Assembly (NCBI GenBank): GCA_001643675.2
Contig: LSRY02000018.1
Span: 310,001 to 374,000, forward strand
Length of the DNA: 64,000 bases
DNA from: Monocercomonoides exilis PA203
Lineage: Eukaryota; Protista; Preaxostyla
Direction of reading: 5' to 3'
In this document: positions 1 through 64,000 of the stretch, piece by piece
Layout of the letters: every line of letters starts with the position of its first letter
Position numbering within the stretch: position 1 is the first letter of the stretch
The notes under the pieces: model-generated
Seen by the model: only the letters and a program-made list of their open reading frames with translations
What the model was told of the DNA's origin: nothing
The model's database searches: none
Made by a program: the position numbers and the translations under genes

Positions 1-560
1 TCGATGAAATCTGTGTGAGGATCTGGTTCATCTTCCGTATGCAGATCACATTCGCTTCACGTCTGAACAGCGACAGCTTGCTGTGCATGCGTGTGCAGTC
101 TTCTTTGTTGATGTTTATGACCAGACTTGTTGTCTTGTTCATCCGTTCAACCACTGTGTCTATATCTGTCCCATAAACAGTATCCATCCCTTTCTTCCGC
201 AAAGTTAAAGCCATCCTTCCCAAAAGATACATTGTGCAGCCCTGAGAATCCACTAATTAGTATTCTTTTGCTTGAGCGAAAGAAATCGGCTCAATCTTCA
301 GGAACAGCAGGCCTAGCTTCGGCTGCTCTTCGCAGAAGAATATGTTCAGCAATGATATGCAGTGCTGGTTCAGTTCTGACGTGTTTCCGAAGGAAACAAC
401 CAGAAAGCCTTCTAAATTGGGTGGATAGACGGCTGAGTGTGGGAGATAAGAGATTCGGGCACAAGATGGAGCTATTTGTGTTTGTGGGGTGCAGTGGTTG
501 TTGAGTGTCCTGGGCGATTTCTGTGATTGGGCGAGCTTTCGTTGTACTGATTGGTCATCT

Positions 561-776
561 GAAGAAGAAGAAGCAGAAGCTGCAGTAGCAGAAGAAGAAG
601 AAGATAATGATGATGAAGAAGGAGAAGGAGAAGGAGAAGGAGAAGGAGAAGGAGGAGAAGGAGGAGAAGGAGGAGGAGAAGGAGAAGGAGGAGAAGGAGG
701 AGAAGGAGGAGAAGGAGGAGAAGGAGGAGAAGGAGGAGAAGGAGGAGAAGGAGAAGAAGGAGAAGAAGGAGAAGAA
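561..776 (+). repeat. Purine-rich GAA/GGA-GAA microsatellite (poly Glu/Gly frame at the end of ORF 489..827)
   Basis: Tandem GGAGAA/GGAGGAGAA units read directly; the poly-Leu and poly-KE ORFs here are by-products. Confidence 0.85.
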
Positions 777-2652
777 ACCGCACGATTTGAAAAAATGCTG
801 CTTGAAATAAAATTTCTCTCTGAATGACGCTCAATATAAAAAAAAATGATGTTTTTTGGGATGGAAAAATGATTTTAAAAAATACATAAAAATTATTAGT
901 TTTGCATTGATTATAAAAATTCCGTCAAAAGTTCACGCCTGTCCTTTCTGTCGCAAATGCAGAGGATTGCCCAATCACTGATGCTGCCATTCTCCTTTTC
1001 CATTGTTTCCCTGTGCTCCTTTCTCCATCATCCTTTATTCCCCACAAATATCCCGCTTTCGATATTGTCATCCACTTTTTTTCCACAGGAAAAAATAATT
1101 CGGTATTTTAACTTTTCAAGTGATGTCCATTTGCTGGCATTCTTCTTTTCATTCTCAACCAAATACTTTGAAATCGAATTTGTTTTCTTCCCCTCTCCCA
1201 ACTGAATGCGAAAAACATGCAATCCTCATTCGAATGATTGTTTCTAGCCATCCAGCTCTCTTCTGATATTCTCCTCAGAAAAACAAAGAAATTACCATTT
1301 ATATAATTTATCAGATTCTTGCACTCTGAAAAGATGGTTTATAAAAGCATCTTCTAAGCAAACAGGAACGATAAAAAATGCATACATGCAAATATTTCGA
1401 TTTTTAAAAAAATGTTGAATTTCCTTCAATGATGTTTTTCATAAAAATCTTCTCCCCCAATTCCATCGACGATGTCCCTCCTTCGCTGTCTCGTGCAGCC
1501 TCTCAAAATAATATCGTCCATTCCACAGAAAATATTCGCTCACCGTTCTCTCATTTTAACAATGAATATTTGTTTTTTCAAATCTGATGATCTGTATATC
1601 CATTACTGCAAACACGAAAAAAGATTTATCGTTTTTTCTTTCTTTCTTTGTTTGTAACGCCTTGGCAAATATCACTAACAACACAGAATGGTATAACAAC
1701 TTATATTTTCGTGGTTGTTTTGAGTTTTTATTTTGCACCAATTTCTTCAATCAAATGATATCTGAACTCAAATCAAATGGCGAAATTTCATTGCTTTCTG
1801 AATGCAACGCTTTTCAAAAATGCAGATAACGAGCGGAACTGAAAGGTTTAATGGTTTGTGCTCGTTGTTGAATTTAAAAGGTTTCTTGTAATATGTTTTT
1901 CTTTGTTTTTTTGAAGAATTGTTTTCTAAACTGGAAGATCACGCTGAAGATGAGAAGAAGCAGAAGATTGAAGAAATGAATGAAATAGTTGAAGAAATGG
2001 ATTATTATGAATTCATGTCAGTTTTCACAACAAAACTATTCGACAAAATATCCAAAATGATTGAAGAAAAAAAAATGTCAATGGAAAATGCTTTATATTT
2101 GCTGAAGCGCATTGGGCATTTCATCGCATTGAAAAATATACGGATTTAAAGCTTTGAATATTCTTTGCTGAAAGCAAGATTTGAGAAGATAATATTTTAC
2201 AAATATGAAAAAGGAGATGGAGAGGATGAAAATCTGCTGGTTGATCTTTGTGAATGCTTTTTGATATTATGCTTTAACTGTATTTCAGATGAATCACTTT
2301 CAATCTGTGTGCCCTGTCTTTTGAAAGTTTCTTTGAAGAAAGAAGAAAGCGAGGAAATTCAAAAAGAAGTGGAAATTGCTTTGCTATCATTGAGCAATAT
2401 TAAATTTTGTGTATTAACATTTATATTTCCTTTTTGATGTTTTTATTGAAAAAGAAAATATGAAATTCACTTTCTTCTCTTCACCCACCGCGTCTTCACT
2501 CCCACCCTGTAAATTAAGTTTTAAATAAGTTCCAAATACAATACCAGACCAAAACCCATTTTGAAACACATTTCACCTTTTTCTCTTCAAGCGCAATTTG
2601 TATTCTTATCCGCTTTTTCCTCGCTTCACTTTTTTAAACCAGATTCGCTTGG

Positions 2653-2786
2653 GTGACTGACCCTTAAGTGATACTCTCAGATCGAAGAGAAGAAAGTGAA
2701 TTTCATATTTTCTTTTTCAATCAAAACGCAAGCATTTTGATTAACAAGAAAACATTCATTCACTTTCTTCTCTTCGATCTGAGAGT
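2653..2786. repeat. DIRS internal complementary region (ICR) plus direct repeat of the 5' terminal segment
   Basis: 2684-2721 is the exact reverse complement of 2445-2482 (38 bp). 2718-2786 is the reverse complement of 7189-7257 (69 bp, 1 mismatch). 2653-2701 directly repeats 7169-7217 (1 mismatch). Confidence 0.93.
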
Positions 2787-2802
2787 TTGTAGAAATTGGG
2801 AG

Positions 2803-4885
2803 TTATGGATTGCTTTCTGAATTTTCTCTTTCCATCATTTCTTTTCGTCTCTGTGATCTTGTTCGAATAATAAACTGGATGCATTTTTCTTCGATGATTT
2901 CATTTTCGTCTTTCTCGTTTTCAATGTTCGTGGTATTTGATTGCTTTTCGTGGATAGATTGAAACTCATTATCATCTGGTTCTTCAATGCGGTCTTGTTG
3001 TGAGATCTTTTCTCTTGCTTTCTCTGTTTCATGGCCTTCTGGCAAACGTGATTGTTGATTGATGGGAACAATGGAATCCTTTTCGTCTGATGTGGATGTG
3101 GATGGAGGAATTGTGGAAGGCTGTTGAATTGCTTTCTTTGTCTCCTGATTCGATGAAATTATCTGTGCCATCTTGTTTGATATGTTGGATTTGAAATAAT
3201 GCTTTATCACAGTGTTGCTTCTGGGGGATAATCTTGCAAATTTTGCCACCTGTTAGACTGGAGTTCCCGCCATTGTTAAGGCTGATATTGAAGCATGTTT
3301 CAATGTGTATGGGCTGCAGTTCGAAGGGATTCTTGCATCTTTCATCATTTCGCTGGCTGCTTTTCGAATTGCTCGGGCCTTCATTGGATCATATGTTGAA
3401 GAGCTCAGAAGTAGTTTATTGGAAGCAGGATTGTGAATTTTCACTCGATCCCATAGATCTTTAACGGCTATTGCTGGACATATGGGTAATTCTTTTTGAA
3501 AAGTCGCAAATGTTAAATTTATAAATTAATCAAAATTTTCATATTTTGCTCAAATATCTGCTTTCACTCACGAATCTCCTCAAGAATGTTTGAAATGGCA
3601 TTATCCAGAAATAGATTTTATATTGGAGAAGTTTGGTGTATGTTTACATAAATATAAGTAAAATATGAAAATTTTGAATAATTTGAAAATTAAACATTTG
3701 CGACTTTTCAAAAAGAATAACCCATATCAAACTTTCCTTGCTGAGGAAAGGGATGACAATGTTGCTTCTTTCAAGTCCAGTTTTTAGTGATGCATTCAGG
3801 TTAATTGATTGCTTATTTATTTCTGATTCCTTGAGATTAATTCTTTCCAGTTCTGTAAAGCGGAACGCAGAGAACATCATACACAAACAAATTGTTTTCT
3901 TCGTTAGCTGTGAGAATGATAAATTTTCGTTCTTTCCAATCGTTTCTATATACATGAATAGTTGTTGAGGGTTCCACATATCATCTTGTCTCTTTTTCTT
4001 TCTGCATTCCGATCTCCTGAATGATCTAAACAGGATTGAAATCAAGGTGTTCTCCCCAAGTGATTTTCCGTATAATACTGATGTTAGGAAGGAAATGGCA
4101 GATCTGACAATTCTCAAAGAAGAAGCTTTCATTCCGTTGTTTTTCAAGGCGACAAACACATCCAAGCATCTTTTTTGCCAAATCTGAAATTTAGAAGGGA
4201 TGTCTTTGAATTTCAACTGATCCCATCCGTCTTTGAAATGTGTGAAACCATAAGTGCATTTCATCCATGTTACACTAGCGACGCTGTTTTTGCACTCTTC
4301 GGCAAGTTCACGTGACATGCTTCTTGATGCTAAAATCTCGTTCCACCACGATTCTCCCTTTTCGGTTATGGATTGATTGCGCATATCCTCAGTCTCCCTG
4401 GAGGAAGCGTTGCATTCATTAGCTTCATCCATCTTCCTTCCCTGATTATCTCCTCCTTTCTCCTCCATGTCCAAGAGATGTGATTTGTGTTGTTCAGCAG
4501 AGGTTCCCATATCTGACCTTTCCAATATGGAAGAAGAAGAAGAACTCGAGCTTTCTCCATCGCTGCTTTTCGGATCACTGCTGGAATCAAAGGAACCGGT
4601 GGATGCGCAAGAACTGTCTCGTTTTTCCAAGAAATTTGTAACCCGTCTTGACTTAAATTGCTTCCTGGTCCGCACCATCTCGTTGCTTTTGTGTTTTCTT
4701 TTGTTGCGAACGCATCGAGTGTGATGTGCATCTGAAGCTGATTGGTGATCTCTTCGAGTGCTTCTTGTTCGACTTCGTAATCTCCTCCTTTTGCCAATCT
4801 CGATAGGCCATCTGCTCTGACGTTTCTCTTTCCGGGAATATGATGAGCTTTCACAACAACTTTCAGCGCTTGAGTTTGATTCCAT
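2803..4885 (-). pseudogene. DIRS tyrosine recombinase, disrupted by a MITE (3484-3723) and a TAA at 3253-3255
   Basis: CMMFSAFRFTEL carries the catalytic Arg box. Removing the MITE restores ESLICPAIAV, followed by YTLKHASIS and TVIKHY in one frame. The ORF overlaps the RNase H/MT region in another frame, as is usual for DIRS. Confidence 0.88.
3484..3723. mobile_element. 240-bp MITE with about 37-bp TIRs
   Basis: Left end GGGTAATTCTTTTTGAAAAGTCGCAAATGTTAAATTT; right end reverse complement GGGTTATTCTTTTTGAAAAGTCGCAAATGTTTAATTT. Flanked by ATAT at 3480-3483 and 3724-3727 (equivalently a TA duplication with TGGG..CCCA ends). Confidence 0.92.
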
Positions 4886-6534
4886 ATTTTTTTCAGAATG
4901 GTTCTGAGATTCTGACCATCTCCCTATTGATTCAGATTTTTAACTGCTGTTGTGTTGTCTGATCGAATAAGTTGATTTCTTTTTTCTTGATTTCGAATGG
5001 AATTTGAGAAATGCGCGATGGCTTGATTTATTGCGAATAGCTCTCTGCAATTTGAACTTTGGTTTCTGATTGAAGGGGGAAGAGGTTTGTGAAAGTCCAG
5101 CATTTGATTGTTAACTTTTAGTGTTGTGCCAATGGAGAACCCTAACGAATTTGCTGTTAGAATAGCTTATTGTTGAAGCACTGGAATCAATATTATTGGT
5201 TGGTTCTCTTTCAGCCTTTCGCTCCACTTCATGAGGCAATTTGTTATCGATGCATTCACGCGCAGTTTTCCTTTCCATCCATTCAGACTCAAAGCTTTGT
5301 TTTGGAGTTTGTACATTTGTGACAAATTCAGGGAGGCCTCTTGATGCAGGAATCTGGTTGCATTCAGTTTCCCTATCAATGAGGCAAACTTCTTTATCGA
5401 AACAACTCTGTTGTTCTGGGCAATCCTTCTCCATTTCTTGCACTCTTTCATCAGCTCGGTTTTCTTCGATTCCTCTATCTGTACCACAAACTGATCGGTA
5501 TCCCATTGGAAGCCCAAAAATTTGAACTGCTGACTTGGAATTAAATGACATTTTTCCGAATTGACCAACAGTCCCAATTTGTTAAACATCGAAATGGTTT
5601 TCTCCACTAAAATATTGAGTTCCTGCGGGTCTTGATGAAGAAGAACAATATCGTCCAGGTATGCAATGGCTCTCACCTTCCATTCCTCCCTCATGTATTT
5701 TAGGACTTTCCTCATCACTTTTGTGAACGTTCGAGGCGCATCTTTGAATCCGAAAGGCATTCCGTGGAAAGCGTAATATTTTCCTTTGAAAACGAATGAA
5801 AGGAATGGCGATAATTCTTCGCTGTCTTTTATAAGATAATAAGCTTGGCTCAAGTCCAACGTGACTGCGTAATCCTTATCTTGAATGATTTTCTCCAATG
5901 TTCTGATGTCTTCTTGCTTGTAATAAATCGTCTTGATTGCATTGTTGAGTCTTCGGCAATCCACGATTTGCCTCCAGCCACCGTCTTTCTTTCTGATTAC
6001 AAACACTGGATTCAAATGCTTCACATCCTTCTCCTGAATCGGCTTGATGATATTTGTTTCCAGTTGCTTCTTGATCATCTCTAAAAAGGCTTGTTGGGCT
6101 TCTTGACTCTGATGCTCCAAAGGGTTGAATGCTCCTGTTTTCTTGAGTGATTCCTTCGCGGCTTTGCTCCTCCATACAGGGATTACTCCTTTCCCAATAA
6201 TTCGTGCTCCTCCAATTTTTTCCCATTCTTCTCGAAATAAACAAGTTCTTCCTCCAACCATTGCCTCTTGTCGGACTTCTGCGGGCTGTAGAATGCTGTT
6301 CGTATCTTCTATTGGAATTTTCGCTCCCCTGATTGTCTTCTTGAAGCGAAACCTGAAGCTTTTGGTCGCAGCCGGATTTGGTTTTGTTGTCTTGACAACC
6401 GGGGAGCTGCTTGAAAAAATCTGTGGCTTACTGATCTTCAGGTTGGAATTGTTCTGGCTCTTATCGAACTTCTTCTCACAGGCCAGCGAGTTGTTTACAG
6501 CTTGTATTGTTGACTCTTTTCTGTTTTTCTCCAT
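4366..6534 (-). pseudogene. DIRS pol: reverse transcriptase, RNase H and DNA adenine methyltransferase-like domain in one frame with two nonsense codons
   Basis: ORFs 5167..6534 and 4366..4854 share a frame, with stops TAA 5167-5169 and TAG 4924-4926. The bridging segment has SSNCRELFAI and IRSDNTTAV, then HIPGKRNVRADGLSR (RNase H) and LDAFATKENTK...W...LAHPP (MT-like). Confidence 0.92.
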
Positions 6535-7150
6535 TCTTCTAGAAAGTTTGATTGTATTTATATTTAAAGACTGGTAGCTGAGCTCTCCTTCATCTGTGCA
6601 GCTGACCTAAAGCCGAATCTTCCTTGAATTCTTACAGATCTTGCTTCCTTCAGAGCTTTTGAAACTTATATAATTGTATCTGCAATCGATCCTTTTTCGT
6701 CATCTTTTTCTTTTTATTTCGCGTGTGTGTAAAGCAGGATTTTAATGGCTGGATATAGAAATGCTTCTGTTCGCTCGCCTGCCTTATCCTATGCATCATT
6801 CATCCAATTATCTGTTCTAGAAGCTGTAGGAGGAGCCTTTGGCAGAAATGGATTTAAATCATCTTCCTTCAGGTCAATAATAAGATCTTCTAAATATCTA
6901 TCTGGTAAATCCATATCATATAAGCTGCAATCCGGATCTCTGAGAAATATTGTTTTAAAACTATTTTCCAGCAGCAAACTATCCTCGCCATGGCTTTCTT
7001 TAGCTTCTGAAGCTCCCGGGATCTGTTGGGAAAATCAGAACTGGAATGAGAAATAGAACTTGAAAACATCTCTCCCGGAGGTCCATCTGACATCATTGAT
7101 GTGGCAGAATTCAACGCGGGTCCAGTGCTGAGTGGAGAGCTTGGGAGCAT
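6535..7150 (-). pseudogene. Decayed gag-like ORF1 of the DIRS element
   Basis: ATG at 7150 lies just inside the 5' terminal repeat and upstream of pol; the region is fragmented by a frame change and several TAA/TAG. Called from position only. Confidence 0.5.
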
Positions 7151-8474
7151 ACTTTTTTCAGATTCGCCGTGACTGACCCTTAAGTGATACTCTCAGATCA
7201 AAGAGAAGAAAGTGAATGAATGTTTTCTTGTTAATCAAAATGCTTGCGTTTTGATTGCTTTTCTTATTTTTCATATTTTTCTTTTTTCTAATTAGTTAAT
7301 CGAACGAGAACTATATTTGAAAGAAATTACAAAAATCATCGAACATCAACAGAAACACAGAAATCTTACGCATCTGGCCTATCAATCTGCTTGGAGTTTT
7401 TTGATAGACAGATTATTTTACGATGAGAATGTAGAAGAGGTGATTGTGAATGAGCTGCATTTTGGAAGAGAAGCAGTAAGAGAACTGGAAGAGCTAACAA
7501 GAAATATGGATTGGAAGAAGAAAGAAGAGAAAATGAACAAAGAAGAAGCGAAAGAAGTGCTGATAATTAGGAGATGGCTCGAAACATTGTAGATTTATTT
7601 TCTCACTTGTCGATTGTGGAATGAAGAAAATGAAGGGCTAATCAATAGCATTGTTCAGGTATATCGAGCAGCAAAAGGGAATAATGGAGTAATTAGCAAT
7701 CAATGCATTTTCTCCTTGAGATATGCAGCAGAAAATAGAGATGCGAAAGTTGTAGATTTGTTGAAAGGAGGAGCAGTTTATGCTATTTTGGAAGAAATGC
7801 AGCAACGAACATTGAAAAATAAAATGGCAAGAGAAAACTTGCATTTCTTTTTGAGTGTTTCAGAAAGATTGAACGAAAAGACGGATAATAAAATGGAAGA
7901 AGAGGAAAGAAAGTCAACGAAAAAGAAAGTCTTTGAAAAGATGGAAGAAGAAGGATACGAAGGTATCATCACCAGCTTTCATGAAACTTTAAAGATTTTT
8001 AACATACGATATAATTGTGGACCATCGTTGAAAATTTCTGATTATTTTGTGAATGTTTGAGGAAATGAAATTCCTCGAATTTTATGACACAAAATATTTA
8101 TTTTTATTTTTATCATTTCGTGAAATTGAAAATAATCATTTGAGTGTATTTAAATTTTTATTTTTGTCTCGCTTCATTTCGATGAAATGAAGAGAAAAAG
8201 AGAGAGAGAGAGAGAGAGACATAAAATGACTTTCATTTTCCTCTTTTTCAAATGATTTGTCTGTTCATCAATTTTTATGAGACAAAAATCAGTGAGTCCT
8301 TTCTCATTCATCAACTTGAAAAGTCTCTTCTCTGCTCCTTTCAGTGGTTTTGTGTTTCTTTTGCTTCTTCCCTTGTTTTTCCTTGTTTCATATGATTACA
8401 GTTCTCTGAAGAAAAGAAATCAAAACCTTATGAAGAAAAAAGAAGATTTCTTTTGGTAAATGGTCGTTCTTTTG

Positions 8475-11400
8475 TCACTTTTCAATCGCAAATATCCAGA
8501 TTCTTCTTCGGTTAACTTGCAATCTCTCTTCTATCTTCTTTCTCTTCATATTCCCCATCATCACATTTATCTCTTTTGCCGTTCTGTGATTCAAGTGCTT
8601 TTTTTCATTTTGTGCAACCGAACCAATTCCATTTGAATCATCCCTTGCACCTCCCATGCTTGTGGAAACTGAAGAAAAAGATTGTATTTTCTTGAAGAAG
8701 ATGATGACGTTGACAAAAAATTTTGCTCTGTTGGTGTGTCTAATGTTGAAACTGAGTCAAATTGACAGTTTTCAGTGGTACTTCCAGCTGAAAACTTTGT
8801 TAAAGAAGCTTTTCCAAAATTCATGGTTCCATTTGTGAAGAATTTGGCAAGCTGCTTGAAATAATCATTGACCATTGAAATATTTCAGCTGTGATTGGAG
8901 TGTAATCAGAAGAAATAACGCTGGCCATCTAAAACCTTCAAAAGACGAATTTCCGCAATATTCCTTGTTGATTCAGCTGAGCACGAAACAATGTGTGCTT
9001 TTATCCTTTTCTTCTCCCTCTTTTCAGCTTGTTTGGGTGGGATTGCAAACAAAAAATGAATGGACCCGATAAAACCAGTTCATCATTCACCATCCATGTT
9101 AAAGTTCTAAGAAATTGTGCTTAACTTTCTCTGCTGTGGCAAATTTATTTCATCTCCTTCTTTCTTCTTCGAATAAATCTGATTCCTCATTATTTTTTGA
9201 AAATTCACTGAATAAAAAAATAACAATTCAAAAATATCATTAAAAATTGCAAACCTTCAGGACATTTTTTCAATCAGTTTTCGAAATTTTTCAAATGAAC
9301 ATTGCTCGTTTTCCTCCACAAAATACTCCGGTCAAATGTTTTTCTTGATTTCTTCTGTTTTCAAATATTTTCACAAGCACCATAATCTGATTCAGATTCA
9401 ACCTCAGCTCCAGATGCAGACAAATCTTCAAAAGACATTTTCTAATATTCTACAGACTCCTCATCTGCCTCGCAAGGCTTCATCATCACAAACGCAATCA
9501 TCCTTTTCTTCTTCTCCCTCCTCCTCCTATTTTCGCTTCAATTCTTTGTCTAAAAGCAACTCCGATCCATCTATTCAATTCCATCGAACACTGCGAAAAC
9601 TCACAGCTAATTGACATTTGTGATCAAAATGCTTATGTTGTACTTGATCTTCTGATAAAGCTGCCAGAAGAAGTGATGATGTATCTGAAAAAGCTTCTTG
9701 TTGACATCGAAGTGTAGCGGTTTTCGATTTTGTTCAACACCACAGCTTTCTTCATCTGCTTCATCGCAATTTATGCAACGTGGAAGTGGAGTGGAGAAGG
9801 TGACAGAGGATGAACAGTCATCATCATCATCATCGCTAACAGCTTCTGCAATCCGTTTTTCACATTCTTCAGCCAGGGATGCAACAAACTTATCATTAAC
9901 AAAAATGGATGATGTTGAGAGGTGGCTACAAATTGTGCTTCCTGAGGCTGACGTGGTGAATGAACAGTGTATTTCGCTGTTGCTGTTGATGCTTCTGTAT
10001 CCTCAAACGCGGTGGTGGAATTATTTGGCGAGACATATGGAATTTTTTTATGTTCCTTTCAGTTCCGCTGACAGCGCCGCTTTCGTCTCAAACATCCTCT
10101 GTGGGAGCGCAGTCAAAGAAGGAGAGGATATTTGAGGTGGAGTACGTGAATAGCATTTCTTTCGTTCTTCGATCTGATTGATCTGTCGCTGCTTCAGTTG
10201 GCAATAGTGCAACTGGTATTGCTGTTGCACCAATCGAGGCGTGCGATTGTGGAGTTTGAAGACGAAGTGACGATGTGTGAAGTTGGAGATATTGTGGGGG
10301 AGGAATTGGAGGAAACGTGGTTGAGGATGGAAGATGTGGTTCTGTTGCCTGCAGCTATTGAACTGATGGTGATGGGAAAAAGAAAAGAAGAAGTGGAAGA
10401 AAAAGAAGAATTAACGCAACAAATAAACGATATGGAGCCGGTAAGGAAGATAAAAATTTTCATTTTTCCGTGTTTGAATGATATGATTCTTCGGACTGTG
10501 TGATTAAAAGGCATCAAATGAAAACGAGATTTTGGATGAGGAAGATAATGCCTGATGAAAACGAAGAGAGTGAGTTGGCTGTGCTTCAACAGCGAGGAGG
10601 AAGAATGATAGAAAAAGTTGGCCTTCATTCATCAGTGTTCATGATGCAGATGACAATGCATCTGAAATGCATTCTCTGATGCTCAACGCACAAAATTCAA
10701 TGGTCCATGCACAAATACAGAAGCTGAGCGAAACAACAACTTTGTTGAAAAACAAACGATGAAAACAAAAACCATCAAATTCTCTTTCATTGTATGTGGC
10801 GACAAAGAAAGCAAACTTCGAATAATAATCTCCTTGCTTGCTCAAAATGTCTGTCCCTTCGAAGAATAAAATCCAAAAGCGATTAGCCTGAATGTTGTTC
10901 GACTGCCAACAAATATTCAACAATTGGATGTCTCGTCGTTGGCGTTTCTCCTTTCTTTTGAAGCAAAAGCGGAATCAGAAACAGAATTTCGCAGCCTTCC
11001 ATGTCTGTCTGGTGCAGTCCGAGAAACAGGAAACCATTATAAATTAAACGGATATTTTAGGGCCCTCCTTTTATCGTTGATTTATTGCCTTTCATATGAT
11101 AAATATCCTTCCCTCGATATTGCCAGCCACTTTCCTTGCCAAAAACCGCTCTTTTGCATTATATTCCAAAATGCCATATCATTTTGTGCAGATTTTGTCC
11201 TTCACAGAATTCCATCCTCATTTGTCTTCATTCAATAAAACATCAGTTGAATTTGTTTTCATCTCTTGTTCCAAATAAAAATTATGAAAATCATGTATCT
11301 TCCGTAACTCCATTTATTTCCCAATGGCTATATAATAATCTGCTCCATTCTCATCGTATTGCTCCACAAAGCGGAGATTGGCCATTTCAACAATAACTCA

Positions 11401-11600
11401 TATTCCTGCACTTTGGAAAGGATACAAATGGAAATATCTTCACAATCAATAGAACAATATAAATTACATACATTATGTCTTTTTGTGTAATTGATGAAAT
11501 TGCTGCATTCCCCTTGGCCATCCAATTGACAAAAATCATCAGATTGAATTTCAAAAATGTTGCGTTACCGTCATTGTCCTTTTTTTCCACGGGAAATTAT
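8475..11600 (-). pseudogene. Heavily decayed coding remnant(s), possibly of the Ser/Thr/Asn/Cys-rich beta-helix surface protein family
   Basis: Many short minus-strand ORF fragments with S/T/N/C-rich beta-strand-like sequence (e.g. STTENCQFDSVSTLD) and no long open frame. Boundaries are approximate. Confidence 0.3.
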
Positions 11601-11886
11601 GTTTGTAATTCTGCAAGATTAATTCATTCATCAACACTCATTTTGCTGATTGATATTCCAATTCAGAAATGAATAATTCGATCATTAATACCATAGCAAC
11701 AAACCGAATTAAGTTGAACATTTTTTTCTTAACAATCACTTTCCAACAGTGCCAAGACGATAAATAATGGTGTGAACACGACATTATTAATGACTATTTT
11801 GAGATTTTGTTGTTCGTTGATGTCATCAATCCAAACAAATGCTTGTTCAATGTGAATGATAAAAATTTTATTGTTTTGTGAATAAA

Positions 11887-13299
11887 ATGTTTAAAAAAAT
11901 GCAGAAGATGTGCAATACAAAAAAGTTCACTGGTGTGCATTCGTTGTTGCATTTGAATTCCTGGTAATTGTGGTTCTTTCCTTTTTTATTGAAGAATTGT
12001 TTTCAGAGCTTGAAGATTGCAATGAAGATGAACAGAAAGCGAAAATTGTTGAAATGAATGAAGTGCTGGAAGAGATGGATAAAGATGAATTCAAATATGT
12101 TCTTATGATGGGGCAGCTAGAAACATGCAATATTATTAACAAAATGATTGAAAAAAAGATAATATCAATGGAAAATGCAGTTCTGTTGCTGAAGAACTTG
12201 GGATATTACAAAGAATTCAAAGACATTTGGATTCATAACTTTAATACATCAACGTTGAGTGAAAAATTTGAAGAGATGATTGTTGATGAAAATAAGAAAA
12301 ATGATTGAAAAAATGAAAAGTTTCTGGTTGATCTTTGCGAATGCTGCATGATGTTGTGCTCCAGATATATTTCAGACGAATTGCTTTCAATTTGCCTTCC
12401 TTGCGTTCTAAAGGTAGCTTTGAACAAAGATGAAAACGAAGAAACGCAAAAAGAAGTGGAGATGGCTTTGCTGGCTTTAAGCAATATTGATAATTATGTA
12501 AGAGCATTTCTATTTCATTTTTGATATTGTTGTTATTTTTCTTATTTCTGATTAGAAAGTGGAACAAAAAGTGTATTTGAACGAGATAACTGAAATCATC
12601 GAATATCACCAGGATCATCGTAACCTCACTCGCCTTGCATACCAGTCTGCTTGGATGTTTTTGATATTCAGACTTTGGGAAGATAAAAGTTTGAAAGATG
12701 TTGTTGTGAATGAATTGAATTTTGCAAGAGAGGCAACAAAAGAATTGAAAGAGCTGACAAAGTGTGTGAATTGGAAGAGAGAGAAGGAAGCGGAGAAAGA
12801 GGAAAAAGAAAAGAAAGAAGAAATTGCTTTATTGAGATGGCTGCGAATAACGGAGTTTTTCTTTCGTTTCTGCGAATTGCGGAATGAAGAATTTTTTGGG
12901 CTTTTCCGTTGCGTGGTTCAAATATATCGAGCTTCAATGGAGAATCACAGAGATATTTTTTTCATGTGCATTTTGTTTGCAAGAACAGCAGGGGAAAATG
13001 AAAATGTGAAAATTGACGGCATTTTGAGTGTCGGAGCTGTTGATGTATTTTTGTGGGAACTTCATCGGAAGACATTAAGTAACGAAAATATGTATAATGT
13101 TTTGGAATTTTTTAAATCTATTTCAGCTCGTTTGAGAGAAAAGAAGGGGGAGGATGAAATGGAAGAAGCGAAAAGAAAGGCAATCAAAATGGAGATATTT
13201 GAGAAGTTGGAAGAAGAAGGGTACGAAGATATGATCACAAGCCTTCATGAAGCATTTCGTTTCTTTATTGAAAAAAATATTGTATTTATTTATCTTTGA
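11887..13299 (+). pseudogene. Member 2 of the expanded helical-protein family
   Basis: Exons 11887-11932, 11995-12497 and 12556-13299 with GT-AG introns of 62 and 58 nt; one in-frame TGA at 12306-12308. Confidence 0.8.
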
Positions 13300-15711
13300 A
13301 TGTATTTGGTTTTAATGTGAACGTTTGAGAAAATGAAATGCATTTCGGTTTGTCACTAAAAACTATTATCTTTTTCTTTTTTAAAAATCGTTTCACAAAA
13401 TCGAAAACAAGCAATTATTCGAAGTTTTTTTCAGAGTAATTATTAATATTTTTTTTCTTTTAAATGGAATTAAGCAACTTAATAAAAACGAAGAAAAGAA
13501 AAGAAAAAGAGAAGAGAAGAGAGAGAGAGAGAAAGAGAGAAAGAAAAAGAGGGAGGGAAGGAGGGAGGGAGGGAGTGAGCGAGCGAGCGAGCGAGCGAGT
13601 GAGTGAGTGAAAGATAGAAAGAAAGAAAGAAAGAGAAAGAAAGAGAGAGGGAGAGAGAGAGAAAGAAAGAAAGAAAGAAAACTTACGAAAGATATGAAGA
13701 AAAGACTTTTTTCTGAGCATGGAAGAAGAATTCGACAGAAATGGAAAGGTTTAATGAAAAGAAACGAAGAAAAGGAAAGAAAATGAAGAAAGAAATGAAT
13801 TTATATCGAAAAAGACACAAAGCGGATGAAGTATAATCTTAAGCACGAAATTCTGATTAAACATGGGTGATTATTTTTGAAATCATAACTTTTTTCGGAT
13901 TGCTGATTTTTCGAAGATTGTTTGTTTTTTTAAAGTAAATTTAAATTCAAATGCCGAATTCATCACGACTTTTTAAAAAACAAATGTGAAAGCTGAAATA
14001 AAGACGATAATCTCTTGAATAGACCTGTTCACTTTTCGGTGTTCATTTCCAAACATTCGAAAATATTTTTCCAATTGAAAATAATGAATGAAAAAATATG
14101 ATGTCAAAAATTAACTCCCACATAATAAAACGTTGTTATTAGTTTTGTTCTTAAAATTAAAAATTTCGAATTTCCTTTTTCTTCTTCTTCTTCTTCTTTT
14201 CTTGTTATTATCTCTCATTTTCTTTTTGAGAAATTGTGATGCTTATCTTCTTTGATTAATTCCTCATTTCTTTAAGAAAACCTTGACTTCACATAATAAT
14301 TTTTATGCCTGATTTTCTCATTGAAACATCAGCAGATTTTCTTTGAGAAGCTCTTCATTGTTATTGCAATGAAGCTTATTTTTTGTTAATATTTCTTTCA
14401 TTTCTTATTTATTTCATTTTTTTTCACCTTTATTTTTTCTGATTTGTTCAAAGACGATTTTCATTTTTGAAAATTGAGAAATTTCTATTGTCTCAATTTG
14501 ATTAAAATCACAATTTTTTTGAACATGTGCTTTTTCATTGAACAGCTTCCTTTTTTATCCTTCTGTGTAACTCATCTCATTTATTCTATTTTGTGTTCAA
14601 TCTTTGTTTGAAAGATTTTTTTATTTAATTTATTTTAATTTTCTTTTTATATTTTATATTATTTTTTGAATATTTGTTGAAAAATTTCGAAGTTGTGAAT
14701 TAAAGTCGTTATTTTACAAAATAACTCAATTATTTGTTGTATCGCTAAATGAACAATAAAGAAAAAGATAATAGTTTTTAGTGACAAACCGAAATGCATT
14801 TCATTTTCTCAAACGTTCACATTAAAACCAAATACATTCAAAGATAAATAAATACAATATTTTTTTCAATAAAGAAACGAAATGCTTCATGAAGGCTTGT
14901 GATCATATCTTCGTACCCTTCTTCTTCCAACTTCTCAAATATCTCCATTTTGATTGCCTTTCTTTTCGCTTCTTCCATTTCATCCTCCCCCTTCTTTTCT
15001 CTCAAACGAGCTGAAATAGATTTAAAAAATTCCAAAACATTATACATATTTTCGTTACTTAATGTCTTCCGATGAAGTTCCCACAAAAATACATCAACAG
15101 CTCCGACACTCAAAATGCCGTCAATTTTCACATTTTCATTTTCCCCTGCTGTTCTTGCAAACAAAATGCACATGAAAAAAATATCTCTGTGATTCTCCAT
15201 TGAAGCTCGATATATTTGAACCACGCAACGGAAAAGCCCAAAAAATTCTTCATTCCGCAATTCGCAGAAACGAAAGAAAAACTCCGTTATTCGCAGCCAT
15301 CTCAATAAAGCAATTTCTTCTTTCTTTTCTTTTTCCTCTTTCTCCGCTTCCTTCTCTCTCTTCCAATTCACACACTTTGTCAGCTCTTTCAATTCTTTTG
15401 TTGCCTCTCTTGCAAAATTCAATTCATTCACAACAACATCTTTCAAACTTTTATCTTCCCAAAGTCTGAATATCAAAAACATCCAAGCAGACTGGTATGC
15501 AAGGCGAGTGAGGTTACGATGATCCTGGTGATATTCGATGATTTCAGTTATCTCGTTCAAATACACTTTTTGTTCCACTTTCTAATCAGAAATAAGAAAA
15601 ATAACAACAATATCAAAAATGAAATAGAAATGCTCTTACATAATTATCAATATTGCTTAAAGCCAGCAAAGCCATCTCCACTTCTTTTTGCGTTTCTTCG
15701 TTTTCATCTTT
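12426..15711. repeat. 954-bp inverted duplication (arms 12426-13379 and 14758-15711, 1378-bp spacer)
   Basis: Identical 246-aa and 89-aa translations on opposite strands; intron and 3' flank identical wherever I compared them; both arms are 954 bp. Confidence 0.92.
13490..13680 (+). repeat. Compound purine-rich microsatellite (GA, GAGG, GAGC, GAGT, GAAA)
   Basis: Read directly. Confidence 0.85.
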
Positions 15712-16250
15712 CTTCAAGGCAACTTTCAGAAGAAAAGGAAAACTGATTGATATCAATTTCGAAGAAAATCTGAAATTATTCAAAAGATAGCTATCACAAA
15801 GATCTACAAGAAGATTTTCATCTCTCTTTTCTTTTTCTTTCTTTTCCTCTTCTTCCATCATCTTCTCAAATCTTTCGTTCAACAAAGATTCTTCAAAATG
15901 CAGAATCCATATTTTCTTCAGCACAGCGCAATATTCAATGCGTTTCAGCAGCAACAATTCATTTTCCATAAACATTTTTTTTCATCAATCATTTTATGAA
16001 TTTTGTTGAACAATTCTGTTGTATCAACAGACTTTAGCTCATTCTTTTCCATGACGTCCATTATCTCAATCATTTCTTCAATCTTTTGTTTTTATCCCTC
16101 TTCATTGCAATCTTCCAGTTCAGATAATAATTCTTTCATATAAAAAAATAAACAAACGAAAACTACTTATTAATAAGAACAAAGATGTTTCAATAATTGC
16201 GGACCAGTAAACTTTTTTGTGTTATATGCCACCTTCAATTTTGAAAATGC
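14838..16250 (-). pseudogene. Member 3 of the expanded helical-protein family
   Basis: The last exon is identical to member 2. The upstream exon (LLSELEDCNEEG..., LLVDLCDSY) is diverged and has a stop and a frameshift. The 5' end is approximate. Confidence 0.78.
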
Positions 16251-16788
16251 ATCGAAGCCAGAAAACAATGTTATATCAATTATTATCATCAAAAGAGAAA
16301 TTGTTCGGAAAGAAAAAAATGCATAATACATAAAAACGCAAAACAAAAGGAAAAATATATAAAGTCAAACTGTCATCTCTTTTGTTAACATTTTCCTCTA
16401 AGAAATTTAAAGAGATACAACCCAGAATCTATTTTTTTTTGTTGTTTTTCAAGAAAAATTGCGAAATAAAAATATTAAAAAATTAATCGATTATTTCAAA
16501 ATCACATATAAATTTTTTTTTACAAAAAGCAAAGTTTTCCACAAAAAATATGATCCTTTTATCACTGAAAAAAAAATAAATTACAATCGTATTAAAAACA
16601 ATGAAAAAGTTTGAATTTTGTGAAAGTTACACCTATTATTCACAAAATCTGCCAACTATATCATTTTTGAAATATGTGTTCTGTTTGTATTATGACTTGA
16701 TGCACATTGCAAATAAATTGTTGTGGGATGCTGATCATTATTCATCAAGAATTTTTCTTTTCAAAAAAAGTCAAAAATAGCTAATCGC

Positions 16789-17658
16789 ATGTGCGTTTCT
16801 GCAATATCTGATTCAAGCGATTGTAGAGAAATTAAAGAAGCACAAGAAGAAGCACAAGAAGATCCTTCTCATTTTTCACAATTAACTCCTTGCTCAGATC
16901 TTTTTGATAGAATCGATGAACTTACTGTTTCGGAGAATTTTATTTATTGCACAAGCTATCACGTTGCAGACATTGCTGCAGAGAGCTTGCAATTTACGGC
17001 AAATTTCTTTCGGGCAAACACTATGTCTAATCAATCAATATATTACTGCAATATTTGTCAAGCATCAAATTTTCCGAAACACGTTCAAGACATAATCTCT
17101 GAATTTGGATATGATTACCCTCTGAGAAGGTATGAAAATAAACAGAAGGCTTCACCTTTGATTTCACTGGAAAATGGAACTTTCAGAAAGAGCACAAGCA
17201 CAATTATTATACGAATTCTCAAAATTCTTCGAAGTTATTGTCACATCCTTGCAACAGAAATTTACCAAGGAATTGCATTGTTTCGCAGAATCTGTGCCAA
17301 TCACTACAAATGCTCGTCTTTTGTGTATTTATTTTGGAATTCTTTGCAGACAATGTTTCTTACGTGCATTTTACTTGCACATAAGGCAAGCACGGATACT
17401 CCGTATAAAAATAGTGATTGGGAAAACTTGTTCGGTTATCCGCCATCTTCTATAAATCAGTTTGAGATTACAACGTTAGATTTCTTGGACTGGAACGTTA
17501 CGGTTGATTGTGCTGAATATTTGCATGAACGGAGAATTCTTATTTCGCAATGCGATTTCTATAGAGGAAGTGATTTCAACGAAAAGGCAGATGAACATCT
17601 GGGAAAAGAGTACTTTATTTGTTCTGACGAAGCAGCTGGAAAGTCTTATGACGAATAA
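16789..17658 (+). CDS. PHO80/cyclin P/U-like cyclin
   Basis: The intact 289-aa ORF contains MFLTCILLAHKASTDTPYKNSDW...INQFEITTLDFLDWNVTV, matching the PHO80-like cyclin box pattern. Confidence 0.8.
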   Translation: MCVSAISDSSDCREIKEAQEEAQEDPSHFSQLTPCSDLFDRIDELTVSENFIYCTSYHVADIAAESLQFTANFFRANTMSNQSIYYCNICQASNFPKHVQDIISEFGYDYPLRRYENKQKASPLISLENGTFRKSTSTIIIRILKILRSYCHILATEIYQGIALFRRICANHYKCSSFVYLFWNSLQTMFLTCILLAHKASTDTPYKNSDWENLFGYPPSSINQFEITTLDFLDWNVTVDCAEYLHERRILISQCDFYRGSDFNEKADEHLGKEYFICSDEAAGKSYDE

Positions 17659-18203
17659 GATTGTTGAGCAATCCTAATGTTCGTATTACTTGGCAATAAA
17701 TGTTTGAATTTGAACGTAGAATGAAAAAACAATGAAAGATGAAAATAAATTTTTTTCTTCGAAGAACGAGGGATCATTTTACAAGAAGTCTTTTGTTAGT
17801 TCTTTTTGGAAACTTGAATGGGGTGTGCAAAATGAGAATGCATTGTCATTAAAATCTATCTTCGCATAAGCTGAAGCCGGAGGGGCAATGGGCATATGCA
17901 TAATAGTTGCATTTACAAGTGTGAATGATTTTGATGATAATTGCAGAGGGTAAACAGAAATTTGTACTTCTTTTTAAGGATCACATTTCTAATCGATTTT
18001 TTGCTGCATTTATTATTTTAATATGTATTTTATTGTTTCACTTTCAAATTGCTGTTATTCAAAGCATTCATTGTTGTAATTTACTTTATGTTTTGGATGT
18101 TGCATTGGAAATGCTTTTTTTTCTGTTTTCTTACTTTCTTACTGTCTTTCTTTCTTCCTGTTTGGCTGATTCTTTGTTGAGGCTTATTCGTATTTTCCAT
18201 TAT

Positions 18204-18388
18204 TTTTGATTTTGATTTTGATTTTGATTTTGATTTTGATTTTGATTTTGATTTTGATTTTGATTTTGATTTTGATTTTGATTTTGATTTTGATTTTGAT
18301 TTTGATTTTGATTTTGATTTTGATTTTGATTTTGATTTTGATTTTGATTTTGATTTTGATTTTGGTTTTGGTTTTGGTTTTGGTTTTA
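18204..18388 (+). repeat. (GATTTT)n hexamer array ending in GGTTTT variants
   Basis: About 26 GATTTT units followed by 4 GGTTTT units. Confidence 0.95.
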
Positions 18389-19402
18389 TTTTATTTTAAT
18401 TTGTTTTTTGTTTTGTTTTATTTTATCACTTTTTATTTTTTATTTATTTAAAAGAATTCATGATCCTTATTGTTGCTTTTTTTTCCTTGATAAGTATTTT
18501 TTTTTCAAATTTGTATTGTTATGTTCAAATTTGCTGATTAATATATTTTTATTTATTGGCTAGTATGTTTTTCTTCATAATGAGATGTTCATTGAAATGT
18601 TGATTTTATAATGTGCTTTACTCTTTTTAGATTATTTTTTTCTTCTTATCAATTTTTGCAATTACCTTTTTTTTTCAGGTTTTGGATTTTTAAGATTTAT
18701 TCATTAAAATTATTTGTTTGTTCTGGATTGATCATTATTTTATTTTATTTATTTTTTGAATTTTTGATTATCTGAAAGCGTTCTCTCTATTTTAAATCTT
18801 TGTTAATTTGGTACAAAGATTTGAGTTTAGAGATTCATATCATTTTCTACCAAAATTCTGTTGAAATTTTTTAGCTCTTTATCTTTCAATGACAGTTCAG
18901 AGATTTTTAAGCAATCATATTATTTATTCATTTTTTCAAATATTTCGCAATCTTTGAGATAACCACTTCATGAACTGAGCGTAAAACCAAAACCGTTTAA
19001 ACACTGCTTTGTTTTTAAATTTGATTGACAAAAAAGAACTGGATATCATTTAGCACAAACATACAATTGATTGATAACGATTGATATTCAAAAGAAAATA
19101 ATTAAACTTCTTGATATGTTTTTTTCTTTTAAAATTTAAAATGAGTGTTTTTGCTTTGGTATTTTAACCATGAGCTGAAGAGTTGACAAAAGGTTTTTTC
19201 ATCTTTTAACAGAAATTATATTAATATTTAAAAATCTTGAAATTTCTGTTTGTTTTATAAAAAAATACAAGTGGACCTTAATTTTATTTGTTTCGAAGGA
19301 AATTGTGTGAAAATAAGTATTTTTGGCATTTTGAAGAAGTTTAAGGTTTCCTATTTATCTGTTTTACAATATATATAAGATTATTTTGGAAAGAGGGAAC
19401 TT

Positions 19403-20773
19403 ATGGATTGTATAGGTTTATCATCAGATGAGAATGGATCTCAAAAAGAAATGGAATTTGTGAAATGCGAAAAAGCTAACAATGAAGACAAACAACAAGC
19501 CGAAGTTTCAAATGCTGAATGCTGTGATAATACTCAAATTGCAGACGAATTTTCTGATGATGAAAGCAACTCGGAACAACCACAATTGGAGCAAAAGCCA
19601 TCAAAAAAGCTTACATATCGCCAAACATTAAGCCTTCGTTATCTTTCTGAGCCTTTTGATTCTTTAGAGGATAAAAAGCTGTTCGAAATGCCATTAAAAG
19701 AATATCTTAAACAACCTCGTAAAAATGACAGAGGGAAATCACTCAAAGAACTTCTTCCAAACCTCACAATTGTTGAAGATTCAACAAGAATCATTTTATG
19801 GAGAGGAAGTGTTGTTGATTTATCCGTTGATGCTATCGTTAACGCTGCAAATTCATCTCTTCTCGGAGGAGGTGGAGTTGATGGAGCTATCCACAGCAAT
19901 GCTGGATTTGATCTTCGAAGGGAATGTTCAACGCACGAAGAATGCGATGTGGGAGAAGCAATTATAACTAAAGGATATCATCTTCCTTCAAAAGCTGTTA
20001 TTCACACAGTAGGACCAGTTTTGGACTGGAAAGGCCGAACACGTCCAGAGAAGCTGAGGCAATGCTATCGCAGTTGCTTATCCTTGTGCGAAGAATACCA
20101 AATAAAGAGTGTTGCATTTTGCTGTATTTCGTGTGGTGTATACGGATATCCAGTGGAAGAAGCAGCGCCCCTTGCGCTCGAGGAAGTTAAACTGCATCTC
20201 AGACGAATGAAAGAAAAGCATCAAGTCACCAGAATGGAAGAAGATCCCAGAGAAAAGGAAAGGAAAGGGGAAATGATTGATGATGAAGTCAAAATGAAAG
20301 AAAATGAAAAAGAAGAAAAATGTGATGAGAAGAGCAATTCATCATCACCATCACCACAACCGCAAGCGTCATCATCATCTTCTTCTTCTCCTTACAGCAC
20401 TTCTGTGTCTTCTTCTTCTCCATCAACATCTTCTTCATCAGATGATGCAAAGTCATCATCATCTTCTTCTTCTGATTCTGATTCTAAGTCTGATTTTTCT
20501 TCTTCAAGCAAAACAAAAGAAGCGTCTTCTTCTCTAACAGATATTGTGTTTGTAGTATTTACCAGATCTGAATGGCAAGCTTATCAAAATGTGTTTGAGA
20601 AGGAAGCGACGCTGAGAAGAAATGGATTTGCTGCAAAGAAGAAGCAACATCACAAAAAGAATGATGAAGAAGATGAAGAAGATGAAGAAGATGATGACAA
20701 CTTTCATTCTGGAGGTCACTCGTCCAAAGGTAACAGGACAATTACTTCATTCTTTCACAGAAAAACTTGGTGA
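19403..20773 (+). CDS. Macro-domain protein (MacroD-like ADP-ribose / O-acetyl-ADP-ribose hydrolase family)
   Basis: VDAIVNAANSSLLGGGGVDGAIH, VIHTVGP, AFCCISCGVYGYP and the terminal strand IVFVVF in an intact 456-aa ORF. Confidence 0.92.
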   Translation: MDCIGLSSDENGSQKEMEFVKCEKANNEDKQQAEVSNAECCDNTQIADEFSDDESNSEQPQLEQKPSKKLTYRQTLSLRYLSEPFDSLEDKKLFEMPLKEYLKQPRKNDRGKSLKELLPNLTIVEDSTRIILWRGSVVDLSVDAIVNAANSSLLGGGGVDGAIHSNAGFDLRRECSTHEECDVGEAIITKGYHLPSKAVIHTVGPVLDWKGRTRPEKLRQCYRSCLSLCEEYQIKSVAFCCISCGVYGYPVEEAAPLALEEVKLHLRRMKEKHQVTRMEEDPREKERKGEMIDDEVKMKENEKEEKCDEKSNSSSPSPQPQASSSSSSSPYSTSVSSSSPSTSSSSDDAKSSSSSSSDSDSKSDFSSSSKTKEASSSLTDIVFVVFTRSEWQAYQNVFEKEATLRRNGFAAKKKQHHKKNDEEDEEDEEDDDNFHSGGHSSKGNRTITSFFHRKTW

Positions 20774-21509
20774 TTGTTGTTGCTTGGGAAATGTGTTTGT
20801 GTAATTTGATGAAATGAATTAAATGCTGATGCATTTTTTATTCACGTCTCTTTAACTTATAGATTAGAATTCAAAAATTGTTATTTTTATTTCATTTCAC
20901 ATTTAAAAATTAACTTTCAAAAAAAAAAAAAGAAAAAAACCAAAGACAATAAATTCAATGTGAAGAAATTTCATTTGCAGCAATGTTTTTGTAATTAAAA
21001 ATATAAATTCAACAGTTAGCATTTCTCACTTGAAATTTCTCAATGATAAAAAATGAAAGAAAGCATAAATCTTTCTTTTCTGCTGAATAAAGAAAAAAAA
21101 GAAACTAATTCTAAATCAAAAAAGAAACATACAAAAATGAACAAAAGAAGAATAATTTCTTAAAAATTTGAAAATAAAAACAGCACAAAGCAAATGAAAA
21201 ATAGATTACTGAAAGCCTCAATATATCACAATGCATTCAAAAATAAGAACCACAAATTTCTGGATAAATAAAACTGTGAATTAAAAAATAATGAAACATA
21301 TTTTAAAAACCACGAAGCCAATCAAAATTACAAACAGAAAATTTAATGATGAATAAATAGCACAATCAAAGATAACAAAAAAGAAAAACGAAAAAGCGAA
21401 AAGAAAAGGAAGGGAGAAAAGAATTTAAAAAATGCACTCAAATTAATGAATATCACACTTTTCGTTAAAAAATTTTCACTTAAAAATAGAAAACAAAAAT
21501 CTTCAGTTA

Positions 21510-22274
21510 TTACCTGTATTCCATTTTTGGAGAAGGTAACCCAACTGGAATCTGAAATCCAACACAAAGTTGATTATTATTCTGATTAAATGAAGGAGAC
21601 AGTTCTGCGTTAACAACGTTTACACTTTCGGATGAAGTTGGCAAATTTTCGAGCGAAATGCTTGGATTTGAATCATTTTCAATGCTTGTTTCCTCAATGG
21701 GACTGGGGTTATTTGTTTGATCTTTACTCCTCAAAGGATATGGTATTACGCATTTTCCATTAACTTCCTTAAACTGTATGATTTCCACAGCAATTCCGAG
21801 CAATTCAACAATAACTGAAAAAAGAAATGCATAAAAAATATAGGAGTTTTAAAGATGTCAAACGTTTGCATATTATTAGCAAAACCGAAAGAGCAATAAA
21901 GAAAAATCTGAACTTCATATTGTATTTATCTAAAATGGTAATGTACAGCAAAATCGTCAGGATTTTCAATTTAGTTTTTTCTAACCTTGAATTATCAACA
22001 AGATAACATCCACCCACCACGTAACGGAATTTACAAAGAGAAATAAAAATAACAAAACAAAATCGTGTTGTAGCAGTGCGATAAATCCGAAAAATGTAAC
22101 GCACAAATTTTGTGGTTTTAAACAACTAAATGTGTTTATCAAAGACAAGACCTGAAAACACGAGAAAATAAAATTTATGCAAAATATAATCCAATATTTC
22201 CTTACCATCATTATCACTAAAAAGCAGTAAAATATTCCATGCACAAAAGACTTTCTATCATTCACTTTTTCCAT
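21510..22274 (-). CDS. Four-exon multi-pass membrane protein (about 201 aa), AGTRAP-like
   Basis: Exons 22274-22206, 22151-21986, 21929-21864 and 21814-21510 splice in frame through GT-AG introns of 54, 56 and 49 nt. Hydrophobic segments show the N...G..A..Q.D, T...D(I/V) and RF....(I/V)L....K pattern of AGTRAP. Confidence 0.65.
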
Positions 22275-23699
22275 ATTCTCTTATTCAGTAATAAACCCAT
22301 TATAATTAATAAACGATTGATTTTCGAAATTTTTCATTCGCTTCATTTTCAACCTTAATGTGATAATTATTCATGTTGAAACATTATGATCAAAAATATT
22401 TCTTTTATATTGTTTTCTTTGAAAAAATAAAAAAAAAATTTGATTGAATTTCGCATCCGAATCAGTATATATTGTTTTCAATCGTATTTACTGTAATCCT
22501 TATTCATGCAAGAAAATATTGTTTTGAAATAATTATTTCAATAAAAAGTTCGAATATCGTCGTGAATAAAACGATGTTTAATCATTAAACTCTTTCATCG
22601 AATATTATTCTCATTTGAAACACTGACCAAAAATTATTCAACATCAAAAAACTTTAATTCAAAATCGAAAAAGAAGTAAATTAGTTCAGAATTTCAATTC
22701 AAGTCAAAACCAAAAAATTTCATGTAATCCTGTGTGACATGACACGAAAAATTAGAAAAAATTCAAAAATGACAGACAAGACTTTTTCAATTTGTCATTT
22801 TTTTGTCACTCAAATTAATAAAGTAAAAATAAAAACAATTGAAAATTTTTTCACATTTAAACGTTAAAAAACTTATTTAAGCTTTTATATCTTATTTTAC
22901 TCAACTTTCCATCAAAATCAAAACACTTTCAAGTCATTTTTTGCAAGTGACAAATTGATCAAATTAAAATATTGTGATTTTGTCACTTGTCAGATCTGTC
23001 ACTGACAAGTCAGATCTGTCATTTTGTCACATTAGAAAATGCTCCTTAATTCAAGTTGAAATCGAAAAGCAAATGCATTTTGTTTGTTTGTGAGGAAAAT
23101 ACTCATTTGTCACAAAATGATCTGACAGAATGAAATTAATATTATTCGAATACAAATATGGATTTTTTCTTGTTTTCGAAGTGTTTTTTTAAAAGCAATC
23201 ACATTTTTCTGCTCTTAACTAAGCTTTTATTTTTCAATTTTTGAACAAAATGGGTAATTTCTTTCTTGATTCGTGCATTCTTTTTGTTGTTCATTATTTT
23301 CTTTTTTTTCGAAGAGTCGAAAGCATGAAGAACCGAAACATAAACATATTTCTTCTTAGTTGTTTTTATTATCATTTAAAAACTGTTCAACATTTGTTAT
23401 TTTTAAAATACACACATAAACAGTTTTCAGAAATTAATAACATATCGCAGTTCTGAGAATAGTTTTTTTTAACAATTCACAAAGTTTTATGGAAACTAAA
23501 ATATTTCTTAATATTTTTTATCTATAACTTTCTTTTAACTTTAAATACTTAAGAGTTTTATTCAAATAGATGAGATGAATGAAAAAATTTAAAATAATTT
23601 CTAATCCAAACTATATCATGTTCTTTAAATCATAAATAAGCATTGCAATTTATTAATCCCAACTTTTCATCTCTGTTTTCTCATTCCATCAACGAAGCA

Positions 23700-24901
23700 G
23701 CATGAATAAAGAATCAGCTTAATCAACAATCAGTTTTTCATGTGGCGAGGAACATGCCATGACATCTACCGGATTTGAGAAAGAAGAGAAGCCCAGATGC
23801 AAGTATTCCATTCGAACGAATATTATTTTTGTTTCAAAAAAGTCAATGCTTTGAGAGAATGGAGAGGAAGATCGCTTTTGTTATTCAATATCATCATCTT
23901 CTTTTTCATCTTCCTTTTCAAGCACCCATTCAGGTATTTTATCTGAATCATGACCCAGTATATATTCTGTTGATCCACTCTCCGCCAGCAAATATTCAGA
24001 TGGTTCTGAATGTGCAATTTTCTTTGAATATAAACCTAACTTTGTCTTCGCTTTATTTACTTTTTCTGCATCATTTTCTGCTTTTCGCCATTGTTCCTCA
24101 AGAGACATCTCCATAGTTACCTTTTCAAATTCCTTCGGACACTTCTTAATAGTATTTTGTATTATTCATCGCATTTTTTTCTATTTTATTCTTTCTTTCA
24201 TTTCTTTAACTTCTCATGCGACTCAGCTTCAGACGTCCCGATCTCAACCTCGCTTTTTGTCTCTTCTCTGTCTGTCTCTTCAATCTCCTTCTGAAAATAA
24301 TCCTCTTTGTTCTTGTAGTATTTCTTCATATTTTGGTTTTTTAACGTTACGTCATCCGCTTCAATTTTCACTTTTTCTACAACTTCATTAGCTCTTTGCT
24401 TCTCTCATGTTTTTGCGATCATCTCCAATTTTTCAGTTCTCGTGTCTGCATAGCTTTCTCCTTTCATATTTTGCTTAATGTTTTCCATCTCACTCTTTTT
24501 CTCTCCTTCCCATCCCCCACCATCATCTCTCATCATTGCTCTCTTCTGATAGCACAACATCACTAAACTCCACATCGCTTTCATTATCGTCACATCTTTT
24601 ATCGATCTAAACTATTCTTCAGCCAAAACCCACTTTCTCTAAAACCTTCGCCCTCTGAACAACCAGCTTCTCCTCTCTACACATCGTTTATGCCATCATC
24701 TTCTTGATCTTCATCAGTCTTTTCGACTTCTTCCTCCTCATTATCTGTTTCTGATGTGTTTCAAAGCTGCACCATATTTTTGGCTTCTTCGCCTTTATAA
24801 GCATTGCCTTCACTTCTCTTTGAACTTTCTTTTCAATGGGATATACACTTCGGAAAGGATTCTTCTTTGATGCGTTCATCATTATCTCTGCTTTGTGAAT
24901 A

Positions 24902-24935
<34 letters not shown>

Positions 24936-26417
24936 TCTGTCTGTCACTCTTTCTCTGCTCAAGGCTGTGGTTCATTTACAGCTTCTTCGGTTATATCGCT
25001 TCCTTTCAGATTGTATTCGATCGCATTATTTTCTCACTTCTCTTCATTTTGGATCTCTGGAAATTGCTTGATTTTCATTGGTTTCGTTCTTTCTTCTTGC
25101 TCTTCTTTTTATCCTTCTTTTTCACTCTTTTCTCCTTCATTTTCTCCTTCCTCTTCCTCTCTCTCCTTCATCTCTTTCTTCCTCATTCGCAATAGCTTCC
25201 TTTTCTTCTTTCAATTATTCCTTTCTTTCCTTTCTTTCCCTCATCTTCTTTGCTTTCTTATCCTTCCTCATCTCCATCATATCTTCCACAATCAGTTGAG
25301 CTGTTACTATAACACTCACAACGGCACTTTTTTTCTGCTTTCTCTTATACCGTCTTCTTCTTTGCATATTCCACTTTCTCCTCTTCACTCATCTACTTAA
25401 ACATTTCCATTTCATTCCAACTTCTCATCGTCTCTTCGATTTCTTTGTTCATCTGCTTCGATTCTTCATCTCTCAATACCATCAGCCGTTTCTATTCTCT
25501 CCTCTTCACCTCCATCTTCTCTTTCTTCTCTTTCTTGCTCCTTCATTTTCTTATTCGCCTTCTTCTTCACCTTCTTTTTCACCTTCTTATTCACCTTCTT
25601 CTTCTTCTTTTCCCTCTCTCGCTCTCAGCAGCTGCCGGCAAAGCGATATTCAGGATGGCGAGAGAACGAGCAGCTGACTGTGGATGCGATCCGGAAGAAG
25701 ATGGACTCAGAGAAGAGGAAGATGCGGATGAAGGAGAAACCGCCCAGCCCAATTGAAGAAGAGGAAGATGTGAATACAAGCCAAAAGACTCCTGGAAACG
25801 ATGGAGAGATTTCTGAGTGGGTTGAGGCGTCGGTTCCAACAGCAAGGAAGAAGTAGGCTGTGATGCTGCTGCGTGGATCGAACAAGAACAATCCAGTGAA
25901 AGCAGAGGTGGCGAAGAATGAGGAAGGATCGGTGAATGCAAAAACACGAGGAGCAACTGGAGGTTTAACTTCAGCAGCATCAAGTGCTTCTACAACTTCA
26001 TCATCATCATTTTCTTTTTCTTCATCTTCATTTTCATCAACAGCTACAGCTTCTTCATCAAATCCTATTTTGGAGCAGATTCCTCAGTCTTCGTCGCCTT
26101 CTCCCCCATGCAAGCACCATGCTCCTTCAGACGTTAATTTGTCTACTGTTCAGCTGACATCTTCGTCGTCTGCAAATCATTCACTTCACAATTGAAAAAC
26201 AACTGGAGCATCACATCCTGTCAAAAACGATGCTTCCTCTGCTAATTCTTCCACCTCTTATTCATCATCATCTTCTTCTTCTTTCTCCTCCTCTCCTTCT
26301 CCTTTTTCTTTTTCTTCTTCTTCTTCTCCTCCTTCTCTTTAAACTTTCCTTAGCACCAGTTTATCTTTGATTATACAACTTTTTTTCCTTTCAAAAATAA
26401 GGAACATCTACCATCAT
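23700..26417 (-). pseudogene. Decayed Glu/Lys-rich gene lying between the hAT TIRs
   Basis: Minus-strand ORF fragments (25625..25891, 24405..24593, 23881..24114) with charged/coiled-coil composition and many stops; same orientation as, and downstream of, the transposase. Confidence 0.5.
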
Positions 26418-26736
26418 TGTTAAGTTTTGTTTAGAAATTTATCAAAAAGATGATCTCTAAAGTTAAAATTGAAATTTAGTCGATATTTTTTCACGTGAAT
26501 AATACCGAGAAATTCTCATTTAATTATGCAACAAGTTGGTCCATGTGAATGTTTTGAATACTTTGTATTTAAAAATGCAATAAATATCATTTCAAGCAAG
26601 CTTGTTTTCTCACAAGAATTATTAGAACGATATTTTTTAATAAAAATACATTTTAGAATCAGAACCTTTCAAGGAAAAACCATAAAATCAAAAGAGAAGT
26701 TAAAAAACCAACTTCAACAATAAATATAATTGTGCT

Positions 26737-29340
26737 CTAAAGCAACAATAATGAATTGAGAGTGTTTAAAGATAATGAACGCCTTCTGTCTCCTATGATT
26801 CTTCTTAATCGTGAAAATAATCTTTCACATGAAGCTTCACTGCATGGGGCAACAACCAGATTGTAACAAACTGAAGCGAAAACTGTATAAATACCTCCAT
26901 ACGAAGCAATATGACTGAATAGAACAAAAGGCGAAGAATCGACATACACTTTTGGTGGGGACAATAATAATTCTTTAAAAAGTGCTTAACAACCTTCACG
27001 AATTTCTTGTTTATGATGATATAATGTTTTTTCTACGTACTTTTCGAATGCACTAAATAATCTTGGATACCATGTCTCCTGCAGAGACATTGATATTTCT
27101 TCGATGGCTTGAAGATCCTGAACTGCAGAAATATTCTCAACAAGCTTCAGTTTTTTGTTTGATCCAACATAAAAGACTTCAGCACATTCTTCTTCCACTG
27201 AATCTGTAATTGTTGTATTTTCTTGATCGTTTGTTGAACGATCTTCCATAAAACATGAATTTAAAGAAGATCTTGTGTTGTACTTGGTATCATCGCTCAT
27301 GTTTTCATTTATTGGATGAATTCCTTTAATTAAGAAGTCGTCGTAATCATCATCAACCATCGAAGAAAAATCACTATCATCAGAATCATCATATAATACT
27401 TCCGATTTGCGCTCTTCTTTATTTTCCAAATGTTTCTCCAGCGCATTCAAGAGAAATAGAAGTTTTCTATTTCCAAGATCAAGATTTTCAGATTGGACTG
27501 AGAGTGAATCATTAAGAGATTTTTCTTTTGAAGTAATTGAAATAATGTTTGAGCTATTTAACGTGCTGCTTTGTTCTAACATTTTGGAACATTGGGATCT
27601 AAAGAAACCAAGTGAAAGTGATTCAGATGATGAAATGCTTGTTTGCGAACATTCGGAGGATATTGTTTCAGTGCAAAAGACGGCAACCGACGATGAACAA
27701 GATTTTAAATTTGATTGTGGGTCATGATAAAGTAATTCGTGTTTTTGCGTCACAAGATTCAACGAATCATTATGATCCGTGAAAGAAGCCAGTAATTCAT
27801 CGCTATGTGTGGGACTTGATTGCTTTAAACTTGATGAAGAAGGCTTTTGATTGCTGTATGTTACTTTTTTTCCTCTTAATTTGTCATCAATCATATTTGC
27901 TTCTGTGATTTCATTGACAATGCTTCCTTTTGCGAGCATTTCACAAAATTGATCCTTTCTAAGCAAATGACCACCAATTGGAGTAAGAGAAAATGCTAAT
28001 GCAATGAAACCAACTCTCTCTTCACTCAAAGTTTAATTATATAACATGATCATAACATTGGTTACTGCATTGTGCCATTCTGGTTCTTGAAAATCGTCTT
28101 GACCTTGAATCCACATGTATTGACCCATTGCCATCAACAAGAAAGGAAATACATCTCCAAATTTTGTTGAATTTTTCTCAAACACGCTATGGAGAATTTG
28201 AAGAGGAAGTAATAATATTTCTGCCTTTATTGCTTTTGTTATTTCTCTTTGATCTAATAAACCAATTTCTCTTATCGCTCTTTCATTTTTCCTAATGAAA
28301 GAACAAATATCATACAAACTTGACTATCTCGTTGAGCAAAAAGCAGGACACTTTTTTTTCAGTTGCTTAGATGTCTTTTGAGTGTGTGTTTCTTTAGCGA
28401 ATGTTATAACAATCCTTTTAATATCCTCCAGACATGTAATCTTTTCAAATGAATGCATTTGAACTAAGTTAATTAGATGGTTCATGCAATAAATACAGAA
28501 TGGAGTGCTAAGACTTGATTTTCCAATAGGTATTCCTTCGTTTATTGGTTGAATTCTTTCTAGAACTGATCTTTGTGCGATAAGCCCATCTGAACAAAAG
28601 CATCGAACTTCCCCTCCGAGATGTGATATTTCTTCCATGCATTCTTTTGCCAGTTTCTCGTAATCTTGTGAAGATGAACAGCCTTGCTTCAAGCTCCAAA
28701 AATACGGGATTCAATCAACAGATAAATCAACAACAGTGTATTTGTTTGTTGCCACAGTTCCGCTGTCCATCATCATCGCAAGGCATTTATTATTGACGAA
28801 TGAATGGCGTTCTGAAATCTTTTTTATTTTTGATTCCATTAAGTGTTTCATAATTTTTCTTGTTGTTAACGTTGGAAATATTGATTCTGGAGGAAGTGTT
28901 GGATTTCTTTGTGAAGTTACAATTAATGACCTGATAAACTTGTTGAATTCTGTTGAGGCAGCGGAAATAAAAGATAGATTGCATTTTGTGATTGTGTCCA
29001 AAAAAAGATCCACAAGATGCGAATTTGTTGATTGATAAGCGAAATATGGTGTCAGATATATGTCTGGACTCGTTTTCTCCTTACTTTTGAAAAAAGACTT
29101 TGACAAAGAAGGTAACAAGAAAAGACATTTGTGTTTCAATATAGCAGGGGATCTTCCGTAAGCTCCACACGCTTGCCCGTTTCTGCTGCAAATACACAAA
29201 AACAATTTGTGAGGATCCTTCAGTGTGACTCCATCAGCAAATACACTGTTGTATTTAATCCACAAAGTTTCATTGTGAATTTCGAAGGATAGTCTTGTGA
29301 TTAATACTCCACCTTTCTTCGGATGCTTGTAACCTTCATT
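26737..29340 (-). pseudogene. hAT transposase (BED-like Cys/His N-terminus, DDE core, C-terminal dimerisation domain)
   Basis: Five ORF pieces lie in one frame: CIC..C..H.C, MMMDSGT (D1), CSDG (D2), CMNH (CxxH), STR* (the RW motif with W as TAG) and PCSEASCERLFS (E, hATC domain). Stops at 28711, 28324, 28033 and 26986. Confidence 0.9.
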
Positions 29341-29877
29341 TCAATGAATGAACAAAGAATTCAAATGAAAATGAAAAGTCAAAGATTAATCGCAAACAAT
29401 CCAGATTGTCTTTCATGATCACTTGTTGCAAAGAAACGAATGAACTACCAACACTATTAAGTTCCTTTTGTTTCAAATCGAACACTTTTTTTTGTAAAGA
29501 AAAGTATTATAATTATGTTAGTTATAATAAATACGTTGATCACAAACAATTTCCATATCCTACAAAGATTTTTGTAAGCCAATTGGAAAAGAATTTATAA
29601 GATCAACAAGACTAGTGTCCATTTCAATGAATTTACAAAATATTTAGCGATCCTATCAAATATTTTTGAAAGCATTATGGTTTTCGAAATATTTTTGTGA
29701 ACAATTGATAAAGAATTTGCTATTTTGAATTCAAATTATAAAACAAACTGATAATGAGGGTTTATTATTATTATTATTATAAAAAAAACAATATTTTGGG
29801 AATAATGATCTGTTATTGACTGACATCGTTCCTGTGATTTGTCATGTCACATAGGCTTAGTTTATCTATTTTGAATA

Positions 29878-31931
29878 GGGTTAGTTCTTTATCGGGATCC
29901 TTTTTTTATCGGGACCTTTTTTTAATATGAAAAAAAATTTAATAAAAATTAAAAAAACACAAATGACGAATCCAATTTGTGAACAACTTTTCTTTTTCAT
30001 TTTTTTTCTTTCAGTCACATTGATTTCTTCCTTTTCATTTTCATGATCATCTTCTTTCACTTCAAATTTTCTCTTTATTTTTTTCATTTCAACGAAAGAC
30101 CTTAACTCATTTACTTCTTTTTGCTCTTCTTTTTTCATTTCTTCAAAAGAATTCTTTTCATCATCAACTTTTTCTTCTTCTTCAATTCCCAAATGTTCAC
30201 TCCTATCATTCAGAATCTTCTCATCAGAATTAACTTGCCATAGAAGTCGAATCTATTTGAATGTGATGAAGGTTGATACTCTGATGTTTCTGGAAGCTTC
30301 ATAAGAATCGGTCCAGACTCGTTATGAAGAACTCCACTTGTTGCAAAGGCTTTTTTTATGTCAGCAGGTGAGAGGGTGGAATGAATTGCTTGAGGGAGAA
30401 CATCCACAAGAGCTATTTTTTTCGATGAAGATGTAGATGAAGATGGAGGTTCATATTTTGTTTGCAGTTCTGTTTTGAGAACAGCGAAGACTCCTCTGTC
30501 AAGAGGCTGTGCGATATGTGTGCTGTGAGGAATGAAGGTGACGATGTCGATATTTTCTTTTTGAAATTCTCTCCAGATTGCCGGATCTGCTCGAGAAATG
30601 TGTGAGTCTATGAGAAGCAAGCAGCGAGAGTTTTCCAGTGACAGGCACTTTCTGCGATCGATAATTAATTGAAGGAGTGTTGTAAGTGCGTACTTTCTGA
30701 ATTAATTGCAGCACATCCAACCACTTCCGTTCTTTCAGATATCCAGAGTCTGTGACAACAGCGGCTTCATTTCATCAGGAAGACTTTTGCTGGGCCATAG
30801 AATCACAGAAGGAAGTGCAAATCCATCAGCAGCCTCAGCAGCAACCAGAGTGGAATTAGCCATTTTTGGTGGTTCTTTTCGAAATCCTGGATTTTCATTT
30901 TTAGGATGAACCACGCTCAGCTTTGAATTGGTTGGAATTCTCAGTGATAACTTATCCATGTTGAATATTAGTTCTTTGCAGTATTCATTTTTTTCGTTCA
31001 AACCGTCCAGTAATGAATACCAGGGCTGCAGAACACTTTGGCACGACACCGCAAGGCGATTAACATCAACATTTTTCTGCGAACTTCTCTTCAGCTCGGG
31101 ATGGCGCTTCACAAATTGGTAAGAGGTTCCAATTGAAACGTTTATGAATAAGGTGTCTTCGTCTTCTGTATCATGAATCACATTTTCCATCAAGTATATT
31201 TATTAGAATTATTAGTTATTAAAGAACAACAAACCAGTTTGCGAACTTTCCGTATAGGCAAACAGCTTCCAGATCTTGATTCAATGATAATTTCATCCAG
31301 CACAATTTGTTCTTTGTCTCCAATAACAAATTGCGGTCTTCCAACTTTTGAAACCAGCCTTTTGCTTCTCAGCGCCCGAACAGCATTTTTAATTCTTTTG
31401 CGTGAGAATTCCATGGAGTTTATTGCGTTTGTGATCCTGACAACTCCATCAACAACAATGCGCGATATCCGTTCCAGCCGATTATCTATCCTTCTGTAAT
31501 CGAAAGATTTCATTGCAGCGCGTAATTTTATTTGTCCAGCAATTCTCTTTTGTTCCACAGCAATTTTCATTTTTTTATTATGGTTATGTTCTTAAGTCCA
31601 ATTTATTAATTTATTAATTATAATTTTCAATTTTCATTGAAATTAAATTTTTATTTACATTTAAAACGAATTTAAATGGTTTTACACCACTTGTTACCCA
31701 CCTATTTAATTATTTTTTTCGATGGAAGGGATTAATTCCCCCCCCCCCCCCCCCCCCCCATCTCCCTCCCCATTGGAAACAGGCTTAGTATTCAAATGGA
31801 ATTATCCTAATTTTCAGGGTTTTTTTTATACTAATTATGTTAATAAATATTTTAAAAGTGGGTATTTTAATTTTCTATTTAAAAATTAGTGCACCGTTAA
31901 ATAAAAAAAGGTCCCGATAAATAACTGACCC
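29878..31931 (-). mobile_element. pogo/Fot-like (Tc1/mariner superfamily) transposon
   Basis: TIR GGGTTAGTTCTTTATCGGGATCCTTTTTTT matches the reverse complement of 31903-31931, GGGTCAGTTATTTATCGGGACCTTTTTTT; a DDE_1 transposase lies inside. TSD not resolved. Confidence 0.85.
30210..31570 (-). pseudogene. DD35D pogo-like transposase (CENP-B/Tc5 HTH plus DDE_1)
   Basis: Motifs GRP...E, FVKRHPEL, IFNMD, SGWM and LLIDSH-...-QPLDRGVF (35 residues between D2 and D3). In-frame stops near 30735 and 30703; probable intron at 31191-31234. Confidence 0.88.
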
Positions 31932-34900
31932 TTAATAAAAATACCACACTTTGATCAAATTTCTGTTCGCATTCAAGAAACTTAAATGGAATGTGTCTGA
32001 AAGCATTATAAGGATGCAATTTTCCATTTTGGTGAAGTTTCGTGAGTGGAAGAAGAAATTAATAAGAAAATATGTCTTATTTAAAAAATTTTGAAAATAA
32101 AACAAATGAATTCTTTAAAAATGAATTCCATATCGACAAATATAGGGAATAATAGTGTAGAAAATTTCAAGTTTGAAAACAATGTTCCAGGTTTCAATCA
32201 TATGTAAAATTATTAAAATCGAATTATTCAGTTCCATAATTCTTTTCATATCTTGTTTTTTATTGTACATTGAAATGAGATAACTAAAAAAAAGACAAGT
32301 TTTTCTTTCTTTCAATCAAAAAAGTATTTCGTTGAAACTGAAAGGCGTTTATTAATCAGAATAAATTTTTTTGAATAATCTAAAACTTTTAAGTGATCAA
32401 ACCTTAATAAGAATAAAAATTTCTAAAACAATCTCCCTTTCCATTTGTTTTTGTGGTCACACGAGATCAAAATGAGAAAAGAACAGCGAAATAATTTCAT
32501 GTTCTGAAAAATTGATAGTTAACAATTGCAATTATATTCAAAATGATTCTGTCCAGTTCTGATTGCGTATTGTTGATCGATGATTATCTCAATACTTTCT
32601 TCCATCACACATGAATTGCAATCGAAAACAGTTTTTGTTCATTTCATCATTGATAAAATAAATTGAAAGAATATGAAGTGATCTCCTCCAACTCCCCCAC
32701 CCCAACAGAAATTCATTCTCTTATACTCATGCACAATTTCACAAAGTGGTTGTTTCTTTTTCTTCCATTTTTTTCCCCTTTCCTTTTTCCAGTGCAAGTG
32801 GAGAAAAATGCGGACTTTCAAACTATTTTTTGAACTAATCATTTTTATTTTGTCACGCTCATAATATTTTTGAATTAGCTCAGATTATTTAATGAATCAG
32901 ATTTTCTCATCTGTTAACAAACACCATTGATATCATATCGAAATGTTATGTAACTTCACATGAATTTCAAAATATGAGCCTTGTTTTTTCACTTTATTCA
33001 ATCGCAATAAGTTTATCAAAAGTACAAAATTTATCGATGAAAATGCCTGAAACAAAATATTTTGCCCCAAATATTTAATTAATTATTAATTTTGCTGTGA
33101 TAAAGCATCTTTTTACGATAATTATCATTTAATTTTACTGGTTTTTCAATAAATCAATTTCTTTGAAAATGAATTAAATTAACATTATCTGATATAATGA
33201 TGAATAATTCATAAATATGGAATAGGGCATTTTCTAAACTTCATGAAACACTCATTTCTCTTAATATTTGCACTATTCTATTTTATTTTCTATGCTTTTG
33301 ATTACAATAAAAGTCAAAAATATTGTGCAAATCTTTTTTCAACTTTTTTAAAGAGAATTGAAAATAACAATCAAGAGGTGTAAATACAAAACGAACAAAG
33401 TGAATAACATCGTTTCTGAACAAAAAATAGATATAATTCATGTTAAAGTTATACAACAAAAATATTGTTCTATTGTAGCAGCAAAAAGAACAATTTTAAA
33501 TTAATTGTCAACAAAAACAAGTTCTCATTCTTTCATCAGATAAAATAAGCATTTCTTTCAAAGGTAATAACAAAAAGAGTTAACACAATAATAACATTAT
33601 CGCAACTGAATTCAACTTAACAAAAAAAGCTTCTTTGCGCAATGAAAATGATCCACATGAGAACTTCATTTCCCTTCAAAATAAAAATATAACACAAAAC
33701 GGAATAATTAATGTTTGCGAAGATAACACCGAGTGAGTAAACTCCACAAAACAACAACAGAAATCATCAATATTAAAAAAACACTGGCAGGATCAGCCTT
33801 GTGAAGTCGCGCAAAAAGTTAAATCAAAAGATTTCCACTGAAAAGTGTTGTTTGAATTTAAATAAACCAAAAGAATGACATCGCTTAAAAACATATATCA
33901 AACAAATGATTCTTGAATTATTGTCAACAAACGAAAAACAGTTTTAAAATATCTATATAAGGAAGAATGAAGAAAATTGTTACGAAGAATGAAAAGTCTA
34001 TTGAAAAAAAAAAAAAAACAGCAGCAACATTCGAATATTCAAAGCAAATTGATGTTAGAAAAGATAAAACAAATTTTCTTTGCAAATGAATTGACGCTTC
34101 AGTAAATGGAAATATGGAGTATTTAACTAAAAATTGTTAATAAGTGAAAACATTGAAAACATTGAAATCTAAGCTGAACCAATGAAACTGCAGAAAGCAT
34201 TTTTTTAAACTCGAAAATTGAACATTCGAATCCGAAATATAAACAGCATTCAGCAATCTCAAAGCGATCCTAATAGAATGAAGATAAATGAAGTTAATTA
34301 GCAAACATACAAACATCATAAAAACAAAAAAGGTAATTGAAGACAAATAAAACATTTCAATATTTATAAATTCTATATAATTTGGATCATATCAAAACAG
34401 AAAGATATCGAAAAAATAATGTTCCACTCGTAAAATTATTTGCATCACTAAGCACAGCTAGTGAAACACGAGAAGAAAGAAGAAGCTCTTAACCACTTGA
34501 ACCAATTGCAATTGAAACCTAGCAACAATAGAAAGCAAATATTACAGCCATAGAAGCGCCATCCATCAATAATGTCCATTCACGCAATCATAATCTGATA
34601 ACATTAGAAAAGTGCACAATAAAAAGACACTGTTTCAATGCTTTGCACACGAAAAGAACAAAAAAAGGAGGAAACGAACGATTCAAAATTACAAACACAA
34701 CAAGAATGTATCAGCAAAAAAAGAAGATTTACTGATAAGCGAATGATAAAGAAAGATAAAATCTTTCGCACTGTCATACATTTTTATCCAGAATGATAAC
34801 ACGTTTAAACAAGTTGTAATTACAAACAAGCAAATCTCAACAATACAACTTTTTCAATCCAGCAAGAGTATTCACAACTGCACAATCAATGGGAGCATGC

Positions 34901-36193
34901 AAGTGGTTATCTGCAATGCACGTAAGAGATGCTCGTATCAATAGAAATGAGAAAAAATCAAAATCGAATTCAAAAATTTGATAAAGCCAAATGGCAAAAC
35001 TTAACACGAAAACGAAAAAAGTTACATGAAAATAACAACCAAAACTATCAAAGTTGATTAAAACGGAAAAGGAACAACAATTTAGCTAAGCAGCAGTTTC
35101 AATTCATTGTCAACAAAAAATTGTACGACTTCACAATAATTCCGAGTTAAACAATGCAAAAGAAAGTCCACTTCGACTAAAAAAAAAAAGAACAGAAAGA
35201 TGTTCAATTAGAATAGCTCGACCAACAAACATTAAAAAATCAATGAAAAAAAAAAAATATTTGAAAGTAATAAAAATAATTCCACTTTGCAAATTGAATG
35301 CAAGTTTTGTAAAAATATAGCAAAAGAAGAGGGAGAAAAGTTATGCTGATTTATGCTAATTATCGTAATTATAATTCAGGTTAACCAAAAATGTTATAAC
35401 ATGATTCATGTTGCTTTAATCAACAACGGAAAGCAACATGCACACAAATAACATAACACATAACATAACACATAATAATAATAACAATAACAATAACAAT
35501 AATAATATCCATAGTTATATAAAACTGAGATTAATATACATAGAAAGTTGAATATCAAGCTAATAAAATGTTTCAATCCATCTGAAAATCACTTAAACTT
35601 GAAATAAAATAGCAGAAAGCATCTTGCAAACAGAAAGTAATGCAGCTACCAAAAAAACTAAAAAACGAAACAAGCATAACTGAAAGATTATCAACAAGAA
35701 TGTTTCAACTTCTTGTTTATTCCTCCATATTTCCATTCAAAATTAATCAGATTTTTTATTTCGCTTCTGAGCAGCGGCTTTTCAATTGCCACTTAAAAAT
35801 AAAAGGAAAAAGATTGCAAACAGAGATACATGCAAAATAAAAAATTTGAATCTGAAAGATTATTTGGAGAAGGAAGGAAGAAAGGAAGAAAGGAAGAAAG
35901 GAAGGAAGGAAGAGGAGGAGAAGCAGGAGTAAGATTTAAGCAATGAATGTCAGTTTGTGGATAAAACATTTCACTGTGTGAACAAGATGATGAAGAAGTC
36001 TGAAAGGAAGTAGGAAAATAAGAAATGGCAGAGTAAACAGAAGAATTAGTGACTGGTTAAAAAGATGCAGAAGAAGAAGAAGAAGAAGCACAAGAAAAAC
36101 AGAAGAAGAAGAAGAAGATGATGATGAATGCGGAATATTTAAAGCAGATGGAAATGCATTTGTCTGTTGAAATTGAGTCTAATGTTGATTTTT

Positions 36194-37975
36194 CTATTGA
36201 TTTTGTTGATTTTGTTGATGTTGTTGAATATTCTGTAATAATTCTGTAGATGTCTGCATGTGAAGGAGGAGAGGAGGAGTAAGGATGCGAGATTGAGATT
36301 GAGATTGAGATTGAGATTGAGATTGAGATTGAGATTGAGATTGAGATTGAGATTGAGATTGAGATTGAGATTGAGATTGAGAAAGAGAAGAAAGAGAAGA
36401 AAGAGAAGAAGAAAGAGAATGTGGATAAGAATTAGAATAAGCCTGCTGTTGTGACAGAAAATGTTGTTGTGTCTGATATTGAGATGGTATTTGTGGTTGA
36501 TGTCGAGAAAGAGAAAGAGAATGAGGTTGAAGCTGAAGTTGAAGTTGATGCTGATGTTGATTTTGGAGTTGCATTTGTGATTTTGGATGAAATTGGGATT
36601 GAAATTGAGATTGAGAAGGACATTGAGACAAAGATCGAGATCGAGTTATCACACCAACAGAAGGAGAGTGTGAGGCAGAAGGTACAAAATAACTGGGCTG
36701 AAAGGGAGAGTCATTAACAGCAGGAGAAGAAGAGGAGGAGGAGGAAGAAGGAGAAGAAGATGAGGAAGAAGAGGAAGAAGATGAGGAAGAGGAAGAGGAA
36801 GGAAAGGATGAAGAGGATGAAGAGGAGGAAGAAGAAAAGGAAAAAGAAGAAGAAGAAGAAGCAGTCAGAGAAGGAGAAGGAGAAGAGACAGATAAAGAGG
36901 AAGCAGAAAGCGAAGGAGAAGAAACAGAAGAAGACAAAGAAGAGGAACGAGAAGAAGTTGAAGAAGAAGAAGAAGAAGAAGAAGGTGAGGATGATGATAA
37001 AGATTGCTGTTGAGGTACATAAGAGAATGGATGAGAAGTTGGAAGAGGAAAGAAAGGCGATGGTGAAGAAGCAGATGATGAAGAAAAAGAATTAGAAGAA
37101 TAAGAAGACAATGAAGATGAAACAGAAGAAGGAGAACGAGAAGAAGAAAAAGCAGAAGAAAAAAGAGAAACCAGAGGAATATCATGAGGGGCAAAAGAGT
37201 TGGAGTGATGGAGATGGAGATGACGACGTTTGCGATGAGAAAGATGAGAAAGATGAGAAGAATTGGAAGAAGAAAGGAAGAAATCAGTTGTGGTGTTGTT
37301 GGGGTATTTGTTTGAGGAAGAAAGATGAGAATAAAAGGAATCAGAAGAAGAAGAAGAAGAAGAAGAAGAAGAAGAAGATAGAGAAGAAGATAATAACGAA
37401 GATGAAATCCCCGAAATTCCTTGAAATTCTCCATGTTCCTTCTGCTTGTTTGCATCATCATCCATCCTATTTGAAGCATAATTGAAATTCTGCTTGTCTG
37501 GAGAAGGAAGAAGAGGAGTTTCTTCTCTTTGAAAAGAGCGATGGGGAAAGGAAGAGAAATTGGAGTTGAGGCTGTCAGAAGAAGAAGAGGAGGAGGAGGA
37601 AGAAGAGGAAGAAGAGGAAGGAGAAAATGATGAAGAGGAAGAAGAAGGAGGAGGAGGAGGAGAGGAAAGAACTAAGGTCGAAAAATGAGGAGAAGAAGCA
37701 GTTGATGAAGAAGGTGATATTGATGATGGTGAAACAATATTGCTTGAAGAAGGAAGAGAAGAATGAGAAGAATGAGGAGAAGGAGAAGAAGAAAAAGGAA
37801 GAGAAGGAAAAGAAGAAGAAGAAGAAGGAAATGCCAAATATCTGAATTGTGGAGCAAGAGAATTAAAAGCATTCGAATGATTCAATGAATTTTGATTGGA
37901 TGAAGGAAGCTGAGGCAAAGATAGAGGAAGATATTTGTGGGGAAATGAAGAAAAAGAGGAAGAAGAAGAGGAAGA

Positions 37976-38014
<39 letters not shown>

Positions 38015-39117
38015 AGAAGAGGAGGAGGAGGAGGAGGAAGAAGAAGAAGAAGAAGAAGAAGATGATGATGATGAATAAGGAATCGAATGTTTCAGAGAAG
38101 GAGAAAGAAAAGCATTATTCCCTTTGATTGCTCTTCCCATCCCAACATTCAAATTCCTATTCTCTCCTTCTTTTCTTCCTTCTCCATCGACCTTTTCTTC
38201 ATCATCAATCACAATTTTTGCTTCGGTTTCATTTTCAATTTTAACTTTCATTTTTTCGTTTTCTTCTTCTTCTTCTTCTTTTCCTTCTTTTTCCTCTCCC
38301 CCACCCACTCTCTTCCTCCACTCCCACTCTCTCAGCATCTCATTCTTCATCAGCTGCATCTTCTGCTTCTTCTTCTTCGTCTCCTTCGATTCTTGTCTTG
38401 TCGTGTTCATTTTCTCCATCACAAATGGAATGTTATTCAAACTGAGCATTTTAACCTCATTTATCATCCATTTCGCAATTGACTCATGTCGAAATGTGAC
38501 TATCATGTTTGTATGCACAACAAACACTCGCTCAATCAGAGGAGAGACAATGGGCTTGGGAGGAGTTATGCCTGAAGAGGAAGAGGAAGAGGAAGAGGAA
38601 GAGGAAGAAGATGATGAAAGAAGTGGTTTAAGAGGATTTAGAGGATTTAGAGGATTATTAGAACGATGAGGAAGAAGATAAGACTGTGATTGAGATTGGG
38701 ATTGCAATTGAGAAGAAGAAGGAGAAGAAGGAGAAGAAATTGAAGAAGAAGGAAAAGGATAAGGAAAAGGAGAAGTTTGGATTAAGGAAGAAGAAGAAGA
38801 TGATGATATTAATTCAGAATGAGAAGGAAGATTAGATGAAGATGAAGAAGTGGAAGAAGAAGAAGAAGAGGAAGAAGAAGTTGGAGTTATTTCGAGAGAG
38901 CCAACAGATGTAGAAGGAGGGGTTGAGATTGAAGAAGAAGAGGAGGAAGAAGAAGATAGTTTTGTTGGTGGAGTAACAGTAGAAGAAGTAGAAGATGCAC
39001 TCAATGGAAACAACGAAGAGGAAGTTGGAGTTGAAAGAATGGAAGAAGAGGAAGAGGAAGAGGAAGAGGAAGAAGGAGAAGAGGAAGAAGAAGAAGAAGA
39101 AGAAGAAGAAGAAGAAG

Positions 39118-39148
<31 letters not shown>

Positions 39149-42100
39149 GGGAGTGAGTTGAGAAGAAGAAGAAGAATGTTCAGAAAGCCAAGAAGAAGAA
39201 GAAGAATGAGAAGATGTTTGATTATCAGCACTTTGAGGAGATGGAGAAGAAGAAGAAGGAGACGAACAATGAGGAGGAGTGGAGAAACTGGGTGTTTCAC
39301 AGATGGTAAGAGAGGAGGAAGGAGAAGGAGGAGAAGGGGAAAGTGAAGAAGATGACAATGATGATGTTGTTGTTAATAAGTCTGTTAAATTGTCTTCTTC
39401 TTCATCCTCTTCCTCCTCCTCTTCTTCCTTTTCTTCTTCATCTGTTTTGTGTGTTTGATGACGATGTTGATTATGTTTAGATTTGTGTTGAATTTCATCT
39501 GGTCCTCTTTCCATTCTGATTGAATCATCGGAATTTTGACCAACCTCACAACTTTCGCTTCTTCCATCTCTTTCTTCATTTTCTTCATTTTCATTAACTT
39601 TATTGTTTTTCCCTCTCTTCTGCTGCTTTTGGTGTCTTCTTACTCTTCTTCTTTTGATTCCTTCTTTTTCTTCTTTTTCCTCTTCTTTTACTCTTCCTTC
39701 TCTTCCTTCTTCTCCTTTTATCTTCATTGAATCAATTTCAAATATCTTGTCTGAAGAAGAAAACCTTTTCTTTTCATCTTCCATTGTGCATTCATTTACG
39801 TCTTCTTCTTTTTCCTCTTCTTCACCATTTCTTCTTTCTTCTTCTTCTTTATCTTCTTCTTCTTTTCCATTTTCCATTTCTTCTCTTTCTCTTTCTCTTT
39901 CAACTCCTTTTTCATCTTTCACTTGATCATTTGCTTCCATTTCTGATAATTCCATCTTTGCCTCATCTTTTCCACTTTCAAGTTCCTTCTCTTCCTTTTC
40001 TTCTTTTTCTTCCCTTTCCTCCTCCTCTTCTTTCTTGTTCTGCTCATTTCTATTGTTTTCTTTTACTATTTGATTTTCTGACACATTCATTGTGTGATTC
40101 TCATTCTTTTCTTTTTCCTCTTTTTCTTTTTTAATTTCTTCTTCTTTTCTTTCTTTTCCATCTTCCTTTGCAACATTTGCATTTTCTTTGTCTTTCTTTT
40201 CTTTCTCCTCTTTCTCTGTTTCTTCTTTCTTTTCTTTTTCCTTTTCCATTCCATCTTTTTCTATCATTTTTTCTTTCTCCTTTTCTCCTTCTTCATTTTT
40301 CTCCTCCTCTTCTTTCCCCTCCTTCTCTTCCTCTTTCTTTTCTTTCTCTTCTCCCTTCTTCTCTTCTTCTCTCTCAAACTCTTCATAAATCTTTGGAAAT
40401 TTACTTCTGAAATATTCATCCAAAAGTATTCGCATCGCCTCTGTCTTCACTCTCTTTGAGCCAGCTGGGGCACGAAAGAAGACTTTTCTATGCAATTCTT
40501 CACTTTCTGAATGAGAAGAGGAGGAAGAGGAAGAGGAAGAGGAAGAGGAAGGACTTGAGGAAGAAAAACGAGAAGAAGAAGAAGTTGCAGCAGCAGTTGA
40601 ATAAAAAGAGAAAGAAGAAGATGAAGAGGAAGAAGATGAGGATGAAGGTGTATAGAAAACAGAAGCGGAAGAAGAAGGAGGCAAAGCAAGAGGATATCGG
40701 AGATTGGAATGAGAAAGAGAAGGAGAATGGAAAGAAAGAGAAGAAGAAGAAGAAGAAGAAGAAGAAGAAGAAGAAAGAGAAGAATTAGTATTATTCGAAG
40801 AATAAGAAGACATCTCTATTATCTTTTCATTCTTTGCCATCGAAGGCGAAAGAGAAGCAAAAGGAAGGAGAGGAAGAGATGTTTGTCTGGATAGTTCATT
40901 TGGCGAATGAGGAGTGAGGGCAGGAGAAATGCTGGTGGAGGAGAAGGAGAAGAGACGAGGGGGAGGAAGAGAAGGAGGGGGATTAGACAGATAAGAAGAA
41001 GAGGAATGAGAAGAAGAAGGGGGAAGAGAAGATGGAATAGACTGAGATGATTGAGAAGAATGAGGAGATTGAGAAGAATGTGATAATTGAACAGACTGAA
41101 CAGATTGTACTGATTGTTTCAGTTGATTTGATGGATTTGGTTGATTTGGCTGTGAATTTTGATAGGATTGAGAAGGAGAAAGTTGGGTTGTGTATGGCGC
41201 AACAGAAATGGAAAGGGAAAGGGAAGGAGAAGGAGAAGGAGAAGTAGCAGAAGAAGAAGAAAAAGAAATATTAGAAGAAGAAGAAAATGAAGAAGAGGTA
41301 GAAGAAGAAGAGGAGGAGGAGAAAGAGGAGGAGGAAGAAGAAGAGGATGAAGAAAAAGGATAAGATGAAGATGAAGAAGGAGAAGAGGATTGAGGAGTCA
41401 AAGAAGTTGATGTTGTTGCTGATGGTGTTGTCAATGACGAAGGAGAAAAAGAAGAAAAAGAAGAAGAAGAAGAATTGATGGGAAAAGAAGAAAAGGGAGT
41501 TGAAGCAAGAGAAGAGGAAGAATTAGAAGAAGAATGAATAAGAGGAGGAAAATTCAATTGCAGATCTCCTTGAAGTTTTTGTGTGGTTGCGTTTTGGATG
41601 CTTTGGGTGAATGAAATATTGCGAATATATTCAGAAAAGAGTGAGTTGATGACATTTGATAGATAAATCGAAAATCCTTGTTGCAATTGAGACAGACGAG
41701 GAGGAGCGAAAGAAGAGAGATTAGATTGAGAAGGAGATGAGAATGATGGTAATGGGAGTGGAATAGAAGCAGAAGAAGAGGAAGAAGAAGAAATAGAAGG
41801 AACAGAAGAAGCAGCAGAAGGTGCAAACAATGAAACATTTGTTGTTGCTGTTGTTCCAGGTGTTCCATTCAAAAACATCGAAGCCGGAAAAGTTGCCGGC
41901 ATAGGCGGATATGCAGAAAAATAAACTGGGATTTGCCCAGCTGCGGAATATTGTCCTTCTGCCGGCAAAGACAGCGATGGTTCAGCCGGAGATTGGGTCT
42001 GCCGGAAAGACAATTGAGCTGCAGAAGGCGAAGGTTCCATTCTGTTGTGAAGCAAACTTTCGGATGTGTTGTTTATTTCTGGCTTTGTATTGTCTGAATG

Positions 42101-44106
42101 GAGATTGGCAGAGAAAGTGATGGAAGAAGAATCAGAAAGGTTTGAGGAATTGGACGTATTTGAAGAATTAGAAGAATTAGAAGAGTTTGAGGAGTTTGAA
42201 GAATTAGAAGAGTGAGGAGAGTGAAAGGAAGAGTTCAAAGGGAGTGGAGTTTGGCTGAAGTCTCTCGAAGAAGAAGCTGAGTGTTGAGAAAGATTGGCTG
42301 GGGATGGGCTCTGCCAGTTGGGAAGAGTGAAAGATGAAGATGAAAGTGAAGAGGGAGAAGAAGAAGAAGAAGAAGATGATGATGATGATGATGATGATGA
42401 TAATTGAAGATTAGATGATGTTGCTGTTTTATAATAATTATTGCTATTTGTGTTATTATTAGAAGCATTCACAGATGCTGGATAAAGTACAGATTGAGTA
42501 TTTTCTTGTGAAGATTTCTCAAAAAATCCCGAAAGAGTGCGATCAAACGACTGACTTCGTTTCATTCCTTCCAAATCAGTCTTTGCCTGCAGCTGCTGCA
42601 CAAGTTGCTGATATTGCACATTTGTTGTGGCATTTGGCAAGGAATTTGCTGGTACATCGATGGAGCGATATTCAATTGGCTGGAAAGGCAGAGAAGATTG
42701 GATATGAGAATGTGGTTGAGTTTGTGTTTGAGTTTGTGATTGAGTTTGTGTTTGAGTTAGATTTGGTGCTTGAGCTTGAATCTGTGGTGTGGCTGGTGCA
42801 GATGCCTGAGACTGAAACTGTGATCGAAAATGGGGCTGGAAATTGGGTTGAGATTGGAGTTGGGGCTGTGGAGATGTCTGTGGAGGCATCTGCATCAGCA
42901 ACTGTGACTGTGATTGTGAATGTGCTTGTGGTTGGGGTTGATGCACTGATTGCATTTGCATTTGCATTTGCATTCGCATTTGGGGTTGCTCTGCGTTTTC
43001 ACTTCCTCTCAGAAAATGAGGTGTGATTGATGAAATATACGAGGGAACATCAGTGGCATATGCAAACTGATTCATTTGAGAGTCCTCATCAGGCTGAATG
43101 GAATGCGAAGAAGAAGAAGAGCGCTCTTCCGCTGTTTGCAATGAGCGGTGCATCGCATTTGCTGCAGTAGATGGCATTGCCAACTCTTTTTCTCTTTCGG
43201 CACATGCATTTTGTGAGATTGACAAATCGTCTTGCAGTTGTATTCTCAGCTTTGAAGATGACTCGGGCACATTAACAGAATCTTTCTCCTCTGAAGAACT
43301 TATCGGCAAGTCCATTGGATTATTCTGAATAAATGGCACAGAAATTCCACTTATCTTTCTTTCCGTCATCGAGTCATCTTGAGTGTTGTTTTCTTTTGAA
43401 CGATCCACAAAACTTCGAAGAGAGGCATCTTTGTCAGATAATGGAATTTGAGCTGAATCAGGCGCACATTCAGAACAACTAGGTAATGCTTCTTCCCTAC
43501 ATACTTCTGTTACAACACATATTGAAGGATCTTCTTTTACCTGTAATTTCAATTTCGTCATTTTCTGCGAAGTTTCCATATGAGAAGATATTCTGTTTTC
43601 TTCTGCGAAAGCATGTTTTGGGAATTTTGGTTCAGGGAATATGAAATGGCAATCTAATGAAAAAGGAATTCACATGAATAGAAAAAAATCTTATCTTTTG
43701 AGTGAAGCAAACCTCTTGATGAAGACTCTTTTGGCAAAATTGATGTAAATTGCAAAGATTCCCTGTATATGCAATATTGCTTCTTCTCAACATGCACCTG
43801 CTTTAATAGAAAACAATGAGAATATATTTCACTTTGACTTTTCCCAGGATCTCGAAAGCCGGTGCAATGAATAAGAATGAAATTTGAGAAAGTATGTGCA
43901 ACTAACGCCATCAAACAAAGATCGGCGTTCATGTATTTCTTATTGTTTTCCAAAATAAGCTTTGGCTCCGAAAAAACATATGATTTGTAATCGGAAAAAA
44001 GCAACTTTATCGCGTCTTGAGCATAAAAAGTTTGTAACTGTTCAACATCTGTTCTTAGCAACTTGTAAAATTGACGCATAAATTTTCGTCCGATTCGGAT
44101 ATCCAT
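36194..44106 (-). CDS. Giant NTF2-like + RRM protein (G3BP/Bre5-like architecture), about 2617 aa, 2 exons
   Basis: Exon 1 (44106-43713) is NTF2-like: IGRKFMRQFYKLL...QTFY...HCFLL...YCIYRESLQF. A 59-nt GT-AG intron (43654-43712) joins it in frame to the 2461-aa ORF. RRM halves lie at about 40385-40500 and 38408-38545. Confidence 0.75.
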
Positions 44107-44297
44107 GGTGGAGATTCCAGGACAGCTCCAGCTGTTTTCAAATTAATTTCTATGATCTGGACCATTTTTACGTGAAATCATCAATAACAAACAACAAATG
44201 TTAAAGCAATTAGCAATCAACATACATGATTTTAGGAATTTCACTTCGATAAAAAAATGTTCTCTCAACCTTTATTAAAATTTAATTTCTAAAAGAA
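44107..44297. promoter_or_regulatory. Putative bidirectional promoter
   Basis: Only 191 bp separate the divergent ATGs at 44106 (-) and 44298 (+); no specific motif identified. Confidence 0.55.
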
Positions 44298-46121
44298 ATG
44301 GACAAGCCTTTCTCTTGTTCTAAGGAACGAAAAGAGAGAAAGAAAAAGAAAAAGAAACAAAACAGAGCATCTTCTGTTGTTTCTGTTTCGTATACATCTT
44401 TAAGAAATTCATTTCAAACGTTTTCATCTCTTCGACAATATTTATCAACAGCTTGCGAAAAACGAGAAAAAGCTTGCAAATTATTTGAATCAAAAAATCT
44501 GCAAAATAGAGAATGTCTTCAATGCAGCATCAATATGAGAAAAAATGTTACCATCCTTGAATCTTTATTGGAATATCATAACAGAACTTTTCAGCTTATG
44601 GAACAGCAATTGCTTGTTACGCGACAGAGAATTGATATGAAAATATGTACTCTAACAGATTACCTTCGAAAAAGAAGTGATGAATTTGATGGAATGATAA
44701 AGCAAGATAAATACGGAAATTTCGCTGTTCATTCCTCTTCAAGATATAAACGACTTGACAAAGTTGGTTGGGCTAAAACGTCTTTCATTCACACAATGAA
44801 ATTGCCAAGGCCGCAAGCTCAAAGCACAACATTATTACTTAGCGACTTGCTTCCAAAAATAAGATCTTCAAGAGCGACATTTTCGTTTCCTCATTCATCA
44901 TCATATCGCATTTCTATACCAACTTTTTCTCCAAATTTACCGTTTCAGCGCTCGACTTTTACTCAAGAACAGAAGTCATTTTCTTTGCTATCTTCTACTT
45001 CATCAAATCAAAACTTATTATTATTTTCAACAGGATCAGAAAAAGACCACAGGGAAGGTAAACAAGCTGCAAAAAAGCGCCTAAACGAAGCAGAAATTGA
45101 GGTGTTGCGTATTCTTCTGAGGAGCTGCAGAACGTTGAGATGTCTGTTGACAAAGGAAAACAGCGACGAGAACTATCAACAGGAGAGGAAAACAGACTTG
45201 AAAGAGAAAGGATTGAATAACAGAGCAATTGAAAGCAATCAGCAGCAACTAAAACAACAACAAAATGCAAGTAAACAAACGTCCTCTGGCATTTCACTCA
45301 TTTCAGATAATTTTGCTAGTCAAACTAATTCTTTTTCTTCATCATCATCTTCTACTTCTTCATCTTCAACAATAACAACTTCTTCTTCATCTCCTCCTCC
45401 TTCCTCTTCTTCTTTCACTTCGTCCTCAATTAACCTCAAAAAAGACACAGAAATATCACAAAATGATAAAGAAGTCTTTATTGCCCCCGGAGAACATTTT
45501 CATTCCAATTCACAAAAATCACCTCAATCTCATTTTATTCTTATCCCTTCTTCTCCATCTCCTTCTTCTTCTTCCACTTCACCATCTTCCTCTAATAATT
45601 CATCTTCTTCCTCTTCTCCTTCCTCCTCTTCTCCTTCCTCCTCCTCCTCCATCCCCAAACCTTCTCCCCAATGGAACACATTCACCCAATCATCCCCAAT
45701 CACATCAGAAGATGACAATTCCAAGTCTTTTCCTTCTCCTTCTGAAACGCCTCTTTCATTCATCAGCCCTGTCCCTGTGATTGAATATGATAGAAGTGAT
45801 AGAATCACTCCTCAATCAATAGATTCTTCTATGTCACCTTCTTCTTCCTCTCCTTCTTCATCTTCCTCTCCTTCTCCTTATTCTACTCCCTCCTCCTCCT
45901 CCTCTTCTTCTTCTTCTTCTTCTTCTTCTCTCTCCATTTCATCCTCTTCCTCATCTTCTCATTCACATCACACTCATCTCTCTGCCAAATCAATCGAACA
46001 TTCCATCACAAGAAACTCCTTCTCTTTCGATTCTTCTCTTCAGACACGAAATTCTGCCTCTAAATACAACAATAGCCTTTCTCTTCTCAACGATGCAATC
46101 GCTTCACCTTCTCCTTCTGTT

Positions 46122-46153
<32 letters not shown>

Positions 46154-46611
46154 CTCTTCTTCTTCTTCTTCTTCCTCTTTCATTTCACAGTCCACTCCTT
46201 TCTCTTATTCCACTAATGTTCTTCACAGTCAACCTCTTCCTCTTTCACCTTCATCATCCTCTTCTCCTTCTTCTTCTCCATCTCTCTCTCCTTTTCCTTT
46301 TCCATCTTCTTCTTCTACTACTTCTCTTTCTCTTCCAATTTCTCTCTCTCTCTCTCCTCTCCTCTCCTTCTCCCACTCTCTCTCAGAGCTCCATCTCATC
46401 ATTTCTTCTCGCCATAGAAAATATCTTCATCATTCGAAAGAAGAAGCAACTGCACTTTCTTTGAGTGTGTGTGTGCTGGAGATGATGTTTGATGTGGGAA
46501 AGGTGTGGACACAGAAGAGAAGAGAAGAAGTGATGAAGAAATTGGAAGAAGGAAGGAGGAGAGAGAAGGAGAAGGAAAGAGAGAAGGAGAAGGAAAGAGA
46601 AAGGGAAAGAG

Positions 46612-46644
<33 letters not shown>

Positions 46645-47495
46645 TGAAGAAGGAAAATGGAAGAGGAAAAGGAAGTTATGACATTAAACATTATATTGCT
46701 TCTTTTGCTTCTAATCCTTCTTCTTCAACTTCTTCTTCTTCCTCTGAAATCAATCAGAATAATTCAATTCCCTTTAAAAGAACATTTTCTCATTCATTTT
46801 CTTCTTCTTCTTCCTCCTCCTCCTCTTCTTTTTCTTCTCTTTCTTCTTCTTCTCTTTCACTTCATCCATTTCATATGAATCTTCCGTCACCTCAACATCA
46901 AAACTGTACAGCAATTGAATCTCTTCATCCAATCAACAATTCTTCTTCTTCTTCTTTCTCTCCTTCTTTTCCTTCTTCTTCCTCATTATCTTCCTTTTCT
47001 TCTTCTCCTTCTTCCTCTTCTCCTTCTCCTCTCCTTTCTCTCTCTTCCTTATCCCCTTATTTCTACATCTCCCATTCTAATTGCCTTTATTTCTCTCTTT
47101 CTCCTCTCAAATCCTTCTCTAATCCTCTTCCTGTTATTCTTTCTCTCAATCCTTTCTTTCTATTCAACAAGGGAATCGCCAAATTAGGCAAAGGAAAACT
47201 CGTAAATTCACTTGGTGCTTATTTAGGGTTCTCGAAACATGTAGGTACTGGCGGTTTAATTGGTATGCAGATGATAGAGAAAGAGCTGAGGATGAGGCAT
47301 AAAGACTATCACAAATACAAATTGAGGAAAGAGGCAATGAAAAGGAAGAGAATTCAGAGAGAAGAGCAGATGAAATTAATGATGAAAATGGCAAGAGAAA
47401 AAGAAATGGAAGAGATGGAGAACAAAAACAAGAGTAAGAATTGTAAAAAGCAGTCGAATAAATCATCTTCTCAATCATCTAATTCTATTAATCCT

Positions 47496-47527
<32 letters not shown>

Positions 47528-48398
47528 AAAATCTCCAAAATCACCAAAGTTTTTAAATGATTCCAATGCTAACACACTTTACTCCCTTATCTCTTCATTC
47601 TCCTCTGGCTCTGCTTCTGCTTTAGCTTCATTAACATCCTCTTCTTCCTCTTCCTCTTCCTCTAATTCCTCCTCTAATTCCTCTTCTTCTCTTTCTTCTT
47701 CCTCTTCTTCTTCTCTTCTCTCTCGCCATCACTCACGTGAGTCCTTCCAATCAGAAGAAGGGCATGCAGATGGAATGAGCTGTGTGTCTGTGGATGAAGA
47801 GGGATATTTCAGCGATGATCCTATTTCTGAGCTGGTGGAGGGAGAAAGCAGTGGAATGAGTGGAGAAGAAGAAGAGGAAGAGGAAGAAGGAGGAGAAGAG
47901 GGAGAAGAGGAGGAAGAAGAAGAAGTTGTATCGTTGAGAGGAAGTGATTGGGAGAAGGAGGAGAAGGAGAAAGAAAAAGAAGATAGTGAAGGAAGTGGAG
48001 GAAGAGGAAGAGGAAGAGGAAGAAGAAATGGAAAGAATGAGAATTATGATGAAAGGGTGAAGGATGTTTATAGTTGTGGATATGATGAAGATGAAGACGA
48101 TGAAGACAATGGCAATGAAGAAGAAGGAGAAAAAGAAGAAGAATGTGAAGAAGAAGAAGAGGGAGAAGGAGAAGAAGAAGAAGATGATGAAAGAGAATCG
48201 CATTTATCCTTTCGAAGTCCATCTCCTTCTCCTATGTCTCTTTCTTCTCTTTCTCCCACTCATTCATACAGCAGTATTCATTCCTATGGAGCTATTGCGA
48301 AGAATTCTTCTTCTTTCTCTTTTTCTTCCTCTTCTTCTTCTTCTTCTCTCTCTCCTTCTTCTCCTCTTTTTTCTTCTTCCTCTTCTTCATCATCTTCC

Positions 48399-48430
<32 letters not shown>

Positions 48431-51400
48431 CCCTTTTTATTCTCCATCAAATTCTCTTTCTTCGCTCTCTCTTTCTCCTCATTCTCCTCATTCTCTTCAT
48501 TCTTCTCCTCAAAAATCCAATCATTTGCTTTCTCTTCCTCCTCAAAGGAAAACAATAAAAGTGAAGAAAATTACACCTAATAAATATTCTGGTTCATTGC
48601 TGACACACAAACAAGGGAAAGAGAGAGAAAGAGGAAGAGAAAGAGGAAGAGAAAGAGGAAGAGAAGGAAGAAGAGAAGAGAGAGAAAGGAGAAATAATAA
48701 TGTGAATAAATATAACAATAACAATAATTCTCATTATCATTATAAATCAATAAGAGAGGAAGAAGAAGAAGAAGAAGAAGAAGATGATGATGATGATGAT
48801 GATGATGAAAAAGGTAAAAATTCAAAAATAAACAAAAATAAACAAATAAACGTGAAATATGATGAAAGATATGACAATTTGTTCAAAGAGAAGAAAAGAG
48901 GGGTAGCAAAACTGTTAGACATCAAAGGAAGAATTGAAGCAAATGCATCAGAAGTTCGAATAAACAACATTTTGAGCACGCTTTTTGCGAATTTCCAGGG
49001 AGAACAAGAAGCAAGTGAGGCGAGGAAGATGGGGGAGGATGAAGATGAAGAGGAGGATGAAGAGGAAGAGGAAGAAGAAGAAGAGGAGGAGGAGGAGGGG
49101 GAAGAAGAAGAAAGTGAAGAGGAAGAGGAAGATGATGAAGATATTGAAAGTGAAGAAGAAGAAGAAGAAGAAATTAAAAGAGAAAGATATAAACCCAAAT
49201 ATCATTCTCATTCTGATTTTTATCTTATCAATAAAGGAAAGATGAATACTTCTGCAATGAATGAAAGAAATATCAAAGATTTAAAAGATTTAAAAGATAA
49301 AAAAGATAAAATGGAATTTAGAGAGAAAAATGATAAAAGAGATAAAGAAGAGAAAAATGAATCAAGAAATTCAATGAGAATGAAAGAAGCAAAAGAACTT
49401 AATAATCAAAGGGGAAATGGATTGATTCATTCTATTTCTCGTTCTTCTTCCATCTCTACTTCTTCTTCTTATCCTTCTTATCCTTCTTCTCATTCTGATT
49501 CTAATTCTTATTCTAATTCTAATTCTCTCTCTGTTAATTCATTTGATAATAGAAACAAAAGAGAAGGGGAAAATAAATATTCTGAAGCAACTTTTTCAAA
49601 TAGCTCGCTATTTCCATGTTCTACACTGCCTATTCAGGAAGGTGTGGAGAAAAGAAATGAAATACAACAACAATTTTTGATGGAAAACAAGAAAAAGGAA
49701 AATTTAAGTAAACAACAGAAGGAAAGTGAAATGGGGAAAGAAGGAGAGGAGAAGAGAAAAATGAAGAATATATTGCAAAATAATTCTAATTCTTCTTCTC
49801 TTCCTTCTCCTTCTCTTCCTTCTTCTCCTTCTCCTTCTCAAACAAAACACCAAATGCAATCAATCAGTACATTCCATCACATTCCCATCAAAAACTCTCC
49901 AACTCATCCATTCACTTTCTCTCCCTCTCCTTCTTCTGCTCCTCTTCCCATTCTTCCTCTTCTTTCTTCTAATCCTTCTTCTAATTCTTCTTATTCTTCT
50001 AATTCTTCTTCTTCCTCTTCCTCTTCCTCTTCCTCTTCTTCTATTAATTCTTCTAATTCTATTGTAAATGCTAATGCTTCTTTGAATGAAAGTTTTGCTT
50101 TTTCTTCTCTTTCTTCTCCTCCTTCACATTATTCTTCTTCTTTTTCTTCTCCTTCTTCCTCTCCTTCTTCTCCTCATTCGATTTCTTCTTCTTCTTCTTC
50201 TCTTCCTCATTCTCTTCCTCTTCCTCTTCCTTCTCCTCCTCCTTCTTCTCATTTCATTTCCTCTCCTCCAACACCTCAAGCCATTCATTCTAATTCTCCT
50301 TCTCATTTCTTTCCTTCCTCTTCCTCTTCCTCTTCCTATTCTTCTCTTTCTTCTTCTTTTAATAATAATAAATCTCTTCATCATCATCCTTCTGTTCTTT
50401 CTCTTCTTTCATCGTCATCTTCTTCTTCCTCCTCCTCTTCTTCTTCCTCTCCTTTCTCTTCTTTTTGTTCTCCTTCTCATTCAATCAACTCACAATGTTT
50501 CACTCTTCTATCAAAATTAGGTTCAAATCTTCCTTTTTATTCTTCTTCCTCCTCTTCCTCCTTCTCTTCTTCCTCTTCTTCCTCTTCCTCTTTAACTCCA
50601 TTAACTTCATTTGCTTCTTTATTCTCTTCTTCTTCCTCTTCAAATTCTTCTTTTCGCAATTTCTCTTCCTTTCAATTCCACCCTCGCTCTCTTAAACATT
50701 CTCCTCTTTTTTTCATCTGCGGAATTTCTTTGCCGCCGCGTTTTGATGTTCTTAATTTGGAAACGATGCATTTTCCGGCGTGGCAGCAGGATTTAAGGGA
50801 GGAAGATATGGAGATGATATTTCAGTGGTTTGAGAAGAGGCCGAATGTGCTGATGATAAAAGAGAGGGAAATGAAAGGAAGAGAAAGAAAAGGAGAAAAA
50901 GAGAGAGAAAGAGAAAGAGAAGGAGGAGATGGAAGAGGAGAAAGGGAAGAAGTGAAAGATGATGTAAAACAAAATGAGACCATAAACCAACAGAATGAAA
51001 CAAAAAATGACAGTTTCAATGAAAAGGAGAGATTAACCGATTTATCAAACAATCATCCATTTAATGATGATATTTCAAACAACCATTTTCAAAATTCCAA
51101 TCCAAATACTTTTAATTCAAAAGAACAGAGCAGCAGAGAAGAAGTATCAACACCCAACAGATTGCGTTCTGAGTCATTTTCTTCACCAGCAAACAGAACA
51201 AAGCATAATACAGATAACTCTGAATCAAATAAGATTAATAGATTATCTTCTTCCTCTTCCTCCTCCTCCTCCTCTTCTTCTTCCACTATTTCTTCAGTTT
51301 CTTCAATGTCTTCTTTCTCCCCTTCTTTTTCTTTAGTCCATCAACCCGTCTTCAAACCACCTATTTCTCCGCGGAGAAATACAAACCTTGGAATTGATGC

Positions 51401-54400
51401 TATTCCTCCTTTTCCTGGTATGCACAGACACAATTCGCGCCTTTTCCATTCAAATTGCAACATTTTCGGCAGTTCAAATGAAGAAAAAGGAAGAAAAGAA
51501 ACGAATATTCAGTTGATTAATAGAAATAGCGATAGAATTAGTAATAGCAATTTCAATAGAAATGGCTATGGAATAGGAAGAACTGAAAGAAGCATCATTG
51601 GAAATGAAATAAGAAATGGAAGGAATTATAAAAATATGAATGAAAGTAGCAAAACGATGGTGAAATCTCATTCAGAACAAGAGCTGAAGAAGCTGTCTAT
51701 GTACACTCCTTTGTGTGATATTCCTCGGTTTATCAGAGAAAATAAGGAATTTCAAGCAAAAGAGCAGGAATTGAACAGAGAAAGAACAACAAATGGAATG
51801 AAACGAACTTATTTAAAAGCCAAAACAAACAACTTGAATGAAAAAAGAAGACATTTCAGATGTCATTTTCTGTTTCACAGACAAAAACCAACAAATTCCA
51901 ATGATTTTATTGCAGAAAGTCGTTTTTTCGCTCAAGCAGAACAATCCAAGCAGCTGAATCCATCGGCATTTGAAAGCACTTCATCCATGTTGTGTCCTCT
52001 TCCTTCTTCATATGTGAGAAGACTTGACGAATTTCACAATGGGATCGATCGGAGAAACGGAGAAATGTCAAAAAATGACAAGGGAATATACACGAATCAA
52101 CAACATAATGAAGGAATTGATAGAAGAATAACAATGTATGATGAATCCATACCAACCTCCTTCACCACACGCCCTTCCCACTCACTCAACCACATTCTCC
52201 TCTCTCTCCTTCCTCCAGCTACCATCTCTTCATTCGAACGCCTCTCCTCTGCACTTGGCTCCATAGCTCATCTTGTCTATCTCCTTTCTCTCTCTCTGGC
52301 TGTCCCTCTGCCTCACCCTGTCTTTCCTGCTTTGTCTCGCTCTCTCATCTTCAGCACACGAAGAATCGAACTCAGATTGCTTTGCCCCAATCAATCTTCT
52401 CTTTCTGGGTGGCTTTTGCCTGGATTGTTAGACTCAGCACTGGGAAGAGCAAAAGGAGTGGTTGAAATGAAAGGAGGTGCGTCAGCATCATCAACAATAT
52501 CATCTTCTTCTTCTTCTTCTGTTTCTTCTGTTTCTGTTTCTTCTTATCCTTCTTCCAATTCTCTTTCCTCTTTTTCTTCTCCTTCTCCTTTGGTTCCTTC
52601 AAAATCATCATCATCTTCTTCTTCCTCTTCCAAAAAATCTACAAAATCTCATTCAAAAGAAAACAAAGGCAAAACTAGCAATATAATCACTCCTTCTGCT
52701 GTTGATGCATCTTGCTTAGTTCACAACAGATTAATGACAGAAGTATTGAATGTACTGAAAGAGAGAAAAAACGCTATCAAAAGCGATTTTATCTCAAGTG
52801 TCTGTGTGAGAAGGAATTTATCTGCTGCTTCTAATTTTATCTCTTCTTCCTCTTCTTCCTCTTCTTCTTCCTCCTCCCCCTCTTCTTCTTCAACAATTTC
52901 TTCTGTTTCATCAATTACATCTTCTTTTTCTCCTTCTATTCATCCATATTTTTCTTCCTCCATTTCTTTGCAGAATTACTCTTCAAAAAATAGCACATCA
53001 AACAATCTTCCACTAATATCACCACAATCAATCAGAAGTTCTTCTTCTTTTACTTCATCTATTTCTTCTATTTCATCCTCGAATTCTTCTTTTCTTTCTT
53101 CATCTTCTTCTCATTCTTCAGTTAAATCTCAATTTCAGGCATTTCAACCAGCAACAGGATTCCGTTCTAATCAGTCAAATATGAACAATAACAACAATAG
53201 AAGTACTAATGATAAGAATAATAACAATCTTCCTATTCTTCCTTCCTCTCTCACTCCTTCTGCTCCTCTTCCTCAATCTATTTCTTCTTCTCCTTCTTCT
53301 TCCTCTTCCTCTTCCTTTTCTTCTTCTTCTCCACTCAAATCCAAATCTCATCTTCCTTTTTTCTCAAAGTCAACTTCTCCAATCATTCCTTATTCTCCTT
53401 CTAATTCTTCTTCTTCCTCTTCTTCTCTTTCTCTCCCTCAACCTGAAATGCTCTGGCAACCTCCTCTTTCTCCTTCTTCCTCTTCTTCCTCTTCCTCTTC
53501 CTCTTTCAATTTAAGAGCTTTTGTTTCATCCTCCCCATCCTCCTCCTCTTCTTCTTCTTCTTCTCTTTCTTCTCCTCCTCTCTCTCCTTCTCATAATCAA
53601 CTTCCTCATTCTTCTGCTTTTTCTGTTTCAAGTTGTTTGAATGAGTTTCCTCAATCAAATATGAATTGCTTATTAGAATCATCCAATGAGAATAATAATA
53701 ATAATATCAACAAAGAAATTATTGCTTCCTCTTCCTCCTCCTCTTCCTCTTCTCCATTTATTTCTTCCTCCTTTTCTGTTCCTCGTTCAAATGACTCACC
53801 AGCTATTATATCTCCTTCTTCTCTCCCTTCTTCTTTCCCTTATCCTCCTTCCACTCCTCCTCTTCTTGTTGGAGATTCCATTCAATCAATTGACAATTCA
53901 TCTTCTTCCTCTTCCTTTTCATCCTCTTCTTCTTCTGCTTCTGCTTTCTTTCCTTCTTCTTCTCTTTCTTCCTCTTCTTCCTCTTTTCCAATTGATTCTC
54001 AATCTTCTTCTTCTTCTTCTTCTTCTTCTTCTTCTTCTTCTTCTTTTGTTCCTCCTCCAAAGAGAAAAGCGAGCTTCATCCAACAAACACAACCAATGCC
54101 TCCTCCTTCTGTCTTGTCTGAACAGCTCTTCTTGCCTCCTTCTTCTCTTCCTTCGTCTTTTTCTTCTCTCCCTTCATTCAGCGTGCCTTCAAGAAACAAC
54201 ATGCCTTCTTCTTCTTCTGATTCAACCTCTTCTTCCTCTTCCTCTTTTCCCTCTTCTTCCTCTTCCTCCTCCTCCTCCTCTTCTTCTTCTTCTTCTTCTT
54301 CTGATTCTCTCCACAATATTCCCATCACCACTGCCATCATGTCTTCCACCCCAATTCAACCTGTTGCTCCTCCTCTTCCTTTCTTTCTCCCTCAAAATGC

Positions 54401-55670
54401 TTCTTCCAATTCTTCTTCTTTTTCTTTTTCTTCTTCATCTCATTCATCAGAAAATGAATCAGTTCAACAAAAATCCTCAAACAAACTTGCATCTTTTGCC
54501 AAGACGCATCATCTAACCATTCAAGATATCCCCAATTCAACTTATTCTTCTTCCATTTCTTCCTCCTCTTCCTCTTCTCTCCATCCACCCCCTCATTCAG
54601 AGTGTCTCCCTTCTTTCCTCACCTTCCCCCACGGTGTCTGCTGCTCTTCTCCTTCTTCTTCTCTTTCCTGGTCTTTCCTTCGTTTGAGTGCAGTTTTCTC
54701 GCCTTTTCACAGCTTTCCTCCAAAATCCTCTTTTTCCACTGAATTTCTCCCTTCTTATTCTTTTCCTCCTTCAAAGACTTCTTCAAAAATGATTGTTTCT
54801 CCTTATTCGTTTTCTTCTTCTTCTTCTTCATTTGCTTCTTTTCCTCTTGATGATTCTTCAATTTCCTCTTCCTCTTCTTCTTCTTCTCGTTTATCTTCTG
54901 ACAAATCTTCTCTTTTGCCAACAAAAAGCATTTTCAAGCGGACTTATACCTCAACTGCAGTAACATCATCTTCTTCTTCTTCAACAAATACATCATCAGC
55001 ACCTTCATCAAATACAACTGTTATTCGCTACACACGCCGGAAGCTTTCACCAATGCCTTCTTCCATCACCTCTTTTCCTTCTAGTTCTTTCTCTTCTTCT
55101 TCTCATTCTTCTTCTCATTCTTCTTCTTCTCTCCTCAGCCAACCTCTTCCCCTCCCCTCCAAGCAAATCCACATCTTCCGCCACAAATCAGCTTCATTCA
55201 CACTTCTTCTGCATCTTTCTCAGCACTCCTTTCTGCCTGGCCCTGTTTATCCTCTCTTCATTGACGATGGAACTGTGCAAGATCACACACGACATAGCAA
55301 TTCATCATCAACTTCTTCTTCTTCAACAGCTTCTTCCTCTTCCTCTTCTTCATCAAAAAATGCAAAATCCAATTCAAAAACTTCACAATCATCACGCCAA
55401 TCATCATCAAACACATCTTCTTCTTCCTCCAAAAAGGATAACAATAGCAATAGCAATAACAGCAATAATAATAACAATAATAGCAAAGCCAGCCAAAATG
55501 AAGGCAAAAAGGTTGTTTCGCAGGAAGAGGTGAGAAGAATGGAGGTAGGAGTGCTGCTTTTGTGGTTGGACATTGAAACACTTCGGATGGCTGTGGATTT
55601 GCCCCCTGCAACTTATCAGCAGCTGTTGGAATCTGTGATGGAAGTGATGGCAGCAGTGACTGGGAAGTGA
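44298..55670 (+). CDS. Giant Atg14/UVRAG/Vps38-family protein (class III PI3K complex subunit), 3790 aa
   Basis: N-terminal coiled coil, then FICGISLP, LSSALGSIAHLVYLLSLSLAVPLPHPV...SRSLI, VYPLF and MEVGVLLLWLDIETLR in the order found in the Atg14/UVRAG family domain. Confidence 0.75.
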
Positions 55671-56997
55671 ATGAAGAGAAGGGGGAGGGAGTGAGGAGGG
55701 ATGGGGTTGAAGAAGAAGAAAGAAGAAGAAGTGAAAATGAATGGAATTATTTGAAGGCAAAGTTTTTATTTTTGTTTTGTTTTGTTTTTTTGGATAAAAG
55801 ATGCTTGAAAACAGAACAAAATTGTTTTTGAATATTCGGTTTATATTTCCAACTTTCTTTCGTCAAATCTTGTTTGTCATGTTGATTGTCAAAAAAAATT
55901 TTGTATATTTTTTCCTTCTCTTTTCAATTTTTTTTAATTGTTATTGTCATTGGATTAATCTATGTTTGTGTTTTGATTGTGTTTTGCTTGTGTTCAATGT
56001 GTTCTTTTCTTTTCTTTTCTTTTTCGTTGTGATTTATCTTTTTTTAATTGTGATTGCAACTAGAAATTGTTAACTCCCTTTGCATTCTGTAAAATGTTTG
56101 TATGTTGTTTGCTCTTCTTTTTTCATTATTTTATTTCTGTTTCTTTTTTTTTTTCTTTTGAAATGATTATCTTGAATGGTAATGAGTGTGTTGTATTTAT
56201 TGTTTTGTTTGTGTGATTGTTGCTTTTTGTTTATGAGGGAAAATATGTTTGTTTTTGTTTATTTTTTTGTTTGATTTTATTTTGAAGGATCAATTTGAAT
56301 GATTAGATGCTGACGTTTGTCGCTTTTGTTTTTTTTTTTTTGGTTTTTTTAGTTGTTTTCTGTTTTTTCTGTTTTTTCAGCTTTATTAAAGACTTATCAT
56401 TTCGCAGTGACACACCAGATCACCTTCTGGAAAGCATGAAAAACATGAGGAGTGAAAAATATCGATTTCTTCATTTTTACAAATAGTTTTAAAAAAAAAT
56501 GTGTTTCAAAAAATGACAACAACAACGACAATGATTATTTGAACAACAAAAAGCAACTTCTTGAAAAACTAATAAAACAGAAAGTGTGAAAACAAATTTC
56601 ATTTGTAAGAATTGATATTTTTTTTTTTCATTTTATTACCAAAAGAAATCAATCTTTAAAATCAACACAACCAAAGAATATCAAGTGCAACTGAACAGAA
56701 TCGAACAACAGTTTCAACAAGAAAAACAGAATCAAATGAGAAACAAACGTCAGAAACATATAACGTTGATGATACTGAAAGCAAAAGCAAAAACAACAAA
56801 AATTCTTTGAATTCGTCAAAAACTTTAAAAATTCACATGAGAAATCCAAATCACAACATAATATCTTACATTTCCGTCATTGTGATAAAAACTAATTGTA
56901 AAATACCAAAGCAAAATTCTTGATTTATCTTCTGAATAAAAAAAATTCACTCTTCCGAATACCGTTCACAAAAACTTCACAAACAATCAAAAATGAA

Positions 56998-57028
<31 letters not shown>

Positions 57029-57035
57029 AAAATCT

Positions 57036-59088
57036 TCAATCTTCTTTTTCATTCAATGATGAAAGCATTGCTATGTTTTTATCCTCCTTCAAAGCATCTT
57101 TCTCTTCCTCCTCATTTTCAGACTCAACATAGGCATTCTCAACATCTTCATCATCGACGTACCAATATCCGATCGGATCATATTGATATTCATACTGCGA
57201 GTACTCATTCGAAGACATTTCTCCTGCATCCAAGCACTGAACAAGTTGAGTGAAACATGTTTCTTCTTCAACTTCCAATTCCAAAATGCCATTGACTTGC
57301 GGTTCATTCGCTTTCTCTTTCACTTTCACGTTCTTTTCTCTCTCTGAGTCTTCTTCTCTCTCTCTTGCAGCAGCATCGTCATCGCCATCGCCACCATCAT
57401 TTGGATACATTCCACAAACAGGGCAAAGCTTTGGATCACATTTTGCATCCAGCCTTTTTCTCATCCGCTCTTCTTTTTCTGCTCGCAGCACATTTCCAGA
57501 CAAGAGCGGAACAAAATGTGAATGCAACACATCAATCACTCCTTCTTCTTCGCACGCATCTGCCAATATCACTTTCAGCTCTCCTCTCAACTGCTCAGGA
57601 AGGCATTCGTAACTTTTTGGATACACTTCGCGGACTCTCACCTCAATTGGTCGGATGTGTGCACTCGAAGATAAGCACGCCCATCCATCCAAAAGCGTCT
57701 TTGCTGCCACCACTCTCAGCTTCTCGTTTGTCGTGTTGCACAGCAGCGAAGCTATCCTTCTCATGACGTCTCCTCTCATGCATCGCACAATTGTTTCTGA
57801 AGATTGCTTCACAAGCCCTATTTTGATGAGTGTGACTGTACACAGCTGAAACTTCGATATCATCTTTTCGATGCTTTTCTCTTCGCAATACAGCCCATCA
57901 ATCATGTGCTGGAAGTTGGCGCAGCCCGAAGAATAAATGTCTGTGCAACCTCCATCCAAAAATCGGCTTCCAGGGAAAATAGCCTTCCACTCGTCTTCAC
58001 TCCAGCTTCCGAACAAATAGCACAATGCTTTCTCCACAATCCTGTCCTGACAAGTGAACACATGAGCAAATGCCGAAACATGATCAGCTGAAAGCCTGCA
58101 CAAGCACTCGAATGCTTTCAACGCTATGCTGCAAACAGCGCCACGTGAGTACACAGGCGGAATCCATTCGGGAGAATTGCATGTGGATGATCCAATGGAT
58201 GCTTGTGCGGAATTGAATGCACTTGGATCTGGAATAAACGAATTCAGAGTTAAAATATTGTTCGTTTGGACTGCCTTGCCGAATTTCATATAAACTTTCA
58301 GCGACGACAGCTTTTTCACCATTTTCAATGCCTCCACAATCACAGAGTGAATGCTGTTCGACAAAAGCCCATGCAGCCATTTCCCAATCAACGCATTCGC
58401 ATATTCCCCAATAAATGGCGTGGCTCCTGAAAAAAGTTAAATGCAATAAAATTAAACGATCATCCTTTTTAAAAAACAGCAGCAGCAACAACAACACACC
58501 GTAATTGACAGTTGCATTTTTGTAAAAGGAAATCGTGTTCAAGCATATATCTTCATCATCGCATTCGTTCAAATGGGCCAATTCATCTTCAATAGAAAAT
58601 ATTCTTTCGTCGCTTGATTGCATGGAAATAAAATTCGCCAGACGCATCGCCGACTCTGAAATATTCCCCTTTTCCTTTTGAAAGTGTTCTGCATTAAGAT
58701 TTCTCGGACAAAAATTGGTCCCCATCCCTACAAGAACGCGAGCCGCCAAAACTTCGCAAGGACTTCCAAATTTCGCGCTTCTTTGTTCCAGTTTTTTCGT
58801 TATTTCTCTGTCTTGCCAATAATCACTGAACCCAGAAAATCGAGGCTTAAACGATTTTTGCAGGTGATACAGCCTTCTCAGCTGCGGCTCCAGCTCGCTT
58901 ACTTCTTTCCTCATTATTTCTGTTTTTGAGCCATAAATATTCAGCAATTAATAATCATCATCTCAAAAAAACGATGTTTTCAAATTAATACCGTTTTTCA
59001 GATGCTGAATCTCCTTGTCCATGGGCATTGCATTGTTTGTTTCAAAGCCGTTTTCCGAGCCTTTTTTCAAATCATTGGCTTTTAACAT
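57036..59088 (-). CDS. Three-exon hypothetical helical (ARM-like) protein, about 635 aa
   Basis: Exons 59088-58992, 58919-58500 and 58426-57036 join in frame through GT-AG introns of 72 and 73 nt; Leu/Ala-rich helical core and acidic tail. Confidence 0.72.
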
Positions 59089-59141
59089 AAATAAAGATAT
59101 TTTCCAAAAATCAGATGAAATCGATTATAAGTATGGGGAAT

Positions 59142-59143
<2 letters not shown>

Positions 59144-59209
<66 letters not shown>

Positions 59210-59260
59210 TTTTGTTTTGTTTTGTTTTTTGTTTTTTGTTTTTTGTTTTTTGTTTTATTT
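59144..59260 (+). repeat. 65-nt poly(T) followed by GTTTT/GTTTTTT repeats
   Basis: T run at 59144-59208 read directly. Confidence 0.9.
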
Positions 59261-61369
59261 GTTGTTGATGTAGTAGTAGTAGTAAAAAATAACATTTTTA
59301 TCAAAAAATTGATTCTTCGAATAATTCAAATATGATTTCATAAAATAAAAATTTCTTATAAATTTATAAATGCTGTTTTTGCATAACCTCTGTGACAAGA
59401 CTAGTTGTGAATCCATTTGTATATCAAAACATATTGGAAAAAAAAGAGGGAAAAGGAAGGGAATGAAGAAAGGAAAATTAAAAGTTGGTATTTTTTAAGT
59501 AACATTTTTTTTCAATTCACAAATTTCATTTAATAAAATATGTGATTAAGAGGTTAGGATTATCAACAAATAAAAAAAATTATTATTTATATTCATCACT
59601 TTTTAAAAAAAGACAAATATATTTTTCACTTTGTTCTGACAAGAACATGAATTGTCAATTATTTCTTTATATTGTAAATGAAAATTATTATGACTGTGAC
59701 TAATATTTCATAGTTTTTCCCATAATAATATCATTATTCCTGCAATATTTCTTTTCCATTTTCTGGAGTTTTATGAATTTTTTAAGAAATGTTTCGAATT
59801 GAAACCTGCATAAAAATTATTTATTTTTCATTTGTATAAGGATGAAGAGTGTATTGTCGGTTTGTTCCAGTTATTTTAATTCACGGAAAATAACTCATTT
59901 TGAAGGTAGGTGTAGCACAAATGTTTTTTTCCATTTTCCTTCCTGTTCAATAAATTATGTTTTTGCAGAAACTTCACTTTTTTTCCTAAGCCTTATGATA
60001 TGAATGATAGAATGAAATGCTTATCAAAAAATGATTCATTCAAGGCCATTCCAAGAGACACCAGAGCAAAATAATAATATTTTGTGTTACTGTTTGTTTT
60101 TATTTTTGTTTCTTTTTGGCCAATTTCATTTGCCTCAGAAAGGCTGCATTTTGTTCGAAAATGCAAAAGAAATGAAAATCATATCATACTCGAAATAAGA
60201 ATGAAAGCAGACTTCACAGCTTCACCAACGGAAACGTCAAAGAAATTGGAGGTTTCTGTTTATGTTTTCTCGAAATTATTTTTTTCACATGTGGATTTTA
60301 GGAACATTTTGTTCAATCGTCAAAAAAATGGATTATTTTGATAGTTGATTACAGAAAGATTTTAAATTCTTCGCAGATTGCGCAACGCCATAATTTGCAT
60401 AGTAATGCATCAGGGGAAATGGAATATGGAAAATATTTTTCTGATAAGACAGTTCCTTTGATAAAGCAATCTCCTAATCTCAACTGATGAAATAATAAAG
60501 CAATTTTCAATGCTCAATTGAAACATGAATAAGCTGAATCGAGGTATTTTCGATGGAACAGGAAAATGCCTGAAAAATTCAGAATTTCATTGGATTGCTG
60601 ATTGAGAATGACCTGAAACGAGTTTTATTCAAAAATAAACTGGCAATTTGAATTGTTTGGAAATGAAAATTCTGAAAGAAAATGTTGAATGCATCAAAGA
60701 AGAAAAAGACTTGAAAAAAGTTGATAAGAAATAGAAGAGAGAGAAAGGAGGATTATATGAAGAAACAAATGAAAAAAGGAAAGAACAGAGGATCTAACAA
60801 CAAAAATCAGTTTCTCCATTGAAAAATAGGAACAAAGAATCTAATGAAGCAGGATTTAAAAAAAAAATAGGGTTTTAAAGGCAAGATCAAGGATTGAAAC
60901 AATATTATTCAATGAGGCAAAAGCAATTGTGTGCAGCTTTGGAGCATACAGAATTATTTCTTGGTGTGGAAATTTTCATTTTCATCTTTTTTTGATATTT
61001 TTTTTTTTTATTTTCATTTGTGTTTTCAGGAATATTTGAAATCAAATGAAGAAAATATGGTGATATCAAATGAAAGAAAATAATTTAACGAAAAAGGAGA
61101 TGAAGGGATGAGGAATTTCATTCAAATTGAAATTGTTTGGAGATACAAGAATCTTAATTATTGAAGAAAAAAAAGAAAAAATCTATTGAAGATGGCAGTT
61201 TCTTGGAATTAATATTAAAATTGAATGAACATGAAAAATAGTAATAAAAGCAGAGAATTGGATTCAGAAAATGGAAGTGGAGTATGAAATAAAATTTTTT
61301 GATGCTCCACAGGATAATGGGATATTATCAAAAATATGGGATCAAGAACCCATTATCATCATCGAAATA

Positions 61370-64000
61370 ATGATTCTTTCTGTTTTTCTTGTGTGTTTGT
61401 CCTCAGTAATTTGTGGCAAAGAAATAAATGTTAGATTGAGAAATGAATATGAACATTTCTATGATCGTGGAATGGAGAAGAGTGGTATTTTTGGGAAGAG
61501 AAGTATTGTTCAAATGTTCTGCGAAATGCACAACTCATCAGTTGAAATGAAAGGGATGTTGCTTGAAAAGCCAGATGATTGCGTGATGTTCGAAATAAGA
61601 GCAGGATCATTGCTGCAGGTTGAGGGAAGTGTGTTTGTGAGAAAAAACGAGTGGAATGGTCATTATGTGAGGAATGGAGGGACATACTGGCTGATAAACA
61701 CGACTTTGGGAATTGGGAATGGTCAGGAATGTAGAATGATAAGGAGTTTGGTGAAGATGGAAGGGTGTGATTTGTCTACGTTTTTTGTGAGAAATAGTGA
61801 GTTTGAGGATGTTGTATTTTGTGGGAATGGAGGAAGTTTTCTGAGAGATGGTTCAGGAAGTTTTGAATGCATTCAAAACTGTAGATTTGAGAATATCACA
61901 AAGAAATTTAGTGAGACAGAGGAAATGCAAACTGGAAAAGAGGGGATGATGAAGATGAGTTCAATGGAGGATTGTGATGTTGAAAGATCAATGAATGTGC
62001 TTGAGGGAGGGATTGTTAGTGGAACAGAAGGATCTGGTTCATTTTTGTGCAACAATTGCACATTTGTTCAGAATGAAAGAATGGATCAGAAAATGAGAAA
62101 CACAGAAAGAAATTCGACAACTGAGACGCAGACCTATGAGAACGCTGAATGGAATGGATGTTTGGCTGAGTGTGGCGGAGCATTGTATGTGCATGACAAC
62201 TCGAGTGCAACACTAAATATAAAGAATTCATCATTCACCAGTTGTGAAGCAACAAAGACATTCGGAGGAGGAATTTTTGGTATAAATATTTCTGAAATGC
62301 TTGTAAATAATAGCATATTTGATAAATGTAAATGTGCAATGCTTACAGGAGATGGAGGAGGGGGAGGATTGAGTTGTCGCCAGATTGGAATTCAAGCATT
62401 GGCATCTCATTGTCTTTTCAAAGAATGCTGCTCAGGAAATGATGGAGGAGGATTGAGTATTTGGCTTTGTGTATGCAACAAGCAGGACGTCTGTATTATG
62501 GACTGTTTGTTTGACAATTGCTGCGGAAACAATGGAAACAGCTCATGTGGAGGTGGTTGTGATGTTGTGAACACAAGTTCAAGAAAATGTTGTCAATCGT
62601 GTTGCTTTATGAATTGCTGTTCAAAAGGAGGAGGTGGCGGAATATGTGTGAACTTTTACAATACCTATCATGAAATGCAGTTATATTTCTGTTTTTTTCA
62701 CAACAACACAGCTCAATTTGGAGGTCATGATGTTGTTTTATATCAAGCAACACAAAATCAAATTGATGAAACGTGCATTTCAACTCGAATGACAGATAAC
62801 AGAGTTTCATCACAATGGGAATCAATTGAAGATAAAAGTTATTGGTTGAAAAATTCCGGGGGAAGAATAAGATATGTTAGTTGTTCAAAAAGTGATAACA
62901 ATGCTAAAGATGCAAACTTTTGTGGCTTTCATGAAACATATCCATGTGCAACAATCAGTCATTGTCTGACTCAAATGATTGTGGGGTTTGTGGAGGAAAT
63001 CAAGGTGTTGAATGGAACAGTTGTGGAAGGCAAAGGAGTTGATGTTGGGGAGACAACGATCTCTCTGAATGGAATTTTGCCATCTGGCTCAGCCATTGAA
63101 ACGAAATTTGAATCAAATGGACTGAATTTGTTTTGTGTTGGAACTGGGAAATTGGTTATGAGCGATCTGTCTGTGATTCACAATTCTTCATTTGAAAACA
63201 ACAGACAATGCAGATTGTTTGAGGTTCAAGGGTCTGGAGGGATCAATTTAGAGAGAATGAATATTTCGATGGATTCAGCTCATTCAGAAGAGGGGAGCAT
63301 TCAGAATTCACTTGTGAAGATGGAAGGGGGAAGTTTGAAGATGAAAGATGTGAGATGGGGACAAACATTCAGCACCACAAGTGTGATATCTCTGTCTCAA
63401 GGATCGTCTGTTTCGTTGACTCTGGAAAACTGCACATTCAACAACATTGTGAGAACAACAGTCGGATCATCGCTGATGAATGTGGGTGAAGAGTTACATT
63501 CAATAACTCTTGATGGATGCACGATTGATGGCTGTGGGAGTGAAGACTCTGATTTTGGAGGAGGCATGATGGTTGAAATGGAAAGTGGGAATATATTTAG
63601 TATGAAAGGAGGTGTTGTGAAGAACTGCTATGCCTCAGCCACTCAAGGGAGAGGAGGAGGGATTGGGCTGAAAGTGAAAGACACAAATGCAGAGTTTCTA
63701 ATTTCATCAGTATTTGAAGGAAATCGAGCAAAATTTGGGAGCGATATTTTTGTTGATTCGATCGATCTGGAGTCAACAGCAACAAGTGGGAAAATTGCCT
63801 CGTTAGCACCCTCATTTGATACAAAGAGCAAGATGCAAGGATTCAACAATGGAGATGAATCAGCTCCAATTCCGCTATGCGTTTATCTGATTCCTTTGCC
63901 AGAAGAGATTGTTGTGAGCAATGTTGATGCTTTTGACAATTCTTATTGTGGATATGCTGAAATTCCGTGTCTGACTCTGAAGCATTGCTTGACAAGGCAA
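61370..64000 (+). CDS. Secreted/surface Cys-rich beta-helix (pectin-lyase-fold, Pmp/adhesin-like) protein, 3' partial (at least 877 aa)
   Basis: The frame is open from ATG 61370 to the window end. It has a signal-like MILSVFLVCLSSVICG, repeated GGAL/GGGI/GGGL and NCTF motifs, and CGFHETYPCATI and CGYAEIPCLTL modules. Confidence 0.82.
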   Translation, partial: MILSVFLVCLSSVICGKEINVRLRNEYEHFYDRGMEKSGIFGKRSIVQMFCEMHNSSVEMKGMLLEKPDDCVMFEIRAGSLLQVEGSVFVRKNEWNGHYVRNGGTYWLINTTLGIGNGQECRMIRSLVKMEGCDLSTFFVRNSEFEDVVFCGNGGSFLRDGSGSFECIQNCRFENITKKFSETEEMQTGKEGMMKMSSMEDCDVERSMNVLEGGIVSGTEGSGSFLCNNCTFVQNERMDQKMRNTERNSTTETQTYENAEWNGCLAECGGALYVHDNSSATLNIKNSSFTSCEATKTFGGGIFGINISEMLVNNSIFDKCKCAMLTGDGGGGGLSCRQIGIQALASHCLFKECCSGNDGGGLSIWLCVCNKQDVCIMDCLFDNCCGNNGNSSCGGGCDVVNTSSRKCCQSCCFMNCCSKGGGGGICVNFYNTYHEMQLYFCFFHNNTAQFGGHDVVLYQATQNQIDETCISTRMTDNRVSSQWESIEDKSYWLKNSGGRIRYVSCSKSDNNAKDANFCGFHETYPCATISHCLTQMIVGFVEEIKVLNGTVVEGKGVDVGETTISLNGILPSGSAIETKFESNGLNLFCVGTGKLVMSDLSVIHNSSFENNRQCRLFEVQGSGGINLERMNISMDSAHSEEGSIQNSLVKMEGGSLKMKDVRWGQTFSTTSVISLSQGSSVSLTLENCTFNNIVRTTVGSSLMNVGEELHSITLDGCTIDGCGSEDSDFGGGMMVEMESGNIFSMKGGVVKNCYASATQGRGGGIGLKVKDTNAEFLISSVFEGNRAKFGSDIFVDSIDLESTATSGKIASLAPSFDTKSKMQGFNNGDESAPIPLCVYLIPLPEEIVVSNVDAFDNSYCGYAEIPCLTLKHCLTRQ

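Follow-up and report, generated by a model that had tools for sequence, protein, structure and literature searches.

A dead, rearranged copy of a DIRS1-like retrotransposon family in an intron of the metamonad Monocercomonoides exilis

The 64,000-nucleotide stretch of Monocercomonoides exilis DNA analysed here (the window; contig LSRY02000018.1, positions 310,001 to 374,000) contains a retrotransposon whose ends combine inverted and direct repeats in an unusual manner. Does this arrangement define a distinct lineage of DIRS elements integrating at a 4-bp ATTG crossover, as the initial annotation proposed, or does it reflect the history of one particular copy? We put the probability at roughly 90% that window positions 2448-7256 hold a DIRS1-like tyrosine-recombinase retrotransposon, a rearranged and dead member of a ~4.57-kb family, lying antisense in a host intron. 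Judged by its structure, the element is an ordinary member of the DIRS1 type and not a new kind of element. The result serves mainly as a correction: rearrangement of one copy can mimic a novel terminal architecture, and it is sister copies and empty sites that settle the matter.

All of the repeats originally listed for this locus were found where they had been placed, and they lie far beyond chance expectation because they are part of a multicopy element. The internal complementary region (ICR) matches the long terminus over 69 nt (2718-2786 with 7189-7257, 99% complementary) and the short terminus at 2445-2482 with 2684-2721, the latter match extending to 44 nt (2439-2482 with 2684-2727), as the host flank and the element's other end are both rich in T. 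CAAT (2718-2721) is common to both ICR halves. Also present are a 29-nt inverted repeat (2673-2701 and 2758-2786), a 49-nt direct repeat (2653-2701 and 7169-7217, 98% identical) and a 17-nt terminal inverted repeat (2465-2481 and 7201-7217), and ATTG can be read at both 2445-2448 and 7254-7257. The element encodes a reverse transcriptase (RT), RNase H, a putative Dam-like methyltransferase and a recombinase, all on the minus strand, and the short extension at 2448-2464 is for this reason its true 3′ end (Table 1).

Table 1. Parts of the window copy and of its host intron (window coordinates; ITR, inverted terminal repeat)
Feature	Position	Strand	Basis
Host intron, upstream part	2411..2444	+	GT at 2411-2412; paralog alignment
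Target-derived ATT at junction beside true 3′ end	2445..2447	+	Flank table, empty sites
Short terminal extension, 17 nt, begins G-AAAAAG; true 3′ end	2448..2464	-	Complementary to ICR 2702-2718
3′-side ITR, first 18 nt, in original place	2465..2482	-	
Inverted segment, 201 nt, including other 31 nt of ITR flipped at 2653-2683	2483..2683	.	
ICR	2684..2786	-	
ICR: complement of ITR start	2684-2701		
ICR: complement of short extension	2702-2718		
ICR: AAT junction	2719-2721		
ICR: complement of long extension	2722-2757		
ICR: 29 nt of ITR	2758-2786		
Tyrosine recombinase ORF, C-terminal catalytic part	2803..3479	-	Box II, catalytic-Tyr region; in-frame TAA
Nested 240-bp foldback MITE (3484-3723) with 4-bp ATAT target duplication	3480..3727	.	
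pol region (RT, RNase H, putative Dam-like methyltransferase)	4366..6534	-	RT domain in ORF 5167-6534
gag-like ORF1 remnant	6311..7192	-	Longest open piece 86 aa, 6890-7150
5′-side ITR, 49 nt	7169..7217	-	
Long terminal extension, 39 nt, end ...GTTTTGATT; true 5′ end	7218..7256	-	ATT 7254-7256 element-derived
Host intron, downstream part	7257..7295	+	AG at 7294-7295; G 7257 = host base

Without the element the host intron is T-rich and 76 nt long, and the ATT at 2445-2447 forms the final three nucleotides of a host T-run (TTTTTATT). The gene is one of a very large multicopy family, and the host flanks, once joined, align without interruption to 22 or more paralogs in which the element is absent. 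As these paralogs are ~75% identical to the window's own site, they resolve the position of the insertion but not single bases, and single-base resolution of the boundaries was taken instead from two sister insertions (L004 and L007). The host exons on either side of the insertion had no Pfam match.

A search of the M. exilis genome (82 Mb in 101 contigs, an ONT-based assembly) revealed a family of at least 25 loci with 34 matches to the ITR. Ten other two-ended copies carry ITR pairs in inverted orientation, 49 nt long and perfect or nearly so (0-2 mismatches in the seven canonical copies measured), whereas the window copy has the single same-strand pair and only 17-18 nt of its ITR are still inverted. 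One sister copy, L004, retains perfect 49-nt ITRs together with an ICR. Read in the sense direction, the canonical order is a 39-nt left extension, the 49-nt ITR, gag, pol (RT, RNase H, putative methyltransferase), the ICR, a spacer of ~150 nt, the second 49-nt ITR and a 17-nt right extension, with a long recombinase ORF overlapping pol in another frame; the inserted unit is 4,566 bp. The termini show 0-2 mismatches in 103 nt against the ICR of their own copy, versus a mean of 1.36 against the ICRs of other copies, and a variable trinucleotide covaries between the termini and the copy's own ICR. This natural variation fits ICR-templated rebuilding of the ends and would support the published model. 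The identification of a DIRS-type element with an ICR complementary to its joined termini is upheld.

Comparison with L004 accounts for the odd ends of the window copy. In reverse complement, 2483-2683 matches L004 positions 505-705 at 181 of 201 nucleotides, versus 45 matches over 271 columns when aligned on the same strand. The segment is the stretch between the 3′ terminus and the ICR, and it is flipped in the window copy only. Because the remaining 31 nt of the ITR were flipped with it, what was left is a 49-nt 'direct repeat' and a 29-nt 'bracket', and the ITR is reduced to 17-18 nt as a result of the same inversion. What had been read as a lineage character, a compact combination of inverted and direct repeats, is a 201-nt inversion peculiar to this copy.

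One possible but rather unlikely origin of the inversion is the element's own recombinase, acting on the ICR and the integrated 3′ junction. In double-stranded form the ICR reproduces the circle junction in inverted orientation; the repeat in which the breakpoints lie also holds the junction core, and an inverted pair of att-like sites would be expected to invert. The alternative is that the 38-43-nt repeats underwent homologous recombination or template switching. Any exchange within these repeats gives the same product, so the data fit both origins; the presence of only one flipped copy among 11 speaks against frequent site-specific inversion.

Alternatively, the flip could be an artefact of assembly or polishing at a short inverted repeat, the real locus being canonical. 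The assembly is ONT-based, the flip is unique among 11 two-ended copies, and one palindromic contig end involving the DIRS family does look artefactual. We nonetheless consider this very improbable: an inversion of 201 nt fits well inside single long reads, the divergence of the segment is similar to that of the rest of the copy (90% versus 94.6%), and the window copy bears other signs of age in its MITE and stop codons. A real inversion is the preferred reading.

Turning to the junctions, the family table offers almost no room for a circle junction and target recombining at a 4-bp ATTG core in a distinct DIRS lineage. The proposal drew on the window copy, where each end shows ATTG and the ICR contains a single CAAT. 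Three features are confined to the window copy: the ATTG at both ends, the short terminal inverted repeat of 17 nt, and the 49-nt direct repeat together with the 29-nt bracket. ATTG at both ends is seen in none of the seven other distinct two-ended copies tabulated, the 10 other ITR pairs are 49-nt inverted repeats and the canonical layout has already been catalogued. One end of family copies is always ...GTTTTGATT followed by any base, and the other starts G-AAAAAG, preceded by NTT and a T-run. Of the two G bases, that at 2448 belongs to the element as its first base and is conserved in 16 of 17 copies. That at 7257 is host DNA, a position occupied in 13 copies by G (2), C (5), A (5) or T (1), and it completes the second ATTG by chance. 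The overlap at the junction is instead an NTT/ATT trinucleotide. At the target-derived junction, where TT alone is invariant, it reads TTT in 12, ATT in four and CTT in one of 17 copies, and at the long-extension end the element-derived ATT is present in 13 of 13. The full ATT is common to element and target in four of 17, leaving TT as the strictly shared sequence. A 3-bp circular junction of this type has been tabulated for 23 of 28 DIRS1-like elements (PMC3266345).

The boundaries are fixed by two empty sites, L065 (flanks 98% and 94% identical) and L071 (80%), which are paralogs rather than alleles; further searches (for L005, L006 and L008) gave paralogs 82-88% identical. The empty sites carry the junction trinucleotide once, with C or A rather than G after TT, and there is no target duplication. 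The more general claim, that a short shared sequence is recombined during integration and the target is not duplicated, is supported by both the empty sites and the flank table. Family insertions lie in introns and intergenic DNA after T-runs, the preference for T-runs being significant at p<1e-5. Read from their flanks, the natural insertions show that a target would need only TT after a T-run, not the full junction trinucleotide; TT may be true crossover homology or only part of a recognised T-run. That the A/T-run beside the 3′ end might be a poly(A) remnant of target-primed or LINE-assisted insertion, with no part for the recombinase, is extremely improbable despite the sense A-rich tract of ~8 nt that follows the 3′ end in most copies, given that the T-run is already there in both empty paralogous sites, the paralogous introns are T-rich at the window's insertion site, target duplications are absent and 5′ ends are always complete.

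Recombinase-mediated insertion can be outlined along the lines of the published DIRS model. The cDNA ends would be rebuilt on the ICR to give a junction ...GTTTTGATT-GAAAAAG..., which the recombinase would exchange with a target ending in a T-run plus TT. The 4,566-bp unit would thereby be inserted without target duplication, one junction keeping the target's NTT and the other the element's ATT. In the window copy three later changes probably followed: a flip of the 201 nt enclosed by the 38-43-nt inverted repeat (the 3′ terminus and its complement in the ICR), the landing of the 240-bp MITE in the recombinase gene and the accumulation of nonsense mutations.

In the coding regions, RVT_1 is matched at 3.5e-30 in the window and 3.2e-30 in L004, with YLDD as the YxDD motif. 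The RNase H downstream of the RT matches RT_RNaseH_2 at 1.6e-6 (28.5 bits versus a Pfam cut-off of 29.8), and PF17919 is precomputed on an M. exilis protein (P0001) identical to the query over the 74% covered. The Dam-like methyltransferase assignment is below threshold (PF05869, E 0.0027, 17.9 bits, cut-off 28.1), the same domain being present in many relatives at ~30% identity. On an uninterrupted sister ORF the tyrosine recombinase matches PF00589 (Phage_integrase) at 29.3 bits (cut-off 27.1); in an alignment to the integrase 3nkh its box II is YTLKH, K taking the place of the usual Arg II. We infer recombinase activity only from the spread of the family. No named fungal relative was found, and the nearest pol proteins outside M. 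exilis are 40% identical; the contig of the nearest foreign relative (L076) ends before any terminus.

The window copy itself is dead: its gag is broken, pol contains premature stops and a MITE lies within the recombinase gene. This MITE, which splits that gene, is absent from all sister copies; nine solo copies of it have a 4-bp target site duplication. The pol stops are TAA at 5167-5169 and TAG at 4924-4926; the recombinase ORF, whose long N-terminal portion overlaps pol in another frame, is broken there as well. The gag-like ORF1 runs to 294 aa from stop to stop in sister copies, versus a longest piece of 86 aa here. A ciliate-type genetic code was considered, since the in-frame stops of the window pol are TAA and TAG only, and was rejected because several sister copies keep all three ORFs (294, 686 and 1137 aa) open under the standard code.

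Left and right extensions, a long ORF overlap and an ATT/AAT junction are tabulated for DIRS1-like families such as MciDIRS1, RoDIRS1 and LgDIRS2 (PMC3266345). The DIRS1-like elements of Mucoromycotina (MciDIRS1, RoDIRS1, PblDIRS1; Piednoel et al. 2011, PMC3266345) resemble the M. exilis family in having both extensions, the ATT/AAT 3-bp junction, the long pol/recombinase overlap and a methyltransferase domain (in M. exilis a Dam-like match below cut-off), and are similar in length (4.3-4.4 kb versus 4.57 kb) and in their ICR halves (59-75 and 39-44 nt versus 68 and 35-38 nt). The M. exilis family differs in its metamonad host, in its 49-nt ITR (94-107 nt conserved in Mucoromycotina) and in starting and ending with AAT in the sense direction, like LgDIRS2, rather than ATT (PMC3266345). 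Dictyostelium discoideum DIRS-1 (the Cappello model; Malicki et al. 2020, PMC7192593) likewise has ITRs whose outer extensions differ from each other, three overlapping ORFs and, close to the 3′ end, an ICR that is complementary to both termini; it makes no target duplication, and its ICR is experimentally essential. DIRS-1 differs, however, in its ITRs of ~300 bp, its right extension only, its TTA junction and its preference for inserting into other DIRS-1 copies rather than after T-runs (PMC7192593). PAT-like and Ngaro-like elements share the RT, RNase H and tyrosine recombinase core, PAT also carrying a methyltransferase, but have split direct repeats (A1...B1 A2 B2) where canonical M. exilis copies have inverted termini and an ICR. 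Membership of these groups was rejected, the direct repeat of the window copy being a product of inversion. A Dam-like methyltransferase after RNase H separates DIRS and PAT from Ngaro and VIPER.

In M. exilis, a metamonad, there is a DIRS1-like family that is structurally complete, having ITRs, an ICR, overlapping ORFs and an extension on either side; metamonads were listed as 'uncertain' for such elements in a 2011 survey (PMC3266345). A bolder proposal is that the double-stranded ICR serves as an internal att-like site at which the recombinase can flip the integrated 3′ segment, and that this family is the first structurally complete DIRS1-like element with left and right extensions described in Metamonada. 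Taken jointly we regard this as distinctly unlikely; if true, the DIRS1-like superfamily would extend beyond unikonts and integration would require only TT and a T-run, not an identical trinucleotide.

Some family copies have lost the ICR, and these fall in at least two lineages. The idea that they form a transposing subfamily was set aside, recurrent deletion between 29-nt direct repeats being the simpler reading.

The DIRS element in the window is a rearranged and dead copy from a DIRS1-like family that is ordinary in kind; its host group alone is new. Its coding strand is the minus strand, where the ORF at 5167-6534 matches the Pfam domain RVT_1 (3.5e-30). Pfam finds RVT_1 and RNase H-like domains in the pol of a sister copy that is uninterrupted, together with a weak match to a Dam methyltransferase, a domain carried by many of the more distant pol relatives. 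The recombinase ORF overlaps pol in another frame (1104 amino acids from the first start codon, 1137 from stop to stop) and ends in a Phage_integrase domain scoring 29.3 bits, above the cut-off of 27.1, and a gag-like ORF of 294 amino acids (stop to stop) lies upstream. Box II of the recombinase reads YTLKH, with lysine at the usual Arg II position; an xxLK variant of this box, SDLK, is listed for AmDIRS2 (Piednoel et al. 2011, PMC3266345). The arrangement of gag, pol and overlapping recombinase is that of DIRS1, and the 'long ORF overlap' is likewise known from fungal and other DIRS1-like elements (PMC3266345).

At least 25 loci of the family, 86-94% identical to the window copy, were found in the M. 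exilis genome (82.3 Mb, 101 contigs). The pol query matches a 'putative reverse transcriptase [Monocercomonoides exilis]' with 100% identity over 74% of the query. Outside M. exilis, the closest pol proteins come from Logan contigs (40% identity) and from Streblomastix strix, also an oxymonad (32%). One 3.7-kb Logan contig from another sample (SRR13490895_1188) codes for gag, pol and recombinase, ordered as in the family, with a pol that is 40% identical, and is probably a related oxymonad DIRS whose termini lie outside the contig. The paper on the M. exilis ONT assembly gives bulk repeat classes only (PMC8767320), and a literature search for 'Monocercomonoides' together with 'DIRS' found no paper naming both.

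The canonical layout is seen in the sister copy L004, which has perfect 49-nt inverted terminal repeats (ITRs), a 17-nt extension outside the ITR at the true 3' end (the left in the window), a 39-nt extension outside the ITR at the true 5' end (the right in the window) and a 103-nt internal complementary region (ICR) complementary to both termini. With ATT counted at both ends, the canonical element is 4,569 bp long.

Repeats and other short features of the window copy
Feature	Window positions	Size and match	Remarks
ICR arm and long terminus	2718-2786 / 7189-7257	69 nt, 99% complementary	repeat finder
ICR arm and short terminus	2439-2482 / 2684-2727	44 nt; 38 nt within element from 2445	repeat finder
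Inverted repeat	2673-2701 / 2758-2786	29 nt	repeat finder
Direct repeat	2653-2701 / 7169-7217	49 nt	repeat finder
Terminal inverted repeat	2465-2481 / 7201-7217	17 nt	repeat finder
ATTG	2445-2448 and 7254-7257		read in sequence
CAAT	2718-2721		read in sequence
Foldback MITE	3484-3723 (3480-3727 with duplications)	240 bp	within recombinase gene, splitting it; 4-bp ATAT duplication

The initial annotation had listed a mix of inverted and direct repeats in the window copy, every item of which was recovered by the repeat finder, and had proposed that this mix may define a distinct DIRS lineage. A genome-wide pattern search gave 34 ITR hits, with the ITRs on opposite strands in ten copies and on the same strand in the window copy only. 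The first 282 nt of the window element match sister loci in reverse orientation by BLAST; the reverse complement of window 2483-2683 agrees with L004 505-705 at 181 of 201 positions, against only 45 matches over 271 columns when the same strands are aligned. These alignments indicate that 201 nt of the window copy have been inverted between the 3' terminus and its complement in the ICR, which are the two arms of an inverted repeat of 38-43 nt. Such a single inversion accounts for the direct repeat, for the inverted repeat bracketing the ICR and for the shortening of the terminal inverted repeat, so that the mix is a product of rearrangement in this copy and not a lineage character. The inversion may have arisen by homologous recombination or template switching within the repeat, or may be the work of the recombinase, with the ICR as its substrate; in double-stranded form the ICR copies the junction in inverted orientation. 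Any exchange inside the repeat would yield the same product.

The flank table covers 17 ends with the short extension and 13 with the long one, all distinct. The long-extension end reads ...GTTTTGATT in every copy tabulated and the next base varies (G in two, C in five, A in five, T in one), identifying it as host DNA. The short-extension end begins AAAAAG in every copy and is preceded in 16 of 17 by a G, which is thus part of the element. Before this G stands NTT (TTT in 12, ATT in four, CTT in one), with TT in all 17, and the six bases before TT are strongly T-rich (mean 4.6 T versus 2.5 in background TT-ending sites, p<1e-5 by resampling). Two empty paralogous sites give the boundaries at single-base resolution: the counterpart of the L004 insertion (L065, flank identities 98% and 94%) reads ...TTTTTGATT and then directly CTCCATGC, and that of the insertion at the sister locus L007 (L071, 80% identity) reads ...TTTTTATTT and then directly the right flank. 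Insertion therefore added a unit of 4,566 bp that starts with G-AAAAAG and finishes with GTTTTGATT. By these two sites there is no target duplication at insertion; the 3'-end junction retains the target's own NTT and the 5'-end junction the element's ATT.

The host gene is one of a very large family, and the joined flanks of the window copy align unbroken to 22 or more of its paralogs; by this alignment the element sits antisense to the gene in a 76-nt GT...AG intron. This intron is T-rich in the paralogs too, so the T-run is host sequence, and its reading as a poly(A) remnant was rejected. For the host gene family (window 2045-2444 and 7258-7657), a first look at the genome gave about 1,000 candidates that are 70-87% identical; Pfam gave no match on the host exons flanking the element.

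It had also been claimed that the circle junction and the target recombine at ATTG. Of the eight distinct copies for which the table has both ends, however, the window copy alone carries ATTG at each. In published DIRS1-like elements the two ICRs have 3 bp in common, the 'circular junction'; NTT, most often ATT, starts and ends 23 of 28 annotated elements and is complementary to the junction, and in the integration model the junction trinucleotide recombines with its identical counterpart in the genome and no target duplication results (Piednoel et al. 2011, PMC3266345). Given the variable host base, the supposed ATTG crossover amounts to this known ATT junction with a host G next to it by chance, and the earlier interpretation was largely wrong. 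The terminal layout does not set the family apart either, since similar elements are already tabulated: left and right extensions occur together in some elements, which by 2011 had been recorded in fungi and Amoebozoa only, and MciDIRS1 is very like the M. exilis family (4,402 bp, a 38-nt left extension, ICR halves of 75 and 42 nt, ORF overlap), and LgDIRS2 shares the AAT/AAT/ATT polarity that the family has in sense orientation (PMC3266345).

Termini differ from the ICR of their own copy by 0-2 mismatches in 103 nt and from the ICRs of other copies by a mean of 1.36, and in most copies the long extension and the ICR change together at a variable trinucleotide (GTT, GCA, GTG or GTA). This natural variation is consistent with experiments in which the ICR proved essential for DIRS-1 (Malicki et al. 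2020, PMC7192593). On the published DIRS model, the cDNA ends would be rebuilt on the ICR, the intermediate would be circular or joined, and the recombinase would mediate exchange inside TT.

Several sister copies (L009, L011, L018, L027, L029 and L025/L026) lack a stretch of 293 bp that takes in the ICR and spacer as well as most of the 3' ITR. This deletion falls exactly between two 29-nt direct repeats and leaves the outer termini complete; in the copy tree the deleted copies are spread over at least two lineages, making recurrent post-insertion deletion likelier than a transposing ICR-less subfamily. L002 (C7:1405871-1410444) and L004 (C7:1448056-1452629) are inverted copies 38 kb apart and 99.1% identical. 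On the 5' side they have 623 nt of flank in common, only 93% identical, and on the other side their flanks are unrelated. Independent insertions could have hit the identical base in two paralogous host sequences, or a duplication could have been followed by gene conversion. The head-to-head copies L003 and L010 (C77:1-11100), at a contig start, have at least 1.5 kb of flank in common at 99.7% identity, so that their 3.4-kb spacer is a near-perfect palindrome, which may be a fold-back artefact at a contig end of the long-read assembly.

Like the inversion, the stops and the MITE are specific to the window copy. Premature stops lie in pol (5167-5169 and 4924-4926), several more in the recombinase frame, and the longest open gag piece is 86 amino acids. 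A ciliate-type code, suggested by in-frame TAA and TAG, was rejected because the sister ORFs are open under the standard code. The MITE is absent from sister DIRS copies; its terminal repeats start with GGGTRATTC, and its arms, each about 100 nt long, are 81% complementary. It is multicopy: nine solo copies elsewhere in the genome (L055-L063) are also 240 bp with 4-bp duplications, mostly ATAT with ACAT, AAAT and AGTT also seen, a duplication length that would fit Sola-, Ginger- or piggyBac-type families.
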